Source: Escherichia phage HY02
Reading direction: 5' to 3' (one strand)
Length of the DNA stretch: 64,000 nucleotides
Sequence record: KM092515
Each line of letters begins with the position of its first letter. Position 1 is the stretch's first letter. The notes beneath the pieces were generated by a model, which saw only the letters and a list, made by a program, of their open reading frames with translations, was not told the DNA's origin and did no database searches. This document shows, one piece after another, positions 1 through 64,000 of the stretch. The position numbers and the translations under genes are program-made.

Positions 1-25
1 AACAGTAAACTAAGAGGAAAGTATT

Positions 26-2392
26 ATGCGCATGGTAAATGACCACGCAGAAGTGATTAAGAGTTCAACTTCTTTAGAGACGTCTCAAGCACAGATTACA
101 ATGACACCTGAGATGTTCAGCCTTTTGAGTTCTGGTGTATATACCTTTAAAGAAAGGGCAGTGATTCGTGAACTGTCATGTAACGCAGTAGATGCTCAGA
201 AAGAAGCTGGAAAAGAGAACATCCCGTTCCATGTGCATTTACCTACTCGTTTTGAGCCTTACTTTGAAGTTCGTGATTTTGGAACTGGATTGACTCATGA
301 TAAAGTTATGAGTTTGTATCTAAACTACGGGGCTTCTACGAAGAATGACTCTAATGACTACATTGGTGCAATGGGTATCGGCTCAAAATCCCCATTTGCA
401 ATTGCTCAGTCATTCACAGTGTCTAGCTATGTTGACGGTGTTGTTAATAAGTACTCTGTTTATCTTGAGAATGGCATCCCTCAAGTAACTAAGCTGACAA
501 CTAACCCAACAAAAGAACCTAATGGTTTAGCTGTACGTGTGGCAGTTGCTGACCACCGTATCTCAAAGTTCTTTGAAGAAGCTGGGAATGTGTACTCATA
601 CTTCACTGTAAAACCAGAAAGTAATATTGAGTACGACGATGTATTAGCAGATATGAACGTCATTGCCCGTGAAGAAGGTGTTTATGATGCCATGATTCAT
701 AAGCAAAGCTGGCGTTCTAGTGGTAACAGGACAGAGTTTAATGTGGTGATGGGTAACATTGCCTACCCTGTTAATATGGAAGCATTACTTGGCGATGATT
801 TCTTCAAAGTATTGCCAGAATTTTTCCGTAGGAGCGTAGACCTTGTAAACATCTACATGCCTATTGGTTCAGTTGCTATTGCAGCTTCTCGTGAAGCATT
901 GCAGATGAATGACACGACAAAAAATGTTATCATTGAGGCTACTAAAAAGATAACTGAAGCCATTACAAAGGATGTTATCAAGAAAGTTAATAGCCAACCT
1001 ACACTCATGGATGCTGCACAGGCTTATGCTGAGTTACGTTTGAACTCACGAGAGATGTTTAATGCTGTGTGTCCAAAGCTAGAGTGGGGAGGCGTTAAGC
1101 TTGATTCTCTGGAAGAAGAATTGCTAAACATTCGTCGTGGGATTATCTACGCAGAAGACGGCTCAGTCATTTATGAACGTGACGGTAAAGGCAATATTAA
1201 GGTTGATAGGAACGGGAACAATATCCCTAAAGTAGATTATCTTTATAACCCAGTTGCTTATGTCAAGTTCAACTCTTTAGAGAGTAAGATTCGTGCAACA
1301 GCACTTTCCTACACTCAAGAGGCAAGTATGTTCAATATCTTTGGCGCAATGCGTAAAAGCCAAATTGAACAGTTTTTGTTCGTGATTAATGACCGTCGCA
1401 ATAAAAATGGTACTGAGAAGACTGTAGGCCGCAATCAGATTCTGCGTGGTGCATGTCGAGACTACGCCAGTGAGTCAAGTCTGTTTCACAGATATAATGG
1501 TATTGTGTTTGTATTCTCGACTGAAAAAGAGTTAGATGATTTAATCAATCTACACAAACTTGATAAAAGCTTGTTAAAGATTGTGAAGATGTCTGATAAG
1601 GAACATCACTATCAGCGTAAAGAAGCTGTAAGAGGTGTTGTAAAACTCTGGAAAGCTGTTCCAGCAGAAGGTGTAGCTTCCTATAAAGAGGTTTCAGAGG
1701 ACTTTGATACAATTGAAGAACCTCAGCTTTACATTAAGGCAGTTGGTGACACAGTTGATGGCGAATGTTTTTGCTCATCTCCAGAAGATGTGGCTAAGTC
1801 AGTTGCTAATGTTATAGGGAAGACAGTCTATGTTTTCCGAAAAGCAAATTGGAAAAAGATACCAGAAGACTGGATTGAAGTAGATGAGAAGCTCTTGAAC
1901 GACAGCTTAACTGATGTTCATTGGATTAATCATAACAGGTATATGACACGCATCTACATGAATGGTGTTCTTGACCTTACAAGTAGTTGGATTATTGCCA
2001 GAAACTTTACATTCAATAACAGGAAGATTTCTCGTGGCTATTGCTATTCACGAGATACTAGCAAAACTATCTTCCTAGAAGGTAATGAAGAGGCTGTAGA
2101 GGCTATGTTCGGTAAAATCCAGTATGTTGCTGCACCGTTTGCATACACTTACACTATTAGTAGATTGCAAACTTTGAAAGACTGCCTTGACAATGATACA
2201 AAGCTGTACAAGAAAATTAAGAAAGCTGGTGACCGCATGGTCATTAAGGTGACAAACTACCTTTCAAAAAGAAAACAAGAAAACTTCTTGCTTTCTCATT
2301 TAGATTGGAATAAAGTGTCACCCATCGAAGTGAGTAAGTTCTTAGGCTTTGATGTGAAGTGTGTTCCAGAAGGAACTACAGTTTACGATTAA
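26..2392 (+). CDS. rIIA: rIIA-like protein with N-terminal GHKL (Bergerat) ATPase motifs
   Basis: 788-aa ORF; N-box-like IRELSCNAVDA, G1-like DFGTG and G2-like GAMGIG near the N-terminus, as in the HATPase domain of phage rIIA; first gene of the + strand early block. Confidence 0.5.
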   Translation: MRMVNDHAEVIKSSTSLETSQAQITMTPEMFSLLSSGVYTFKERAVIRELSCNAVDAQKEAGKENIPFHVHLPTRFEPYFEVRDFGTGLTHDKVMSLYLNYGASTKNDSNDYIGAMGIGSKSPFAIAQSFTVSSYVDGVVNKYSVYLENGIPQVTKLTTNPTKEPNGLAVRVAVADHRISKFFEEAGNVYSYFTVKPESNIEYDDVLADMNVIAREEGVYDAMIHKQSWRSSGNRTEFNVVMGNIAYPVNMEALLGDDFFKVLPEFFRRSVDLVNIYMPIGSVAIAASREALQMNDTTKNVIIEATKKITEAITKDVIKKVNSQPTLMDAAQAYAELRLNSREMFNAVCPKLEWGGVKLDSLEEELLNIRRGIIYAEDGSVIYERDGKGNIKVDRNGNNIPKVDYLYNPVAYVKFNSLESKIRATALSYTQEASMFNIFGAMRKSQIEQFLFVINDRRNKNGTEKTVGRNQILRGACRDYASESSLFHRYNGIVFVFSTEKELDDLINLHKLDKSLLKIVKMSDKEHHYQRKEAVRGVVKLWKAVPAEGVASYKEVSEDFDTIEEPQLYIKAVGDTVDGECFCSSPEDVAKSVANVIGKTVYVFRKANWKKIPEDWIEVDEKLLNDSLTDVHWINHNRYMTRIYMNGVLDLTSSWIIARNFTFNNRKISRGYCYSRDTSKTIFLEGNEEAVEAMFGKIQYVAAPFAYTYTISRLQTLKDCLDNDTKLYKKIKKAGDRMVIKVTNYLSKRKQENFLLSHLDWNKVSPIEVSKFLGFDVKCVPEGTTVYD

Positions 2393-2471
2393 AGTGTTTG
2401 ACAAGGGGCTTCAAAGCCCCTTAGAATAGCCTTACAAAATGATTTATTAACTAACAAGAGAGAGTAATAAG

Positions 2472-3581
2472 ATGACTACTAAAACTAAAGCACAGATTGA
2501 CGCAGAAATTTACAAACTGGTTAAAGAAGGTAAGCTGACTAAAACAGCTATTGCACAGAAATTTAATACTTCAACCCGTTCAGTTGGTCGTGCTGTAGAG
2601 CGTCATGAAGCAACCTTAAAAGGGAATAAGAAGGCGACTTCTACACCAGCTACGAAAACTTTGAAGCAAGTTGCTAAGACCTTTAAGAAGAAAGCTGGCA
2701 AACCAGTTGAAAAGGCTGTTAAAGAGTCTGTACAGAAAGCTCCGGTGAATAAACTGCATGAAGCTATGCAGAAAGATGACAAGATTGAGTACATGATTAC
2801 TGGTGATTCTGTAATTATGACTTATGGTTCAGAATCTGAAATTGTTGAGTCTACTCATCCGAACTATCAAGAGATTGTAGTTCATGTTGTGAAAGGTGAG
2901 TTCAAGAAAGCATTTGAACTGATGAACATTCGTAAGTCTATCGAAAACTTCACTCAGGGTGCTATCACAATCAAAGGCGACAAGCTATTCTACGGTGCTG
3001 TTGAGATGCGTTCTACTCTGGTTGACCGTATTCTTCACATGATGAAAACTGGCGATAAAGGTTTTGAACGACTTGTAATGTTCTTCGAAAAACTGATGGA
3101 AAACCCATCTAAAGATTCTGTAGAACAACTTTGGGGATTTGTATCTCACCTTGATGTTGAAATTGATGAGGAAGGCTACATCATTGGTTGGAAGAAAGTC
3201 TCTACTTGTGAAGGTAAGCTGGTTGACTCCCACACCTACAAAGTTCCTAACGATTTGGGTAACATTGTAGAGATGCCACGTTGGATGGTTGATAATAACC
3301 GTAACGTGACTTGCTCTCAAGGTCTTCATGTTGGTGCTTGGGATTATGTTCGCAGCTTCTCAGGTGATACAATCCTGAAAGTTCGTGTCCACCCACGAGA
3401 TGTTGTATCTGTTCCAACTGATTACAACGATATGAAGATGCGTTCCTCTCGTTATGAAGTTGCAGCAATCGTTGATAATCAACGTAAAGTGCTGGAAGCA
3501 TGGGACGGTAAGACTGAAGCTTTGCATGTCATCGTTGGCACTGCTGGTGAACTTATCTCTCAACGTAAACGTGAAATCTAA
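2472..3581 (+). CDS. hypothetical protein (possible rIIB-like partner, by position only)
   Basis: 369-aa ORF directly downstream of the rIIA-like gene with RBS-like AAGAGAG upstream; no motif recognised. Confidence 0.3.
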   Translation: MTTKTKAQIDAEIYKLVKEGKLTKTAIAQKFNTSTRSVGRAVERHEATLKGNKKATSTPATKTLKQVAKTFKKKAGKPVEKAVKESVQKAPVNKLHEAMQKDDKIEYMITGDSVIMTYGSESEIVESTHPNYQEIVVHVVKGEFKKAFELMNIRKSIENFTQGAITIKGDKLFYGAVEMRSTLVDRILHMMKTGDKGFERLVMFFEKLMENPSKDSVEQLWGFVSHLDVEIDEEGYIIGWKKVSTCEGKLVDSHTYKVPNDLGNIVEMPRWMVDNNRNVTCSQGLHVGAWDYVRSFSGDTILKVRVHPRDVVSVPTDYNDMKMRSSRYEVAAIVDNQRKVLEAWDGKTEALHVIVGTAGELISQRKREI

Positions 3582-3597
3582 TAAGTAATTTCTTAAA

Positions 3598-3621
3598 AGG
3601 CTGCTTCGGCGGCCTTTTTTA
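3598..3621 (+). terminator. intrinsic terminator
   Basis: GC hairpin GGCTGC-TTCG-GCGGCC followed by TTTTTT. Confidence 0.6.
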
Positions 3622-3622
3622 T

Positions 3623-3650
3623 TTGTATTTTGTGCAGAGTGCTGTATAAT
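3623..3650 (+). promoter_or_regulatory. sigma70-like promoter
   Basis: TTGTAT, 16-bp spacer, TATAAT upstream of the SLT gene. Confidence 0.4.
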
Positions 3651-3681
3651 TGTTGTCACGATAAACTAAACAGGAGAACCA

Positions 3682-4230
3682 ATGAAGAAATTGATTCTAG
3701 GTTTGTGCTTAATGTTTACAGCACACTTATCTTATGCAGTTGACTGCCCAGAGCTATCAATTAGCCAAAAAGTGAACATGTTAAAAGCTTACCAGTATGG
3801 TGAGAATAACATGGGTAAAGGTTGGGGTATCACTCTAGCAGCTATAGCCTTACAAGAGTCAGAGTTAGGTCTGAAGGTAGAAAATAAAAAGACCCATGAC
3901 TACGGTATCTTCCAGAATCACTTGAAGACTGTTGTAAAGCGTAACAAAATTAGTCCTAATGTTGCTAAAAAGAAACTCTTAAAAGATTTTGACTATGCCG
4001 CAAAAGAAACACATAAAGAGCTTGAGTTTTGGACGAAGGTACATGGTCACCCAAAGTCAAAGAAGACTTTACAAAAAGTTTTAGCATCATATAATGCTGG
4101 GTATTCGTACAGAATCCCTAAAGCTAAGAAATACTCTCAAGATGTCTATAACAATATGAAAGTTATTGCTCAATGTGAATTTGCAACAAACATTTCTAAG
4201 GTAAACCATGAAAAAATTAAGAAAGTCTGA
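3682..4230 (+). CDS. secreted lytic transglycosylase (SLT domain)
   Basis: N-terminal signal peptide MKKLILGLCLMFTAHLSYA; SLT-like motifs QESELG (catalytic Glu-Ser), DYGIFQ and YNAGYSY. Confidence 0.55.
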   Translation: MKKLILGLCLMFTAHLSYAVDCPELSISQKVNMLKAYQYGENNMGKGWGITLAAIALQESELGLKVENKKTHDYGIFQNHLKTVVKRNKISPNVAKKKLLKDFDYAAKETHKELEFWTKVHGHPKSKKTLQKVLASYNAGYSYRIPKAKKYSQDVYNNMKVIAQCEFATNISKVNHEKIKKV

Positions 4231-4903
4231 TGAAGTCCTGTGTCATGCTTATGACTTACATCCTCATGAGTTAGGTCTTGATTCCTGTGTATGGACTCCA
4301 GAACAGTGCAGGGATTTTGAAGACACTGCAAGAGAAGTTGTATGTTCACTTGAAGAGTTCCACACATCAGAACCAATTGTGAACGTTGTGGACAAAGAGA
4401 CTGGACAAACTATAGGTGTAAGGCGTGATAGTTTAGTCATAGTCAATAAAGACCTTGTAGAAAAAGGTAACCTCATCTTAGCAGATATTGATGGCGTTCT
4501 TACAAATTTTAATCACGAAGATTGCTCAACGGAATTGACTGATGGGTCATTCTCACAGTACACTAATCTTCTTGACTCTGTAAGAGCAAAACCAACATAT
4601 GTTTTTAGTATTATTGATGCAATTGCTAATCATGCTGCCATTGGACTCTTGACAGCGAGAGGTGAATCTCAGAGAATACCTACTGAGATGTTTTTAAGGC
4701 ATAACATAGAGCATGATTACATGCTTTTTATGCGTGGTTTTGGAACTAACTCTATAAGTGCAGAAAGTTTAAAAGTGAGGATGATTCAGTCTTGCATTCT
4801 TCCTTATTTTAATATAGTATGCTTTATAGAAGATACAGAGAAGAATGTTCAGAAGGTAAACAGAATCCTTCCACACATTAAAACCATGTTAGTTAAACAT
4901 TGA
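4208..4903 (+). CDS. HAD-superfamily phosphatase-like protein
   Basis: motif I ADIDGVLTNF (DxDG[VT]L), motif II-like LLTARG and a downstream acidic ED; start uncertain because it overlaps the upstream gene. Confidence 0.4.
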   Translation: MKKLRKSDEVLCHAYDLHPHELGLDSCVWTPEQCRDFEDTAREVVCSLEEFHTSEPIVNVVDKETGQTIGVRRDSLVIVNKDLVEKGNLILADIDGVLTNFNHEDCSTELTDGSFSQYTNLLDSVRAKPTYVFSIIDAIANHAAIGLLTARGESQRIPTEMFLRHNIEHDYMLFMRGFGTNSISAESLKVRMIQSCILPYFNIVCFIEDTEKNVQKVNRILPHIKTMLVKH

Positions 4904-5379
4904 GAGAAGAACTTATGAACAATATCATTACGGTAGCACTGGACGATACGGCAAACAAATCTGAAGTAGTTCGTAAAATGATTCAAGGTAACTTTGAAGG
5001 TAAAATTTTCCGTGCTGTTAATGTAAAAGCTGATGGCAGCATTCGTGAATATCGTGCATTGTTGAATGTTAAGAAGCACGTAAAAGGTGCTGGTTCAACG
5101 ACTGCACACAAAGAAAACCTGATGACTATCTATGATATGGGTAAGGCTTCAGAGTTAGGTGCTGAGGGTATCGTTAAAGAAGGTGCTCCGTATCGCTCTT
5201 TCAATCTGGAAACTACTCTTATGCTTTCCTTTACAAGTGGCTCTAAAACAATCACTTATCTCTTTACTGATGCTGCAACGGTATCTGCTATTAAGGATAG
5301 CACTATCAAAGCTGGCGTAGTTGCTGCTGCAAAAGCCTCTTCGATGGCTGCGAATATCCTTGCTAAAGTCCTCGGTTAA
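4900..5379 (+). CDS. hypothetical protein
   Basis: 159-aa ORF ending just before an intrinsic terminator. Confidence 0.5.
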   Translation: MREELMNNIITVALDDTANKSEVVRKMIQGNFEGKIFRAVNVKADGSIREYRALLNVKKHVKGAGSTTAHKENLMTIYDMGKASELGAEGIVKEGAPYRSFNLETTLMLSFTSGSKTITYLFTDAATVSAIKDSTIKAGVVAAAKASSMAANILAKVLG

Positions 5380-5389
5380 GGTTAAGATA

Positions 5390-5414
5390 CAGGCTCCTTC
5401 GGGAGCCTTTTTCA
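5390..5414 (+). terminator. intrinsic terminator
   Basis: AGGCTCC-TTCG-GGAGCCT hairpin followed by TTTTTC. Confidence 0.7.
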
Positions 5415-5431
5415 TTTCAGGAGATTTCTAA

Positions 5432-5779
5432 ATGACATTTAAAGAGTTCTGTCAAGCCACTTTCATAATTGTTTTCTTAGTTGGGGCGGGTGTCTGGGGA
5501 GGATACTCTTACAGAGACTACCAAGTTGCTGAAGCTGAGTTAAGCAATGAGAAGCTAATAAGTGTTGCTAAAGATGCTTATCAGGAAGGATTAGTTACAC
5601 TGAGCACCAATTACAAAAATGATTTGAAAGATGTGCTTGCTAAGAATAAGCACACAAAAGAGGTACTAACATATGAAAAAACTAAGCCAGAGTTTTATAA
5701 TGTTTGTGTTACTGATAATTATGTCAGGGTGTTCAACGAACAAAGTGAGCAGTACATTCAAAAACTCCCAAGTAAGTGA
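5432..5779 (+). CDS. membrane protein, i-spanin-like (N-terminal TM helix, periplasmic helical domain)
   Basis: hydrophobic segment FIIVFLVGAGVWGGYSY then charged helical region; a lipoprotein ORF overlaps its 3' end in another frame. Confidence 0.4.
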   Translation: MTFKEFCQATFIIVFLVGAGVWGGYSYRDYQVAEAELSNEKLISVAKDAYQEGLVTLSTNYKNDLKDVLAKNKHTKEVLTYEKTKPEFYNVCVTDNYVRVFNEQSEQYIQKLPSK

Positions 5780-5942
5780 GAGTGATAAGTACACTCAAGA
5801 AGAATCACGGTATATCATCAAAGGCAACACAGGCAGTGATGTAGCAGCAGCACTTGAGTTCTACCGTGACGGCTTTTACCAGTGTACAATTAAAGCTAAT
5901 AACCTTATTGACATGATTTTATTAGGGAATAAGCAGCAATGA
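5673..5942 (+). CDS. putative lipoprotein, o-spanin-like
   Basis: signal peptide with lipobox IIMSGC; starts inside 5432..5779 in a different frame. Confidence 0.4.
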   Translation: MKKLSQSFIMFVLLIIMSGCSTNKVSSTFKNSQVSESDKYTQEESRYIIKGNTGSDVAAALEFYRDGFYQCTIKANNLIDMILLGNKQQ

Positions 5943-6208
5943 CAGAGAATCAAGACACTTTCTATGTAGAAGGTTACTTACTGTTACCACGACCAAAAGA
6001 AACTTATATGCGAATTGACTTCTTGCCAACCATTATGGATAATGTGATGTGTCATATCTTTATGCAAGGTGTCACAGCACAGCTTAAGCATGTTGGTAAA
6101 GAGTGCAAAATAAAGGTTGACACTCATCCAGAAATCAAAGAGAATCACTACACATGGTTCTTACCAGATTCTAAAGAAATCTTAGCAGTTCTTAAAACGA
6201 GGAAATGA
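5939..6208 (+). CDS. hypothetical protein
   Basis: 89-aa ORF, start overlaps upstream stop. Confidence 0.45.
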   Translation: MTENQDTFYVEGYLLLPRPKETYMRIDFLPTIMDNVMCHIFMQGVTAQLKHVGKECKIKVDTHPEIKENHYTWFLPDSKEILAVLKTRK

Positions 6209-6519
6209 TTATGCAATTCCAGCCAACAAATCGTGGATTTTCTTATGCAGAATTTAAAGATGCTAAAGGGGAAATTTGTACTTTACAAGAAAGTTCATCA
6301 TACGAACCATGTATCTGGTTAGGTGCTAAAGAGGTCTCTGTTCAGTACCTAGATAATGGCTGGAAAACACTTGATATACCAGCATTAGTTGGTAAAGATT
6401 TTGTAGGTAATCAAAGAATGAAGCTCAATCAAGAACAGGTAAAAGAGTTGTTGCCGTACCTCCAATACTTTGCTGAAAATGGTGAATTACCAACAGAGGA
6501 ACTTACAAATGCAGATTAA
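6205..6519 (+). CDS. hypothetical protein
   Basis: 104-aa ORF, start overlaps upstream stop. Confidence 0.45.
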   Translation: MIMQFQPTNRGFSYAEFKDAKGEICTLQESSSYEPCIWLGAKEVSVQYLDNGWKTLDIPALVGKDFVGNQRMKLNQEQVKELLPYLQYFAENGELPTEELTNAD

Positions 6520-6835
6520 TGGAAGAGACTTTGTAGCCGTTTACTACGAGAAAGGTAAAGAAGTTGGTGTAGCACAAGTATCTTATGGCAATGGTAAGTG
6601 GCTATATGGAACAATCGCAGTAGTAGGGACAAGAAGTGATACAAAAACTTTTAAAGATTGTGTTGACCTTCTTGAAGAATCCATCCAGAATCATTGGTGT
6701 CTGATATGGATGACTGATAACGAAGTGATGGAGCGTTTCAAAAAGATTGATATCAACATTGACAGTATCGAGCATGTTGATTTATATGAGCTAACTGAGA
6801 AGGTAAACTATGAAAGTAATACTAGCCAGAGATAA
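6509..6835 (+). CDS. hypothetical protein
   Basis: ORF track start is 6470; internal ATG at 6509 abuts the upstream stop and is the more likely start. Confidence 0.4.
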   Translation: MQINGRDFVAVYYEKGKEVGVAQVSYGNGKWLYGTIAVVGTRSDTKTFKDCVDLLEESIQNHWCLIWMTDNEVMERFKKIDINIDSIEHVDLYELTEKVNYESNTSQR

Positions 6836-7043
6836 AAAGACCCGTAAAATTGTAAGTTCAGCAGTATTCATAGGGAGAGATGAAGTCATCCCGTTTGCAG
6901 GAGAAGATGTGTTAACTTACAAGAAGGTGATGAAACGTGAGTTCAGTAACCGTTTCCGTGACTTCTTCTCTGAACCATTGGAAGACTTTAAAAGTCGTTG
7001 TGGTAAAGGCATCATCATTCAAGAGGCAATTATTCATGGCTGA
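6810..7043 (+). CDS. hypothetical protein
   Basis: 77-aa ORF in a chain of coupled small genes. Confidence 0.4.
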   Translation: MKVILARDKKTRKIVSSAVFIGRDEVIPFAGEDVLTYKKVMKREFSNRFRDFFSEPLEDFKSRCGKGIIIQEAIIHG

Positions 7044-7236
7044 CTTCTGCAAAGACTGTTCTATCGAAATGTTCGGACGTGATACAGGTGACTTAAAAGG
7101 TCTTATCACTGAAGATGACTTTAAAGCTGGCTATGCAATGCCAGTAATCTGTGAAGGTTGTGGGTGCATCTGGGTAGACCACGAAGGACAGCGTGTAAAA
7201 CCTTCAGAAGATAAAGAATCTTGGGAGAGATGTTAA
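7037..7236 (+). CDS. small Cys-rich protein (possible zinc-binding)
   Basis: MADFCKDCSIE...ICEGCGC; ORF track start 6937 overlaps the previous gene, ATG at 7037 preferred. Confidence 0.4.
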
Positions 7237-8022
7237 ATGGGTATTGTAAAAATCATCAATGGTGATATCTTTGCTGCATTTGATAAAGGTAAGTTTGACA
7301 TCATTGGTCATGGTTGTAACTGCATGAACCTAATGGGTGCAGGTATCGCTGACAAGATTTCTAAACTTTACCCAAAAGCATATGAGACCGATACAGAAGT
7401 TTATCTCTATGCAGGTGGTATAGGCCACAAACCCTGTGAGAATTTACTAGGTAATTTCTCTGTAGCACGTTTAAAACAAGGTCGTATAGCTAACCTTTAC
7501 ACTCAGCTTAAGACTGGTAAAGATGCCCGATACAGTGCTTTAGAGTCATCTTTGAAACAGCTTAACAGATACTGTGAAGTTAACCAGTTGAAGAAGGTTG
7601 GTCTACCTATGATTGGTGCAGGTATCGGTGGACTTGACCCTCAAGCTGTCACAGTTATCATCAATCAGGTGATGAAGAGTGTAGATGTTTATCTGTATGT
7701 CTATGAAGGCGAGATGTACCACAAGTTACGCTCAGGTTGGAAGAACTACTGTGAACCAGAATACTTTGCAGGTGTAGCAGTGTTCACGGATAACGCAGTT
7801 ACCCTCTTCAGACGAAGAAAAGGTAAGATACATCAAAGTAACCCTCCGGTTGAAAAGATGTCTCTAGGTAATGCTCTAGTTACCCACCTGTCGAAGAGCA
7901 ATCACAGAATGGCTGTGACATTTGGTAGTGATGCAGAAGCTTATATCTATGCAAGAACTGATGAGGATATCGAGGCAATCTTCTCTTCACCAGAAGTTAC
8001 CTTCTTAGACGCAAAGAACTAA
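7237..8022 (+). CDS. macro-domain (ADP-ribose binding/processing) protein
   Basis: N-terminal GDIF...DIIGHGCNCMNLMGAGIADKI and GLPMIGAGIGG loops resemble macro-domain glycine-rich motifs; C-terminal about 110 aa of unknown fold. Confidence 0.55.
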   Translation: MGIVKIINGDIFAAFDKGKFDIIGHGCNCMNLMGAGIADKISKLYPKAYETDTEVYLYAGGIGHKPCENLLGNFSVARLKQGRIANLYTQLKTGKDARYSALESSLKQLNRYCEVNQLKKVGLPMIGAGIGGLDPQAVTVIINQVMKSVDVYLYVYEGEMYHKLRSGWKNYCEPEYFAGVAVFTDNAVTLFRRRKGKIHQSNPPVEKMSLGNALVTHLSKSNHRMAVTFGSDAEAYIYARTDEDIEAIFSSPEVTFLDAKN

Positions 8023-8087
8023 GAAACTCTGTAGAATATTCACAATAGACTAAGCCTTTCTTATCTGGTAAATTTTTCAGGTAAGGG

Positions 8088-8277
8088 GGGCTTTTTCATT
8101 TCAGGATTGTGCAGGTATATTTCTATAGAGAAATCTGTAGAGAAAATTTTGAACTCCAAAGAGAAAATTCATTTTCAAACTGTGCAGGTAATCTCCAAAG
8201 GGCTTTTTCATTTTCAAAACGTGCAGACCCCGCTCAGGTCGGGCAAGAAAAATCATTTTAGAATCGTGCAGGTAGGT
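8088..8277. repeat. four direct copies of a roughly 22-bp motif TCATTTTCAAANNGTGCAGGTA
   Basis: GTGCAGGTA/GTGCAGACC at 8109, 8182, 8221 and 8266, each preceded by TTTTCATTTT. Confidence 0.6.
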
Positions 8278-8298
8278 TTTTATAGAGAGCCAGACCAA

Positions 8299-8329
8299 CC
8301 CCTCTCCCCCTCTTACTCCCCCTCTCCCC
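8299..8329 (-). repeat. C-rich tract; G-quadruplex-prone on the minus strand
   Basis: CCCCTCTCCCCCTCTTACTCCCCCTCTCCCC gives four G-runs of 4 or more on the complementary strand. Confidence 0.5.
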
Positions 8330-8451
8330 AAAAGTCAAGAGAAAAATTTGTAGCGGATTGAAAAATAATTCTTGATTTGTGTTCTGTTTTGTGGTAGTCG
8401 TGTGCGCCCGTTTCATTACAGTTTCGCCAAAGATATTTTTAAAATTTTTCT

Positions 8452-8480
8452 TGACTCTTTGAACGGGGTTATCTAGTATT
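8452..8480 (+). promoter_or_regulatory. sigma70-like promoter for the small-gene array
   Basis: TTGACT, 17-bp spacer, TAGTAT, immediately before the conserved leader. Confidence 0.4.
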
Positions 8481-8485
8481 TGCAT

Positions 8486-8542
8486 CAACGGGGAGGGAAT
8501 GACCTTCCCCACTAAATAAAGTCCTAAACTGGAGATTCAAAA
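8486..8542 (+). promoter_or_regulatory. conserved 5' leader (type A): stem-loop GGGGAGG-N8-CCTTCCCC, ACTAAATAAAGTCCTAAACTGGAGATTCAAAA, then ATG
   Basis: near-identical copies before ORFs at 8543, 10328, 11198, 12419, 12981, 13578 and 13907. Confidence 0.6.
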
Positions 8543-8923
8543 ATGAAATATCGTGCGCCTAAATTCATCAACAAAGACAACTTTCGTAGCGTACTGGAGA
8601 AGTCACTTGATGAAAATTTCAAAGGTAATGTGATTGTTGTTCACTCGTTCAATTTTAAGTATGATATCAACGGGAATAAAATTAACCATTACACGGCAAC
8701 CATGTTAGATGGTACTCTTTCAAGTGAAAAAACAATTCTACATGCACTTGCTGGGCGTGGTAAAAACCTGATAAGCTGCAATAAGAGACGTTATCAAGGT
8801 GGCGCATATGGTTATGATGATGCTGTTTACCATCTTGAAAATATGGGCTATTCAGTGGAGAAAGCTGGAGCGTCTCAAATAATTGGTAGTGATGGTTATG
8901 TGACAATATTCAAAATTAACTGA
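8543..8923 (+). CDS. hypothetical small early protein
   Basis: ORF preceded by conserved leader with GGAG RBS. Confidence 0.65.
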   Translation: MKYRAPKFINKDNFRSVLEKSLDENFKGNVIVVHSFNFKYDINGNKINHYTATMLDGTLSSEKTILHALAGRGKNLISCNKRRYQGGAYGYDDAVYHLENMGYSVEKAGASQIIGSDGYVTIFKIN

Positions 8924-8937
8924 TAAAGTACTTTACA

Positions 8938-8966
8938 GGGGGCTTATAGTTCGATAAAGTAAGCCC
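8938..8966 (+). other. conserved intergenic hairpin (type B) GGGGCTTA...TAAGCCCC
   Basis: GC-clamped hairpin followed by AGATAAAGAGCTTTACC, not U-rich; four copies with compensatory loop changes. Confidence 0.5.
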
Positions 8967-9011
8967 CAGATAAAGAGCTTTACCACTAAATCCTAAATTG
9001 GAGATTCAAAA

Positions 9012-9302
9012 ATGGCTATTATCAAAAACGTTGTAATTCCTGCAAAAACTCGTGATGACGCTCGCATTATGGCGAAAAAGTTAGGCGGGAAAGTGGTTGA
9101 CAACGGAAAACAATCTGCTGTAAGATGGGGTGTGAAGGCTGATAAACAGTTGAAGCTAAAAAATTCACCAATAAACCTTTTTGCATGTGTAAACACTATC
9201 GGGAAGACAAATGTATACACGAAAAAGGCATATATTAGACGCGTAGTCTTAACATCCCCCATTCGTACAATGAGAGGTTATGCAAAGCTGAAAATTAACT
9301 GA
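9012..9302 (+). CDS. hypothetical small early protein
   Basis: ORF preceded by CCTAAATTGGAGATTCAAAAATG. Confidence 0.6.
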   Translation: MAIIKNVVIPAKTRDDARIMAKKLGGKVVDNGKQSAVRWGVKADKQLKLKNSPINLFACVNTIGKTNVYTKKAYIRRVVLTSPIRTMRGYAKLKIN

Positions 9303-9316
9303 GAAAGTACTTTACA

Positions 9317-9346
9317 GGGGGCTTAAAAGTTGGTATCTTAAGCCCC
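9317..9346 (+). other. conserved intergenic hairpin (type B)
   Basis: GGGGCTTAA...TTAAGCCCC followed by AGATAAAGAGCTTTAC. Confidence 0.5.
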
Positions 9347-9387
9347 AGATAAAGAGCTTTACATAATCCTAAACTGGAGATTCAAAA

Positions 9388-9600
9388 ATGAACATTAATC
9401 AAAAACTGAAAACCGCCTCACAAGTCCTATTCACAGATGATGACTATTTCAATAAAGACCTCACAGGTTTGAAATCTCTTAAAGAGATTAAAGAGCGCAT
9501 GAAAATTTATGGAAAACCTCGGTTAGTTGGTGTATTCTCTAACTGTTATGTTTATCAGCTTAATGGTCATTACAATTTTACGATTACTATTTTATCCTAA
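9388..9600 (+). CDS. hypothetical small early protein
   Basis: ORF preceded by CCTAAACTGGAGATTCAAAAATG. Confidence 0.6.
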   Translation: MNINQKLKTASQVLFTDDDYFNKDLTGLKSLKEIKERMKIYGKPRLVGVFSNCYVYQLNGHYNFTITILS

Positions 9601-9615
9601 ACTGGAGATTCAAAA

Positions 9616-9912
9616 ATGAAATTATCAAATAAAGTCCGTGAAAACCTAAGCAAGTTACTCAACAAAATTGATTTTATCGAGACATCAAGGAATAGTCATG
9701 ATGTTATGGAATGGTTACACGGCAAAATAAAAGGCCGTCGTGTAGTGATTTGCTTATGGAATAGTTGCAGGGAGTATAAAAAACCTGTATTGCAAATTAA
9801 TGTTTATGATGATACTTATAAAAGCCCTGTTAAGTCTGAAAGTGATTTACTAGACTCTTATGAGATAACTGTAAATGGCAAAGTATCACGTAAAGAGGAA
9901 GCACTATGTTAA
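9616..9912 (+). CDS. hypothetical small early protein
   Basis: RBS motif CCTAAACTGGAGATTCAAAAATG overlaps the upstream stop codon. Confidence 0.6.
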   Translation: MKLSNKVRENLSKLLNKIDFIETSRNSHDVMEWLHGKIKGRRVVICLWNSCREYKKPVLQINVYDDTYKSPVKSESDLLDSYEITVNGKVSRKEEALC

Positions 9913-10238
9913 TGATGGGTATCACTGCAATCATCGCCATTATGGCACTATACAAGGCTTATAGCGCCTATAATCTGGCAAGTAAGGCAATCACCCAACA
10001 GGTTGATAATAGCCTTGTAATGAGCTTTCTAGAGCGTTTAAGCGATGAGCAAATAAAGCGGCTAGAAATGAGCTTCAGATTTAAATCGAGAACTTATCAA
10101 ATCAGCGACATTTTCAAAGATGATTTTCAGCTAGTGGATGATTATAATTCTCTGATAAATGCTTTAAATATCAGTGATTTAAAAGATTATCACGCTGTAA
10201 TTGTTCAAGAATTGAGCAAACGAAAACAAAACTGTTGA
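9906..10238 (+). CDS. hypothetical small early protein
   Basis: start overlaps upstream stop (translational coupling); no separate leader. Confidence 0.45.
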   Translation: MLMMGITAIIAIMALYKAYSAYNLASKAITQQVDNSLVMSFLERLSDEQIKRLEMSFRFKSRTYQISDIFKDDFQLVDDYNSLINALNISDLKDYHAVIVQELSKRKQNC

Positions 10239-10263
10239 CACTGATTTTTAGATAGATTAAATT
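10235..10263 (+). promoter_or_regulatory. sigma70-like early promoter
   Basis: TTGACA, 17-bp spacer, TAAATT; identical copy at 11104-11132. Confidence 0.5.
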
Positions 10264-10327
10264 ACACATCAACGGGGAGGCAATAACCTCCCTACTAAAT
10301 AAAGTCCTTAAACTAGGAGATTCAAAA

Positions 10328-10600
10328 ATGTATACTACTAACAACGGTCGTACTTTGAACGTAACACTGCGTCACTATGTGAATGGTGTAATGCACTTTG
10401 ATGATTTACAAGCTGAGCAACATATCTTAGATTGGCAAGTAGCAGGACTCCAAAAAACTGCTACAGGATACGGGAAAAAGATTCCAACTAGTTGGAAAGT
10501 ATACTATGAAGGACGTTTGCGCAGAATTTATCAAGATGTATGCAGTAATAGCGCATCAAGTTACATCATAGTAAAAGGTAAAAAACTGCATTTAGTATAA
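10328..10600 (+). CDS. hypothetical small early protein
   Basis: conserved type A leader upstream. Confidence 0.65.
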   Translation: MYTTNNGRTLNVTLRHYVNGVMHFDDLQAEQHILDWQVAGLQKTATGYGKKIPTSWKVYYEGRLRRIYQDVCSNSASSYIIVKGKKLHLV

Positions 10601-10612
10601 AGTACTTTACAA

Positions 10613-10641
10613 GGGGCTTATAGTTCGATAAAGTAAGCCCC
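10613..10641 (+). other. conserved intergenic hairpin (type B)
   Basis: GGGGCTTA...TAAGCCCC; near-identical to 8938-8966. Confidence 0.5.
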
Positions 10642-10685
10642 AGATAAAGAGCTTTACCACTAAATCCTAAATTGGAGATTCTAAA

Positions 10686-11090
10686 ATGACTATTAATAAT
10701 CGTGAGTTATCAATCTTAAAAGCACGTTTGACTGTCAACCGGATTAATGTTATTACATCATCAGCACCTGATGAGACATTGCACAATATTATCGGGAAGA
10801 TTCAAAGTGTTATCTTAGACGTTGAAAGTGTAAAAAACTCATTGGCTGACGTTGCAGCAGGTATCACGCTAGATGGTGCACAATATGAAATGGCAGACAT
10901 GTTAGGCAAATCAAAGGTAATGAATAAAGAGTTAGATTTGAAAATGTTTAGATTTGCTGTTAAAGTGTGGCTATCTGTCGAGTATGATGCTAATTTTGCA
11001 ATCGCTGATTTCTTTGCCACTTGGTTGCAACGTAATTTGGCAAATCATGATTTTCGTGATATCTGTGATGCAATTTATGCAGAACTCTGA
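10686..11090 (+). CDS. hypothetical small early protein
   Basis: preceded by CCTAAATTGGAGATTCTAAAATG. Confidence 0.6.
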   Translation: MTINNRELSILKARLTVNRINVITSSAPDETLHNIIGKIQSVILDVESVKNSLADVAAGITLDGAQYEMADMLGKSKVMNKELDLKMFRFAVKVWLSVEYDANFAIADFFATWLQRNLANHDFRDICDAIYAEL

Positions 11091-11103
11091 AAAAAAAAAA
11101 CTG

Positions 11104-11132
11104 TTGACACTGATTTTTAGATAGATTAAATT
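11104..11132 (+). promoter_or_regulatory. sigma70-like early promoter (duplicate of 10235-10263)
   Basis: TTGACACTGATTTTTAGATAGATTAAATT repeated verbatim. Confidence 0.5.
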
Positions 11133-11197
11133 ACACATCAACGGGGAGGGAATGACCTTCCCCACTAAGTAAAGTCCTTAAACTAGGAGATTCAAAA

Positions 11198-11401
11198 ATG
11201 GCTATTATTAACGGCTTAAACATTGAAACAACACACATCAAAGACATCAAAGTTGGTGATGTAGTCCTTTCCCACGGCGTAGAGAAAACTGTTACTGCAA
11301 AGGATATTAAAGAGGATTCTTTCATGGGTAGAACTCTCTTCGGTGATTCTTATTGCTTAGGTTATCTTGCAGTTTTAAAAGTTGTCAAAAATAATCGTTA
11401 A
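11198..11401 (+). CDS. hypothetical small early protein
   Basis: conserved type A leader upstream. Confidence 0.65.
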   Translation: MAIINGLNIETTHIKDIKVGDVVLSHGVEKTVTAKDIKEDSFMGRTLFGDSYCLGYLAVLKVVKNNR

Positions 11402-11413
11402 AGTACTTTACAA

Positions 11414-11442
11414 GGGGCTTAAAAGCTGATATCTTAAGCCCC
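11414..11442 (+). other. conserved intergenic hairpin (type B)
   Basis: GGGGCTTAA...CTTAAGCCCC. Confidence 0.5.
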
Positions 11443-11486
11443 AGATAAAGAGCTTTACCACTAAATCCTAAACTGGAGATTCAAAA

Positions 11487-12029
11487 ATGAAATGCTTTCA
11501 CGGTACTACTCAAGAAAACTTCATCAACCTGATTAATAACGGTGATAAACCATCAGGCGCATGGAATTGTTCGGATATGGACGGCAATTTTTACGTGTAT
11601 CCAGAAAATAAAATCTATGGCGACGATGAGGAAGAAATAGCATCAGAAGGTATCCAACAAGCTCTAGGAAATGCCACTATCACCGCAGCTTTCCAGATGA
11701 AAACCCAAAATATTGTTATCTTAGAACTAGATATTCCAGAGGATGAGCTAAATGATGATTATTCTTGTGATAATATGTCGAGTGTAGCAAGTTTTACAGA
11801 GTACTTTGATGTAAATTGGATTAAAAAGGTCTATACAACAGAGTTTAACGCTATGTATTCACCTTTTTGTCTTCCTTCATTGGATAACCCAAATTTAAAC
11901 TATCTTGATGAGTCTCTGGAGCTTCTCGCTAAAAGTGTTCAACATTCAGACAGTATTCAGGTTTTTTGTGACATCATGGATACACTGACAGGAAACATTG
12001 CAGAAGAGGATTTAAAGAGCTTTTTCTAA
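11487..12029 (+). CDS. hypothetical acidic early protein
   Basis: 180-aa ORF preceded by CCTAAACTGGAGATTCAAAAATG. Confidence 0.6.
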   Translation: MKCFHGTTQENFINLINNGDKPSGAWNCSDMDGNFYVYPENKIYGDDEEEIASEGIQQALGNATITAAFQMKTQNIVILELDIPEDELNDDYSCDNMSSVASFTEYFDVNWIKKVYTTEFNAMYSPFCLPSLDNPNLNYLDESLELLAKSVQHSDSIQVFCDIMDTLTGNIAEEDLKSFF

Positions 12030-12061
12030 AAACCTATGCAATCACCTTATAAACACTAATC

Positions 12062-12083
12062 AGCCCCTTGTAGGGGCTTTTAG
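12062..12083 (+). terminator. intrinsic terminator (weak U-tract)
   Basis: AGCCCC-TTGT-AGGGGCT followed by TTTAG. Confidence 0.45.
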
Positions 12084-12095
12084 AGGGCTTAAATC

Positions 12096-12329
12096 ATGTT
12101 GACAACCGTTTATCTCATCCTTTCTATTTGTAATGGTCATTCATGCGATTTTAAAGGGCTTGAGGAGTTTACAGGGAGTAAAGAAAATGCTATTCAAGTT
12201 TGCCAGATAGCAAGGCAAGACTATCCCGCCAGTGATGATATACAATGTTACTTTAAGACAGAAGATAGCGACGGCGTTTATTTTGATAGCGTCGATGGTC
12301 AATATGAAATTATCATTGAAAAAGACTAG
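12096..12329 (+). CDS. hypothetical protein
   Basis: 77-aa ORF; lacks the conserved leader and overlaps a TTGACA motif, so coding status is uncertain. Confidence 0.3.
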   Translation: MLTTVYLILSICNGHSCDFKGLEEFTGSKENAIQVCQIARQDYPASDDIQCYFKTEDSDGVYFDSVDGQYEIIIEKD

Positions 12330-12418
12330 ACAAGCCTGATAAAAATCTGTAAATTGTCAATCAACGGGGAGGGAATGAACTTCCCCACTAAACAAAGTCC
12401 TAAACTGGAGATTCAAAA

Positions 12419-12760
12419 ATGGCTTATGTAACCGTAATTACCGATAAAGCTGACTCATCTTGGTCAACTCAAGTCAGTGATAAGATGTCGCCTATGCAGT
12501 GCCTAAAATACTTTGAGCAGTGGAACAAAGGCGAGGATGTAAGCCCCTTTCAGGTAATGCAAATCATCCATACAGATAACGAAGGGAATAAAACTACCTT
12601 AAACAGTGAATACTACGCAAGCCGTTTTGAAACGAGAAGTAAAACAATGAAGATTTTACGTGAATCCGGCTATTCTCATATTGCCGCGCTAATCTGGGAT
12701 GACCTGCTAAAAAGCCAGCGTATCAGCTATGTAAAACCTGAAAAAATATTCATCAGTTAA
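12419..12760 (+). CDS. hypothetical small early protein
   Basis: conserved type A leader upstream. Confidence 0.65.
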   Translation: MAYVTVITDKADSSWSTQVSDKMSPMQCLKYFEQWNKGEDVSPFQVMQIIHTDNEGNKTTLNSEYYASRFETRSKTMKILRESGYSHIAALIWDDLLKSQRISYVKPEKIFIS

Positions 12761-12980
12761 TCAACAACTTACAAAAAACTTTTAAAAAAGTGTTGACAAC
12801 TCCCCTTGACATTGGTAACTTTGTTCGAGGGGGTTTATCTAAAAGGGATTAACTTAAAAGATTCTTTATAGATAAACTTAAAAAATTGCTTGCAATCAGC
12901 TATCAAAACAAGTAAATTACTAATCAACGGGAAGGCAATAACCTCCCCACTAAATAAAGTCCTAAACTGGAGATTCTAAA

Positions 12981-13511
12981 ATGAACAAATTTCAAGCTAT
13001 CAACTTCATTCGTTCAAATGCTGTAATGTCTAAGCCTGTTAAAGATACCTATGAATTTCGTTGCAATGGTGTACACTTTGCAACCATTACCAAATCAGAA
13101 AACGGGGCTTATTACGTCCATCGTCGTAATGTTTCCACCGTTGTAGTCTCTCACTTTATGCAAGCTGTCGCGGAACTTCTCCCGATGTTTTTAGGTCTTT
13201 ACTTAGATGATTGTAAAAACGTTCACAATCACGTTAAAAACCTTTTAAATGGTTATAAAATGGCTTATGAACGTTCTATCAAGTCCTTGAACAAGTTCTA
13301 TAAAGCACCTGTAAATACCGTTTCAATGGCCTACGGCATAGGTGGCTGGACTGTTAACCTTTCTCTAGTGGAAGAAATCGAGCTTTATGATTTACGTCCT
13401 AGCGGTTACTCTAAGACACTGGGAGAAGGTTTAACGTTCAATATCAAGAACTTAGAAAAAACTTTAAAAGATATTGAAAAAGACATTGACGAGACAATCA
13501 AAAATCTGTAA
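12981..13511 (+). CDS. hypothetical small early protein
   Basis: conserved type A leader upstream. Confidence 0.65.
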   Translation: MNKFQAINFIRSNAVMSKPVKDTYEFRCNGVHFATITKSENGAYYVHRRNVSTVVVSHFMQAVAELLPMFLGLYLDDCKNVHNHVKNLLNGYKMAYERSIKSLNKFYKAPVNTVSMAYGIGGWTVNLSLVEEIELYDLRPSGYSKTLGEGLTFNIKNLEKTLKDIEKDIDETIKNL

Positions 13512-13577
13512 ATTGTCAATCAACGGGGAGGGGATGACCTTCCCCACTAAATAAAGTCCTAAACTGGAGTTATCAAG

Positions 13578-13841
13578 ATGGAAAACGTAGAATTAACCAC
13601 ACTATTGCAAATTGCAACTGACAAAGAAGACGTAGCACTGTTTCACCGCATCGAAAGCGATTTGTTCAATGGTGAAATCATCAAAGAATCTTATGAAGTT
13701 GTCGGATTCAAAGATGGTAAAGCGTTTGGATTCTTTGACCTCGACAAAAGCAACGCGGTTATAAAATATGATGTTTTATCTTGTGAGATTCTTACAAAAT
13801 ACAACGAAAAAAGGCTTGCAACATACGCCAACATGCAGTAA
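13578..13841 (+). CDS. hypothetical small early protein
   Basis: type A leader with variant RBS CTGGAGTTATCAAGATG. Confidence 0.6.
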   Translation: MENVELTTLLQIATDKEDVALFHRIESDLFNGEIIKESYEVVGFKDGKAFGFFDLDKSNAVIKYDVLSCEILTKYNEKRLATYANMQ

Positions 13842-13906
13842 ATTACTAATCAACGGGGAGGGATGGCCTCCCTACTAAATAAAACCTTAAACTAGGAGAT
13901 TCTAAA

Positions 13907-14155
13907 ATGGCTACTATCCGCGCAACTGTTAACGAATTCGGCTTTTGCTCTCTGGATGTTAAATTTGACCTTGTAGGCACTGATAACGCCTTTGAGATGG
14001 TGAAAGGTCTTATCTGTCAGACCATCAAAGACTATAACCCTTCTGATGAGTTCTGGAAAGAAACAAAACAGGAAGTTCTTAAAGAGGGTTATTCTTATCA
14101 CTATTGGGGTGAAAAAATTGTCTCCCTGTACTACGACAAAGAAGGTACTAACTAA
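13907..14155 (+). CDS. hypothetical small early protein
   Basis: conserved type A leader upstream; last gene before the terminator. Confidence 0.6.
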   Translation: MATIRATVNEFGFCSLDVKFDLVGTDNAFEMVKGLICQTIKDYNPSDEFWKETKQEVLKEGYSYHYWGEKIVSLYYDKEGTN

Positions 14156-14195
14156 ACGCCGCAACGGGGCTAAATAGCCCCAGATACCTTTATAC

Positions 14196-14218
14196 AGCCC
14201 CTCACAGGGGCTTTTTTA
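14196..14218 (+). terminator. intrinsic terminator ending the early + strand block
   Basis: AGCCCCT-CACA-GGGGCT followed by TTTTTT; a second hairpin GGGGCTAAATAGCCCC lies at 14166-14181. Confidence 0.7.
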
Positions 14219-14219
14219 C

Positions 14220-15849
14220 GTCTATCCAATCCTTATACAATACCTTTCCTCACCTTTTCAGAATCTTATCAGACCTTAAAAGCAATAACTCTATAGTCTA
14301 CTCTATAGCCTTTTATCAAATCAACTTAAATATAAGCCAATAACCCCAGAAAGGGGATGGCCCATTTAAACGCTCTATAAAGCGCTATAACAGCCTTATC
14401 AACCTAACTTAAGGGATTGCATTAACTCACCCTTAAAAGCTCTTTACAGGGCTTTATAGAGGCTTAAAAGAATCTTATAAGGGTATAAGCTAATAGGTTG
14501 GCTAGTATCTTGTGAATAACTAAACAATCCCCTTGATAGTCACTAAAAAGTATGTTATAGGGGGCTATAAAGTTACTTCAAAGTTACGTGATAGATAGCT
14601 TAAAAGTTACGTAAATGCTAGCCCCCTTAACATTTTCTTAACAATTTCTTAACAATCCCCTACATAGTTATGCTTGTTAGAGACTTGTTAGCCCCTTGTT
14701 AAATCTCTGTTACAACCACGTAAAAGCCTTGTAAGAACCTTTGGCATAGCCTTAAAAGCCCCTGTAAAGCCCTATAAAGAGCTATCCATACAGTTGAGGG
14801 GTAAATACTAGGAAGAGGCTTAAAAGAACTTATAAGGGGCTATAGAGAGCTTTTAAGAGGCATGTTTAAGGAATCACTAAGAAATAAAGGGAACTATAAG
14901 AAAAGAGATAGTGACCATGTTAATAGCTTGTTAAAAAGATTAAACACTTGTTAGAAACTTGTTAATTATCTTAACAAAAATAACTCTTTAAAATTAACTT
15001 GTTAGCTCTTGTTAGTCATCTGTTAAGATTCTGTAAAGCCTATTCAGCACTTGTTAGAAAACTGTTACAGCCTTGTTAGTTCTGTTAAGAACCTGTTAAT
15101 ACCTTTGAAGAGTTGTTAAGAAGATGTGAGAACTGTTAAGAGATTGTTAAGGATATTTTAAAATTTTGCAAAGTACTTGTAAGGGAGCTGTTAAGGGCTA
15201 CCAAGCAGATATACATCTTCTACAGATATTTTTCAGTTCCTTCAAAGACCCTAAAAAATGACTTGATAGCCCTATTTTATAAAAATTTTAAAATTCTGAA
15301 TAATTACCTAGACAGTCTTTTAAAAATACAGGCATAAACAGGCTTATAAGATACCTTGTTAGTACCGTGTTAGACCTTGTGGGGTAAGGTCTGCAAAGAT
15401 ATTCCTGTTAAGTTTGTTAAAACAGTCTATATAGAGGCTTAGTATCCCCTAGTGAACACCTATAGAGGGTAACATAGCTAACCTAATGGGTTACTGTTAA
15501 GTAACACAGATAACCTAGAGATTAAGAGGTGTATAGGAGCTTCTAAGATGGTGTAGAGAGATGGTTAAGGTGATTGTATAGGTTGTTAAGAAGGCTTGTT
15601 AGAGGGCTTGTTAGAAGGGCTATACAGAGGGGCTATTAAGACCACTAGATAGATACTAAGATACTATATAGTACTATATAACTATATATAGAGAGTAAGC
15701 TTAAGAAGGTTGTTAAGAAGGGTAGATATTTTATTCACATATGATGGTGACCCAGAGGTTGGGACAACCGATAAAATTTTATAAAAAATATAAATTTCGT
15801 AAATTTTACTCAATAAAAAGCCCCCAATTAAGGAGGCTCTTAAGATATT
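14220..15849. repeat. ORF-free region with dense short direct repeats (CTTGTTAG / CTGTTAAG family) and an AT-rich CTATATA tract; candidate origin or regulatory hub
   Basis: no ORF over 1.6 kb; more than 25 copies of (C/G)TTGTTA(G/A) and CTGTTAAG, densest at 14930-15200; CTATATA three times at 15661-15695; recurring CTTAAAAG/CTTATAAG/CTATAAAG words at 14340-14870. Confidence 0.6.
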
Positions 15850-16443
15850 TTAAATCAGTGTTTCCAGAACTGTTTTTAATGATGACTTGGTTGTCTGATA
15901 AAAATGAGTGAATCCATTGTTGTTATCGAATATCTGCATCATGATATCATCTCCCTTGATTGGGTACACTCGGATATCATAGTGAAAACCATTAAAGACA
16001 CAAGAACCACTACAGAATGCTCTAAAGTCATCCACTGAGATATACTCTTCATGACCTGTGATTTTTATACAGACGCCTTTACTCGGCCTCTTAGGGTTGA
16101 TATCTTCCATCACAGACATACTCTGCCCACCAAGAGATACCATAGTGACTACTTTACGGTTCTTCTGTCTAAAGTACATCTTAACTTTCTGTAAAGTGTC
16201 TTCATAGAACGGATAAGACTTCTCTACAAAGATTCCTTCTAATGGCTCTTTACCGTTTACAATACCTCTGGTATGACGTACTGAGAAGATAAGTTGCTCT
16301 AGTATGTCAAGGCTTTCTTCGGATAGTGCTTCCCGAATATCATTCCAGTCAAGGACTAGATAGTTGCCTTCAACTTCTTTTAAGTTATCTTTTTCCATAT
16401 CTATCACACCATTATCGTAAAACTTGGTAATCTGGAACAGCAA
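15850..16443 (-). CDS. hypothetical protein
   Basis: 197-aa ORF at the 3' end of the - strand block. Confidence 0.5.
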   Translation of the reverse strand: MLFQITKFYDNGVIDMEKDNLKEVEGNYLVLDWNDIREALSEESLDILEQLIFSVRHTRGIVNGKEPLEGIFVEKSYPFYEDTLQKVKMYFRQKNRKVVTMVSLGGQSMSVMEDINPKRPSKGVCIKITGHEEYISVDDFRAFCSGSCVFNGFHYDIRVYPIKGDDIMMQIFDNNNGFTHFYQTTKSSLKTVLETLI

Positions 16444-16876
16444 ACTTGTTATCGTTGTTCTTAATGAGGTCTTCTTCTGTTACTAAGAATGTAAGACCAC
16501 ACAAGTGTGTATATCTGCTATCATACTCAAATATTTTAAGTAAGTATTTACCATCGTGATAAACAGATTCTACTACACCTTTTGCAACAATCTTTCCAGT
16601 CTTGAAGTCTTTAAGAGGGTATACGTTACCAACTTTAGGAACTGTTTTCATCTCAGGTTCTTTTAGCTTCTCACCAACTTCTACATCACCTAGTAAGTGA
16701 GAACTTTCAAAAGCTACATGTTGCATATAAGCCTCTGAGCATTCCCAGATAAAGCAACTTACAAGAGCCTTAGCAGCATGTCTTGAACAATTCAACTTAT
16801 CACAAATCTCTTTGTACATTTCATCTTTAGTTGAGTTGTTAAGCATTGCTTTTTGAACTACTTCTTTAATTTTCAT
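16412..16876 (-). CDS. hypothetical protein
   Basis: 154-aa ORF. Confidence 0.5.
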   Translation of the reverse strand: MKIKEVVQKAMLNNSTKDEMYKEICDKLNCSRHAAKALVSCFIWECSEAYMQHVAFESSHLLGDVEVGEKLKEPEMKTVPKVGNVYPLKDFKTGKIVAKGVVESVYHDGKYLLKIFEYDSRYTHLCGLTFLVTEEDLIKNNDNKFAVPDYQVLR

Positions 16877-16929
16877 TTCGCTACCTTCTAAGTTCCTACA
16901 AAGGGGCTATCAAGTAACCCCTCGAGTTA

Positions 16930-17154
16930 CTACTCAGACTTTTCAGTCTTCTTATCAGATTTCTTACTAGTCTTCTTCTCAGCTTTCTGCTCAGGTTCCT
17001 TCTCAGAAGTTGCCTTGATAACCGTATCAAGAAGCTCTGATAAGTCACTCTTCAGCAAAGTAACAGGCTGCTCATTGTAGAAGTTTTTGTCAAGATAAAC
17101 TTTAAATTCTTCTATAGAAGGGAATCCAAAAATTGGTACAGGTGTCTTAATCAT
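16930..17154 (-). CDS. hypothetical lysine-rich small protein
   Basis: 74-aa ORF with KK-rich C-terminus. Confidence 0.4.
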   Translation of the reverse strand: MIKTPVPIFGFPSIEEFKVYLDKNFYNEQPVTLLKSDLSELLDTVIKATSEKEPEQKAEKKTSKKSDKKTEKSE

Positions 17155-17230
17155 TACTTAGTTTCTCCATAGGCATCTTTTAAGATTGCCTTGTTAATCA
17201 TTTCAGCGATTGCAAAACGAACACATACAG

Positions 17231-17764
17231 CTATAATTGTAGGTTGCATTCTTTACTTACCTCTTCCAGTTTAACCTCAGAATCCTTAAGACGTTTCTTA
17301 TGAACTCTGAATCTCATTAGTGCGATGATGATACCAACTAAAGGAACAGCATACAAGTACCAAACATCATATACCTTTGCATTAATCTGTGTAATGGTTA
17401 AGTCTTGAGCTATGGAACTGATTGCTGATACTGCCAGTAATGTTGCTAGGAAAAATGCCAGTACCATAACAATACTTAAACAACCTCTGGCATGGTGTTC
17501 ATGCTTAATGCACTTATTCTTTTCGTCAACAACCCTGTTGTAGTCATTTGTAAAGTCTCTGTAGAAAGCTTTCAAGTATTCTTGACTGTAGCCTTCAAAG
17601 CAACCTGTACCGTACCAATAATCACCACCAAAATGTGCTATAATACCGGTATCTCCATTTGGTTTGGTTACTCTCAAAGAAGTATGATGACGAGTATCCT
17701 GATAATCTATTTTATATCTTTCTTCGTAAATCATTTTCCAACCCCTCTCAATCGTTTGTTCCAC
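17231..17764 (-). CDS. hypothetical membrane protein
   Basis: two hydrophobic segments (LSIVMVLAFFLATLLAVSAI, VPLVGIIIALM). Confidence 0.5.
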   Translation of the reverse strand: MEQTIERGWKMIYEERYKIDYQDTRHHTSLRVTKPNGDTGIIAHFGGDYWYGTGCFEGYSQEYLKAFYRDFTNDYNRVVDEKNKCIKHEHHARGCLSIVMVLAFFLATLLAVSAISSIAQDLTITQINAKVYDVWYLYAVPLVGIIIALMRFRVHKKRLKDSEVKLEEVSKECNLQL

Positions 17765-17964
17765 TCAAGGTCAACAAGTCTTTGTAGGACTTTACCTCTA
17801 GGTGTTACACCTTTTAAATCTGCATCGTAGCAACGGTAAAAGTCACCTTCAGCGTGTTTACCATAGCATTTTCTGATATTCTGACTTCTACGGTATTGTT
17901 CTAATAGAGACAGTCTGTAGTAATCTTCAACTGTAGTTAGTTTTTTCATTCTTTCACCACGCAT
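17731..17964 (-). CDS. hypothetical protein
   Basis: 77-aa ORF. Confidence 0.4.
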   Translation of the reverse strand: MRGERMKKLTTVEDYYRLSLLEQYRRSQNIRKCYGKHAEGDFYRCYDADLKGVTPRGKVLQRLVDLEWNKRLRGVGK

Positions 17965-18032
17965 CTTCTTAAGAAACTAAAAAGGGAACTACCTCTCGAT
18001 AGCTCCCATCATAGTTAACATTGTATATTCGG

Positions 18033-18614
18033 TCAAGAGTATTTTTTAGGCAGTAATGCGCTACGTTTGTTACTCTCTTCACTCAACAGTGCGATGAAGT
18101 CATCACCTTTGCCTTTCCACGGGCTGAATGAAGGGATATGTTCACGAATAGCCTCAATAACCGTCTTAAGTGCTGTATTTTTCATCCACCAATCAGAGTC
18201 TGCTGATGCCACTACGTAGTATCCACCTTCATCAGTCAGAATTGGCTCTGAGATACATGGTGAAATCAGAGTGGTGACGATTGAACCATTATTCATGTAG
18301 TATGTGCGCTTCATAACCTTTTCAAGAAGCTTGTGAAGGTCACCAAACAGTGTTACAAGCTCTTTATGGTCAATGTCTTTTTCGAGATTTGCTCGATACT
18401 TCAAAAGTGCAGCATCAACTTCTCTGTCATTAAACTTGAAGTACTGGACTTCCTCAACAAGACAAACACTGATGTTGTTGACATTCATAGTCAACTTGCA
18501 GACTTTTGCAGAAGAATTGATATTTGGTTGAAAAAGTGCAATACACCCTTCAATGTTTCCAAAATGTTGTACTAATGTCACTTGTGGAGTGATACTCTGT
18601 TGCTCTTCGGACAT
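18033..18614 (-). CDS. hypothetical protein
   Basis: 193-aa ORF. Confidence 0.5.
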   Translation of the reverse strand: MSEEQQSITPQVTLVQHFGNIEGCIALFQPNINSSAKVCKLTMNVNNISVCLVEEVQYFKFNDREVDAALLKYRANLEKDIDHKELVTLFGDLHKLLEKVMKRTYYMNNGSIVTTLISPCISEPILTDEGGYYVVASADSDWWMKNTALKTVIEAIREHIPSFSPWKGKGDDFIALLSEESNKRSALLPKKYS

Positions 18615-18958
18615 TACAGTTTCCTCATTAAATACTTTTTAAGTTGTGTGTTAGGTTTCTCAAAAACTTCTATAGAAGATATCTTGACAGACTCACCACG
18701 CATACCTGTATGTTTAAATATGTAATACTCTAACATCCCTATGTACTTTGCTGGTAAGTCATGTTTGACATACACTGTTACAGAATCTTCAAACTCAACA
18801 ACCTTTGTACCATCTTTGTAGTTGAACTCTTTAGGATGGTTGTAGTTGTCTATGTCATACATTAAAAAGAGTCTTTTACGTTGTAAGTCAAGCTTATTGG
18901 TTAAAGACTCTTTAATATCTGAGAAGTTTTTGTACACTGTGACATGGAGCTTACTCAT
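18614..18958 (-). CDS. hypothetical protein
   Basis: 114-aa ORF, coupled to neighbours. Confidence 0.5.
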   Translation of the reverse strand: MSKLHVTVYKNFSDIKESLTNKLDLQRKRLFLMYDIDNYNHPKEFNYKDGTKVVEFEDSVTVYVKHDLPAKYIGMLEYYIFKHTGMRGESVKISSIEVFEKPNTQLKKYLMRKL

Positions 18959-19244
18959 CGTTAAACTCTCTGACGAAGAAATAGTTGACTTTATTATTAC
19001 CTACCATAAGGTCAAAGCAGGTATTCTCAAAAGGTTTGTTGTAGGCATCGTATGAAGTGTACGTATCAGCTACTTGTTTAGTATTGAGCTTTTTACTTGA
19101 TGGGTTTAAGAGGCCACCATACAGCTTCTTGATAGCCTCTTCTACAACAGACCAGATGATTTCGTCAGTAATTTCTTCGTACAGGTCAAGTTCACGCTCT
19201 AGTGAGAAGTCACAAATAGGGAAGATAACCTGTACTTTGCTCAT
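18951..19244 (-). CDS. hypothetical protein
   Basis: 97-aa ORF. Confidence 0.5.
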   Translation of the reverse strand: MSKVQVIFPICDFSLERELDLYEEITDEIIWSVVEEAIKKLYGGLLNPSSKKLNTKQVADTYTSYDAYNKPFENTCFDLMVGNNKVNYFFVREFNDE

Positions 19245-19639
19245 TAACGAATAACCTGTGAAACTTGAATTGCTTCAGTTACAGACAAATCACCAACTTT
19301 CTCTTCTTTGATGAAAGTAAAGGTGAGTTCAACAGGTTCTTGCTCTTCTTGCTCAACTGGAATACCGTTAAGCTCATCAAAGATTGATTGGGTAGTCCAG
19401 TCTTCTCCACCATCTGGATAGTGGATGGCATAAAGAGGAAACTCTAAATTATACCAAGCAAAAACAGGGCAACCATCTGCATCATCTCGACATCTGTGGA
19501 GATATGTGTTTGTACCTTCAAAATGCAAATGGAGATTACCATTCTTCTCAAAGAGAAGAGCATCTTTCAGGTCTAGTTCCTCATTTTTGCTGTAACGGCT
19601 GACATCAACTTTAACGTGAATATGACTGTTATTATTCAT
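19244..19639 (-). CDS. hypothetical protein
   Basis: 131-aa ORF. Confidence 0.5.
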   Translation of the reverse strand: MNNNSHIHVKVDVSRYSKNEELDLKDALLFEKNGNLHLHFEGTNTYLHRCRDDADGCPVFAWYNLEFPLYAIHYPDGGEDWTTQSIFDELNGIPVEQEEQEPVELTFTFIKEEKVGDLSVTEAIQVSQVIR

Positions 19640-20030
19640 AAAAACCTCTCTCTGCTTGTTCGATTTTTGCTTTTAGAACTTCACACCGTTCAATGTGATA
19701 TCTGGCTTCATGTTCATGTGTCGCCAAAGTTCTTTCAAGAATGGTTTTATAGTAACCTGCAAGCTGACCTCTTGTCAATGGGTTCTCTGAAATAATATCG
19801 AGACCACTTTCACCCAGAGTATTAAACTGCCCATGTTCATTTACATGATAAGTCTCAAACTTGAATAAACCATTATTAGCAGCCTCAATAGGTGAGAGTT
19901 CAACCAACTCAACGGTGAACATTGTGTGCACCCTATCACCAACTGTAACAATGTTACTTCCAATGATACGTACAAGCGAACCATTACGAGTGTACTTAAA
20001 AGTCCCGAAGTCACTAGCCCAAAGCTTCAT
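19632..20030 (-). CDS. hypothetical protein
   Basis: 132-aa ORF. Confidence 0.5.
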   Translation of the reverse strand: MKLWASDFGTFKYTRNGSLVRIIGSNIVTVGDRVHTMFTVELVELSPIEAANNGLFKFETYHVNEHGQFNTLGESGLDIISENPLTRGQLAGYYKTILERTLATHEHEARYHIERCEVLKAKIEQAERGFYE

Positions 20031-20044
20031 AGTTTTCTCCTTAG

Positions 20045-20073
20045 AAAATAAAAAAGGCTCCAGAAGGAGCCTA
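20045..20073 (-). terminator. intrinsic terminator downstream of the endolysin gene
   Basis: AGGCTCC-AGAA-GGAGCCT hairpin with an A-run on the + strand (U-run on the - strand transcript). Confidence 0.6.
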
Positions 20074-20081
20074 TGAAGATA

Positions 20082-20546
20082 TTACTTTGGGTATACACTG
20101 TCAAGATAAATGTCAGCTTCCATTCTACGTCTGTTTTTCAGACCGTTTGAAGTGACCTTCTTACCTTTGACTGTAACCTTGTTCCACCACTGCATAGCTT
20201 CTGCACAACCCACCTTATTACCAGCATTGTGGCGCTTGATAAATGTAGAATCCTGCATAGCTGTGATACCGATGTTGTATGTTTCACTTACAAGTGCATC
20301 GAACTCATTCTGAGAAGTTGGAACCTTGATAGCTTTGTTCACTGCTGCAACAAACTTCTCAACATCTGCAAGAAGATACTGTTCAGCTTGTTCAGCAGTA
20401 ATTTTCATACCCATCTTAACAGGTTTTCCGTCAATACGGATTGTACCATACCCGATTGTCGGGATTCCGGCAGAGTCTTCGTAAGCCTCTAACTTCAGAC
20501 CTTCAAAGAACTTAATAGCTTCTAAACCTTTTCTTGAGAGTTGCAT
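20082..20546 (-). CDS. endolysin, T4-type lysozyme (GH24)
   Basis: N-terminal EGLKLEAYEDSAGIPTIGYG matches the T4 lysozyme catalytic-region pattern. Confidence 0.8.
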   Translation of the reverse strand: MQLSRKGLEAIKFFEGLKLEAYEDSAGIPTIGYGTIRIDGKPVKMGMKITAEQAEQYLLADVEKFVAAVNKAIKVPTSQNEFDALVSETYNIGITAMQDSTFIKRHNAGNKVGCAEAMQWWNKVTVKGKKVTSNGLKNRRRMEADIYLDSVYPK

Positions 20547-21679
20547 TATGCCTCCCCTGCTGGGTTAACAGTAACTGTTGCCGCATTAGATGTCACAGAG
20601 CCACCTGCACCAGTAACTACACAGGTGTATGCACCAGCATCAGCAGGGGCTGCTTTAGCTTTCGTGTAAGTTGCACCAGTTGCGCTAGGGATGTTCACAT
20701 TGTCTTTCTTCCATTGGTAACCTGTTGCACCTGTAGCCTCAACGCTCAGCGTCAAACTACTACCTTCGTTGACTGCTTGATTGGTTGGCTGCTTGGTAAT
20801 CACTGGTAGAGCGTTTACTACAACAGTCGCAGGGCTAGAAGTAACAGAACCACCTGCACCCGTTACAACGCAAGTGTATGAACCTGCATCTGCTGGCAGT
20901 GCGCCAGACTTGCTATAAGTAGCTTCTGTAGCTGAAGGGATGTCAGAGCCATCTTTTTTCCATTGGTAACCTGTTGCACCTGTTGCAGCCACTTCCAAGT
21001 TGATATTCCCACCCTCATTGATGGTCTGGCTAGAAGGTTGCTGTGTAATCACAGGTAGTGCATTAACAGTAACTGTTGCCGCGTCTGAAGTAACACTTGT
21101 CCCAGCCTCTCCAGATACAACACAAGTATATGAACCAGCATCGGCAGGTACTACAGATTGTTTTGTGTAAGTTGCAGAAGTGGCACTGGAGATGTCCTCA
21201 CCATCCTTCTTCCACTGATATCCAGTGGCGTTATTTGCGAGAACGCTTAGAGTGAGTGTACCACCCTCATTAACTGTTTGGTTTGTTGGTTGCTGAGTAA
21301 TTGCTGGTGGCTTAATTGCATCCTTCAGCTTAGCATTCAACATTGAGAACGGCTTAACTCTTGCCAACCATTCACAATACACTGTATCAACATCTTTACC
21401 ATTGATAATTGCATATTGTAAATCCATGAAGAAGTCAGAAGTTCTCATTTGAGCACCGACGCTGTAAAGCAAATCATCACTAAAAGGGACTTTATAGTCT
21501 GGTTTGTAGTCAAACTTCTCAACTTCTGCGATATCAGCTTCAGGCCAATATGAGCTATAGGTTAGTGGTAAAATAGCTTCTTGATATGTTCTAAAATCAT
21601 ATCTCTTACCAGCCTTTACGTTTGCAATGAAGCCCTTCACAAACTCTTTGAAGTCTGGGTAAGTCTTTGCTTTAATCAT
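20546..21679 (-). CDS. protein with three tandem Ig-like domains and an N-terminal domain shared with the upstream gene
   Basis: three repeats of roughly 90 aa (PVITQQP..Q.INEGG...L.V.ATGATGYQWKKDG.DI.SAT.ATY...AG.YTCVV.GAGGSVTS..ATV.VN). Confidence 0.6.
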   Translation of the reverse strand: MIKAKTYPDFKEFVKGFIANVKAGKRYDFRTYQEAILPLTYSSYWPEADIAEVEKFDYKPDYKVPFSDDLLYSVGAQMRTSDFFMDLQYAIINGKDVDTVYCEWLARVKPFSMLNAKLKDAIKPPAITQQPTNQTVNEGGTLTLSVLANNATGYQWKKDGEDISSATSATYTKQSVVPADAGSYTCVVSGEAGTSVTSDAATVTVNALPVITQQPSSQTINEGGNINLEVAATGATGYQWKKDGSDIPSATEATYSKSGALPADAGSYTCVVTGAGGSVTSSPATVVVNALPVITKQPTNQAVNEGSSLTLSVEATGATGYQWKKDNVNIPSATGATYTKAKAAPADAGAYTCVVTGAGGSVTSNAATVTVNPAGEA

Positions 21680-22047
21680 TTCTTTTTAGCCTCTAAATGT
21701 GCGTTTAGTCTAAAATAACCTTTATGATGTGAAGATACATCGCCAACAATAATACCTTTAATCTCATAACCCTTACCAATCACATATTGGATATCCATAA
21801 GAAATCTACCAAGACCAACAATATGAAACATTGGATATAATAGATTTTCAGAATCTGGAATGTGCATTTCAGGGTTGTAGGCAGGTTGTTCACTCGTTGG
21901 TGTGATATCTTCTTCAGGCCATTTACTTAGTCTCCATGTCAAAGGTGTTGGGATAACATCACTAAGATTGTACCTCTCACCCTTTTTCACAGAATTGATG
22001 TAGGATTGTAGGAAGCAGTAAAAGTCTTTTGCACTCTTAGCCTTCAT
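21676..22047 (-). CDS. hypothetical protein, paralogous to the N-terminal domain of 20546..21679
   Basis: shared pattern K.K....F..F....I..VK.G.RY...........L....WPE.DI in both N-termini. Confidence 0.5.
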   Translation of the reverse strand: MKAKSAKDFYCFLQSYINSVKKGERYNLSDVIPTPLTWRLSKWPEEDITPTSEQPAYNPEMHIPDSENLLYPMFHIVGLGRFLMDIQYVIGKGYEIKGIIVGDVSSHHKGYFRLNAHLEAKKK

Positions 22048-22056
22048 TAAATATCC

Positions 22057-22088
22057 TTATAAATAGTAAAAGGGGTAATAACCCCCCT
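22057..22088 (-). terminator. intrinsic terminator (- strand)
   Basis: GGGG-TAATAA-CCCC hairpin with A-run upstream on the + strand. Confidence 0.45.
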
Positions 22089-22096
22089 ATCTACAC

Positions 22097-22687
22097 TTAA
22101 GCTTTAGTCTTAAGTAGGTTCTTAAGTTTTTTGAGATTCATACTCTCATCGAACTTAAAACCAAATCCATTGACATAATCAATGAACTCGGATTTTTTAC
22201 TAAGTGATAGCGCATAATCCATATCAAAGTTGTTACTTGTTTCTGCGTCTGGACTAGAGTTCACATCAAATGAAATTTCTGTAGGCTCTTGCTTACTCTT
22301 TCTCATGTTATCAACTAATAAACAGGTATAGTTTGCTGGATAGAAGTTCACGCTCCCATCAACGTAACTGTACTTATTATTGTGGATAAGGTTGGAAAAT
22401 ACCTTAAGAAATGTTTCTGAGTCGTGGCATACAAGCTTGAATTGACTAGACTCTCCAAGAGCAACCAATGAGTACGGACTTTCACTATCAAAGTCATAGT
22501 TTGGATTCGATGCCGTCACTGTTACACGCATCAGGTTATTGGCGATAGTTTTCTGCTTAAAAGAATTTGGAACATAGTGAAGACCTCTGTCACACTGGTT
22601 AACTAGCTCTTTCAAGAGGTCATTTGCATATGGTGAATTAATTGATACAGAGCCATCACTATTGTAATTAAAAGTTACTGTTAACAT
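22097..22687 (-). CDS. hypothetical protein
   Basis: 196-aa ORF. Confidence 0.5.
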   Translation of the reverse strand: MLTVTFNYNSDGSVSINSPYANDLLKELVNQCDRGLHYVPNSFKQKTIANNLMRVTVTASNPNYDFDSESPYSLVALGESSQFKLVCHDSETFLKVFSNLIHNNKYSYVDGSVNFYPANYTCLLVDNMRKSKQEPTEISFDVNSSPDAETSNNFDMDYALSLSKKSEFIDYVNGFGFKFDESMNLKKLKNLLKTKA

Positions 22688-22914
22688 TTTTCAGTTCTCC
22701 TGCGATTTATAATTTTGCTGCAATAGAGAAACGAAGTAAACTCACTGGAAGAAACCATCAAGTGTTGTTCACTAGATTGAGCCATTGCCCTGAAATACAT
22801 TCCAGTCAAAGCATCATAGTGACTATTCTTTCCAATTGAGGTTATATAGCCATGACTCTTTGCAGTTTGATATAAATCTATAATATCTGCGATTTCTAAT
22901 TTGGAACTACACAT
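22681..22914 (-). CDS. hypothetical protein
   Basis: 77-aa ORF, first gene of the - strand block. Confidence 0.35.
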   Translation of the reverse strand: MCSSKLEIADIIDLYQTAKSHGYITSIGKNSHYDALTGMYFRAMAQSSEQHLMVSSSEFTSFLYCSKIINRRRTEKC

Positions 22915-23306
22915 AGATAATCCTCTTGTCTTCTGTAATTTTGAAAGAACAGGTACAGACCAATTTCAGAGGATGAATAGTAGAGTAACTCTACCCTTTT
23001 TGATTCCTTACAGTGATTGGTATTTTTACCTTTCTTCGGGTTATTTGATTTTCTCATTAAGTCTCCTTTGTAGAACAAGGCAGACCTACAGCTTTAAGTA
23101 AGATGGTACAGTAATCCATACAACAAGTCAAGAACTATTACAAGTTAAAAAAGTTGTTGACAAAGTACTTGACAAGGTGTAGGCTTATAAATACTTAGAA
23201 GATAACTTAAAAGGTTCCTCTAAAAAGGCTATTTAAACAGATATCTTTCTGGATATCTATCTTTTATCTTAAAAGCCTTTTAAGAGGTCTTATAAGAGGC
23301 ATACCA

Positions 23307-23678
23307 ATGAAAAACAGAACAAACAAAGGCCAGTTTAAAAAAGGCCAATCTGGAAACCCATCTGGAAGACCAAAAGGCTCTCGTAACAAAAGCTCACTTG
23401 TAAAAGCTCAACTGACCATTGATAATTCTGCTGAGTTTGCTGCAAAGCTGTTTGAGGCAATTGTTACAAGGGACGCTGCTAAGCTTGCAGAGTTCGGGTT
23501 AAACACAGACGACGTAACCATCAAGAGTATGATTGAGGTCGGTAAAACTATCTTTACTCACTCAGCAGGTGAGATGAAAGCACTTGCAGCAGACACTAAG
23601 AAGACTCCTGATAATGGTGGTCAACCACAGACAGATAACAAACCAACGTTCTCTGCTGTAGCGACTCTCAAAAAATAA
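23307..23678 (+). CDS. hypothetical protein with GNPSGRPKG motif
   Basis: N-terminal KKGQSGNPSGRPKGSRNK basic motif. Confidence 0.5.
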   Translation: MKNRTNKGQFKKGQSGNPSGRPKGSRNKSSLVKAQLTIDNSAEFAAKLFEAIVTRDAAKLAEFGLNTDDVTIKSMIEVGKTIFTHSAGEMKALAADTKKTPDNGGQPQTDNKPTFSAVATLKK

Positions 23679-23690
23679 TTTTAAAAGGTG

Positions 23691-23720
23691 TTGACAGACT
23701 ATACAAAGTTGCTCTAAAGT
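23691..23720 (+). promoter_or_regulatory. sigma70-like promoter upstream of the Ro60-like gene
   Basis: TTGACA, 18-bp spacer, TAAAGT. Confidence 0.4.
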
Positions 23721-23759
23721 CTGTCACATCAAACAACAAATGAGAGAAGAGAGTAAAAT

Positions 23760-25175
23760 ATGAGCGAGTTATTTAAACATGCGCACCTTCATGCAGGTCG
23801 AACTGAAAATGGTGCTGTAAACCATACTTCATCAATGTCTGCTCTGGTAGACTTCTACAAAGCCGCTGGTTCAAGCCGTAGCAATGTAGAAATCTTACCA
23901 GACCTGTTCTACAAAGCTTTGCGTGAGGATGTTGATGTTGCAGTTCGTATTTTACTGCATATGCGAGATGTACGAGAAGGTATGGGCGAGCGTAAAGCTT
24001 TCCGAACTGTTTTACTTCAAGCGATTGAAGATAAAGTTTTAGAACCTACACAGGTTCTTCGCATTATGGATAAGATTGTAGAACTTGGTCGTTTTGATGA
24101 CTTCAAAATCTTCGTAGGTACTCGTTTCGAGACAGATGCCTTCAAACATTTAGAAGCAGCATTACTAGACCCTGCAACAGCAGGTTTAGCAGCTAAGTGG
24201 TTACCACGAGTAAAACCACGCCACAAACAGTTTGTAAAACGTTTCTGCAAGTTTGCAAACTTAAGCGAGAAAGAGTACCGCACACTGTTATCTGCACTAT
24301 CTGATACAGTTGAACAAAAAATCTCTGCTAATGAGTTTGGTAAGATTGACTACAGTAAGATTCCTTCACTTGCTGCTGCACGTTACCAAAAGCTCTTTAA
24401 CCGCAAAGATGGAGAACGCTACAAAGCTTACATCGAGTCCTTATCAAAGGGTGAGGCTAAGATTAACGCTGGTGCTGTTTACCCATACGATGTGATTAAA
24501 TCTATTAAGTATGGTAATGCAGATGTTGCTAATGAGCAGTGGAAAGCACTTCCAAACTGGATGGCAGAAGGTGAAAACATCTTGTGTATGACTGATGTTT
24601 CAAGCTCAATGTCTTGGGTGAATCTTGGTTCAATCACTGCTCTGGATATTGGTGTATCACTTGCCTTGTATGTAGCAGAACGTAATACAGGTTGCTTTAA
24701 AGATGAGTTAATGGTTTATTCAACAAACCCTCATTTCATTGAACTGAGTGGTGATTTACGAAACCGTCATCGTCAGGTAATGCGTCATGTTGAATATGGT
24801 TCAACTAACTTACAAGCAGCTTTTGACCGTATTCTTGAGGTAGGCAAGAGAAACAACTTGACTCAGAAAGATATGCCAAGTAAGCTTATTATCTTCTCTG
24901 ATATGGAGTTTAATCAGGTTGATGGTGCAAATGGTCGTACAAACTTTGAAGCAATTCAGAGTAAGTACAAAAAAGCTGGATACGAAATGCCACAACTGGT
25001 ATTCTGGTACTTAGCAAACCGTAATGGTACTTGCGAAGTATCCGTTAAGGATAACGGTGTAGCAATGGTATCAGGGTTCTCTCCAGCAACTTTAAAAGCT
25101 CTGCTTGGTGGTGAGAAGTTTGACCCAATCAGCGTAATGCTTAAAGCAGTAATGATTGACCGTTATATCTGGTAA
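23760..25175 (+). CDS. rsr: Ro60/TROVE-like protein with C-terminal vWA domain (Rsr-like)
   Basis: vWA MIDAS motif DVSSSM (Ro60 has DVSASM); YPYDVIKSIKYG resembles Ro60 HPFHILIALETYK; FSDMEF resembles Ro60 FTDNET; C-terminal GFSPATLKAL resembles Ro60 GFDTGALDVI (from recalled Ro60 sequence, not a search). Confidence 0.65.
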   Translation: MSELFKHAHLHAGRTENGAVNHTSSMSALVDFYKAAGSSRSNVEILPDLFYKALREDVDVAVRILLHMRDVREGMGERKAFRTVLLQAIEDKVLEPTQVLRIMDKIVELGRFDDFKIFVGTRFETDAFKHLEAALLDPATAGLAAKWLPRVKPRHKQFVKRFCKFANLSEKEYRTLLSALSDTVEQKISANEFGKIDYSKIPSLAAARYQKLFNRKDGERYKAYIESLSKGEAKINAGAVYPYDVIKSIKYGNADVANEQWKALPNWMAEGENILCMTDVSSSMSWVNLGSITALDIGVSLALYVAERNTGCFKDELMVYSTNPHFIELSGDLRNRHRQVMRHVEYGSTNLQAAFDRILEVGKRNNLTQKDMPSKLIIFSDMEFNQVDGANGRTNFEAIQSKYKKAGYEMPQLVFWYLANRNGTCEVSVKDNGVAMVSGFSPATLKALLGGEKFDPISVMLKAVMIDRYIW

Positions 25176-25193
25176 AAAGTTTTAAAAAGGGTA

Positions 25194-25222
25194 TTGACAA
25201 TGTGTTTGATACCCTTTAATAT
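25194..25222 (+). promoter_or_regulatory. sigma70-like promoter upstream of the tRNA cluster
   Basis: TTGACA, 17-bp spacer, TAATAT; overlaps an inverted repeat AAGGGTAT...ATACCCTT. Confidence 0.5.
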
Positions 25223-25284
25223 GTTCTACATAGAAACGAAATGAGAGCTTTCCTAAGATACTGAAAAATATTTTAAAAAAGTTC

Positions 25285-25313
25285 TTGACAACCACTAAAA
25301 AATAATGTTAAAG
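25285..25313 (+). promoter_or_regulatory. sigma70-like promoter upstream of the tRNA cluster
   Basis: TTGACA, 17-bp spacer, TTAAAG. Confidence 0.4.
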
Positions 25314-25340
25314 TGGTTACATAGAGTTTGAAAAGTTTAT

Positions 25341-25417
25341 CTCTGTTTAGCTCAGCTTGGTAGAGCGTTCCGTTTGGGGCGGTAAGGCCGGAGGTTCAAG
25401 TCCTCCAACAGAGACCA
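25341..25417 (+). tRNA. tRNA-Pro (UGG)
   Basis: acceptor CTCTGTT/AACAGAG, T-arm GGAGG-TTCAAGT-CCTCC, encoded CCA; anticodon loop TTTGGGG. Confidence 0.55.
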
Positions 25418-25424
25418 AATTAAT

Positions 25425-25502
25425 GTTCCAGTAGACAAAATGGTATAGTCACCACTCTTTCAAAGTGGATATTTGAGGGTTCAAATCCATTCTGGAACGC
25501 CA
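25425..25502 (+). tRNA. tRNA-Glu (UUC)
   Basis: acceptor GTTCCAG/CTGGAAC, anticodon arm CCACT-CTTTCAA-AGTGG, TTCAAAT T-loop with imperfect T-stem. Confidence 0.5.
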
Positions 25503-25509
25503 GTTTTGA

Positions 25510-25582
25510 CAGAAGACCAATTACAGCAAACTTAATCTTATTCATCTGAAGGTAAATCGGACAAAGAAGAGATTTGGTCTGG
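25510..25582 (+). ncRNA. Y-RNA-like element 1 (stem-closed, no tRNA-like domain)
   Basis: 5' CAGAAGACC-AATT...ACAGCAAA and 3' ATTT-GGTCTGG can pair as a terminal stem. Confidence 0.4.
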
Positions 25583-25593
25583 TCATTAAGAAT

Positions 25594-25670
25594 TGCGGGT
25601 ATAGAGAAAGGGCGTCTCACATGTCTCATTAGCATGGTATCGGCAGGTTCGACTCCTGCACCCGCCTCCA
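25594..25670 (+). tRNA. tRNA with CAU anticodon (Met or Ile2), atypical D region
   Basis: T-arm GCAGG-TTCGACT-CCTGC, acceptor TGCGGGT/ACCCGCC with 1-72 mismatch, anticodon arm CATGT-CTCATTA-GCATG, encoded CCA. Confidence 0.4.
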
Positions 25671-25676
25671 ATTTTG

Positions 25677-25736
25677 CAGAAGACCGTATTCAGCAATAAA
25701 CTACTTTTTGCGGATAAAAGAAAAAACACGGTCTGG
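25677..25736 (+). ncRNA. Y-RNA-like element 2
   Basis: 5' CAGAAGACC-GTAT...TCAGCAA and 3' ACAC-GGTCTGG; stem bases co-vary relative to element 1. Confidence 0.4.
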
Positions 25737-25747
25737 CAACGTATTAA

Positions 25748-25821
25748 GGTTAGGAAGCACATGAGGTATGTGCGGTCGCCTGTTAAGCGAATGGCACAGG
25801 GTTCGAATCCCTGACTAACCG
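25748..25821 (+). tRNA. tRNA-Asn (GUU)
   Basis: acceptor GGTTAGG/ACTAACC, D-arm GCAC..GTGC, anticodon loop CTGTTAA, T-arm CAGGG-TTCGAAT-CCCTG. Confidence 0.6.
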
Positions 25822-25832
25822 CAAATTTAAAT

Positions 25833-25920
25833 GTGTCGTTATCCCGTAGATGGTAGCGGTGGGGACTGTAAATCCCTTGTCATTGAGACTCGGTAGGTTC
25901 GACTCCTACACGGCACACCA
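25833..25920 (+). tRNA. tRNA-Tyr (GUA), long variable arm
   Basis: acceptor GTGTCGT/ACGGCAC, anticodon arm GGGGA-CTGTAAA-TCCCT, T-arm GTAGG-TTCGACT-CCTAC, encoded CCA. Confidence 0.6.
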
Positions 25921-25981
25921 ATTTTGAGAGGGCTATTTAGCCCCTCCCTTAAAGGGTTCTTACGAGTATCCTTTAAAGGAG

Positions 25982-26054
25982 CAGAAGACCAAATACAGCA
26001 AGTTATTTAAAATTTCAAGCCAATTCAATTTTGAAAATTTAAAACTTGGTCTGG
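25982..26054 (+). ncRNA. Y-RNA-like element 3 (YrlB-like, no tRNA-like domain)
   Basis: 5' CAGAAGACC-AAAT...ACAGCAAG and 3' CTT-GGTCTGG; interior holds an AT-rich palindrome. Confidence 0.4.
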
Positions 26055-26067
26055 CTCAACAAATTTA

Positions 26068-26199
26068 CAGAAGACCGTTTACAGCAAAACTTAAACAATC
26101 TATTTCTCCGGTAAAGAAAAGGCGAAGGTTCGATTCCTTCACTCGGCAGATGTCGAGTTGGTGTAATGGTAGCACTTAAGATGATAAACAACGGTCTGG
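26068..26199 (+). ncRNA. Y-RNA-like element 4 (YrlA-like) with permuted tRNA-like domain
   Basis: terminal stem AGACCGTT/AACGGTCT; internally T-arm GAAGG-TTCGATT-CCTTC (26124-26140), acceptor-like helix ACTCGGC/GTCGAGT capped by AGAT (26141-26158), D-arm GTGT-AATGGTA-GCAC (26161-26175); T-arm precedes D-arm. Confidence 0.55.
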
Positions 26200-26204
26200 T
26201 AATT

Positions 26205-26339
26205 ATCTTTGTAGATAAGTTATTAAGCTTACCTGTGAGTATGCGACCACAAAGGTGAAAGGGTAAATTCTAGATTTAAACCCAAAAAGACACATCGCTA
26301 CAGACCTTAAGCAAGTCTGGGTAGCTTATCTACAAAGAT
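26205..26339 (+). repeat. structured element closed by a perfect 15-bp inverted repeat
   Basis: ATCTTTGTAGATAAG (26205-26219) and CTTATCTACAAAGAT (26325-26339) flank about 105 nt containing hairpin CAGAC-CTTAAGCAA-GTCTG. Confidence 0.5.
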
Positions 26340-26347
26340 AATTTAAT

Positions 26348-26423
26348 GGAAGTGTAGCAGAATGGTGATGCGGCAGACTTTTAATCTGACAGGCGATGGG
26401 TTCGAATCCCTCCACTTCTACCA
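26348..26423 (+). tRNA. tRNA-Lys (UUU)
   Basis: acceptor GGAAGTG/CACTTCT, anticodon stem CAGA/TCTG with loop CTTTTAA, encoded CCA; T-stem has two mismatches shared with the CUU paralogue. Confidence 0.5.
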
Positions 26424-26427
26424 ATAT

Positions 26428-26504
26428 GGTTCAGTCGCAGATAAGGTAATGCAAGGGTCTCATAAGCCCTATGAATGTGGGTTCGATTCCCATCTGAACC
26501 TCCA
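26428..26504 (+). tRNA. tRNA-Met (CAU)
   Basis: acceptor GGTTCAG/CTGAACC, anticodon arm AGGGT-CTCATAA-GCCCT, T-arm GTGGG-TTCGATT-CCCAT, encoded CCA. Confidence 0.65.
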
Positions 26505-26505
26505 A

Positions 26506-26581
26506 GCTGGTATAGTTAAGAAGGTTATAACACTCCCCTGATAAGGGAACATCGGTGGTTCGATTCCACCTACCAGTACCA
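26506..26581 (+). tRNA. tRNA-Ile (GAU)
   Basis: acceptor GCTGGTA/TACCAGT, D-arm GTTA..TAAC, anticodon loop CTGATAA, T-arm GGTGG-TTCGATT-CCACC, encoded CCA. Confidence 0.65.
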
Positions 26582-26596
26582 ATTTCAATAAAGTTG

Positions 26597-26625
26597 TTGA
26601 CATTGAGATGTGACTACTTTATAGT
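26597..26625 (+). promoter_or_regulatory. internal sigma70-like promoter within the tRNA cluster
   Basis: TTGACA, 17-bp spacer, TATAGT. Confidence 0.5.
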
Positions 26626-26828
26626 AACCTTAGTTTTCGTTGCGTAGCGTCTATTTTGCAAATTTAAAATAAATGCAAACGACAATGTTTTTCTGGCAGT
26701 AGCTTGATAGGCTAAACACCAGTGAGGTCTTCCAATCCCTCATCAAAGAATTTGGCGTACTCGCCCACGGTATGATTAATAAGGTGGGCATCTTTAAGGG
26801 CTTTCTAAGAGAGTCTTTAAAGATTAAT

Positions 26829-26905
26829 GCACCCTTAGTTCAATTGGATAGAGCAACGGTCTTCTAAATCGTTAGTTACAGGTTCGAATCCTGTAGGGTG
26901 TGCCA
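26829..26905 (+). tRNA. tRNA-Arg (UCU)
   Basis: acceptor GCACCCT/AGGGTGT, anticodon arm ACGGT-CTTCTAA-ATCGT, T-arm ACAGG-TTCGAAT-CCTGT, encoded CCA. Confidence 0.65.
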
Positions 26906-27047
26906 ATTAGTTAGCAGATTACTTAGACGACCTAAGCGGGTCTTCCTGTAGGGAGGTGGTCTGTATCTCATGTTTTCCAGAACATGTAAATAATCTGAGA
27001 AGGGGCTTTACAGTGTTGAGATAATACGGTAAGCTTCGAATTATAGT

Positions 27048-27130
27048 ATGGGACGATGTTAAGACTCTAAGGCATGAGCAACGGCCTCCAAAACCGTTTC
27101 AAAGGGGTTCAACTCCTCCGTCCCATGCCA
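27048..27130 (+). tRNA. tRNA-like gene, possibly Trp (CCA); oversized D region
   Basis: acceptor ATGGGAC/GTCCCAT, T-loop TTCAACT, anticodon-like loop CTCCAAA, encoded CCA; 83 nt and D-arm not foldable by eye. Confidence 0.35.
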
Positions 27131-27143
27131 AAGTCTTATTAGG

Positions 27144-27231
27144 GGTAGGTAGCGGCTAATGGTAGCCAAACTGTCTTGAAAACAGTTGCCACTGTAGAGA
27201 TACGGTGAGGGTTCGACTCCTTTACTTACCG
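27144..27231 (+). tRNA. tRNA-Ser (UGA), long variable arm
   Basis: acceptor GGTAGGT/ACTTACC, D-stem GGC/GCC, anticodon arm AACTGT-CTTGAAA-ACAGTT, T-loop TTCGACT. Confidence 0.55.
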
Positions 27232-27489
27232 CCTAATAAGATTTTAAAGCCAAGCTTCATTCGGATGTTGCTTTGGTATCCCTCGTGTATTGTCGTACAC
27301 ACTGATAAAACACCTAGTAGGTGTCACGGAGAAGAGATAATATCAAGCTCTCCAAAGGTTCTAGTCACCGGATTAAACAAGACTATGCAAAGGCCTTTTT
27401 AGGTCTTTTTAGAGGGCTTCTAAGGTTATTACGGCTTGTTGTGGAACCTTGTTGCTTAGGTTCTTAGAAGTTCTCTAAAAAGATTTAAT

Positions 27490-27567
27490 GGGAGATTGAC
27501 GGTAATTGGTAAACCTACCATCCTTAGAAGTTGGTGTTTGAGGGTTCGAATCCCTTGTCTCCCACCA
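27490..27567 (+). tRNA. tRNA with UAG anticodon (Leu-type) but short variable arm
   Basis: acceptor GGGAGAT/GTCTCCC, T-arm GAGGG-TTCGAAT-CCCTT, anticodon loop CTTAGAA, encoded CCA. Confidence 0.4.
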
Positions 27568-27574
27568 AATTAAT

Positions 27575-27650
27575 GCAGGTGTAGCAAAATGGTTATGCGG
27601 CTGACTCTTAATCAGTAAGACGATGGGTTCAATTCCCTCCACCTGTACCA
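27575..27650 (+). tRNA. tRNA-Lys (CUU)
   Basis: acceptor GCAGGTG/CACCTGT, anticodon stem CTGA/TCAG with loop CTCTTAA, encoded CCA; body paralogous to 26348-26423. Confidence 0.5.
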
Positions 27651-27656
27651 AACAAT

Positions 27657-27732
27657 GGGGTCATAGTTTATATGGTTAAAATTCGAGTTTTGCAAACTTG
27701 GGAACTGAGTTCAATTCTCAGTGACTCCACCA
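27657..27732 (+). tRNA. tRNA-Ala (UGC)
   Basis: acceptor GGGGTCA/TGACTCC, anticodon loop TTTGCAA, T-arm CTGAG-TTCAATT-CTCAG, encoded CCA. Confidence 0.6.
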
Positions 27733-27738
27733 ATTAGT

Positions 27739-27813
27739 GCATCCATAGTTTAAACGGGAAAATTACAGTCTTCCAAACTGAGGTTGAGGGTTCGATTCCC
27801 TCTGGATGCTCCA
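27739..27813 (+). tRNA. tRNA-Gly (UCC)
   Basis: acceptor GCATCCA/TGGATGC, anticodon stem CAGT/ACTG with loop CTTCCAA, T-arm GAGGG-TTCGATT-CCCTC, encoded CCA. Confidence 0.65.
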
Positions 27814-27820
27814 AATTAAT

Positions 27821-27896
27821 GCTCCTATCGTATAATTGGCTATTACGGTTGCCTTGTAAGCAACTTATCAGGGTTCGAATCCTTGTGGGAGCACCA
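27821..27896 (+). tRNA. tRNA-Thr (UGU)
   Basis: acceptor GCTCCTA/TGGGAGC, anticodon arm GTTGC-CTTGTAA-GCAAC, T-arm CAGGG-TTCGAAT-CCTTG, encoded CCA. Confidence 0.7.
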
Positions 27897-27993
27897 ATTT
27901 AGAGGTCAAGTGAAAGACCGCTTTGAGTCAACTGAAGACCGTAACAAATTCCACGGAGTTGAGTTAGCGGCACAACTTCAGACCTCTTTTCAC

Positions 27994-28068
27994 ACTCGCT
28001 TAGTTTATATGGTAAAACATCACCCTTACAAGATGAAGAAAAAGGTTCAAGTCCTTTAGTGAGTACCA
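27994..28068 (+). tRNA. tRNA-Val (UAC)
   Basis: acceptor ACTCGCT/AGTGAGT, anticodon loop CTTACAA, T-arm AAAGG-TTCAAGT-CCTTT, encoded CCA. Confidence 0.6.
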
Positions 28069-28069
28069 T

Positions 28070-28147
28070 GTTCCAGTATCCCAATTGGCAGAGGATGCAA
28101 GCTCAAACCTTGTACTAGTGACGGTTCGAATCCGTCTTGGAACACCA
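28070..28147 (+). tRNA. tRNA with CAA anticodon (Leu-type) but short variable arm
   Basis: acceptor GTTCCAG/TTGGAAC, anticodon arm GCAAG-CTCAAAC-CTTGT, T-arm GACGG-TTCGAAT-CCGTC, encoded CCA. Confidence 0.45.
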
Positions 28148-28152
28148 ATTTT

Positions 28153-28228
28153 GCAGGATTAGTTCAAATGGATAGAGCAACAGTCTACGAAGCTGTTAAT
28201 AGGGGTTCGAATCCCTTATCCTGCGCCA
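28153..28228 (+). tRNA. tRNA-Arg (ACG)
   Basis: acceptor GCAGGAT/ATCCTGC, anticodon arm ACAGT-CTACGAA-GCTGT, T-arm AGGGG-TTCGAAT-CCCTT, encoded CCA. Confidence 0.65.
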
Positions 28229-28247
28229 ATTTAAAGAGGCTATTTAA

Positions 28248-28805
28248 ATGAGATACTTGAAGTATGCTTCATGGATTTTCTTAGCTTTGCTAGAACCATT
28301 GGCAGCAATCTTAGCAGTTATCTTAGCACCTTTTGTAGTTCCATTTTACAGTGAGAAGAAAGGACACTTACCTTTTGGATTCAGATGGATGGAGACATAT
28401 GACAACCTGATTGATGGTGATGAAGGTCACGTTAAAAGATGGGCTAAGATTAGAAAGATTGGTAAGCTTGGTGTCTATTTGCAGAGAGTTGGATGGCTCT
28501 GGAGAAACAAAGCTTATAACTTCTCTTACCATGTGTTAGGAAGAGATGTAAAAGATGTTACTAAGTGGAAAGGTAATATCAACGTAAGTTCTGACCCTGA
28601 AGATAATCAGACAGGTTATCTCCTAATGTGGAACAGTAATGCTTGGGGATTATTCGCTTTTATCCCATCAATTAAAGTCTTTGGTAAACAATTCTACTGG
28701 AGAATTTATGTTGGATGGAAGCTAAAAAGTGTTGTCCCAGAAGAAAGAGCATTCTCAAGGGAAAGAGTTATGTTGGCATTCTTTATTCATCCACTGAGAA
28801 AGTAA
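28248..28805 (+). CDS. hypothetical membrane protein embedded in the tRNA cluster
   Basis: 185-aa ORF with N-terminal hydrophobic helix (IFLALLEPLAAILAVILAPFVVPF); lies between tRNA-Arg and tRNA-Gln. Confidence 0.5.
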   Translation: MRYLKYASWIFLALLEPLAAILAVILAPFVVPFYSEKKGHLPFGFRWMETYDNLIDGDEGHVKRWAKIRKIGKLGVYLQRVGWLWRNKAYNFSYHVLGRDVKDVTKWKGNINVSSDPEDNQTGYLLMWNSNAWGLFAFIPSIKVFGKQFYWRIYVGWKLKSVVPEERAFSRERVMLAFFIHPLRK

Positions 28806-28813
28806 AGATTTAA

Positions 28814-28889
28814 AGGGGATTAGTTTACAAGGTTAAAACCTCGGTCTTTGAAATCGAAGAAGTTGGTTCAATTCCAACATCCCCCGCCA
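28814..28889 (+). tRNA. tRNA-Gln (UUG)
   Basis: acceptor AGGGGAT/ATCCCCC with unpaired 1-72, D-arm GTTT..AAAC, anticodon arm TCGGT-CTTTGAA-ATCGA, T-arm GTTGG-TTCAATT-CCAAC, encoded CCA. Confidence 0.65.
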
Positions 28890-28891
28890 AT

Positions 28892-28970
28892 GCTCCATTA
28901 CTCCAATTGGCAGAGAGGCCAGACTTAAAATCTGTGTTATGTATCGGTTCGAATCCGATATGGAGTACCA
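28892..28970 (+). tRNA. tRNA with UAA anticodon (Leu-type), atypical architecture
   Basis: acceptor GCTCCAT/ATGGAGT (alternative TACTCCA/TGGAGTA), anticodon stem CAGA/TCTG with loop CTTAAAA, T-arm ATCGG-TTCGAAT-CCGAT, encoded CCA. Confidence 0.45.
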
Positions 28971-28975
28971 AATTT

Positions 28976-29051
28976 AGCGGTATAGCATAACTGGCAATGC
29001 AGCAGTCTCTGAAGCTGTCTTATTAAGGTTCAAATCCTTATGCCGCTGCCA
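28976..29051 (+). tRNA. tRNA-Gln (CUG)
   Basis: acceptor AGCGGTA/TGCCGCT (A1-U72), D-arm GCAT..ATGC, anticodon arm GCAGT-CTCTGAA-GCTGT, T-arm TAAGG-TTCAAAT-CCTTA, encoded CCA. Confidence 0.55.
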
Positions 29052-29082
29052 CTTCTAAGGATTCTTACGAGAGTCCTTAGAA

Positions 29083-29158
29083 GTGGCCTTATCATAAATG
29101 GTAATGACCCATGCTGTGAACATGGTCTATACGGGTTCAAATCCCGTAGGTCACCCCA
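29083..29158 (+). tRNA. tRNA-His (GUG)
   Basis: acceptor GTGGCCT/AGGTCAC, anticodon arm CCATG-CTGTGAA-CATGG, T-arm ACGGG-TTCAAAT-CCCGT, encoded CCA. Confidence 0.7.
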
Positions 29159-29163
29159 ATTTA

Positions 29164-29240
29164 TAGTCCAAGTAGCTTATATGGTTAAAGCGCGTGTCTG
29201 AAAAACATGAGAAGAGGGTTCAAATCCCACTGGACTACCA
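29164..29240 (+). tRNA. tRNA-Phe (GAA)
   Basis: acceptor TAGTCCA/TGGACTA, D-stem GCTT/AAGC, anticodon arm CGTGT-CTGAAAA-ACATG, TTCAAAT T-loop; spacing between acceptor and D-stem is non-canonical. Confidence 0.5.
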
Positions 29241-29256
29241 ATTTCAAAGGTGCTTA

Positions 29257-29991
29257 ATGAAAGAGATGACAGAACAAGGTAAGGAGATTTTTAATCTCTT
29301 AAAAACTGGTAAAGGGTTTTCTAACCCCCTTATTACTGGTGCAGCAGTTCTCGGTGGAACCGTAGCTGCCTCTACATCACTTGTAAGCTCTATTAGCTCT
29401 GTATCAGACCCTACAGTAAAGGATAAGCTTGTTGCTGCTGGACTTACAACAGTTCTGCTTAACAGCTTTACCACGAGTCTGACAAGCACTACATCAACTA
29501 CCAAAACACTAACAGATTACGGTCAAAAGTCCATTGATGAGTTTTCATCACGTATGCAGGTAGCAAAAGGTTACTCTAATGTTATGGGTGCAGCAGGTGA
29601 ACAAGTTGGCTGTACACCATTTAGTGGTATTATGGGTGTTGCTACAGAGTATGGTCAAAAAGCTATTGATACGATTAACAGTGCACTAGATAGTGTTAAT
29701 GGTGTGTTAAGTGACTTACAAGATGCTATTGACAAAGGTCTTGATACTATTTCTGATTTAGCTGAGCAAGCTGTTAGTAAGATTAATGAAGGTATTTCAA
29801 AAATTACAGCTTATGCAGATGAAGTTGTGCAGATGATTGAAGAAGAAGCTGCTCTTATTGCAGAGTACCTTAAAACGAATATCAATGGGTTCTTAGCAGG
29901 TATCTTACCAGACTGGTTTGATGATGCTTGTAAAACTGGTGTGATTGACACTATTGCAACACCAGAAATGAAGAACGCATTACAGAAATAA
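29257..29991 (+). CDS. hypothetical Ser/Thr-rich protein
   Basis: ORF track start 29194 overlaps tRNA-Phe; in-frame ATG at 29257 follows GGTGCTTA, the same context as the terminase start. Confidence 0.5.
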   Translation: MKEMTEQGKEIFNLLKTGKGFSNPLITGAAVLGGTVAASTSLVSSISSVSDPTVKDKLVAAGLTTVLLNSFTTSLTSTTSTTKTLTDYGQKSIDEFSSRMQVAKGYSNVMGAAGEQVGCTPFSGIMGVATEYGQKAIDTINSALDSVNGVLSDLQDAIDKGLDTISDLAEQAVSKINEGISKITAYADEVVQMIEEEAALIAEYLKTNINGFLAGILPDWFDDACKTGVIDTIATPEMKNALQK

Positions 29992-29992
29992 T

Positions 29993-30085
29993 GGAAGATT
30001 AACCCTAAAAGGTAAGGGAGCAGTTTGCTAAACTGCCAGTAGCTGAGAAATCGGTGTACCAGTTCAAGTCTGGTATCTTCCTCCA
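29993..30085 (+). tRNA. tRNA-Ser (GCU), long variable arm
   Basis: acceptor GGAAGAT/ATCTTCC, D-stem CCC/GGG, anticodon arm GCAGT-TTGCTAA-ACTGC, T-arm ACCAG-TTCAAGT-CTGGT, encoded CCA. Confidence 0.65.
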
Positions 30086-30089
30086 ATTT

Positions 30090-30165
30090 GAATCCGTGAC
30101 AGAAATGGCTATGTGCCTGTCTGCAAAACAGGTTTATAAGGGTTCGAGTCCCTTCGGATTCTCCA
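30090..30165 (+). tRNA. tRNA-Cys (GCA)
   Basis: acceptor GAATCCG/CGGATTC, anticodon arm CCTGT-CTGCAAA-ACAGG, T-arm AAGGG-TTCGAGT-CCCTT, encoded CCA. Confidence 0.65.
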
Positions 30166-30201
30166 AGTTATTTTACTCTCTCTCAATTAAAATAATAATA
30201 A

Positions 30202-30261
30202 TGCCCTGCTATAAGTATTCTTCCTTTCGCTACCGAAGAGTATTTTTAGACAGGGCTTTTT
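30202..30261 (+). terminator. compound hairpin terminator after the tRNA cluster
   Basis: outer stem GCCCTG/CAGGGC enclosing inner hairpin AGTATTCTTC...GAAGAGTATT, followed by TTTTTT. Confidence 0.5.
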
Positions 30262-30387
30262 TACAGAGTTATACTTTATAAGAAGCCTTATACAGTATGT
30301 CTCTGACGTACATTGTGGTTTCTCCTTGACGGTCTCTGTACCGTCTTTTTTAAGGGGGAACATGATTAATTATTTGGAGAAAACATA

Positions 30388-30588
30388 ATGAGCGAAAACA
30401 TCTATAAAGAACTTTATGAAGCTAATAAGAAGCTAGAATTTATGCAGAACACTATCATGGCAATTGCAGATAGATTGTCTGTAGCAACAGGTATTGATAT
30501 CAAAGAAGCCTCTATGGATGCACTTCTTGATGCTGTTGATGCAAAGTTCGAAGTTAAGAAAGAAGAGACTGCTACAGACTCTGAATAA
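30388..30588 (+). CDS. hypothetical small protein upstream of terminase
   Basis: 66-aa acidic ORF with RBS GGAGAAAA; position suggests a possible small terminase subunit but no motif supports it. Confidence 0.35.
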   Translation: MSENIYKELYEANKKLEFMQNTIMAIADRLSVATGIDIKEASMDALLDAVDAKFEVKKEETATDSE

Positions 30589-30609
30589 TTCTATTTGCGG
30601 AGGTGCTTA

Positions 30610-32211
30610 ATGGACTTAAACGCTATTAAGCAGAAGCGAGTGGAAGATGTTAGGAAAGTCCTAGCTGGAGAGTTGGGGCTTTCTGATGAAGTAAAAGAAA
30701 TTATTAAATCATTCGGTAAAGACCCCTCTAAATTCCTTCCAACTCAAATTCTGACTTTATTAAGATACACACCAGACCAAGTTAGACTTATCTTCAAATT
30801 AATGACTGATAAGAACTATGTAGCCCCTCAACCGGGTTCTCAAGAGGTGTTTTTAAATACTAATGCTGACTTGGTTTTATATGGTGGTGCTGCTGGTGCT
30901 GGTAAAACTGCTGCATTGTTAATGGACTCTTTAAGGTTTATTGAAGACCCTAACTATAATGCTGTATATTTCCGTCGAAATACAACACAGTTACAAGGTG
31001 GTTTATGGCCTGCTGCAAAGAAACTATTTGGTAAGTTTGGTGGGGTTCCTCACGAGCAGAAGATGACTATCACGTTCCCTTCTGGGGCAACTATTAAGTT
31101 CACCTACCTAGAACTTGAAAAGCACGCTGAAGGTCATCAGGGTATTGAATACTCAGCTATCTACTTTGACGAAGGTACACACTTCTCTGCTTCACAGATT
31201 TCATACCTACAGACCCGTCTACGTTCTGGTGCTGAAGGTGATTCATACATGAAGATTTCTATGAACCCAGATAGAGACCACTTCATTTATGATTGGGTAG
31301 AACCATTCTTAGATGAAGAAGGTTACCCAGACCCTGAGAAGTGCGGTCGTATTCGTTGGTATGTTATGAATGATGGTGTGATGGTTTCTGATTGGGAGAG
31401 AGACAAGATTCTTGAAATGTTCCCTCTTGAGATTCCTCAGACATACACCTTCATCTCTGGTACGATTGATGATAACCCAATTCTTGACTTCTTAGAACCT
31501 AAATATCGTGGTAAGTTGGAAAACAACACACCTGTAAACGTTGCAAGACTTCGTTTCGGTAACTGGAAGGCTCGTGCAGAAGGTTCAAACTATTGGCAAA
31601 GACAATGGTGTGAGATTGTTGATTCACTACCAGAAGATGTGTTTGATGTCAGAGCATGGGACTTAGCAGCAACTTTACCATCTGAAATTAACCCTAACCC
31701 AGACTGGACAGCGGGTGTTAAGATGGGTAAATCTAAAAAAGACGGTTGCTATTATATCATTGATGTAGTAAGATTTAGAGATAGACCCTCTGGAGTCGAA
31801 ACACAAATTAATTTGACTGCTGAAAGTGACGGTAAGCGAACTGGTATTTTTATCCCTCAAGACCCAGGCGCTGCTGGTAAATCCTATGCAACATCCCTCA
31901 TCAGGAAACTTGCCGAGAAAGGTTATCGCGCAAGAGCTAAACCAACAAATAAAGATAAAGTTACCCGCTTTGCGGGATTTTCTGCTGCTTCTGAAGCTGG
32001 ACTTGTAAAAGTCTTGAGAGGTAGTTGGAACGAAGCTTACTTTCAAGAACTTGAAGGCTTTTGTGGTGATGGTAAAACTAAAGATGACCAAGTGGATGCT
32101 ACCAGTGATGCTTTCAACAGTCTTAACGAAGTTAAATTATTCAAGCCACCATCAATGGGTGCTCACACAGACTTAGTGAGAGGAAACCCATATGAGGGGC
32201 TTAGACGTTGA
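30610..32211 (+). CDS. terL: terminase large subunit
   Basis: Walker A LYGGAAGAGKT near N-terminus; start at ATG 30610 after GGAGG RBS (ORF track start 30595). Confidence 0.85.
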   Translation: MDLNAIKQKRVEDVRKVLAGELGLSDEVKEIIKSFGKDPSKFLPTQILTLLRYTPDQVRLIFKLMTDKNYVAPQPGSQEVFLNTNADLVLYGGAAGAGKTAALLMDSLRFIEDPNYNAVYFRRNTTQLQGGLWPAAKKLFGKFGGVPHEQKMTITFPSGATIKFTYLELEKHAEGHQGIEYSAIYFDEGTHFSASQISYLQTRLRSGAEGDSYMKISMNPDRDHFIYDWVEPFLDEEGYPDPEKCGRIRWYVMNDGVMVSDWERDKILEMFPLEIPQTYTFISGTIDDNPILDFLEPKYRGKLENNTPVNVARLRFGNWKARAEGSNYWQRQWCEIVDSLPEDVFDVRAWDLAATLPSEINPNPDWTAGVKMGKSKKDGCYYIIDVVRFRDRPSGVETQINLTAESDGKRTGIFIPQDPGAAGKSYATSLIRKLAEKGYRARAKPTNKDKVTRFAGFSAASEAGLVKVLRGSWNEAYFQELEGFCGDGKTKDDQVDATSDAFNSLNEVKLFKPPSMGAHTDLVRGNPYEGLRR

Positions 32212-32227
32212 TAGCTAGGTGAGAAGA

Positions 32228-33694
32228 ATGGCAGAAATTACAGAAACACAAGAAAGCTTACCACCATTTAGAATGGGTGAAGTAGGTTCTTTGGGTCTGA
32301 AGGTTAAGAATGGTAGAATCTATGAAGAACCTCGTCAGGCACTAAGGTTCCCTGAAAGTATTAAAACTTTCCAATTAATGATGCGTGACCCTGCTGTAGC
32401 AGCATCTGTAAATATTATTAAGATGTTTGTCAGAAAAGTCAACTGGAGATTTGTACCTCCAAAGGGAAAAGAGCAAGACCCTAAAATGCTTGAAAGAGCA
32501 GACTTCTTTAATTCTTTAATGGATGACATGGAGCATGATTGGGCAGATTTTATTAACTCTGTAATGTCATTCTGCACTTATGGGTTCTGTGTTAACGAAA
32601 AGGTTTATAAGAAACGTCAGGGTAAAAAAGGAAAGTACCAGTCAAAATTTGATGATGGTCTAATTGGGTGGGCTAAATTACCAATCAGAAACCAGTCAAC
32701 ACTTGATAAGTGGTATTTTGACGAAGACTTTAGAAAAGTTACTGGTGTCAGACAAAATCTAAGAAATGTTTCACATATTGCTGGAGCAATTAATCTTGGA
32801 GAAAGACCACTAACAAGAAAACTCCCACGAGCTAAATTCATGCTGTTTAAGTATGATGATGAGTATGGTAACCCAGAAGGTCGTTCACCATTGCTTAATG
32901 CTTATGTACCGTGGAAGTATAAAGTACAGATTGAAGAGTATGAAGCTGTTGGTGTTTCAAGAGACTTAGTAGGTATGCCAAAGATTGGTTTACCACCAGA
33001 TTATCTGGATGAAAATGCAGAACCTGAAAAGAAAGCTTTCGTACAATACTGCAAAACTGTTGTTAATGATATGATTGCTAACGACAGAGCAGGTTTAATC
33101 TGGCCTAGATATATCGACCCAGATACTAAAGAGGATATTTTCGAGTTCTCATTAGTTTCTAGACAGGGTGCTAAAGCATATGACACAGGTTCTATCATTG
33201 ACAGATATTCTAAGCAGATTATGATGGCATTTATGTCAGATGTTCTTGCTATGGGTCAGTCAAAATACGGTTCATTCTCTCTTGCAGATTCTAAGACAAG
33301 CTTATTAGCAATGTCAGTAGATATTCTGCTGAAGCAAATTAAGAACGTAATTAACCGTGACTTAGTTGCACAGACTTATGCTCTTAATATGTGGGATGAT
33401 GAAGAACATGTACAAATCACATATGATGATATCGAAACTCCAGACCTTGAAGCAATTGGTTCTTATATTCAGAAGACTGTTGCAGTAGGTGCTTTGGAAG
33501 TTGACAAAGAGCTATCTAACAAACTTAGAGAGCATATTGGTCTTCCTCCTGCTGATGAGTCTCAGCCAGTATCTGAAAAGCTTTCTCCAAATAGCCAAAG
33601 CCGCTCAGGAGATGGTTATAAGACCGCTGGAGAAGGTACTGCAAAGACACCTTCAGCGAAAGACCCAAGCACAGCAAATAAGGCAAATAAATAA
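32228..33694 (+). CDS. portal protein
   Basis: roughly 490-aa ORF immediately after terminase; ATG 32228 preferred over the track GTG 32219. Confidence 0.65.
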   Translation: MAEITETQESLPPFRMGEVGSLGLKVKNGRIYEEPRQALRFPESIKTFQLMMRDPAVAASVNIIKMFVRKVNWRFVPPKGKEQDPKMLERADFFNSLMDDMEHDWADFINSVMSFCTYGFCVNEKVYKKRQGKKGKYQSKFDDGLIGWAKLPIRNQSTLDKWYFDEDFRKVTGVRQNLRNVSHIAGAINLGERPLTRKLPRAKFMLFKYDDEYGNPEGRSPLLNAYVPWKYKVQIEEYEAVGVSRDLVGMPKIGLPPDYLDENAEPEKKAFVQYCKTVVNDMIANDRAGLIWPRYIDPDTKEDIFEFSLVSRQGAKAYDTGSIIDRYSKQIMMAFMSDVLAMGQSKYGSFSLADSKTSLLAMSVDILLKQIKNVINRDLVAQTYALNMWDDEEHVQITYDDIETPDLEAIGSYIQKTVAVGALEVDKELSNKLREHIGLPPADESQPVSEKLSPNSQSRSGDGYKTAGEGTAKTPSAKDPSTANKANK

Positions 33695-34194
33695 TGGCTG
33701 AAGTTATCTCTATTTCAAATGCTACACGAGTGCATTCGTATAGGGGTGTCCTTATCATTACTGATAAGCTATCTGTAGAGGCTGGCTCAAGGGTCAGCCT
33801 TTCAGGTTATGTTAGTGATGGTGGAATCTCTGACGTTTTCACTATTTGCAGGTTACTTGATGCACCAATGAGTGGAAAACCGTTTATTTCAGGAATTTGT
33901 AGTGAAATTGTTAAAATTCCATTTGACAGTTCATGCCTTTTGGGTGTAAAGTTATATAATTGCGAGAATAAACGTATCAATGTTAATAGCATTGAAGCCG
34001 CTTTCATTACCCTCGATACTGCATTTCAATCTCCAATGACAGTTAATAAAGAAACAAACAGACTTGAATACATTTTTTCACAAAATGATTACAAAGTACT
34101 TGTCAAAGGCAAAGTATATGATATGATTGTAAATGTGGTAGATGAATCTGGTAACCATTCAACAGTCCTTAAACAAAAAGTAAGGTTTAATTAA
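33694..34194 (+). CDS. hypothetical protein
   Basis: 166-aa ORF between portal and protease. Confidence 0.45.
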   Translation: MAEVISISNATRVHSYRGVLIITDKLSVEAGSRVSLSGYVSDGGISDVFTICRLLDAPMSGKPFISGICSEIVKIPFDSSCLLGVKLYNCENKRINVNSIEAAFITLDTAFQSPMTVNKETNRLEYIFSQNDYKVLVKGKVYDMIVNVVDESGNHSTVLKQKVRFN

Positions 34195-34526
34195 TGGGAA
34201 CATTAACTATTGATGGTAAGAATAAAATCCTCGCCACGCTAACCCCAACGACTATTATTTTACACAATGTAGACCCAACGGCAGACCCTACAGCAAATAA
34301 GGTTACTCAGCCAGTGGCTATTTATTTTTCTGAACCGGATAATGGCTTAATTGCCTCAGAAGACACAGTTAACATTACTGTTCCAGCTTCTGCAACGGTC
34401 TCACACTATAGCTTGTGGGATGCTAACGATAAATGCGTGGCAACTGGTGCTCTTAGCAAACCTCAATTCTTTGCTGAAGAAGGTATCTATGTTATCTCTT
34501 CAGTCTCTGTAGATTTAAACAAATAG
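34194..34526 (+). CDS. hypothetical protein
   Basis: 110-aa ORF. Confidence 0.45.
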   Translation: MGTLTIDGKNKILATLTPTTIILHNVDPTADPTANKVTQPVAIYFSEPDNGLIASEDTVNITVPASATVSHYSLWDANDKCVATGALSKPQFFAEEGIYVISSVSVDLNK

Positions 34527-34537
34527 GGTGAGTAAAA

Positions 34538-35884
34538 ATGAGTTCGAATATCTTCAGACTTGCTGATAGATTATTCAACCAACCTTTACTAGCCACTGAA
34601 TCATTAGCTCACTCAGCAGCAACTTATGTGAATAACAGATTGCTGGGTGATGTCCAAGCAGCAGTAAACTTTGATAAACCCAAAGGTGAAGCAAGAAGTC
34701 TTTTAAAAGTAAAAGATGATATTGCTATTATCCCCATTATGGGTGGTTTAACCCATCGTATGACATTCATTGATGCAATGTGTACAGGTGGTTTAAGCTC
34801 TTATGAAGGTTTACGTAGAGGCTTTGACGAAGCTTTAGCAGATGAGTCAATCAAGACTATTGTTCTGCATATTGATTCCGGTGGTGGTGAAGCTTCAGGT
34901 TGCTTTGAATTAGCACGTCACATTATGGCTTCAAGAGGCCAAAAGAAAATTATTGCTTATGTAGATGAGTTCGCTTGTTCCGCTGCATATGCTCTTGCAT
35001 CTTCTGCTGAAGAAATTATTGCATCACCAGATGCAGATGTTGGTTCTATTGGTGTAATTATGGTTCATCAGGAATTAACTAAGGCATTTGAAAAGAATGG
35101 CGTAACAATTAACGTCATTAAAGCTGGTGAGTTTAAAGGTATGGGTTCACCATTCCAAGCACTCTCAGAAGAAAGCAAAGAAAGACTTCAAAAGAGAATT
35201 AATGATACCTACGCAACCTTTACAGGTTTTGTAGCTGAATCTCGTAATCTTTCTGAAGAAGCTGTAAAGAATACTGAGGCGAATGTTTATTCTGCTCAGG
35301 AAGCTCTTGAACTTGGTTTAATTAACTCAATCATGTCTCAAGATGATTTCTTAAATTACTTACAAGGTTCTGAAGAGGCTCCTGTAAGTTTAAACGTTAA
35401 CAATTCAGGTGAAGAAATGACTGAACAAGAAAAGCAAGAACTAGAAGCTTTGCGTCTTCAGGTTGCTCAAATGAAAGCTAAAGAACAGGAAGCTGCTTTG
35501 TCAGATTTGACTAATAAGATTTCTGCTTCTGCTGAAGCTTTTGGATTTGATGCAAAAGAAGCTGCAACGACTATTTTAGGTGCTGGTCTTGATAACCCTC
35601 TGAGTGTTCTGTTTATGAATGCTATGGAAGGTGCTAACCAGAAACTTAATGAAACTATCGCATCCCATGCTTCTGCAATGGAAGAAAAAGAATCAGAAAT
35701 TACCAAGCTGAAAGAAACTGCTGGTGCTGTTCTTGAACATTCCAACGCTATGGAAGAAGTGGGTAATGACGGCGAAGCTGATTTGGTTGAAGAAGAAAAA
35801 GAACCAGCTAAAAATGCTTCCGAAGACACTGCTGAACAACGCAAACTGGCTCTCCAGAATGCTCTAAAATCTCTTATCAAATAA
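34538..35884 (+). CDS. prohead protease (S49/ClpP-like) fused to scaffold-like helical domain
   Basis: IPIMGG...VLHIDSGGGEASG...VDEFACSAAYALASSAEEIIASPDADVGSIGV pattern typical of SppA-like peptidases; C-terminal third is Ala/Glu-rich. Confidence 0.7.
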   Translation: MSSNIFRLADRLFNQPLLATESLAHSAATYVNNRLLGDVQAAVNFDKPKGEARSLLKVKDDIAIIPIMGGLTHRMTFIDAMCTGGLSSYEGLRRGFDEALADESIKTIVLHIDSGGGEASGCFELARHIMASRGQKKIIAYVDEFACSAAYALASSAEEIIASPDADVGSIGVIMVHQELTKAFEKNGVTINVIKAGEFKGMGSPFQALSEESKERLQKRINDTYATFTGFVAESRNLSEEAVKNTEANVYSAQEALELGLINSIMSQDDFLNYLQGSEEAPVSLNVNNSGEEMTEQEKQELEALRLQVAQMKAKEQEAALSDLTNKISASAEAFGFDAKEAATTILGAGLDNPLSVLFMNAMEGANQKLNETIASHASAMEEKESEITKLKETAGAVLEHSNAMEEVGNDGEADLVEEEKEPAKNASEDTAEQRKLALQNALKSLIK

Positions 35885-35895
35885 GGAACACAATA

Positions 35896-36273
35896 ATGGC
35901 ATATCAAGGTTTTACTAAGTTAGGTAAAAGAGAACCTCTGAATGATATCATTCTTTGGGAACAGGTTACCCCAACAGGCCACTCTCGTAAAGAGTACACT
36001 CCAGTTGCTTCAACAGAATACCGTGTAGGTGAAGTTCTGAAAGCAGATGGTACTAAAGTTACAGCAGGGCAAGAAGCTCAGGCTGATTCAGTATGTATCG
36101 TTAACTTTTATGCAGACTCACAACTGTCTTATCATGGTCAGTTGAAAGTTGTTGGTATTTACCGTGACGCAGAACTAAAAGACCTGCTTACTCTTGAATC
36201 AGATGTTGATGCTGATGAAGTCAAGAAAGCTCTGGCTGCTAAAGGTATTGATTTCGTACCAACTGGCCTGTAA
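35896..36273 (+). CDS. hypothetical protein (possible head decoration protein, by position)
   Basis: 125-aa ORF directly upstream of the capsid gene. Confidence 0.35.
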   Translation: MAYQGFTKLGKREPLNDIILWEQVTPTGHSRKEYTPVASTEYRVGEVLKADGTKVTAGQEAQADSVCIVNFYADSQLSYHGQLKVVGIYRDAELKDLLTLESDVDADEVKKALAAKGIDFVPTGL

Positions 36274-36306
36274 TAACAATAATAAGACATTCTGGAGAAT
36301 TTTACA

Positions 36307-37413
36307 ATGTTGACTAATTCTGAAAAAAGCAGATTTTTCCTTGCTGACCTGACTGGTGAAGTCCAGTCTATCCCAAATACTTATGGGTATATTTCCAACT
36401 TAGGTCTGTTCCGTTCAGCACCAATCACCCAAACTACTTTCCTGATGGACTTAACTGATTGGGATGTTAGCTTGCTTGATGCGGTAGACCGTGATAGCCG
36501 TAAAGCAGAGACTAGCGCACCTGAACGTGTTCGTCAAATCAGCTTCCCAATGATGTACTTCAAAGAAGTTGAAAGCATTACTCCTGATGAGATTCAGGGT
36601 GTACGTCAGCCAGGCACTGCAAATGAACTGACTACTGAAGCTGTAGTACGTGCTAAGAAGCTGATGAAGATTCGTACCAAGTTCGATATTACTCGTGAGT
36701 TCCTGTTTATGCAAGCTCTGAAGGGTAAAGTTGTTGATGCTCGTGGTACTCTGTATGCTGACCTGTACAAGCAGTTCGACGTTGAGAAGAAGACTATTTA
36801 CTTCGACCTTGACAATCCTAATGCTGACATTGACGCTGCTATTGAAGAACTGCGTATGCACATGGAAGACGAAGCTAAGACTGGCACTGTAATCAACGGT
36901 GAAGAAATTCACGTAGTTGTTGACCGCTTATTCTTCAGCAAACTGGTTAAACATCCTAAGATTCGTGATGCTTATCTTGCACAGCAGACTCCGCTGGCTT
37001 GGCAACAGATTACTGGTTCTCTGAGAACTGGTGGCACTGACGGCGTTCAGGCTCATATGAACACCTTCTACTACGGTGGTGTTAAGTTTGTCCAGTACAA
37101 CGGTAAGTTCAAAGACAAGCGTGGTAAGGTTCACACTCTGGTGAGCATTGATAATGTAGCAGCAACTGTTGGTGTTGGTCATGCCTTCCCTAACGTATCT
37201 ATGCTGGGTGAAGCTAACAACATCTTCGAAGTGGCATATGGTCCATGTCCTAAGATGGGTTATGCAAATACACTTGGTCAGGAACTGTACGTATTCGAAT
37301 ACGAAAAAGACCGTGACGAAGGTATTGACTTCGAAGCTCACTCTTACATGCTGCCATACTGCACACGTCCTCAGTTGCTGGTAGACGTTCGTTCTGACGC
37401 TAAATCAAACTAA
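36307..37413 (+). CDS. major capsid protein
   Basis: 368-aa ORF after protease/scaffold with strong RBS and codon usage suggesting high expression; assigned by gene order. Confidence 0.6.
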   Translation: MLTNSEKSRFFLADLTGEVQSIPNTYGYISNLGLFRSAPITQTTFLMDLTDWDVSLLDAVDRDSRKAETSAPERVRQISFPMMYFKEVESITPDEIQGVRQPGTANELTTEAVVRAKKLMKIRTKFDITREFLFMQALKGKVVDARGTLYADLYKQFDVEKKTIYFDLDNPNADIDAAIEELRMHMEDEAKTGTVINGEEIHVVVDRLFFSKLVKHPKIRDAYLAQQTPLAWQQITGSLRTGGTDGVQAHMNTFYYGGVKFVQYNGKFKDKRGKVHTLVSIDNVAATVGVGHAFPNVSMLGEANNIFEVAYGPCPKMGYANTLGQELYVFEYEKDRDEGIDFEAHSYMLPYCTRPQLLVDVRSDAKSN

Positions 37414-37434
37414 TATTCTTAAGGAGGGTTATGA

Positions 37435-37884
37435 ATGTGCTATACAGGCGACCCAGCCAATAACCCTCTTGATAGAGTAAGAATCCTCTGCACAGACACT
37501 AATAATGATGAAATTCTTATTGAGCAGTCTGTGCTAGAGTGGTTCTATCTAGAATCTGGAAAGGATGAAAAGAAAGCAGCCATCAAAGCTCTTAAATATT
37601 TACTCTTTCAAGTAGCCAAGATGGGAGATGAGAAGGTTGGTGGTGTTTATTTACGTAACTCTTCCAGATTCAAATCTCTGAAAGCTGTTTATGACGACCT
37701 TGTTAAAAGCTCTGTTTCAGGACTACCCTATGCAGGTGGTATTAATCAGTGCGACATTGATATGCGTCGTCAGAATCCTTGCTCTGTCAAGAAATACACA
37801 GAATATGGTGATGCTGCCAGATACGAAGGCAGAGATTACTGCAACCGTGTTAATGGCGTATTTATTATCGAGCGAGATGAATAA
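37435..37884 (+). CDS. head-tail joining or completion protein (by position)
   Basis: 149-aa ORF with RBS AAGGAGGG. Confidence 0.4.
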   Translation: MCYTGDPANNPLDRVRILCTDTNNDEILIEQSVLEWFYLESGKDEKKAAIKALKYLLFQVAKMGDEKVGGVYLRNSSRFKSLKAVYDDLVKSSVSGLPYAGGINQCDIDMRRQNPCSVKKYTEYGDAARYEGRDYCNRVNGVFIIERDE

Positions 37885-38366
37885 TGGTTAAAAGGGTTAT
37901 TCACCCCGCTAGAGCAAAATTAGTCGGGGCTATGAAGAACTTGCAAACGGCTAATGCTCAAGTTGGGTATTTTCAAGAACAAGGTCAACATAGCTCTGGT
38001 TTTTCTTATCCTGCTTTAATGTATTTACAAGAAGTTATTGGGGTTCCTTCAGCTTCTGGTAAAGTATATCGTAGGTTGTTTGAAATCACTATGATGCTAA
38101 ACAAACAGACCTTGTTAGAGCAGACTAAGAAGAATCTATATAAGCAACTTAGCAGTCTCGACGTAGACCCTTCAAATACCTTAGAAGCATTTGCAAAGAA
38201 TGCTCAAAAGGCAATTAAAAGAGGTTTTGGTAATTCTGCTATCCTCCCTCCTAACGCACCTTCCACAGTCAAGAAAAAAGGCTTTAACGCACCTCTTGTT
38301 GAGACAGGTGACTTAAGGGATAACCTTGCTTATAAAATTTCTACTAAGAAGGGTATTAAAAAATGA
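37884..38366 (+). CDS. head-tail joining or completion protein (by position)
   Basis: 160-aa ORF, coupled. Confidence 0.4.
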   Translation: MVKRVIHPARAKLVGAMKNLQTANAQVGYFQEQGQHSSGFSYPALMYLQEVIGVPSASGKVYRRLFEITMMLNKQTLLEQTKKNLYKQLSSLDVDPSNTLEAFAKNAQKAIKRGFGNSAILPPNAPSTVKKKGFNAPLVETGDLRDNLAYKISTKKGIKK

Positions 38367-38764
38367 GGCTCTTAAACAGACACAGCTTTGTAGTAAAGCG
38401 TAAAGTCTCTGAAGACGGTTATTATAATGATGATGGTGATTGGGTAGCTTCACAAGATATTGTTGAGGTTAACTGTAAAGGCAATATCCAACCATATATC
38501 AAAGGTTCTGTAAAGAACGGTACGCAGATTGCTTTACCGGAAGGTATTAGGCTGACCGATACAAGAATCCTGTATACTACATATAAACTTAGAACTTCAG
38601 ATGATGTAGAGTGGAATGAGTCTGATATTGTTATGATTGATGGTCATGAGTATGAAGTATTTATGACTATGGATTGGTCACAGCAATTAGCTCATACATC
38701 CCATTATGAATATATCATTATTAGAAGGGATAAAATGAATGCAGTTAGAAACAGCAGAACTTGA
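38363..38764 (+). CDS. head-tail joining or completion protein (by position)
   Basis: 133-aa ORF, coupled. Confidence 0.4.
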   Translation: MRLLNRHSFVVKRKVSEDGYYNDDGDWVASQDIVEVNCKGNIQPYIKGSVKNGTQIALPEGIRLTDTRILYTTYKLRTSDDVEWNESDIVMIDGHEYEVFMTMDWSQQLAHTSHYEYIIIRRDKMNAVRNSRT

Positions 38765-39338
38765 AAAAGGTCTAGTTAGAACCTTAGTGGATGTTATTGG
38801 TCACAGATTAGCTCGTGATAAAAATAATAGACCAAACGTAATTAGAGCTTACCCTTCTGATAACTCAAATGACAAAGGTTTAAAACCTGACCAGCCATTT
38901 ATTACCGTATATTGTCAAGACGCTGCAACACCTTATGGTTGGGTTCTTGATAAATTTGTTGAGGACGATGTAGTTTGCTACAGAATTGCTTTTCAGATTC
39001 CAGTGTTAATTACGGTGAATGGTAAAGGTGCTCACAGTATTATGCTTGAGCTTAAACAACGATTAGAGATGAGTTCAGTCAGAGATTTAATCCTTGAAGA
39101 AACAGGGGCTACAGTACTAGACACTGGAGCAATCCCGAATGACTACACTTATCTCAATACAGATTTCGAAAATTCTGCACCTCTTGTTGTAACTCTTGTA
39201 AAAAACTCAGTCCTGAAAGATGAACGTGGAAGTATTATTGAGCGTGTCATTGTTGATGGTGAGTTAGTTTATGAAGAAGGACAAGAGCCACCAGAATATA
39301 TTATCCATCTAGATGTAGACTCCAAAGGGGTAAAATAA
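38739..39338 (+). CDS. tail completion protein (by position)
   Basis: 199-aa ORF immediately before the sheath gene. Confidence 0.4.
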   Translation: MQLETAELEKGLVRTLVDVIGHRLARDKNNRPNVIRAYPSDNSNDKGLKPDQPFITVYCQDAATPYGWVLDKFVEDDVVCYRIAFQIPVLITVNGKGAHSIMLELKQRLEMSSVRDLILEETGATVLDTGAIPNDYTYLNTDFENSAPLVVTLVKNSVLKDERGSIIERVIVDGELVYEEGQEPPEYIIHLDVDSKGVK

Positions 39339-40691
39339 ATGTGGAATCCAATTGTTAATGTAGATATTACATTGAACACCGCAGGAACTACAAGAGAAGG
39401 TTTTGGTTTGCCACTATTCTTAGCTTCAACAGATAACTTTGAAGAAAGAGTACGTGGTTACACTTCCTTAACTGAAGTTGCTGAAGATTTCGATGAAAAC
39501 TCTGCTGCATATAAGGCTGCTAAACAACTTTGGAGTCAGACTCCTAAAGTAACTCAGCTTTATATTGGTAGACGTGCTATGCAGTACACTGTATCAATTC
39601 CTGATGCCGTCACCGAAAGTACAGACTACTCAATTACTGTAGCTGCTGGCGGTGGAATCTCTCAACCATACCAGTACACAGCACAAGGTTCAGACACTGC
39701 TCAGACAGTGTTGCAACAGTTTAAAACACAGATTGAAGCTGACCCAACAATCAAAGATAAGGTTTCTGTGAACGTAACTGGTAGCAATGGTTCTGCCACA
39801 ATGATTATTACCAAAGCTGGTGATAATGACTTTGTGAAAGTAACAACTACAGCACAGACTGTGTATATTGCAAGTACAACTGCCGATACAGCATCAACTG
39901 CTCTGGCAGCCATTGAAGCTTATTCTACTGACTGGTATTTCATTGCAGTAGAAGACAGAACTCAACAGTTTGTCTTAGCAATGGCTTCTGAGATTCAGGC
40001 TCGTAAGAAAATCTTCTTTACAGCCAACTCCGATGTAACAGCACTACAAGGTACAGAGTTAGCCAGTGCAAATGATGTTCCAGCACAGCTTGCTAAGAGT
40101 ATGTATACTCGCACAGTTTGCTTGTGGCATCACACAGCGGCAGAAGATTATCCAGAGATGGCATATATTGCTTATGGTGCTCCATACGATGCAGGGTCAA
40201 TTGCTTGGGGTAATGCTCAGTTGACTGGTGTAGCTGCTTCTTTACAGCCAGCTAATAAGAGACCTCTGACAAGTATTCAGAAGTCAGCTTTAGATGTACG
40301 TCACTGTAACTTTATCGACCTTGATGGTGGTGTTCCAGTGGTTCGTCGAGGGATTACTTCTGGTGGGGAATGGATTGATATCGTCCGTGGTGTTGACTGG
40401 TTAGAATCAGACCTGAAAACTTCTCTGAGAGACTTGCTAATTAACCAGAAGGGTGGTAAGATTACTTATGATGATACTGGTATTACCCGTATTCGTCAAG
40501 TCATTGAAACCTCTCTGCAAAGAGCAGTCAACAGAAACTTCCTGTCATCTTACACAGTTAATGTTCCTAAAGCCTCTCAAGTTGCTTTGGCAGACAAGAA
40601 AGCTCGTATCCTGAAAGATGTTACCTTCGCAGGTATCTTAGCAGGGGCTATCTTGGATGTTGACTTGAAAGGTACAGTGGCTTACGAATAA
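39339..40691 (+). CDS. tail sheath protein
   Basis: 450-aa ORF followed by a small tube gene, chaperone pair and tape measure: contractile-tail gene order. Confidence 0.6.
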   Translation: MWNPIVNVDITLNTAGTTREGFGLPLFLASTDNFEERVRGYTSLTEVAEDFDENSAAYKAAKQLWSQTPKVTQLYIGRRAMQYTVSIPDAVTESTDYSITVAAGGGISQPYQYTAQGSDTAQTVLQQFKTQIEADPTIKDKVSVNVTGSNGSATMIITKAGDNDFVKVTTTAQTVYIASTTADTASTALAAIEAYSTDWYFIAVEDRTQQFVLAMASEIQARKKIFFTANSDVTALQGTELASANDVPAQLAKSMYTRTVCLWHHTAAEDYPEMAYIAYGAPYDAGSIAWGNAQLTGVAASLQPANKRPLTSIQKSALDVRHCNFIDLDGGVPVVRRGITSGGEWIDIVRGVDWLESDLKTSLRDLLINQKGGKITYDDTGITRIRQVIETSLQRAVNRNFLSSYTVNVPKASQVALADKKARILKDVTFAGILAGAILDVDLKGTVAYE

Positions 40692-40706
40692 TAGAGGTAA
40701 ATTGGA

Positions 40707-41153
40707 ATGGCTATGTATCAGCAATATTCCCCTAAAGACGTTGTATGTAGCTGGAATGGTATTGCCATTGAAGGCTTTGCCCCAGACTCATTTTTACGTC
40801 TACAGAGAACATCACCACTTGTGACACCAGTTGTTGGGGCAGGTGGTCAAGTTGCTCTGACAAGAAATGCAGATAAGACAGGTACTATTGAGATTGAGCT
40901 TATGCAGACTTCTCTCTCTAACCAGATGCTTTCTGCAATTCAAGCTAAACAAGACAATATGGAACTTGAAGAAGATATCTCTTCTAACTTCGTAATCTAC
41001 GACCCATCAGGCTCTGTTCTGGCAACTGGTATTAATGCTTGGTTGCAGGAATTACCACAGATTGAACTTGGTCGTGACCAGAACTCTAAAACTTGGATTT
41101 TTGGTTGTGAGAAGCTAGACTACACTTCAACAATTCCAGCGTCAAGTGTTTAA
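40707..41153 (+). CDS. tail tube protein
   Basis: 148-aa ORF after the sheath gene, followed by a strong terminator. Confidence 0.55.
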   Translation: MAMYQQYSPKDVVCSWNGIAIEGFAPDSFLRLQRTSPLVTPVVGAGGQVALTRNADKTGTIEIELMQTSLSNQMLSAIQAKQDNMELEEDISSNFVIYDPSGSVLATGINAWLQELPQIELGRDQNSKTWIFGCEKLDYTSTIPASSV

Positions 41154-41165
41154 TAAATCCTATAA

Positions 41166-41198
41166 GGGGGAGACTTTAAAAGGTCTTCCCCTTTTTTG
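41166..41198 (+). terminator. intrinsic terminator after sheath and tube genes
   Basis: GGGGGAGAC-loop-GTCTTCCCC followed by TTTTTTG. Confidence 0.75.
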
Positions 41199-41226
41199 TT
41201 TCTTTTAAAAGTATTAAGGAATCACA

Positions 41227-41625
41227 ATGAAAACAGAATCTAGAGTAATTAATGGTAAGAAAGTAAATATCGTTCTGCTTGGGGCAAGAGATGGTATTAA
41301 GATGTCTATGAAGTTGGGTAAAATTGTTGTTCCAACCTTTGCGCAGATGCTATCAAGTTTGACTGATAAAGATAAGAAAGAAGCTCCAATGGTCCCATTT
41401 AAAGAACTTGTTGAAGCTTGTTTTGACAGAATTGAAGAAATTAACCTTGAAGAAATGGCTACCCTGTTATTTCAAGGGGCAACTGTTGATGACTTCCCAC
41501 TTAATATTGACACACACTTCCAAGCAAACTACGGTGAGTTTATTGATTACTTAGCATTTGCGCTGGAGGCAAACTTCGGAAGTTTTTTCGAAGCAAGCAT
41601 TTTCAAAAGCCTAACTTCTCAGTAA
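41227..41625 (+). CDS. tail assembly chaperone
   Basis: 132-aa acidic ORF upstream of the tape measure gene. Confidence 0.5.
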   Translation: MKTESRVINGKKVNIVLLGARDGIKMSMKLGKIVVPTFAQMLSSLTDKDKKEAPMVPFKELVEACFDRIEEINLEEMATLLFQGATVDDFPLNIDTHFQANYGEFIDYLAFALEANFGSFFEASIFKSLTSQ

Positions 41626-41627
41626 AC

Positions 41628-41866
41628 ATGGGTAACACTCTACAGACACCACTAACTGATGCTGCTGTAGAGGCAACCTATGAAGAAGCAGACGAGATGA
41701 AATTTGTGCTTGCTATTTATGGTATGGAAGGGTGTAAAGAAACACTTGACCAACTCTTTGCTATGACATTCTCTGATTTATTATCATTGAGACAATTTCT
41801 TGAAATTCAGAGGTCGTATAAAGAGGAAATTGCTTACAACGAACTTAGAAGAGCAGGAAAAATGTA

Positions 41867-41867
<1 letters not shown>
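41628..41867 (+). CDS. tail assembly chaperone (second)
   Basis: 79-aa ORF between chaperone and tape measure. Confidence 0.45.
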
Positions 41868-47257
<5,390 letters not shown>

Positions 47258-47258
<1 letters not shown>

Positions 47259-48727
47259 TGGCAGGATTAACTACAACAGGATTACAAACTCTAAGATATC
47301 AGGAAATTTTTGATAATATTAAGTCACGACTTCTTAGAGATATTTCACCCAACCTTGACGCTTCTGAAGATAGCCAATTAGGACTCTTCCTAGCTTCAAT
47401 TGCAAGGTCTTTAGCAGATACTCATGAGATTCTATCAGAAATCTACGATGGGGGTACGATTGATAAGGCTGAAGGCTTTAACCTTGATGATATTACAGCT
47501 TTAAATGCGGTATACAGATATGTTGCTCAGGCAACAAGAGGTCAAGTTGAGTTTACTGGAATGACTGGTGCTACCATTCCTTCAACAACAAGATTAAGAA
47601 GTACTGCCGGAAACATCTTTTATCCAGTTAATAACATTACCCTTACTCCATCATATTGTGTTGAAGCTATCCTTGAAGTTAACTCTTTACGAACTGATGC
47701 AGATTATGTTATTATTATTGATAACGTCATTTTCTCATATAAACCAACCTCATTAGACACAATCACCACGCTGCTAACAAAATTAGCAGAAGCTATTAAT
47801 GGTGGTATTGTAGCAAAAGCAGAAGTCATTAATGATGGAGCCGCACTAAGAGTCTATAAAGACGAGGGTGATATCATTGCAAGAACAAACCCTATGGTTG
47901 TCACTGCAACAACGTTTCTAACCTTTACAAAAATTACAACTATTTCAGATGTAGTAGCTGAAGAGGTTGGTGCTACACCTGCTTTGGCTGGTACGCTTAT
48001 TGAGATTGAGACAACTGTTGATGGTCTTGACAGTATTTATAACAGGTATGACTTAACAACTGGTAGAAACGAAGAAACTGACACAGAACTTAGACAGAGA
48101 TATTTAGAATCTTTAGCAGTTACTGGTGTAGGGACTTTGGATGCAATTGTAGCTGCTGTTAAAAGAGTTCAAGGTGTCTCAGATGCTTCAGGTGTTGAAA
48201 ATGATACTGAAGAGACAAACTCAGAAGGTCTTCCACCAAAATCTTTTAAGATTGTTGTAGTTGGTGGTCAAAATGATAATGTTGCTCAAGCAATCTGGGA
48301 TACAAAACCTGCTGGTATTAGGGCTTATGGCTCAATTTTTGGTACAGCCCATGATTTAGGTGGTTTGGCACATAATATTTATTTTAGCAGACCAACACCA
48401 AAATACGCATTTGTTAAAGTCTCTTACTCTTTATATGATGAAGAAAGCTTGACAATCCCTGAAGAGGATATCAGAGACAGCATTGTACAAGGTATTAATG
48501 CTTATGGAAGAACTCTTAAGGTTGGTAATGATGTTATCCCTAACAGAATCTATGGATATATCTATGACGTGATTAAAGGTATTGAGATTAATGAGGTTAA
48601 AGTAGCCTTATCAAACAACCAATCAGTCCCACCTAGTGACGGGCAGTATACTACAGCAAGAATTACTGTTGACGGTGACCAATATACTGTTTGGGAAAGC
48701 AGCCAGTATACCATCACTAAGGAGTAA
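47258..48727 (+). CDS. baseplate J-like protein
   Basis: 489-aa ORF in P2-like V-W-J-I order. Confidence 0.45.
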
Positions 48728-48729
48728 TA

Positions 48730-49584
48730 ATGTTTGAAAAGATTGATAGTGTTTATTACAAAACACTTGATGAAAGGACTGTAACACAGTTTAAAGATAA
48801 ATTTATCTATACAAGTATCTTGAAAGCAATCACTGATGAATTACAAACTCTAGAGGATGTTTGCTGGCAGATGCACACAGAGAGAAATATCAGGACGTCA
48901 GTAGGCCAACAACTTGATAACATTGGCTCACTGATTAAAGTTCCTAGACCTTTAGGTGCAGATGATGAAACATATAGGGCTATGCTTTATATTCAAATCT
49001 TCCTAAGACGCTCTGACACCACCCCAACATTCTTGCAAAAAGCAATTATGACGCTATACGGTGCAACTTTCTCTCAGATTTTTGAGCATATTACTCCTAA
49101 GACTGGTGGTATCGTTATCCGTATCAACACTAGAAAAAGCGTTCTAGATGCTGCATATACACTATCAAAGATTTCTGCAACAACTACTGGCTCCGCTGTT
49201 ATCTTAAGAGATGTTACTTTAAATGGGACTGCTTGGACACCTGTAGAGGTTGCTGATTCATCACTTGCTATTGTTGATGATAAAGAGAACTGGTTTGTAA
49301 CTGATGCTAACAGGGGTCTTGTCACAAATAACACTGGTGGCTCTCTGGAGTCCAACTTAGTAGGTAGTCTTGCAGATGCTGGTGTTATTGATGGTTACTT
49401 TAGGGTTGACAGAACAGCAAACTCACAGAGTGATGATTATATGACTGTAGATAGGTCCAATAATAGTGGCTATTTCATCGTTGGTAAAGAAGCTATTGCA
49501 GGTGGTGCATATGGAATCATGGCTGAGGTTGCACAAATTGTCAAAGGCAGAAAAGATAAATCACAACAAGAAGGAAATTCTTAA
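48730..49584 (+). CDS. baseplate or tail-fibre attachment protein (gpI-like, by position)
   Basis: 284-aa ORF between J-like and fibre genes. Confidence 0.4.
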
Positions 49585-49886
49585 TGGCAGTTTTAAATTG
49601 GTCTACAAATGAAGTAGATACTGATGGTAACCAGTTAAAAGTTTTACCACCACCGGAAGTTCAAGAGACAGGTCTTTTAAAGGGTGAACCTATGGGTAGA
49701 CAGTGGTTCAACTATATTATCAACTACCTGCTTAATAAAGTAAACGGCACTGTTGGTGAAGTTCGCTCATATGCAACTCAGCAACCAGATTTAGTAGCCA
49801 ATGGCTGGAAACTAATTAAGTCTGAGACAGGGACTGCAACAACAAGTACAAAGAACCTTTACACATATGAATATGTAGGAGCTTAA
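49584..49886 (+). CDS. hypothetical tail-associated protein
   Basis: 100-aa ORF. Confidence 0.4.
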
Positions 49887-49888
49887 TA

Positions 49889-51064
49889 ATGGCAGTCGGT
49901 GAAATTCAAATTAGTGCCTTGCCACAAGCGACATTACCTGTTGATTTAAGTGATATCTTCCATCTTAAGCAAGGTGTTGAGGATAAAAGATGTACGCTTG
50001 AACAGTTGTTAGCACCTCACGCATCTTTGAGGAATAATCCTCATGGTGTAACCAAATCACAAGTGGGTCTTGATAATGTTATTAACTCTCTTCAATTAGT
50101 TGCAGCTAATAACTTGTCAGACATTGTGAATGTTGCTGAGGCAAGAGCAAATCTACAAATTATGTCGTCAGAGGAAGTGAATAACTTAATTCAGCAACAT
50201 ATTGACGACAAAAGTAACCCACACAATACAACGAAAGCACAGGTCGGTTTAAGTAATGTTCAGAACTGGACAACATCTAATCTGTACAATGAAGATGCTG
50301 ATAAGTACGCCACCGCGAGAGCAGTGAATAATTTATACAAAGCTATTCAAGCATCATATCCAGTAGGGACTATTCATCTATCTGTTAACTCTGCCAACCC
50401 ATCCACTTACTTGCTTTGTGGAGGTACTTGGGAGTTAGTTTCTAAAGGTAGAGCACTAGTTGGTTACGATACAGATTCTAGACCTGTTGGTTCAATGTTT
50501 GGTTCTCAGACTGTAGCATTAACGAATAATAATTTACCAGCACACACACACTCTATCTATCTAACAGGTGGTGGTCATACACACTCTGCAAGTGTATCTA
50601 TCTCTAGTTTTGATTATGGTTCAAAGAGTACATCAACTTTTGACTACGGTACAAAAACGACTAATAGTGCTGGTGCTCATACTCACACGTTTAGTGGTAC
50701 AACAAGTAATGCTGGTAACCACAACCACAGAGTACCTATGAGGGGTAATGATAGGGGTGGTACAAATGCTATTACTGCATCTGCTGATGCTGGTGCTGGT
50801 AATGCTATGTATACTGATTTAGCTGGTGCTCACACCCATAGCTTCTCAGGCACAACTGCATCATCTGGTGCTCATAGCCATACTCTTGCAATTGGTGCTC
50901 ACAGCCACACTGTTAATATTGGTTCACACAGTCATACGGGCACTGTTACTGTTTCTAGCTCTGAGCATACACACTCAGGGACATCTGGTTCTGTTGGTGG
51001 TGGTCAAGCTTTCAGTGTTGAGCAGCCATCTTTTGTAGTATATGTGTGGCAGAGAACAGCTTAA
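49889..51064 (+). CDS. tail fibre protein with C-terminal HxH repeats
   Basis: C-terminal AHTHS, GHTHSAS, AHTHTFSG, NHNHRV, AHTHSFSG, AHSHTLAIGAHSHTVNIGSHSHTG, EHTHSG repeats as in metal-binding fibre tips. Confidence 0.7.
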   Translation: MAVGEIQISALPQATLPVDLSDIFHLKQGVEDKRCTLEQLLAPHASLRNNPHGVTKSQVGLDNVINSLQLVAANNLSDIVNVAEARANLQIMSSEEVNNLIQQHIDDKSNPHNTTKAQVGLSNVQNWTTSNLYNEDADKYATARAVNNLYKAIQASYPVGTIHLSVNSANPSTYLLCGGTWELVSKGRALVGYDTDSRPVGSMFGSQTVALTNNNLPAHTHSIYLTGGGHTHSASVSISSFDYGSKSTSTFDYGTKTTNSAGAHTHTFSGTTSNAGNHNHRVPMRGNDRGGTNAITASADAGAGNAMYTDLAGAHTHSFSGTTASSGAHSHTLAIGAHSHTVNIGSHSHTGTVTVSSSEHTHSGTSGSVGGGQAFSVEQPSFVVYVWQRTA

Positions 51065-51073
51065 TTTCTTTAC

Positions 51074-51095
51074 AGGGGCTTTGTAGCCCCTTTTA
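51074..51095 (+). terminator. intrinsic terminator (weak U-tract)
   Basis: AGGGGCT-TTGT-AGCCCCT followed by TTTTAAG. Confidence 0.5.
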
Positions 51096-51110
51096 AGAGG
51101 AAAATTTATA

Positions 51111-53654
51111 ATGGCAGATTACAAATTGAGTCAATTAAACTCAATCGACACAATTCGTTCAGAAGACCTATTGCACATCAGAGTTAAGAAAAGACCTGAA
51201 ATGCTGGGTGATGAAGACCGTAGAATGACCTATCAAGACTTCTTAGCTTCCTTCAAACTAGAAAGGTTTGTTCAGATTGCTGGGAGTACTATGACGGGAG
51301 ACTTAGGTATTGTCAAGTTACTTTACGGTGGCAAGGCTGTATTTGACCCTACAGGCTCTTCTGAGATTACTATTGGGGATATTTTAAAGACTTTTAAAAT
51401 TAACTCAAATGGTCTTAAACTCACTATTGCAGATGCCACAAGGTCGGCAACTGTTTATCATACTTTGAATAAACCAAGTCCTAATGAACTTGGCATGAGA
51501 ACTAATGAAGAGAATGATGCAAGATATGCAAGGCTTGCTGTTACAAATAACTTCAGTATTAGGCAAGCAATTATAACTGATGGTGAGCAGTTAACTCTTA
51601 AGAAGGCAACCAATGCAGGTGCTTCATATATTCAAGGTAGAGATGCTAATAACCAGCAAACTTGGTATGTTGGACAGGGAAATGCAAACAGTACTAATGT
51701 TTATTTGTACAATCATGCTACTGGTGCAATGTTGACCCTTGATGCAACAGCAGCATTTAACAAGTCACTTAGAATCACTGGTCAAGTTCAACCTTCGGAT
51801 TTCTCTAACTTAGATGCTAGGTACTTCACTCAGACAGTCGCTAATCAGAGATTTGCACAGTTAGCTGCTAATAATAATTTTACTGGAACAAACACGTTTA
51901 GTAGAAACCTACTTATCATCAGTGACAGTGCTGCTTTAAGGTTGAAAAATGCAACAGCTAGCTCACTATTCATTCAGGGTGTTGACTCCCAGAATACTAA
52001 CAGGTGGTATGTAGGAAACGGGGATAACACAGCCTCTGTGCTGCTACACAACTATGTACACGGCTCAAATATCAGGCTTGATAATGGTTATATCTCAGTC
52101 AACCAGAACTTCAGAATCACTGGTCAAGTTCAACCTTCAGATTGGGCTAACATTGACTCTAGATATATTCCAGCAGCTACTTTGAATAATCTTGCTAAGA
52201 TTAATGCTAAGAATACTTTTTCTCAAGGTCAGATTATTAAGGTTGACGGAGAGGTTATTAGACTTCAGGGGGTAAATGATACTGGTGGTTTGTTCTTGCA
52301 AGGTTATACTTCTGATGGTACTAAGAAGTGGTTTATGGGTACTAATGCTTCAGGCAACTTTACTATCAGGGAGATGGTGTTAGGTACTGAACTGTCTCTT
52401 AGAGAGAACTATATCCAGTTCAATAAGAATGTAACAATTAATGGGCAGGTTCAACCACAAGATTGGGCTAACATTGATGGGAGATACTACAACAAATCAT
52501 CTGCTGATAGTAGATATCTGAGGGTAAGAAGCACTAACTTTAACACTAGTAATGTGGAGAAATGGGCTAAGATTGCAACTGTTACTATGCGGCAGGCAAC
52601 ATCGACAGCGGTAATTGAGTTGTTTGGTGGGTCTGGGTTCAACTATGGTGCATATAACCAAGCATGTAAAACAGAGATTGTTATTAGAGCAGGGAATAAT
52701 AGTCCAAAAGGCTTAAATGTTGTTGCATGGAAAAACTCACCGAATGGTGTTGTGATGGAAATTGGGCATGTTAATACATCTGGTGATAATTATGACATCT
52801 ACTTAAAAGCTGGTCCCTACCAAAATGCTACGACAGCTAGGGTTCAGTCATCATCTAATGCAACAGTGCAGTTGTTTGAGACTCCAGAGACATCTGACAG
52901 TGCTCCATCTGGCTATGTTGCTGGGACAATTGCTTATTATTATACTAGTCTCTTGAAACCAACCCCTTCAGATATTGGTGCATACACTAAAGCAGAGACT
53001 GACCAGAAGATTGCAGATGCAATTAGTGACTCTACAGACCTGAATAAAATCTATCCAGTAGGTATTGTGACGTGGTTTAACAGTAATGTCAACCCAAACA
53101 CAGCACTTCCTGGGTTAACTTGGACGTACCTGAATAATGGTGTTGGTAGAACTATTAGAATTGCAGCAGCAAACGGTTCAGATGTTGCTACAACTGGTGG
53201 TTCAGACTCTGTAACGTTGTCTGTTGGTAACTTACCTTCACACACGCACAGCTTCTCTGCTACTACTTCATCATTTGACTATGGTACTAAGACTTCTAGC
53301 ACAACTGGTAACCACAACCACAACAGAGGTACTATGGAGATTACTGGTTCATTTGGTTACTTCAGAAGTGACGCTAGTAGCTTCTACACAGCAAGTGGTG
53401 CATTCTACCTCGGTAGTCAGGCAGGTTCTAAAGGGTATACTGGTAACAACTTTACTAATGGTATCCCTGTCAACTTCAACGCATCAAGAAACTGGTCTGG
53501 TGTAACGAATACAACAGGTAACCACAGCCACACTGTTGGTATTGGTGCTCACAGCCACACAGTTAGCGGTAACACAGGTGGTACTGGTTCTGGTTCAGCA
53601 TTTAGTGTTACTAACCAGTTCTATAAGTTAATGGCTTGGGTAAGAACTGCTTAA
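51111..53654 (+). CDS. long tail fibre protein with internal repeats and HxH tip
   Basis: three repeats of roughly 100 aa each carrying ITGQVQPSD(F/W)(S/A)N(L/I)D.RY; C-terminal HTHSFSA, NHNHNRG, NHSHTVGIGAHSHTVSG. Confidence 0.7.
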   Translation: MADYKLSQLNSIDTIRSEDLLHIRVKKRPEMLGDEDRRMTYQDFLASFKLERFVQIAGSTMTGDLGIVKLLYGGKAVFDPTGSSEITIGDILKTFKINSNGLKLTIADATRSATVYHTLNKPSPNELGMRTNEENDARYARLAVTNNFSIRQAIITDGEQLTLKKATNAGASYIQGRDANNQQTWYVGQGNANSTNVYLYNHATGAMLTLDATAAFNKSLRITGQVQPSDFSNLDARYFTQTVANQRFAQLAANNNFTGTNTFSRNLLIISDSAALRLKNATASSLFIQGVDSQNTNRWYVGNGDNTASVLLHNYVHGSNIRLDNGYISVNQNFRITGQVQPSDWANIDSRYIPAATLNNLAKINAKNTFSQGQIIKVDGEVIRLQGVNDTGGLFLQGYTSDGTKKWFMGTNASGNFTIREMVLGTELSLRENYIQFNKNVTINGQVQPQDWANIDGRYYNKSSADSRYLRVRSTNFNTSNVEKWAKIATVTMRQATSTAVIELFGGSGFNYGAYNQACKTEIVIRAGNNSPKGLNVVAWKNSPNGVVMEIGHVNTSGDNYDIYLKAGPYQNATTARVQSSSNATVQLFETPETSDSAPSGYVAGTIAYYYTSLLKPTPSDIGAYTKAETDQKIADAISDSTDLNKIYPVGIVTWFNSNVNPNTALPGLTWTYLNNGVGRTIRIAAANGSDVATTGGSDSVTLSVGNLPSHTHSFSATTSSFDYGTKTSSTTGNHNHNRGTMEITGSFGYFRSDASSFYTASGAFYLGSQAGSKGYTGNNFTNGIPVNFNASRNWSGVTNTTGNHSHTVGIGAHSHTVSGNTGGTGSGSAFSVTNQFYKLMAWVRTA

Positions 53655-53662
53655 TCCCTTGT

Positions 53663-53691
53663 TGACTGATTGTTAAGATGGTGTTAATATT
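53663..53691 (+). promoter_or_regulatory. sigma70-like promoter for the two small membrane-protein genes
   Basis: TTGACT, 17-bp spacer, TAATAT. Confidence 0.45.
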
Positions 53692-53733
53692 CTTTATGGG
53701 TATTCTCACCATCTTGGCTGATGAGGTGATTAA

Positions 53734-53931
53734 ATGCCTACAATCCTAGCAATTCTTCTAAAAAATCTAGGTAGCTTCTTCTGGAAACTCATTTTATCCC
53801 TTCTAAGTGAATACATGATTGAGAAAGTGTTCTTTAAGCTTGCAAGATATCTTGCGAGTAAGACAGACACACCTATTGATGATGAGTTCGTAGATAACTT
53901 AGAAAAAGCTTTTAAGGGGGAGAATAAATGA
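53734..53931 (+). CDS. small membrane protein (holin-like candidate)
   Basis: 65-aa ORF with N-terminal hydrophobic helix and charged C-terminus. Confidence 0.4.
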   Translation: MPTILAILLKNLGSFFWKLILSLLSEYMIEKVFFKLARYLASKTDTPIDDEFVDNLEKAFKGENK

Positions 53932-54299
53932 AGTGGCTAGAGGAAGCTTTTAAAAATAATATTGGTGCAATTGTAGTTGGTATTTTTAGTGTTATTGGGA
54001 TGTATACCACCATGCAAGTTTCGGATGGTAAGCAAGAGGTGTCTATCACAACAAAATTACAGCAGCTAGATAATTACAGTAAATCTAATTACTCAGCTAT
54101 TCGTGATTTACAGTCTGACATGAGATTGCTTCAGTTAGGGATGGAGAACCAGAAAGTTCAGTTAGAGAATGTTAAGGGTGAGAACGCAAAACTTACTAAA
54201 ACTCTTGATAAATTCTCTGACAGTGTGAACAATCTGGCTCAATCAGTATCAGCCTTGCAAGCTATTACTGAAAAGAACACAAAGAATACTGAAAAATAA
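53928..54299 (+). CDS. membrane-anchored coiled-coil protein (spanin or holin-regulator candidate)
   Basis: TM helix IGAIVVGIFSVIGMY followed by heptad-rich domain. Confidence 0.4.
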   Translation: MKWLEEAFKNNIGAIVVGIFSVIGMYTTMQVSDGKQEVSITTKLQQLDNYSKSNYSAIRDLQSDMRLLQLGMENQKVQLENVKGENAKLTKTLDKFSDSVNNLAQSVSALQAITEKNTKNTEK

Positions 54300-54305
54300 A
54301 ATTTA

Positions 54306-54337
54306 AGGCTCCCGTAAAAAGGAGCCTTTTTGTTTTA
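54306..54337 (+). terminator. intrinsic terminator closing the late + strand module
   Basis: AGGCTCC-CGTAAAAA-GGAGCCT followed by TTTTTGTTTT. Confidence 0.7.
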
Positions 54338-55234
54338 CTTACCTACTGATAAAGGTGCTTCAATCTTTCCTGCATGTTGGTAGTTGCTAATGCCACCAAT
54401 AAAATCACTTGCAGTGAGATGTTTTAAGTCACTTAAAGTGTTAAGTGGTAAGCCAATCTCAAAAGTTGGTGCATGGAAATCTTCATTGTTCATCAGTTCA
54501 TAAACCTGCTTCATATGGTTATGATAAATCTGAGTATCTCCAAAGACACCTATCAAGTACCGTGGAGTGTATCCAGTCATCTTACAAAGAACTTCCAGAA
54601 TAAAGCCATAAGATGCAATGTTAAAGGGAAGTCCTAAAAAGGTGTCTACAGAACGCTGATACCATTGTAAGTCAACTTCACCCTCATTAGTGATATAAAT
54701 CTGAAACAGAACATGACAAGGTGCTAAAGCCATTGAGTTAGCTGCAATATCTGCTGCATTCCAAGCATTAACAAGCATGTAACGGTTTGTGATATCACCT
54801 TTCATCTTCGTTACTAAGGTTTCTAACTGGTCTACAACACAACCATTATGACCTTCAAAGTTTCTCCACTGAACCCCGTAGATTCTACCACCTGCATCCT
54901 CTAACCAGTCTTGTTCAGAGGAATAATTAGAGCTTAACCAGCGTTTAAAATCATCTGACCAGATAGTCCAGCGTTCCCCGTCATTTTCACCCCAAGTACG
55001 GTAACGAAGTTCACCAAGCTTATTCTCGCCATTCAGGAACCATAAAGCTTCTCCGATAACTTGCCTTGTAAACACCTGTTTAGATGTTAAGAGTGGGAAA
55101 CCAGTACGCATATCAAAACGAAACTGAGGTGGAGCAAATGCAGAGATAACGTCTCCAGTTCGTGTAGTACGCAGTTCACCAACGGATAAAACATGGTTCA
55201 GGATATTTTTGTAACTCAAATCTGCTTGTGACAT
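54335..55234 (-). CDS. thyA: thymidylate synthase
   Basis: ALAPCH active-site Cys motif, LGLPFNIASY and DTQIYHNH motifs. Confidence 0.9.
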   Translation of the reverse strand: MSQADLSYKNILNHVLSVGELRTTRTGDVISAFAPPQFRFDMRTGFPLLTSKQVFTRQVIGEALWFLNGENKLGELRYRTWGENDGERWTIWSDDFKRWLSSNYSSEQDWLEDAGGRIYGVQWRNFEGHNGCVVDQLETLVTKMKGDITNRYMLVNAWNAADIAANSMALAPCHVLFQIYITNEGEVDLQWYQRSVDTFLGLPFNIASYGFILEVLCKMTGYTPRYLIGVFGDTQIYHNHMKQVYELMNNEDFHAPTFEIGLPLNTLSDLKHLTASDFIGGISNYQHAGKIEAPLSVGK

Positions 55235-55235
55235 A

Positions 55236-55781
55236 TCAAAAGTGTCCTTTTACTTGTGGAACATAAATTTCAAAGGTTGCTTTACCATCATCCGATGGCC
55301 TTGACTGTACCTTTGCAAATACACGGCTATCATACAGCTTATCGAAGAAGTTTTCAAAAGGTAAATACACAGTGGCCTCTTCAGTAACTTTATGGAAAAC
55401 TGTATGGAAAACTACACCAGCATACGGCAAAGCATTGACAAGAACACCTGCACCACCAATTACAAAGACATCTTCATCAATAGAGCTATCAAGATACTTC
55501 AAAAATGCTCCAAAGGACTCTTTACTAGCTTTAGCATACACTACATCATCTTTGTCAAAGTCTATACCCAAATATGGAACAGAGTTCGTTAAGACGAGGT
55601 TTGTACGTTCTGGTAATGGTTTACTACCCAGAGTCTTAAAAGTCTCATTACCCATCACTACTAAATTATCTTTAGTGAGCCTCTTGAACTCTTGCATATC
55701 CTGTTTATGTCGAGGCCACGGCATACCAGTTAGAGTACCAAACTCCCCATTTTCACCACTTGCAAAGATTAATTTAATCAT
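55236..55781 (-). CDS. folA: dihydrofolate reductase
   Basis: GMPW, VVMGNETF and PLPERTNLVLT motifs matching the DHFR core. Confidence 0.85.
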   Translation of the reverse strand: MIKLIFASGENGEFGTLTGMPWPRHKQDMQEFKRLTKDNLVVMGNETFKTLGSKPLPERTNLVLTNSVPYLGIDFDKDDVVYAKASKESFGAFLKYLDSSIDEDVFVIGGAGVLVNALPYAGVVFHTVFHKVTEEATVYLPFENFFDKLYDSRVFAKVQSRPSDDGKATFEIYVPQVKGHF

Positions 55782-56038
55782 TTTGTAAATCCTCTCTTAA
55801 TGAACCAGTTGATGACATTCTTCACAGCTTTATTACTATGGTAGATTAAGTGTGGTGTTGGTTGGTATGAACCATAAGCCCAGAAAGCAATGATTTCATT
55901 ACACCCTGTGCATCGGGTACTTTCTTCAGCAATATGACCGTTGACTATTTCACTTACCTCACCTTGTAAGTCTGTACACCCACAATGTGGACAACGGATA
56001 GGTGTTCCATCAGACTCATAGCAGTGTTCAATTTTCAT
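55778..56038 (-). CDS. zinc-ribbon protein
   Basis: CPHCGC...CTGCNE paired Cys motifs in 86 aa. Confidence 0.5.
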   Translation of the reverse strand: MKIEHCYESDGTPIRCPHCGCTDLQGEVSEIVNGHIAEESTRCTGCNEIIAFWAYGSYQPTPHLIYHSNKAVKNVINWFIKRGFTK

Positions 56039-56554
56039 TTATTTAACCTCAAAAACTGGTTCAAGAACCAATATAAAATCTACACAGTCATCTTCTTCAT
56101 CCAGAATACCATCAAAGTTCTTAGGAACGAAGTCGAAGAGGCTCATAACAAAGCAGTCAGAAGTAACCCTGATAGTTCCTCCCATATTCTCTACAGTCAA
56201 CACTGTACGACTTTCTTTTACCTCTCTCAGAAGATTACTCACAAAGTCATCTAAGAAGTACTTCATCAGTGACTTAAAGCCTTTAGGGTAATCTGTACCA
56301 GAGTATGTTTCAATTTGAGGTACAAGCTTAACATTTATACTGGTCTTTGTTAAGAATGTGCTAGAGAACATGCTATCAGGTAACTTACAAACAGTCTTTC
56401 CAGTACCTTCATGTTCAATCTCAACAAAACCAGCTTCGTCGCCACATGTAACTATTTTAAAAGATGCTTCATTCTCATACTGTGAAGCCATAAACTTTTT
56501 AAGCATTTCCTTAAGGAAATCTGCATGAGCATCTTGTAAGTAGATATCAATCAT
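56039..56554 (-). CDS. hypothetical protein
   Basis: 171-aa ORF. Confidence 0.5.
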   Translation of the reverse strand: MIDIYLQDAHADFLKEMLKKFMASQYENEASFKIVTCGDEAGFVEIEHEGTGKTVCKLPDSMFSSTFLTKTSINVKLVPQIETYSGTDYPKGFKSLMKYFLDDFVSNLLREVKESRTVLTVENMGGTIRVTSDCFVMSLFDFVPKNFDGILDEEDDCVDFILVLEPVFEVK

Positions 56555-56567
56555 AGTTAATTACCTA

Positions 56568-56927
56568 TTATGGGAACAGACACTTGATGTCATCATTTTT
56601 GAAAACGAAACTTGTGTAGTTGTGACCGTCAACATCCAACCAAACAGCCTGAACATCCACACCATCAAGATTGTGGTAAAGTTCTTTGATGAAGTGGTCT
56701 TTCACAATCTGGCTGCTAGTTGTTTCCAGCTTAATATTTGAGATTGCTGAACCTACAGCCATATAACCCATGACACGTTTCTTCTCAGTATGCTTAATCT
56801 TACCATCTTTGTAAGCCATAATGAGATTGGAGAGAATCTTTACACCATAATACTTTTCAAGGTGAGTAGGTGCACCATAAAAGCCTAATGCGAAGTTTTC
56901 AGAGTGGATAATGTTTTCACGTTTCAT
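56568..56927 (-). CDS. hypothetical protein
   Basis: 119-aa ORF. Confidence 0.5.
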   Translation of the reverse strand: MKRENIIHSENFALGFYGAPTHLEKYYGVKILSNLIMAYKDGKIKHTEKKRVMGYMAVGSAISNIKLETTSSQIVKDHFIKELYHNLDGVDVQAVWLDVDGHNYTSFVFKNDDIKCLFP

Positions 56928-56928
56928 A

Positions 56929-57258
56929 TTAATCTGCCAACCTTAAATTAAAATTAACACCAAATTTTTCACATACTTCCAACATAAACTCAAGAGAAAC
57001 ATTACCAGTGAGATTGATTATGTTGGATACACGAGCCTGAGAGATACCACAAATCTTAGCAACTTGCTCTTGAGAGAGACCTCTGGATTTAATCTCTCTC
57101 TTAAAACGATGTGCAACGAAGTCTCTCATTTCGTCTACATCCATCGGACAAATATAACTCTCCATTTCAGCCTCTCTGTCAGCCTCCCAATCATCTTGTG
57201 GAGCATAAGGGTCAAAAGCTTCATTCATCTTTCTTCTTCCGTTTGCGTGAAGTGTCAA
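56929..57258 (-). CDS. helix-turn-helix (XRE-family-like) transcriptional regulator
   Basis: LSQEQVAKICGISQARVSNII pattern typical of the XRE HTH. Confidence 0.6.
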   Translation of the reverse strand: MTLHANGRRKMNEAFDPYAPQDDWEADREAEMESYICPMDVDEMRDFVAHRFKREIKSRGLSQEQVAKICGISQARVSNIINLTGNVSLEFMLEVCEKFGVNFNLRLAD

Positions 57259-57433
57259 TCAATGAATCTATGTTTGTAGCCCGAACCTTTTCACGTTCAT
57301 CGTTAAGATAATCGTCAAGAACCTTTTCAATCTGTGAATCATCTTTACAGATGACTGTAAAAACTGTAAAGCCGTCTGTATCGTCAATTATCTTACCATA
57401 ACCGCTTCTGGGATGTAACTTTTTAAGAGCCAT
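57221..57433 (-). CDS. hypothetical protein
   Basis: 70-aa ORF. Confidence 0.4.
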   Translation of the reverse strand: MALKKLHPRSGYGKIIDDTDGFTVFTVICKDDSQIEKVLDDYLNDEREKVRATNIDSLIDTSRKRKKKDE

Positions 57434-57434
57434 A

Positions 57435-57818
57435 TCAAATACCTGTGCAGCTTCTGTTTTCTAAGAAATACTCAACACCATACATAGCTTTTTGCATCAA
57501 ATCTTCTTTAAACTGGATACGATGGTTGAGCATAGCCTGTACATCAATACCATCAGGGTGCTTTTCTTTAATATTTGCAGATTGCAGGAAATACTCTGCA
57601 AGAACACGATACTGATAGTCAGTTACTTTATCAGTCATCTCTGTTAAAGACTCTTCAGAGATTGGTTTAAGTAACTCACCATTAGCCAAAGCAACACCTT
57701 TAACAATCTGACAAGTGTCTTCTGGAACACCTGATAAGTCCACATTTGGAAGTTCTGTTGCATTGACTGGTAAATTCATTGCCATAACCATTGTAGCGGC
57801 TAATAAAATCTTTTTCAT
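57435..57818 (-). CDS. secreted or periplasmic protein
   Basis: signal peptide MKKILLAATMVMAMNLPVNA. Confidence 0.5.
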   Translation of the reverse strand: MKKILLAATMVMAMNLPVNATELPNVDLSGVPEDTCQIVKGVALANGELLKPISEESLTEMTDKVTDYQYRVLAEYFLQSANIKEKHPDGIDVQAMLNHRIQFKEDLMQKAMYGVEYFLENRSCTGI

Positions 57819-58029
57819 AATGACCTCAAAGTTATATTAAATTTTGTATTACATTGAGTATAAAAATAAGCTATAACACCTGACTTGTCAACAGATTTTA
57901 TAGCTTATTTGGCAGATTTTTTATAAGGCTACTGCCATCCTTCCATACCTAACCCAACCAGACCTAACCCCACCGAACCAAACCTTACCTTACTTCACCC
58001 TACCTTATTAAAAGACCCTCTTAAAGACC

Positions 58030-58057
58030 TTTTAAAAAGGAGCCTCCGAAGAGGCTA
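58030..58057 (-). terminator. intrinsic terminator (- strand)
   Basis: AGCCTC-CGAA-GAGGCT hairpin with A-run on the + strand just downstream of gene 58068..58508. Confidence 0.55.
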
Positions 58058-58067
58058 CCTAGTCAAC

Positions 58068-58508
58068 TTAGAAAGGTTTTCTACGTTGCTTGTTAATGTT
58101 AGCTTTCATAGCAGCTAAATGGTTTTGCTGTTCAATCAGTCGTGAACGTTCTTGATGACTAAGTGCCATAGTGTTCACATTCTCAATCGCTTGAGTGGCT
58201 TGCTTTAAAGCACGACCAATCTTACCAGACATTTTACGTTTTGCAATAGTTGCTTGATGCTTAGGTTCAACCACACGATAACCAACACCCATTGAAGCAA
58301 CCAGATAAATCTTCTCTTCTTTAAGAAGCTTTTCAATAAACTTCTCAAGTCGGTTTAGACGTGTAAGTGCATAAGCCTTCATTTCATCTTCGTACTTAAC
58401 AATGTCACCTTGATAAGTTGGCTTCACAATACCTAAGAAGGTATCCATCTCAGAGTGTGATACAGTGTCACCGTAACTAAACTTTGCTGCTAATGCTTTT
58501 GTATTCAT
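58068..58508 (-). CDS. hypothetical protein
   Basis: 146-aa ORF. Confidence 0.5.
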   Translation of the reverse strand: MNTKALAAKFSYGDTVSHSEMDTFLGIVKPTYQGDIVKYEDEMKAYALTRLNRLEKFIEKLLKEEKIYLVASMGVGYRVVEPKHQATIAKRKMSGKIGRALKQATQAIENVNTMALSHQERSRLIEQQNHLAAMKANINKQRRKPF

Positions 58509-58510
58509 AA

Positions 58511-59116
<606 letters not shown>

Positions 59117-59492
59117 TTAGTTGATTGTTAAGTTGTTTGTAAAGAACCCTCAACAGAAGACTCTTTAGAAACTTGGTAGATTTTTAACGTGGCTACTACC
59201 ATCCACCCATGCTTTACCGTACCTGACAGTACAACACTTCAACTTACCCAACCACACCTTACCTTATTAAAAGACCCTCTTAAAGACCTTTTAGAAAGGT
59301 AAGTCTCATTTTAATGTAGCTGAGACTAACTACCCACACCAAACCATAGCATACATCGCATTACCGGACAGAGCCATACTTTACCAGACATCACTTAAAA
59401 ACCCTCTTAGAAGACTCTTAAGTGATGCTGGTGAGTACCCGTCGGTTTATGCTGCTCAGTATACTCACCAAATTTTCTATGTCAACAACTTT

Positions 59493-60593
59493 TTATTCGT
59501 AATCTCGAATAACTAACCCAACAGGGAACTGTAAAGAACCCTTACGAGTCATCTTCTGGAACTGAACCGTTAAAGGCTTCCCGATAAACTCTTCAGGATG
59601 CTCAGCAAGATACTGTTTCTTCTCGTGTGTAGTTTTCCATGAGACATCTACAAAGACGTTAGGAAGAGTCTCTACAACGAACTTGCCATGACCACGTTTA
59701 TCGGTCTTTACACCAGTCACTTTAAACTCTTCAGTGTGCATCTTCTTGTGCTTAATCAAGAAGTATGAACGGTGACAACACTCATAGAAGGAGTCTTCAG
59801 AGATTGAACGGTACATTGCACCTTCAAACTTAGCTTCAACCCACTTATCATGAGCTTCATCGAATTCTTCCCAAGAATTTACACGACGAGACTTAACAGG
59901 AACAACTTTACAGCCGTCTCTAAAGTCATTCAATGGTGAAGTCTCAATAATATCTCTACGCTCAGGCCACGTCTTAGTGCTGTCACAGATATCGTACCAG
60001 TAGAACTGGAGTAGATGTCGGTCTGGATTGTCAGCATTCTTAATCATAGACACAATATCTTCTAAGTCCCAACCATGAGCATAAATCTCACCATCAAAGT
60101 CTTCGACTTGTGGATGTAATTTAAGCAACAAAAGCAAATCTGGGATTAGTTCTGCTGGGACGTTGTAAACAGTATTCTCACGAGAATAAGCCGTGAAACT
60201 AACTGAATCAGCGTCTCTTGAAATTCTACAACGAACTCCATCAAGTTTTGGTTGAGCATCAGCAGGGAACTTCAGATACTTTGCATGACTAACCTTTGCA
60301 GCATCATGAGCAAGCTGTACACCTACCTTCTCAGTATTCTGTGCAGACTCTTTTGTGTAAGCATAACCTTTGCGGTCAACTTGCTTTTTATACTTTGCAG
60401 CAACTTCAAAGAGAGCTTGCTGTTCAGCGTTACGCTCATTCTTTTTACCGATGTTCTTAGGCTCTGCTGTATACTCTTCAAACATCATCTTGCCATTTTC
60501 TTTGCCATACGTGGTAACAACTTTGTCACCTACAGCAACACATGACCAGACGTTAAAAGAGCCATCTTTATTTTGTTTGTACAGTGTTGTCAT
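59493..60593 (-). CDS. lig: ATP-dependent DNA ligase
   Basis: adenylation motif I KLDGVR (KxDG) in a 366-aa ORF. Confidence 0.75.
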   Translation of the reverse strand: MTTLYKQNKDGSFNVWSCVAVGDKVVTTYGKENGKMMFEEYTAEPKNIGKKNERNAEQQALFEVAAKYKKQVDRKGYAYTKESAQNTEKVGVQLAHDAAKVSHAKYLKFPADAQPKLDGVRCRISRDADSVSFTAYSRENTVYNVPAELIPDLLLLLKLHPQVEDFDGEIYAHGWDLEDIVSMIKNADNPDRHLLQFYWYDICDSTKTWPERRDIIETSPLNDFRDGCKVVPVKSRRVNSWEEFDEAHDKWVEAKFEGAMYRSISEDSFYECCHRSYFLIKHKKMHTEEFKVTGVKTDKRGHGKFVVETLPNVFVDVSWKTTHEKKQYLAEHPEEFIGKPLTVQFQKMTRKGSLQFPVGLVIRDYE

Positions 60594-60796
60594 TTTCTCT
60601 TACCACCAATTTCTACGTCGATAACCTGAACATCACCAGCAACATCAAACTTATGAATGATGCTTTCCACAGTGTAAGTACAACCATCAATGCGAACCAA
60701 CTCACCTTCTCGTGGGATGATGGGATTACGTTGAGCTACGGTTGTAGTGGAGTGAACAACATCATAACAGTAGATATAGTTTACTAGGACTTCCAT
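60590..60796 (-). CDS. hypothetical protein
   Basis: 68-aa ORF coupled to ligase. Confidence 0.4.
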   Translation of the reverse strand: MEVLVNYIYCYDVVHSTTTVAQRNPIIPREGELVRIDGCTYTVESIIHKFDVAGDVQVIDVEIGGKRK

Positions 60797-60805
60797 ATCT
60801 TTTCC

Positions 60806-61024
60806 TTAAAATGATAAGTTAATGCTAATACGTTCACCCTTAAGGACTCCTGTACGGTCTCTTGCAATCTTACCGTCAACGATAATGATATGCGCAAACT
60901 TTAAAGACTCACTATTAAAACCTTTTACGAACTTACTAGGCATTACCACAATACACATCTCCTGAATCAACTCTGGAGTATAGCAATTGTCGTGAAGTTG
61001 CTGAATAACGTCTGAAAGTTTCAT
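60806..61024 (-). CDS. hypothetical protein
   Basis: 72-aa ORF. Confidence 0.4.
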   Translation of the reverse strand: MKLSDVIQQLHDNCYTPELIQEMCIVVMPSKFVKGFNSESLKFAHIIIVDGKIARDRTGVLKGERISINLSF

Positions 61025-61075
61025 ATAACCTCCTATATAAGATATTGTATAAGGTACTCTTCCCTGAGCACCTTG

Positions 61076-61609
61076 TCAAGATAGTTTTGCAAACTCTCCG
61101 TGGAGTTTTATAGCAGCTTCACAGTAAGCTTTGTGGGCTTCTTCAGGTGTGTCATGATAACCTAAAAACATCTTCTTACCTCTATAACTTATCTGTGCGA
61201 CCCACTTACCAGACTTCTTCTTAAGACTTACACCCTTGTACCCAGATTTATTGGTGACTAGCTTACCTTTATTCCAAGCACTTTGAAAGTCATCTGCTTC
61301 CCTTAAGTTTACAATCCTGTTGTCAAGTGAGTCTCCGTTGATGTGGTCAATGATACCTTTTGGCATCTTGCCATACACGTAAAGCCATGCGAGTCTGTGT
61401 GCTTTATGTGCTTTCTTGTCAAAATAGATACTAATCTGTTTATGACCACTTGAATCAGTCTGGATATTACCTGCCACCTTTCCTGCATAATTACTGTTAA
61501 AAACACTAACAGCTCTTGATTTACCTTCTCTACGAAGCCAAGTAAAGACCCCTGTTTCGGGGTCATAGTGTAGCAGCTCCTTTAAACGTTTTTGTAAAAT
61601 AAAATCCAT
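61076..61609 (-). CDS. HNH homing endonuclease with AP2 DNA-binding domain
   Basis: HNH motif HINGDSLDNRIVNLR; AP2-like SGYKGVS...GKWVAQI...LGYHDTPEEAHKAY. Confidence 0.8.
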   Translation of the reverse strand: MDFILQKRLKELLHYDPETGVFTWLRREGKSRAVSVFNSNYAGKVAGNIQTDSSGHKQISIYFDKKAHKAHRLAWLYVYGKMPKGIIDHINGDSLDNRIVNLREADDFQSAWNKGKLVTNKSGYKGVSLKKKSGKWVAQISYRGKKMFLGYHDTPEEAHKAYCEAAIKLHGEFAKLS

Positions 61610-61612
61610 TAA

Positions 61613-63940
61613 TCAATGTACCTCATACCAGCTCTTACCAACCTTTGCTGTACCAGTTACAAGTGTTTCTTTCCTCAAACCTAAGTTTTTTGAAGCTTGC
61701 CCATACATCCAGTCAGCAATTGCTTTCATATCATGTGTCATACCCTCTGGGCATTCCCAACTATTTTCGTCGTGATATGCCAGAAGTAACCTTGCTCCGA
61801 TAGCTGGTTTTCGAGCATTCAGTTTTGTCAGGCCATCTTCACAGGCTTTTCTTGCTGCTAGGTTGATGGCTTCATTCTGAATCTGTGCTTCCGAACTCAT
61901 CAGGAGGTAGTTCAGTAGTTTATGTGGAGATTTGCACCATATCCATGCTCCAGCGACCCTGATATAACCACCTTTAGCAATTGAAGAGTTCTTCCCAAAA
62001 ACCTCTTCCAGAGCCTTTTTAGACGCCTTAAAATCAGCTTCTAAGCTATCAAGTAACTTCTTAATCTTTGGCAGACGCATATAGTAAGTTTGTTTCGTCA
62101 ATGCACCTTCTTCCGTAGATGATGCCTTGATAGTTTTTGCAAACTTCTCATCTCCGGCTCCAAATAACAGGGCGTAGATGCCATTTTTGCTCTTCTTACG
62201 ACCTTTTGTAATCTCGTGAAGAAGTTCCTCATCCTGTGTCTCCCTGCAACGAACAATATCCTCTTCTTTGTTAAGACCAAAGTAAATACTGTTCAGTGTA
62301 TGCGCATCAGTCCCCGTGTAGACTTCATAGAGGTCATTTTCAGCATCATAGCGCAGATACTTGTCAGTTTCTGGGTTAAGATACTTGTCAAGATGCTTAC
62401 AGTAGTATCTACCATCATCTTGCTTAGTGAACTCTACTGACTCTTTACCTTCAGTTACTGCTTTAGTGAAGTCTTTATCACCCATAAAGTTACACAGTAA
62501 AACAAGCTGTGCAGAGTTCTGGTCAACTGAAACGATATTAGTACCTTCCTCACAAATCCAAACTTCCCTCATAGGTGCTCCATAGACAGCAGCACCAGAC
62601 GGTACGTTTACAATACCATATTGTGTCATACGTCCAGTTGAAGTACCAAACACCATTGCACCAGCACTAAGGCGACCATCAGGACGAATCTGGTTCAACC
62701 AACCTTTTTCATCATCTTTTGAGTTCTCAATAGTTCTGCGTCGGTGCATCAAAGTATAGTACTTAGCAATCTTCTGTCCAAGCTCACCTTCAATCGTATC
62801 ATAAGATGATTCAGTAAGTTTTGGTGAAGTCCTAATCAGACAAGGTTCAAGTAAGTCTGTGTACTTCTTAACAGACCAGTTATGCTCTATGTACTGTACA
62901 CCTTCATGCTCAACATAACTCAAACCACACCGTTCCACCATCTCATCCCACTTAGGATGTTTTGTAATCATCTTTTTATTGTCTTTGAAACGACAAACTT
63001 TGACAGGGCGACCATCTGAGTCTTTCTTGTAGTTCCAGTCATCTGGAATCCAACCAACTGATTTCAAGTAGTCTTTAACAACTGCTACCTGAGTCATACG
63101 AGAAACTTCAAACTCGATTGGTGTATATGGTGCATCAATCAAACCTGTGTAGCGACTTGACTCAAGCTCAAAGTGGTTAACAACATGGCTGTTATAGTAC
63201 TTCACAGTTTTAACTGTTTTTACTGGCTTCCAGTCTTTGCATTTCTTACCAATCTTTGCGTTCAACTCATTGCAAATTGCACGAGCATCCTTCATTGCTA
63301 CAAAGCCTTCCTTGTACTCTTCACCAGTTACAGAGTTGGTTGGTGTATAGCAATTCCGCTTTTCAATGTTAAAAATCTTTGTAGTTGGCTTACCAAATGG
63401 CTTGATTTCATATGTCTGCATCTCACCATTACGTACCTGCTGACGATACTTTGTCTTAGGATACTTGGTAATTCTCTTCAGTCCATCTGCATGACCAAAT
63501 GCTTCAACATACTCATTCCAAGCTTTTGCAAACTCTTCTCCAGTGACTTTACCTTTAGTCTTAATAGTTGGAGGGAGATGTGGTTCCACTTCTGAAGCAA
63601 GCTCATTAGTCAACTTGTCAAGTTCCTTTACATGGAACTCCATAAGCTCTTTATCAGCCTTCCAACCATTGATAGCTTGTTGACTCATCCAGAAAGATGT
63701 TTCTTTAGCTCGCATGTAGGTTTCATAAGTATCTATGCCACACTTCTTTAGCTTCAGATATTCATTATCCAATGCACGTTTAGTTTTGGCGTTAATACGG
63801 ATATCTTCCACAACACGAGTGAAGATTTCTGCATTCCACACACCCCAATGTTCAATCTCTGGTTTACGAACACCAACACGAGCACCCCATGCTGCCAAGC
63901 CATGAGCACCTTTATAGCCTTTTGGAGTTGGTCTATCCAT
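61613..63940 (-). CDS. DNA polymerase, family A
   Basis: motif A-like VSVDQNSAQL, motif B-like RKKSKNGIYALLFG, motif C LLAYHDE; 775 aa, start near the window edge. Confidence 0.8.
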   Translation of the reverse strand: MDRPTPKGYKGAHGLAAWGARVGVRKPEIEHWGVWNAEIFTRVVEDIRINAKTKRALDNEYLKLKKCGIDTYETYMRAKETSFWMSQQAINGWKADKELMEFHVKELDKLTNELASEVEPHLPPTIKTKGKVTGEEFAKAWNEYVEAFGHADGLKRITKYPKTKYRQQVRNGEMQTYEIKPFGKPTTKIFNIEKRNCYTPTNSVTGEEYKEGFVAMKDARAICNELNAKIGKKCKDWKPVKTVKTVKYYNSHVVNHFELESSRYTGLIDAPYTPIEFEVSRMTQVAVVKDYLKSVGWIPDDWNYKKDSDGRPVKVCRFKDNKKMITKHPKWDEMVERCGLSYVEHEGVQYIEHNWSVKKYTDLLEPCLIRTSPKLTESSYDTIEGELGQKIAKYYTLMHRRRTIENSKDDEKGWLNQIRPDGRLSAGAMVFGTSTGRMTQYGIVNVPSGAAVYGAPMREVWICEEGTNIVSVDQNSAQLVLLCNFMGDKDFTKAVTEGKESVEFTKQDDGRYYCKHLDKYLNPETDKYLRYDAENDLYEVYTGTDAHTLNSIYFGLNKEEDIVRCRETQDEELLHEITKGRKKSKNGIYALLFGAGDEKFAKTIKASSTEEGALTKQTYYMRLPKIKKLLDSLEADFKASKKALEEVFGKNSSIAKGGYIRVAGAWIWCKSPHKLLNYLLMSSEAQIQNEAINLAARKACEDGLTKLNARKPAIGARLLLAYHDENSWECPEGMTHDMKAIADWMYGQASKNLGLRKETLVTGTAKVGKSWYEVH

Positions 63941-64000
63941 CCATTGAACACGAGACTGAATAAGAGAATCCTGAAAGAAATTACTCCACGGCTTACACTT

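Follow-up and report, generated by a model that had tools for sequence, protein, structure and literature searches.

A short ORF lies directly behind the DNA polymerase gene in the 64,000-nt stretch of phage DNA that was analyzed here (the window), and it raises the question whether it is a selfish element and how it might act on its neighbor. On comparison of sequences, the gene, termed class A, is probably a free-standing HNH-AP2 homing endonuclease gene (roughly three chances in four). Its product would cut the end of the polymerase gene of related phages, and the gene would spread through the repair of that cut. The features of the locus are collected in Table 1.

Table 1. Positions of the features of the locus within the window
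Feature	Position	Strand	Basis or remark
Cluster of 23 tRNA genes	25341-30162	+	
ATP-dependent DNA ligase gene	59493-60593		
Small conserved ORF	60590-60796		between endonuclease and ligase genes
Small conserved ORF	60806-61024		between endonuclease and ligase genes
Conserved intergenic element (TTGACAAGGTGCTCAGGGAAGAGTACCTTATACAAT...GGAGG), downstream border of insertion	61025-61079	-	occupied versus empty sites
Candidate class A HNH-AP2 homing endonuclease gene, free-standing, 177 aa	61076-61609	-	ATG start, TGA stop
Last 79 nt of the gene (24 codons, EEAHKAYCEAAxKLHGEFAKLS)	61076-61154	-	near-identical in four classes
AP2 DNA-binding domain, aa 122-171	61097-61246	-	
HNH_3 motif, aa 69-104 (HRLAW, D88-H89, N97, N101-L102-R103)	61298-61405	-	Pfam
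Conserved 36-nt patch with perfect GC hairpin (61547-61564, GACCCCGAAACAGGGGTC), then TTTACTT	61538-61573	-	terminator scan
Polymerase/endonuclease junction: stop TGA 61613-61615, 3-nt spacer, GAGGT 61620-61624	61610-61624	-	sequence
Last 554 nt of polymerase gene, haplotype block co-inherited with the endonuclease gene, presumed cleavage-target region	61613-62166	-	
DNA polymerase gene, family A, 5' end outside the window	61613-64000	-	
Empty group I intron insertion site, polymerase motif B (KNGIYALLFGAG)	62167-62172	-	insertion mapping

The gene, its product and its surroundings

The sequence-only reading had assigned to the ORF an HNH nuclease motif and an AP2 DNA-binding domain, and this assignment was borne out by Pfam, PHROGs, the catalytic residues and the fold. 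HNH_3 (PF13392) matched with 54.5 bits against a cut-off of 24.8 (E 9.2e-15), AP2 (PF00847) matched over its curated cut-off (E 2.2e-12), and the whole protein was assigned to phrog_99, "HNH endonuclease" (E 3.8e-71). Of 7795 homologues retrieved from a database at E<=1e-5, most have both domains. Residue conservation was read from an alignment of 51 homologues of similar length. D88, H89, N101, L102 and R103 were invariant in this alignment, and H71-R72-L73-A74-W75 and N97 were at least 90% conserved; the motif cited earlier for the HNH assignment, HINGDSLDNRIVNLR, occupies aa 89-103. The HRxxW...DHxNG...N...NLR signature of HNH_3 is present, so the catalytic histidine (general base) and the metal-ligand asparagine are intact, and both are kept within the beta-beta-alpha fold. 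In the confidently predicted structure, the N-terminal and HNH half is I-HmuI-like and the C-terminal half is an AP2 DNA-binding domain with a three-stranded sheet plus helix; the protein would act as a nuclease. A sequence search of solved structures returned plant AP2 domains only, and the HNH half was recognized by fold comparison. The dN/dS ratio (Nei-Gojobori) was 0.16 between class A and the related class A' (see below) and 0.16-0.32 within class A, which indicates a protein under purifying selection and no dead relic. No paralogues of the gene were found elsewhere in the 64,000-nt window by tblastn and the family HMM.

The window belongs to a Felix O1-like phage (Felixounavirus). The endonuclease gene is intergenic, has its own reading frame and lies outside any intron or intein; Rfam detected no introns in the window. 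Its free-standing position beside the polymerase gene, also claimed from the sequence alone, was confirmed: it begins 3 nt past the polymerase stop, and two small ORFs follow before the ligase gene. Read along the coding strand, the sequence of the occupied site is ...TAT GAG GTA CAT TGA tta ATG GAT TTT... at the start of the 177 codons and ...AAA CTA TCT TGA CAAGGTGCTCAGGGAAGAG... at the 3' end of the gene, where the stop codon TGA sits within the TTGACA of the intergenic element. This element is 55 nt long, precedes the next ORF and is unique within the window. The polymerase ORF of 775 aa might be taken for a split or truncated gene. This was rejected, since the ORF is merely cut off where the window ends: its frame stays open up to position 64000 and is collinear with the 909-aa polymerases.

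Several further features of the surroundings were recorded. A tRNA gene cluster such as the one here (23 genes) is a usual feature of Felix O1-like phages. Between the endonuclease and ligase genes, the count of small ORFs varied, from two in the window up to seven in BPS17W1; for this comparison, positions 60797-61075 of the window were set against genomes L003, L004, L007, L008 and L010. In the window, the endonuclease gene directly abuts a homologue of orf72, and several relatives have an extra ORF of ~210 nt (MSHRGRT...) at that place.

For expression of the gene, an own promoter was considered and rejected, as no sigma-70-like site was seen on the minus strand between the polymerase and endonuclease genes. 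A downstream TTGACA-N22-TATACAAT was examined as a repeated phage promoter and was discarded; it occurs only once in the window. Given the lack of an own promoter and the 3-nt distance from the polymerase stop, the gene is most likely expressed via polymerase transcription, that is, co-transcribed with the polymerase gene. Translation would begin from GAGGT, a Shine-Dalgarno-like sequence in the last polymerase codons, 10 nt before the endonuclease ATG. GAGGT was also found in some polymerase genes with an empty site behind them. Concealment of the start codon by RNA structure was rejected, the fold of 61535-61665 being no better than that of shuffled sequences (z -0.28).

Carriers, empty sites and competing classes

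The locus is common to about 260 related phage records. The endonuclease gene was matched over at least 80% of its length in 56 of these, and any part of it in 146. In tblastn, 57 records showed at least 60% aa identity (40 records at 95-99%, 14 at 80-90% and 3 at 60-80%). The gene itself is already known: dozens of GenBank entries list near-identical copies (up to 98.9% nt identity) under the name of HNH or homing endonuclease. An empty-junction probe from phage VpaE1 matched 207 records, and 60 evenly spaced rows were inspected. The junction was uninterrupted in 26 of the 60, from which about 90 empty sites are estimated. Five fetched genomes had a clean empty site (VpaE1, EC6, SP2, UAB_Phi87 and OPT-SAL01), at which the polymerase stop is followed by TTAGTA and TTGACAAGG...; the sequence in these five is ...GTA CAC TAA TTAGTA TTGACAAGGTGCTCA... 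Comparison of occupied and empty sites shows that nothing but the ORF is inserted in the window. The sequence-only reading had taken the ORF for a selfish element and had proposed presence or absence in related genomes as a check. The distribution agrees with that view: the gene is sporadic at one locus among close relatives, with a precise empty site, and is far from universal (56 of about 260 records, or about a fifth, with about 90 empty), and other HNH-AP2 genes sit in the same slot.

In RPN213, the copy (L009 4501-5035) has one additional G in the GGGG run of a hairpin described below, which shifts the frame at codon 20. The extra base reflects either decay of this copy or an error in sequencing the homopolymer; a frameshifted copy is what would be expected of a dispensable selfish gene. 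Separately, the match in D1-2 (MN481367.1) spans 535 rather than 534 bases. Three records with other host labels, MG065664.1 and MG065668.1 ("Campylobacter phage A132/A126") as well as GU169904.1 ("Staphylococcus phage SA1"), contain sequence of the Felix O1 type with 95-99% identity to enterobacterial phages at the locus. Since these labels look out of keeping with the rest of the group, the assemblies may be mixed or mislabelled.

The frameshifted copy and the purifying selection could also be read in another way. The gene might no longer be mobile and might be a decaying relic, or encode a domesticated DNA-binding or nicking protein, such as an AP2-type regulator or a replication or packaging helper. 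Purifying selection is compatible with a useful function as well, and AP2 domains are transcription factors in plants. However, about 80% of the close relatives are without the class A gene and about a third have an empty slot, which argues that the gene is not needed, and the catalytic residues are all kept. Moreover, the gene and the adjoining polymerase end are near-identical across genomes that are otherwise 89-97% identical, pointing to recent horizontal spread, and the terminase gene is not adjacent, unlike the situation of packaging-type HNH proteins. We consider this explanation very improbable and retain that of an active homing endonuclease gene.

In the remaining genomes, other HNH-AP2 genes occupy exactly the same slot, with at least 63 records of class B or C. 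Class B (167 aa, 18 records) includes ORF218 of Felix O1 and tootiki_7, and class C (170 aa, 45 records) is found in DE7 and phiWec177. A further class, A' (175 aa), is present in ev78 and phiSUSP1 and is 86% identical in aa sequence to the window protein. The proteins of classes A, B and C are 40-52% identical pairwise. In the protein alignment, the last 24 residues are identical across A, A', B and C, and many records match only positions 1-79 of the query, at 95-98%. The near-identical 79-nt tail in four classes thus marks a recombination boundary. Class C genes are found on the class A polymerase haplotype from 61650 onward; the sequences switch between A and C within the final ~40 nt of polymerase on one side and within the final ~80-100 nt of the endonuclease gene on the other. 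By its sequence, the switch looks like a cassette replacement of one endonuclease gene by another.

A second feature is common to the classes. Codons 16-21 (DPETGV) are written as a perfect 6-bp GC-rich stem, which all four classes (A, A', B and C) keep unchanged; class B has a different loop. The patch around it is identical in 36 of 36 nt in an EC6 paralogue with 41% protein identity at a different locus (L097 1273-1764). The full stem was found in none of 52 diverse IMG/VR homologues encoding the same peptide motif, and on this ground a by-product of the peptide YDPETGVF was rejected. The pattern points to a nucleotide-level constraint or else to conversion between the endonuclease genes within this group of phages. 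Nor is the hairpin an established intrinsic terminator, as classes B and C have not kept the U-tract. In T4 mobE, which is likewise promoterless, an internal terminator hairpin limits the transcript (PMC2790892). By analogy, the hairpin of the window gene is a possible expression attenuator; terminator function is shown for mobE and suspected here.

The polymerase end and the presumed target

The window was compared with 16 fetched relatives (17 genomes in total); as these are phylogenetically related, linkage counts are not independent events. Over the endonuclease gene, the six class A carriers matched the window at 97-99%, and over the terminal 554 nt of polymerase at 95-99.5%; for the other segments (ligase, small ORFs and the rest of the polymerase gene), the identity was about 89-97%. 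For non-carriers, the corresponding values were 72-79% over the terminal 554 nt, 85-97% over the remainder of the polymerase gene and about 90-92% over the ligase gene. In a 100-nt profile, the DNA neighboring the block was mostly 86-99% identical in carriers and non-carriers. The block itself was 94-100% identical among class A and C carriers versus 68-81% to all others. The window differs at 34 positions from all eight genomes without class A or C; about 30 of the 34 lie within 61613-~62050 and are common to every class A and C genome. Database-wide, the block was bimodal, with 50 records at >=90% and 240 at 60-80%.

A pairwise matrix of the block resolved four haplotype groups, with identities of 84-100% within and 68-81% between groups. 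Group 1 comprises the class A and class C carriers and group 2 the class B carriers. Groups 3 and 4 consist of empty-site genomes, one of them also including the A' carrier ev78, whose polymerase haplotype is otherwise seen with empty sites. The polymerase-end proteins of the groups are roughly 70-90% identical, judged by eye, so most differences are synonymous. Within the 17 genomes, the endonuclease gene is in complete linkage with a private, divergent polymerase-end haplotype. Class C is found on the same haplotype, which is thus not exclusive to the class A gene. At the population level, the flank of the gene behaves as co-converted DNA, being linked to it and above the genome background in identity. 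On the other side, the linkage ends abruptly, at or inside the 3' end of the endonuclease gene. Such a one-sided tract is expected from a break on the polymerase side that is repaired from a carrier, and a tract of the same kind has been described for the free-standing T4 endonucleases SegG and MobE (PMC2988022, PMC2790892). As far as the sequences go, the pattern is the one expected of a free-standing homing endonuclease whose gene carries neighboring polymerase sequence along with it. For the suggestion of the sequence-only reading that the element may act on polymerase alleles of related phages, the linkage and its abrupt end give indirect support.

The recognition site could instead be the empty junction itself (polymerase stop, TTAGTA, TTGACAAGG), which insertion would destroy in the manner of intron-encoded enzymes, with the polymerase haplotype hitchhiking or being the work of other elements. 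Insertion of four classes at exactly the same nucleotide position would agree with this, as would the high conservation of the junction sequence among empty sites. However, a cut at the junction predicts roughly symmetric co-conversion, and the linkage extends at least 440 nt into the polymerase gene and ends at or inside the 3' end of the endonuclease gene. In addition, characterized free-standing phage endonucleases usually cut away from their insertion site (PMC2988022). A junction target is therefore quite unlikely in our view, and a target within the polymerase end is preferred.

In several relatives, the polymerase gene is interrupted by a group I intron. RF00028 was detected by Rfam in REP8 and tootiki (61.7 and 61.3 bits), and the intron loci in relatives lie at L004 6024-6307 and L006 4584-4867. 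An ORF-less intron of 268 nt is present in REP8, BPS17W1, RPN213, GEP101 and tootiki, and that of phiWec177 is probably ORF-less too, judged from the same 229-bp annotated gap. A published announcement of phage Meda also describes an endonuclease-less intron in the polymerase gene (PMC6486253). Longer introns of ~780-805 nt with an endonuclease VII-like ORF were found in VpaE1, EC6, SP2 and OPT-SAL01, and DE7 likewise has an annotated ORF in the polymerase gap. In this small, non-independent sample, a free-standing endonuclease gene follows the polymerase gene in six of six genomes with the ORF-less intron (phiWec177 included), and the slot is empty in four of five with the ORF-bearing intron. 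A strict rule that an ORF-bearing intron excludes a downstream endonuclease gene was rejected, being broken by phage DE7. The pattern hints at trans or collaborative homing, or at turnover of endonuclease genes (compare PMC10448857).

The class A enzyme might accordingly target the intron insertion site in polymerase motif B, 555 nt away, and mobilize the ORF-less intron of relatives as well. That intron lies precisely where the co-inherited polymerase block has its upstream edge, which would suit such a target, as would the counts given above; collaborative or trans homing is moreover a concept found in the literature (PMC2988022, PMC10448857), with I-TslI of T3-like phages and MobE of T4 as examples. 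An ORF-less intron with an adjacent endonuclease gene is indeed found in REP8, BPS17W1, RPN213 and GEP101. In the window, the polymerase gene is uninterrupted at this site. The window has the endonuclease gene without the intron, and collaborative homing is for this reason kept as an alternative, rather unlikely, and not as the main reading. Independently of the target, the divergence of the polymerase end could be partly the work of other mobile elements, for example the intron with its own endonuclease 555 nt away.

We thus return to homing with a target in the polymerase end, for which the following course is proposed. In a mixed infection, the endonuclease would nick or cut the DNA of a related phage that lacks the gene or carries another class. 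The cut site would lie within or beside the terminal ~550 bp of the polymerase gene. Once the lesion is repaired by recombination with the carrier genome, the victim would hold the endonuclease gene along with the polymerase segment next to it; at its far end, the repair tract would resolve either in the conserved 79-nt tail or in the intergenic element. The polymerase allele of the carrier is presumed to be resistant on account of its many, mostly synonymous, differences. In this scheme the nuclease activity, the target site, the choice between a nick and a double-strand cut, and self-immunity are inferences only. In the literature, no cleavage assay or cross was found for the class A protein or a close relative.

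Two further observations were made in the comparison. A second bimodal patch is present in the 5' part of the ligase gene (59900-60300). At 60000-60200, Felix O1, BPS17W1, bumzen, GEP101 and UAB_Phi87 are 92-100% identical to the window and other relatives 60-90%; in a separate patch at 59900-60000, Felix O1, bumzen and UAB_Phi87 are 73-76% identical. The ligase is annotated as two or three pieces in some relatives, and this region looks mosaic too. In addition, VpaE1_ev78 (L005) has an intronless polymerase gene and a class A' gene, and VpaE1 (L002) has an ORF-bearing intron and an empty slot. A gain of the gene by laboratory evolution from VpaE1 to VpaE1_ev78 was considered and rejected. VpaE1_ev78 is 79-95% identical to VpaE1 across the region and is no simple derivative of it; no paper on VpaE1_ev78 was found in the literature.

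A wider reading joins cassette exchange, a role as weapon, the upkeep of polymerase alleles and a common hairpin control, and as a whole it is tentative, with the odds against it. At least four HNH-AP2 classes with different DNA-recognition surfaces may replace one another in the slot behind the polymerase gene; exchange would break within the final ~40 nt of that gene on one side and within the common 79-nt tail of the endonuclease gene on the other. Each class would serve as a weapon in mixed infections, and together these weapons would maintain several 20-30% diverged C-terminal polymerase alleles within one phage genus. The hairpin, present in the endonuclease genes and in paralogues at other loci, would be a common control element, an attenuator by analogy with that of T4 mobE.

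Relation to known endonucleases

HNH-AP2 endonucleases were described in 2004 from Trichodesmium, Tetrahymena, phage RB49 and phage Felix O1 (Magnani, Sjolander and Hake, Plant Cell, as related in PMC4237383 and PMC10448857), and the Felix O1 genome is reported to hold six copies of HNH homing endonucleases (PMC3185647). The window protein has the same arrangement of N-terminal HNH and C-terminal AP2 domains and comes from the same phage lineage. Compared with Felix O1 ORF218, which is found in the same slot, it belongs to a different class (49% aa identity). No HNH-AP2 enzyme from a Felix O1-like phage with a mapped cleavage site was found in the literature. Genes of the HNH-AP2 type often adjoin DNA polymerase genes, in 29% of cases in one survey, the main text of which does not name Felix O1-like phages (Barth, Dunham and Seed 2023, PMC10448857). 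For the IPA-HNH genes of ICP1-like vibriophages, cognate endonucleases are swapped at the same location, with recombination boundaries at the endonuclease gene (PMC10448857). The window gene has in common with these the HNH and AP2 domains, the free-standing organization and the frequent polymerase neighborhood. However, the HNH domains of ICP1 are too divergent for Pfam HNH_3, whereas the window protein is a canonical match.

A functional parallel is offered by MobE of T4, a promoterless free-standing HNH enzyme that nicks the neighboring nrdB and mobilizes flanking DNA (Wilson and Edgell 2009, PMC2790892). The likeness lies in action on an adjacent essential gene and in the mobilization of flanking DNA, including a neighboring intron; MobE differs in its DNA-binding region, which is not AP2, and in its neighbor, nrdB rather than polymerase. 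I-HmuI of SPO1 (PDB 1U3E) is an HNH nicking endonuclease with 20% identity to the window protein, but it is intron-encoded and has helical C-terminal DNA-binding modules in place of AP2. Of the T7 gp3.8 type, the T7 "putative NHN endonuclease" aligns to aa 66-176 with 34% identity. For T3-like phages, it has been reported that the enzyme from a free-standing HNH gene close to the DNA polymerase gene cuts where an intron without endonuclease is inserted (Bonocora and Shub 2009, as related in PMC10448857 and PMC2988022). Unlike that collaborative system of T3/T7-like phages, the window has a polymerase gene without an intron, and the link to the intron of its relatives is a statistical hint only.

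The comparative pattern is a clean natural example of homing endonuclease genes shaping essential genes. One slot is contested by at least four classes and is empty in other genomes, a mostly synonymous, 20-30% diverged C-terminal polymerase allele travels along, an optional intron lies 555 nt away, and a hairpin is conserved. The locus is an accessible system outside T4 in which to study homing, collaborative homing and the turnover of endonuclease genes. Biocontrol of Salmonella and E. coli makes wide use of Felix O1-like phages, which are mixed in cocktails; the endonuclease genes would therefore bias the survival of polymerase alleles and neighboring markers in co-infections.
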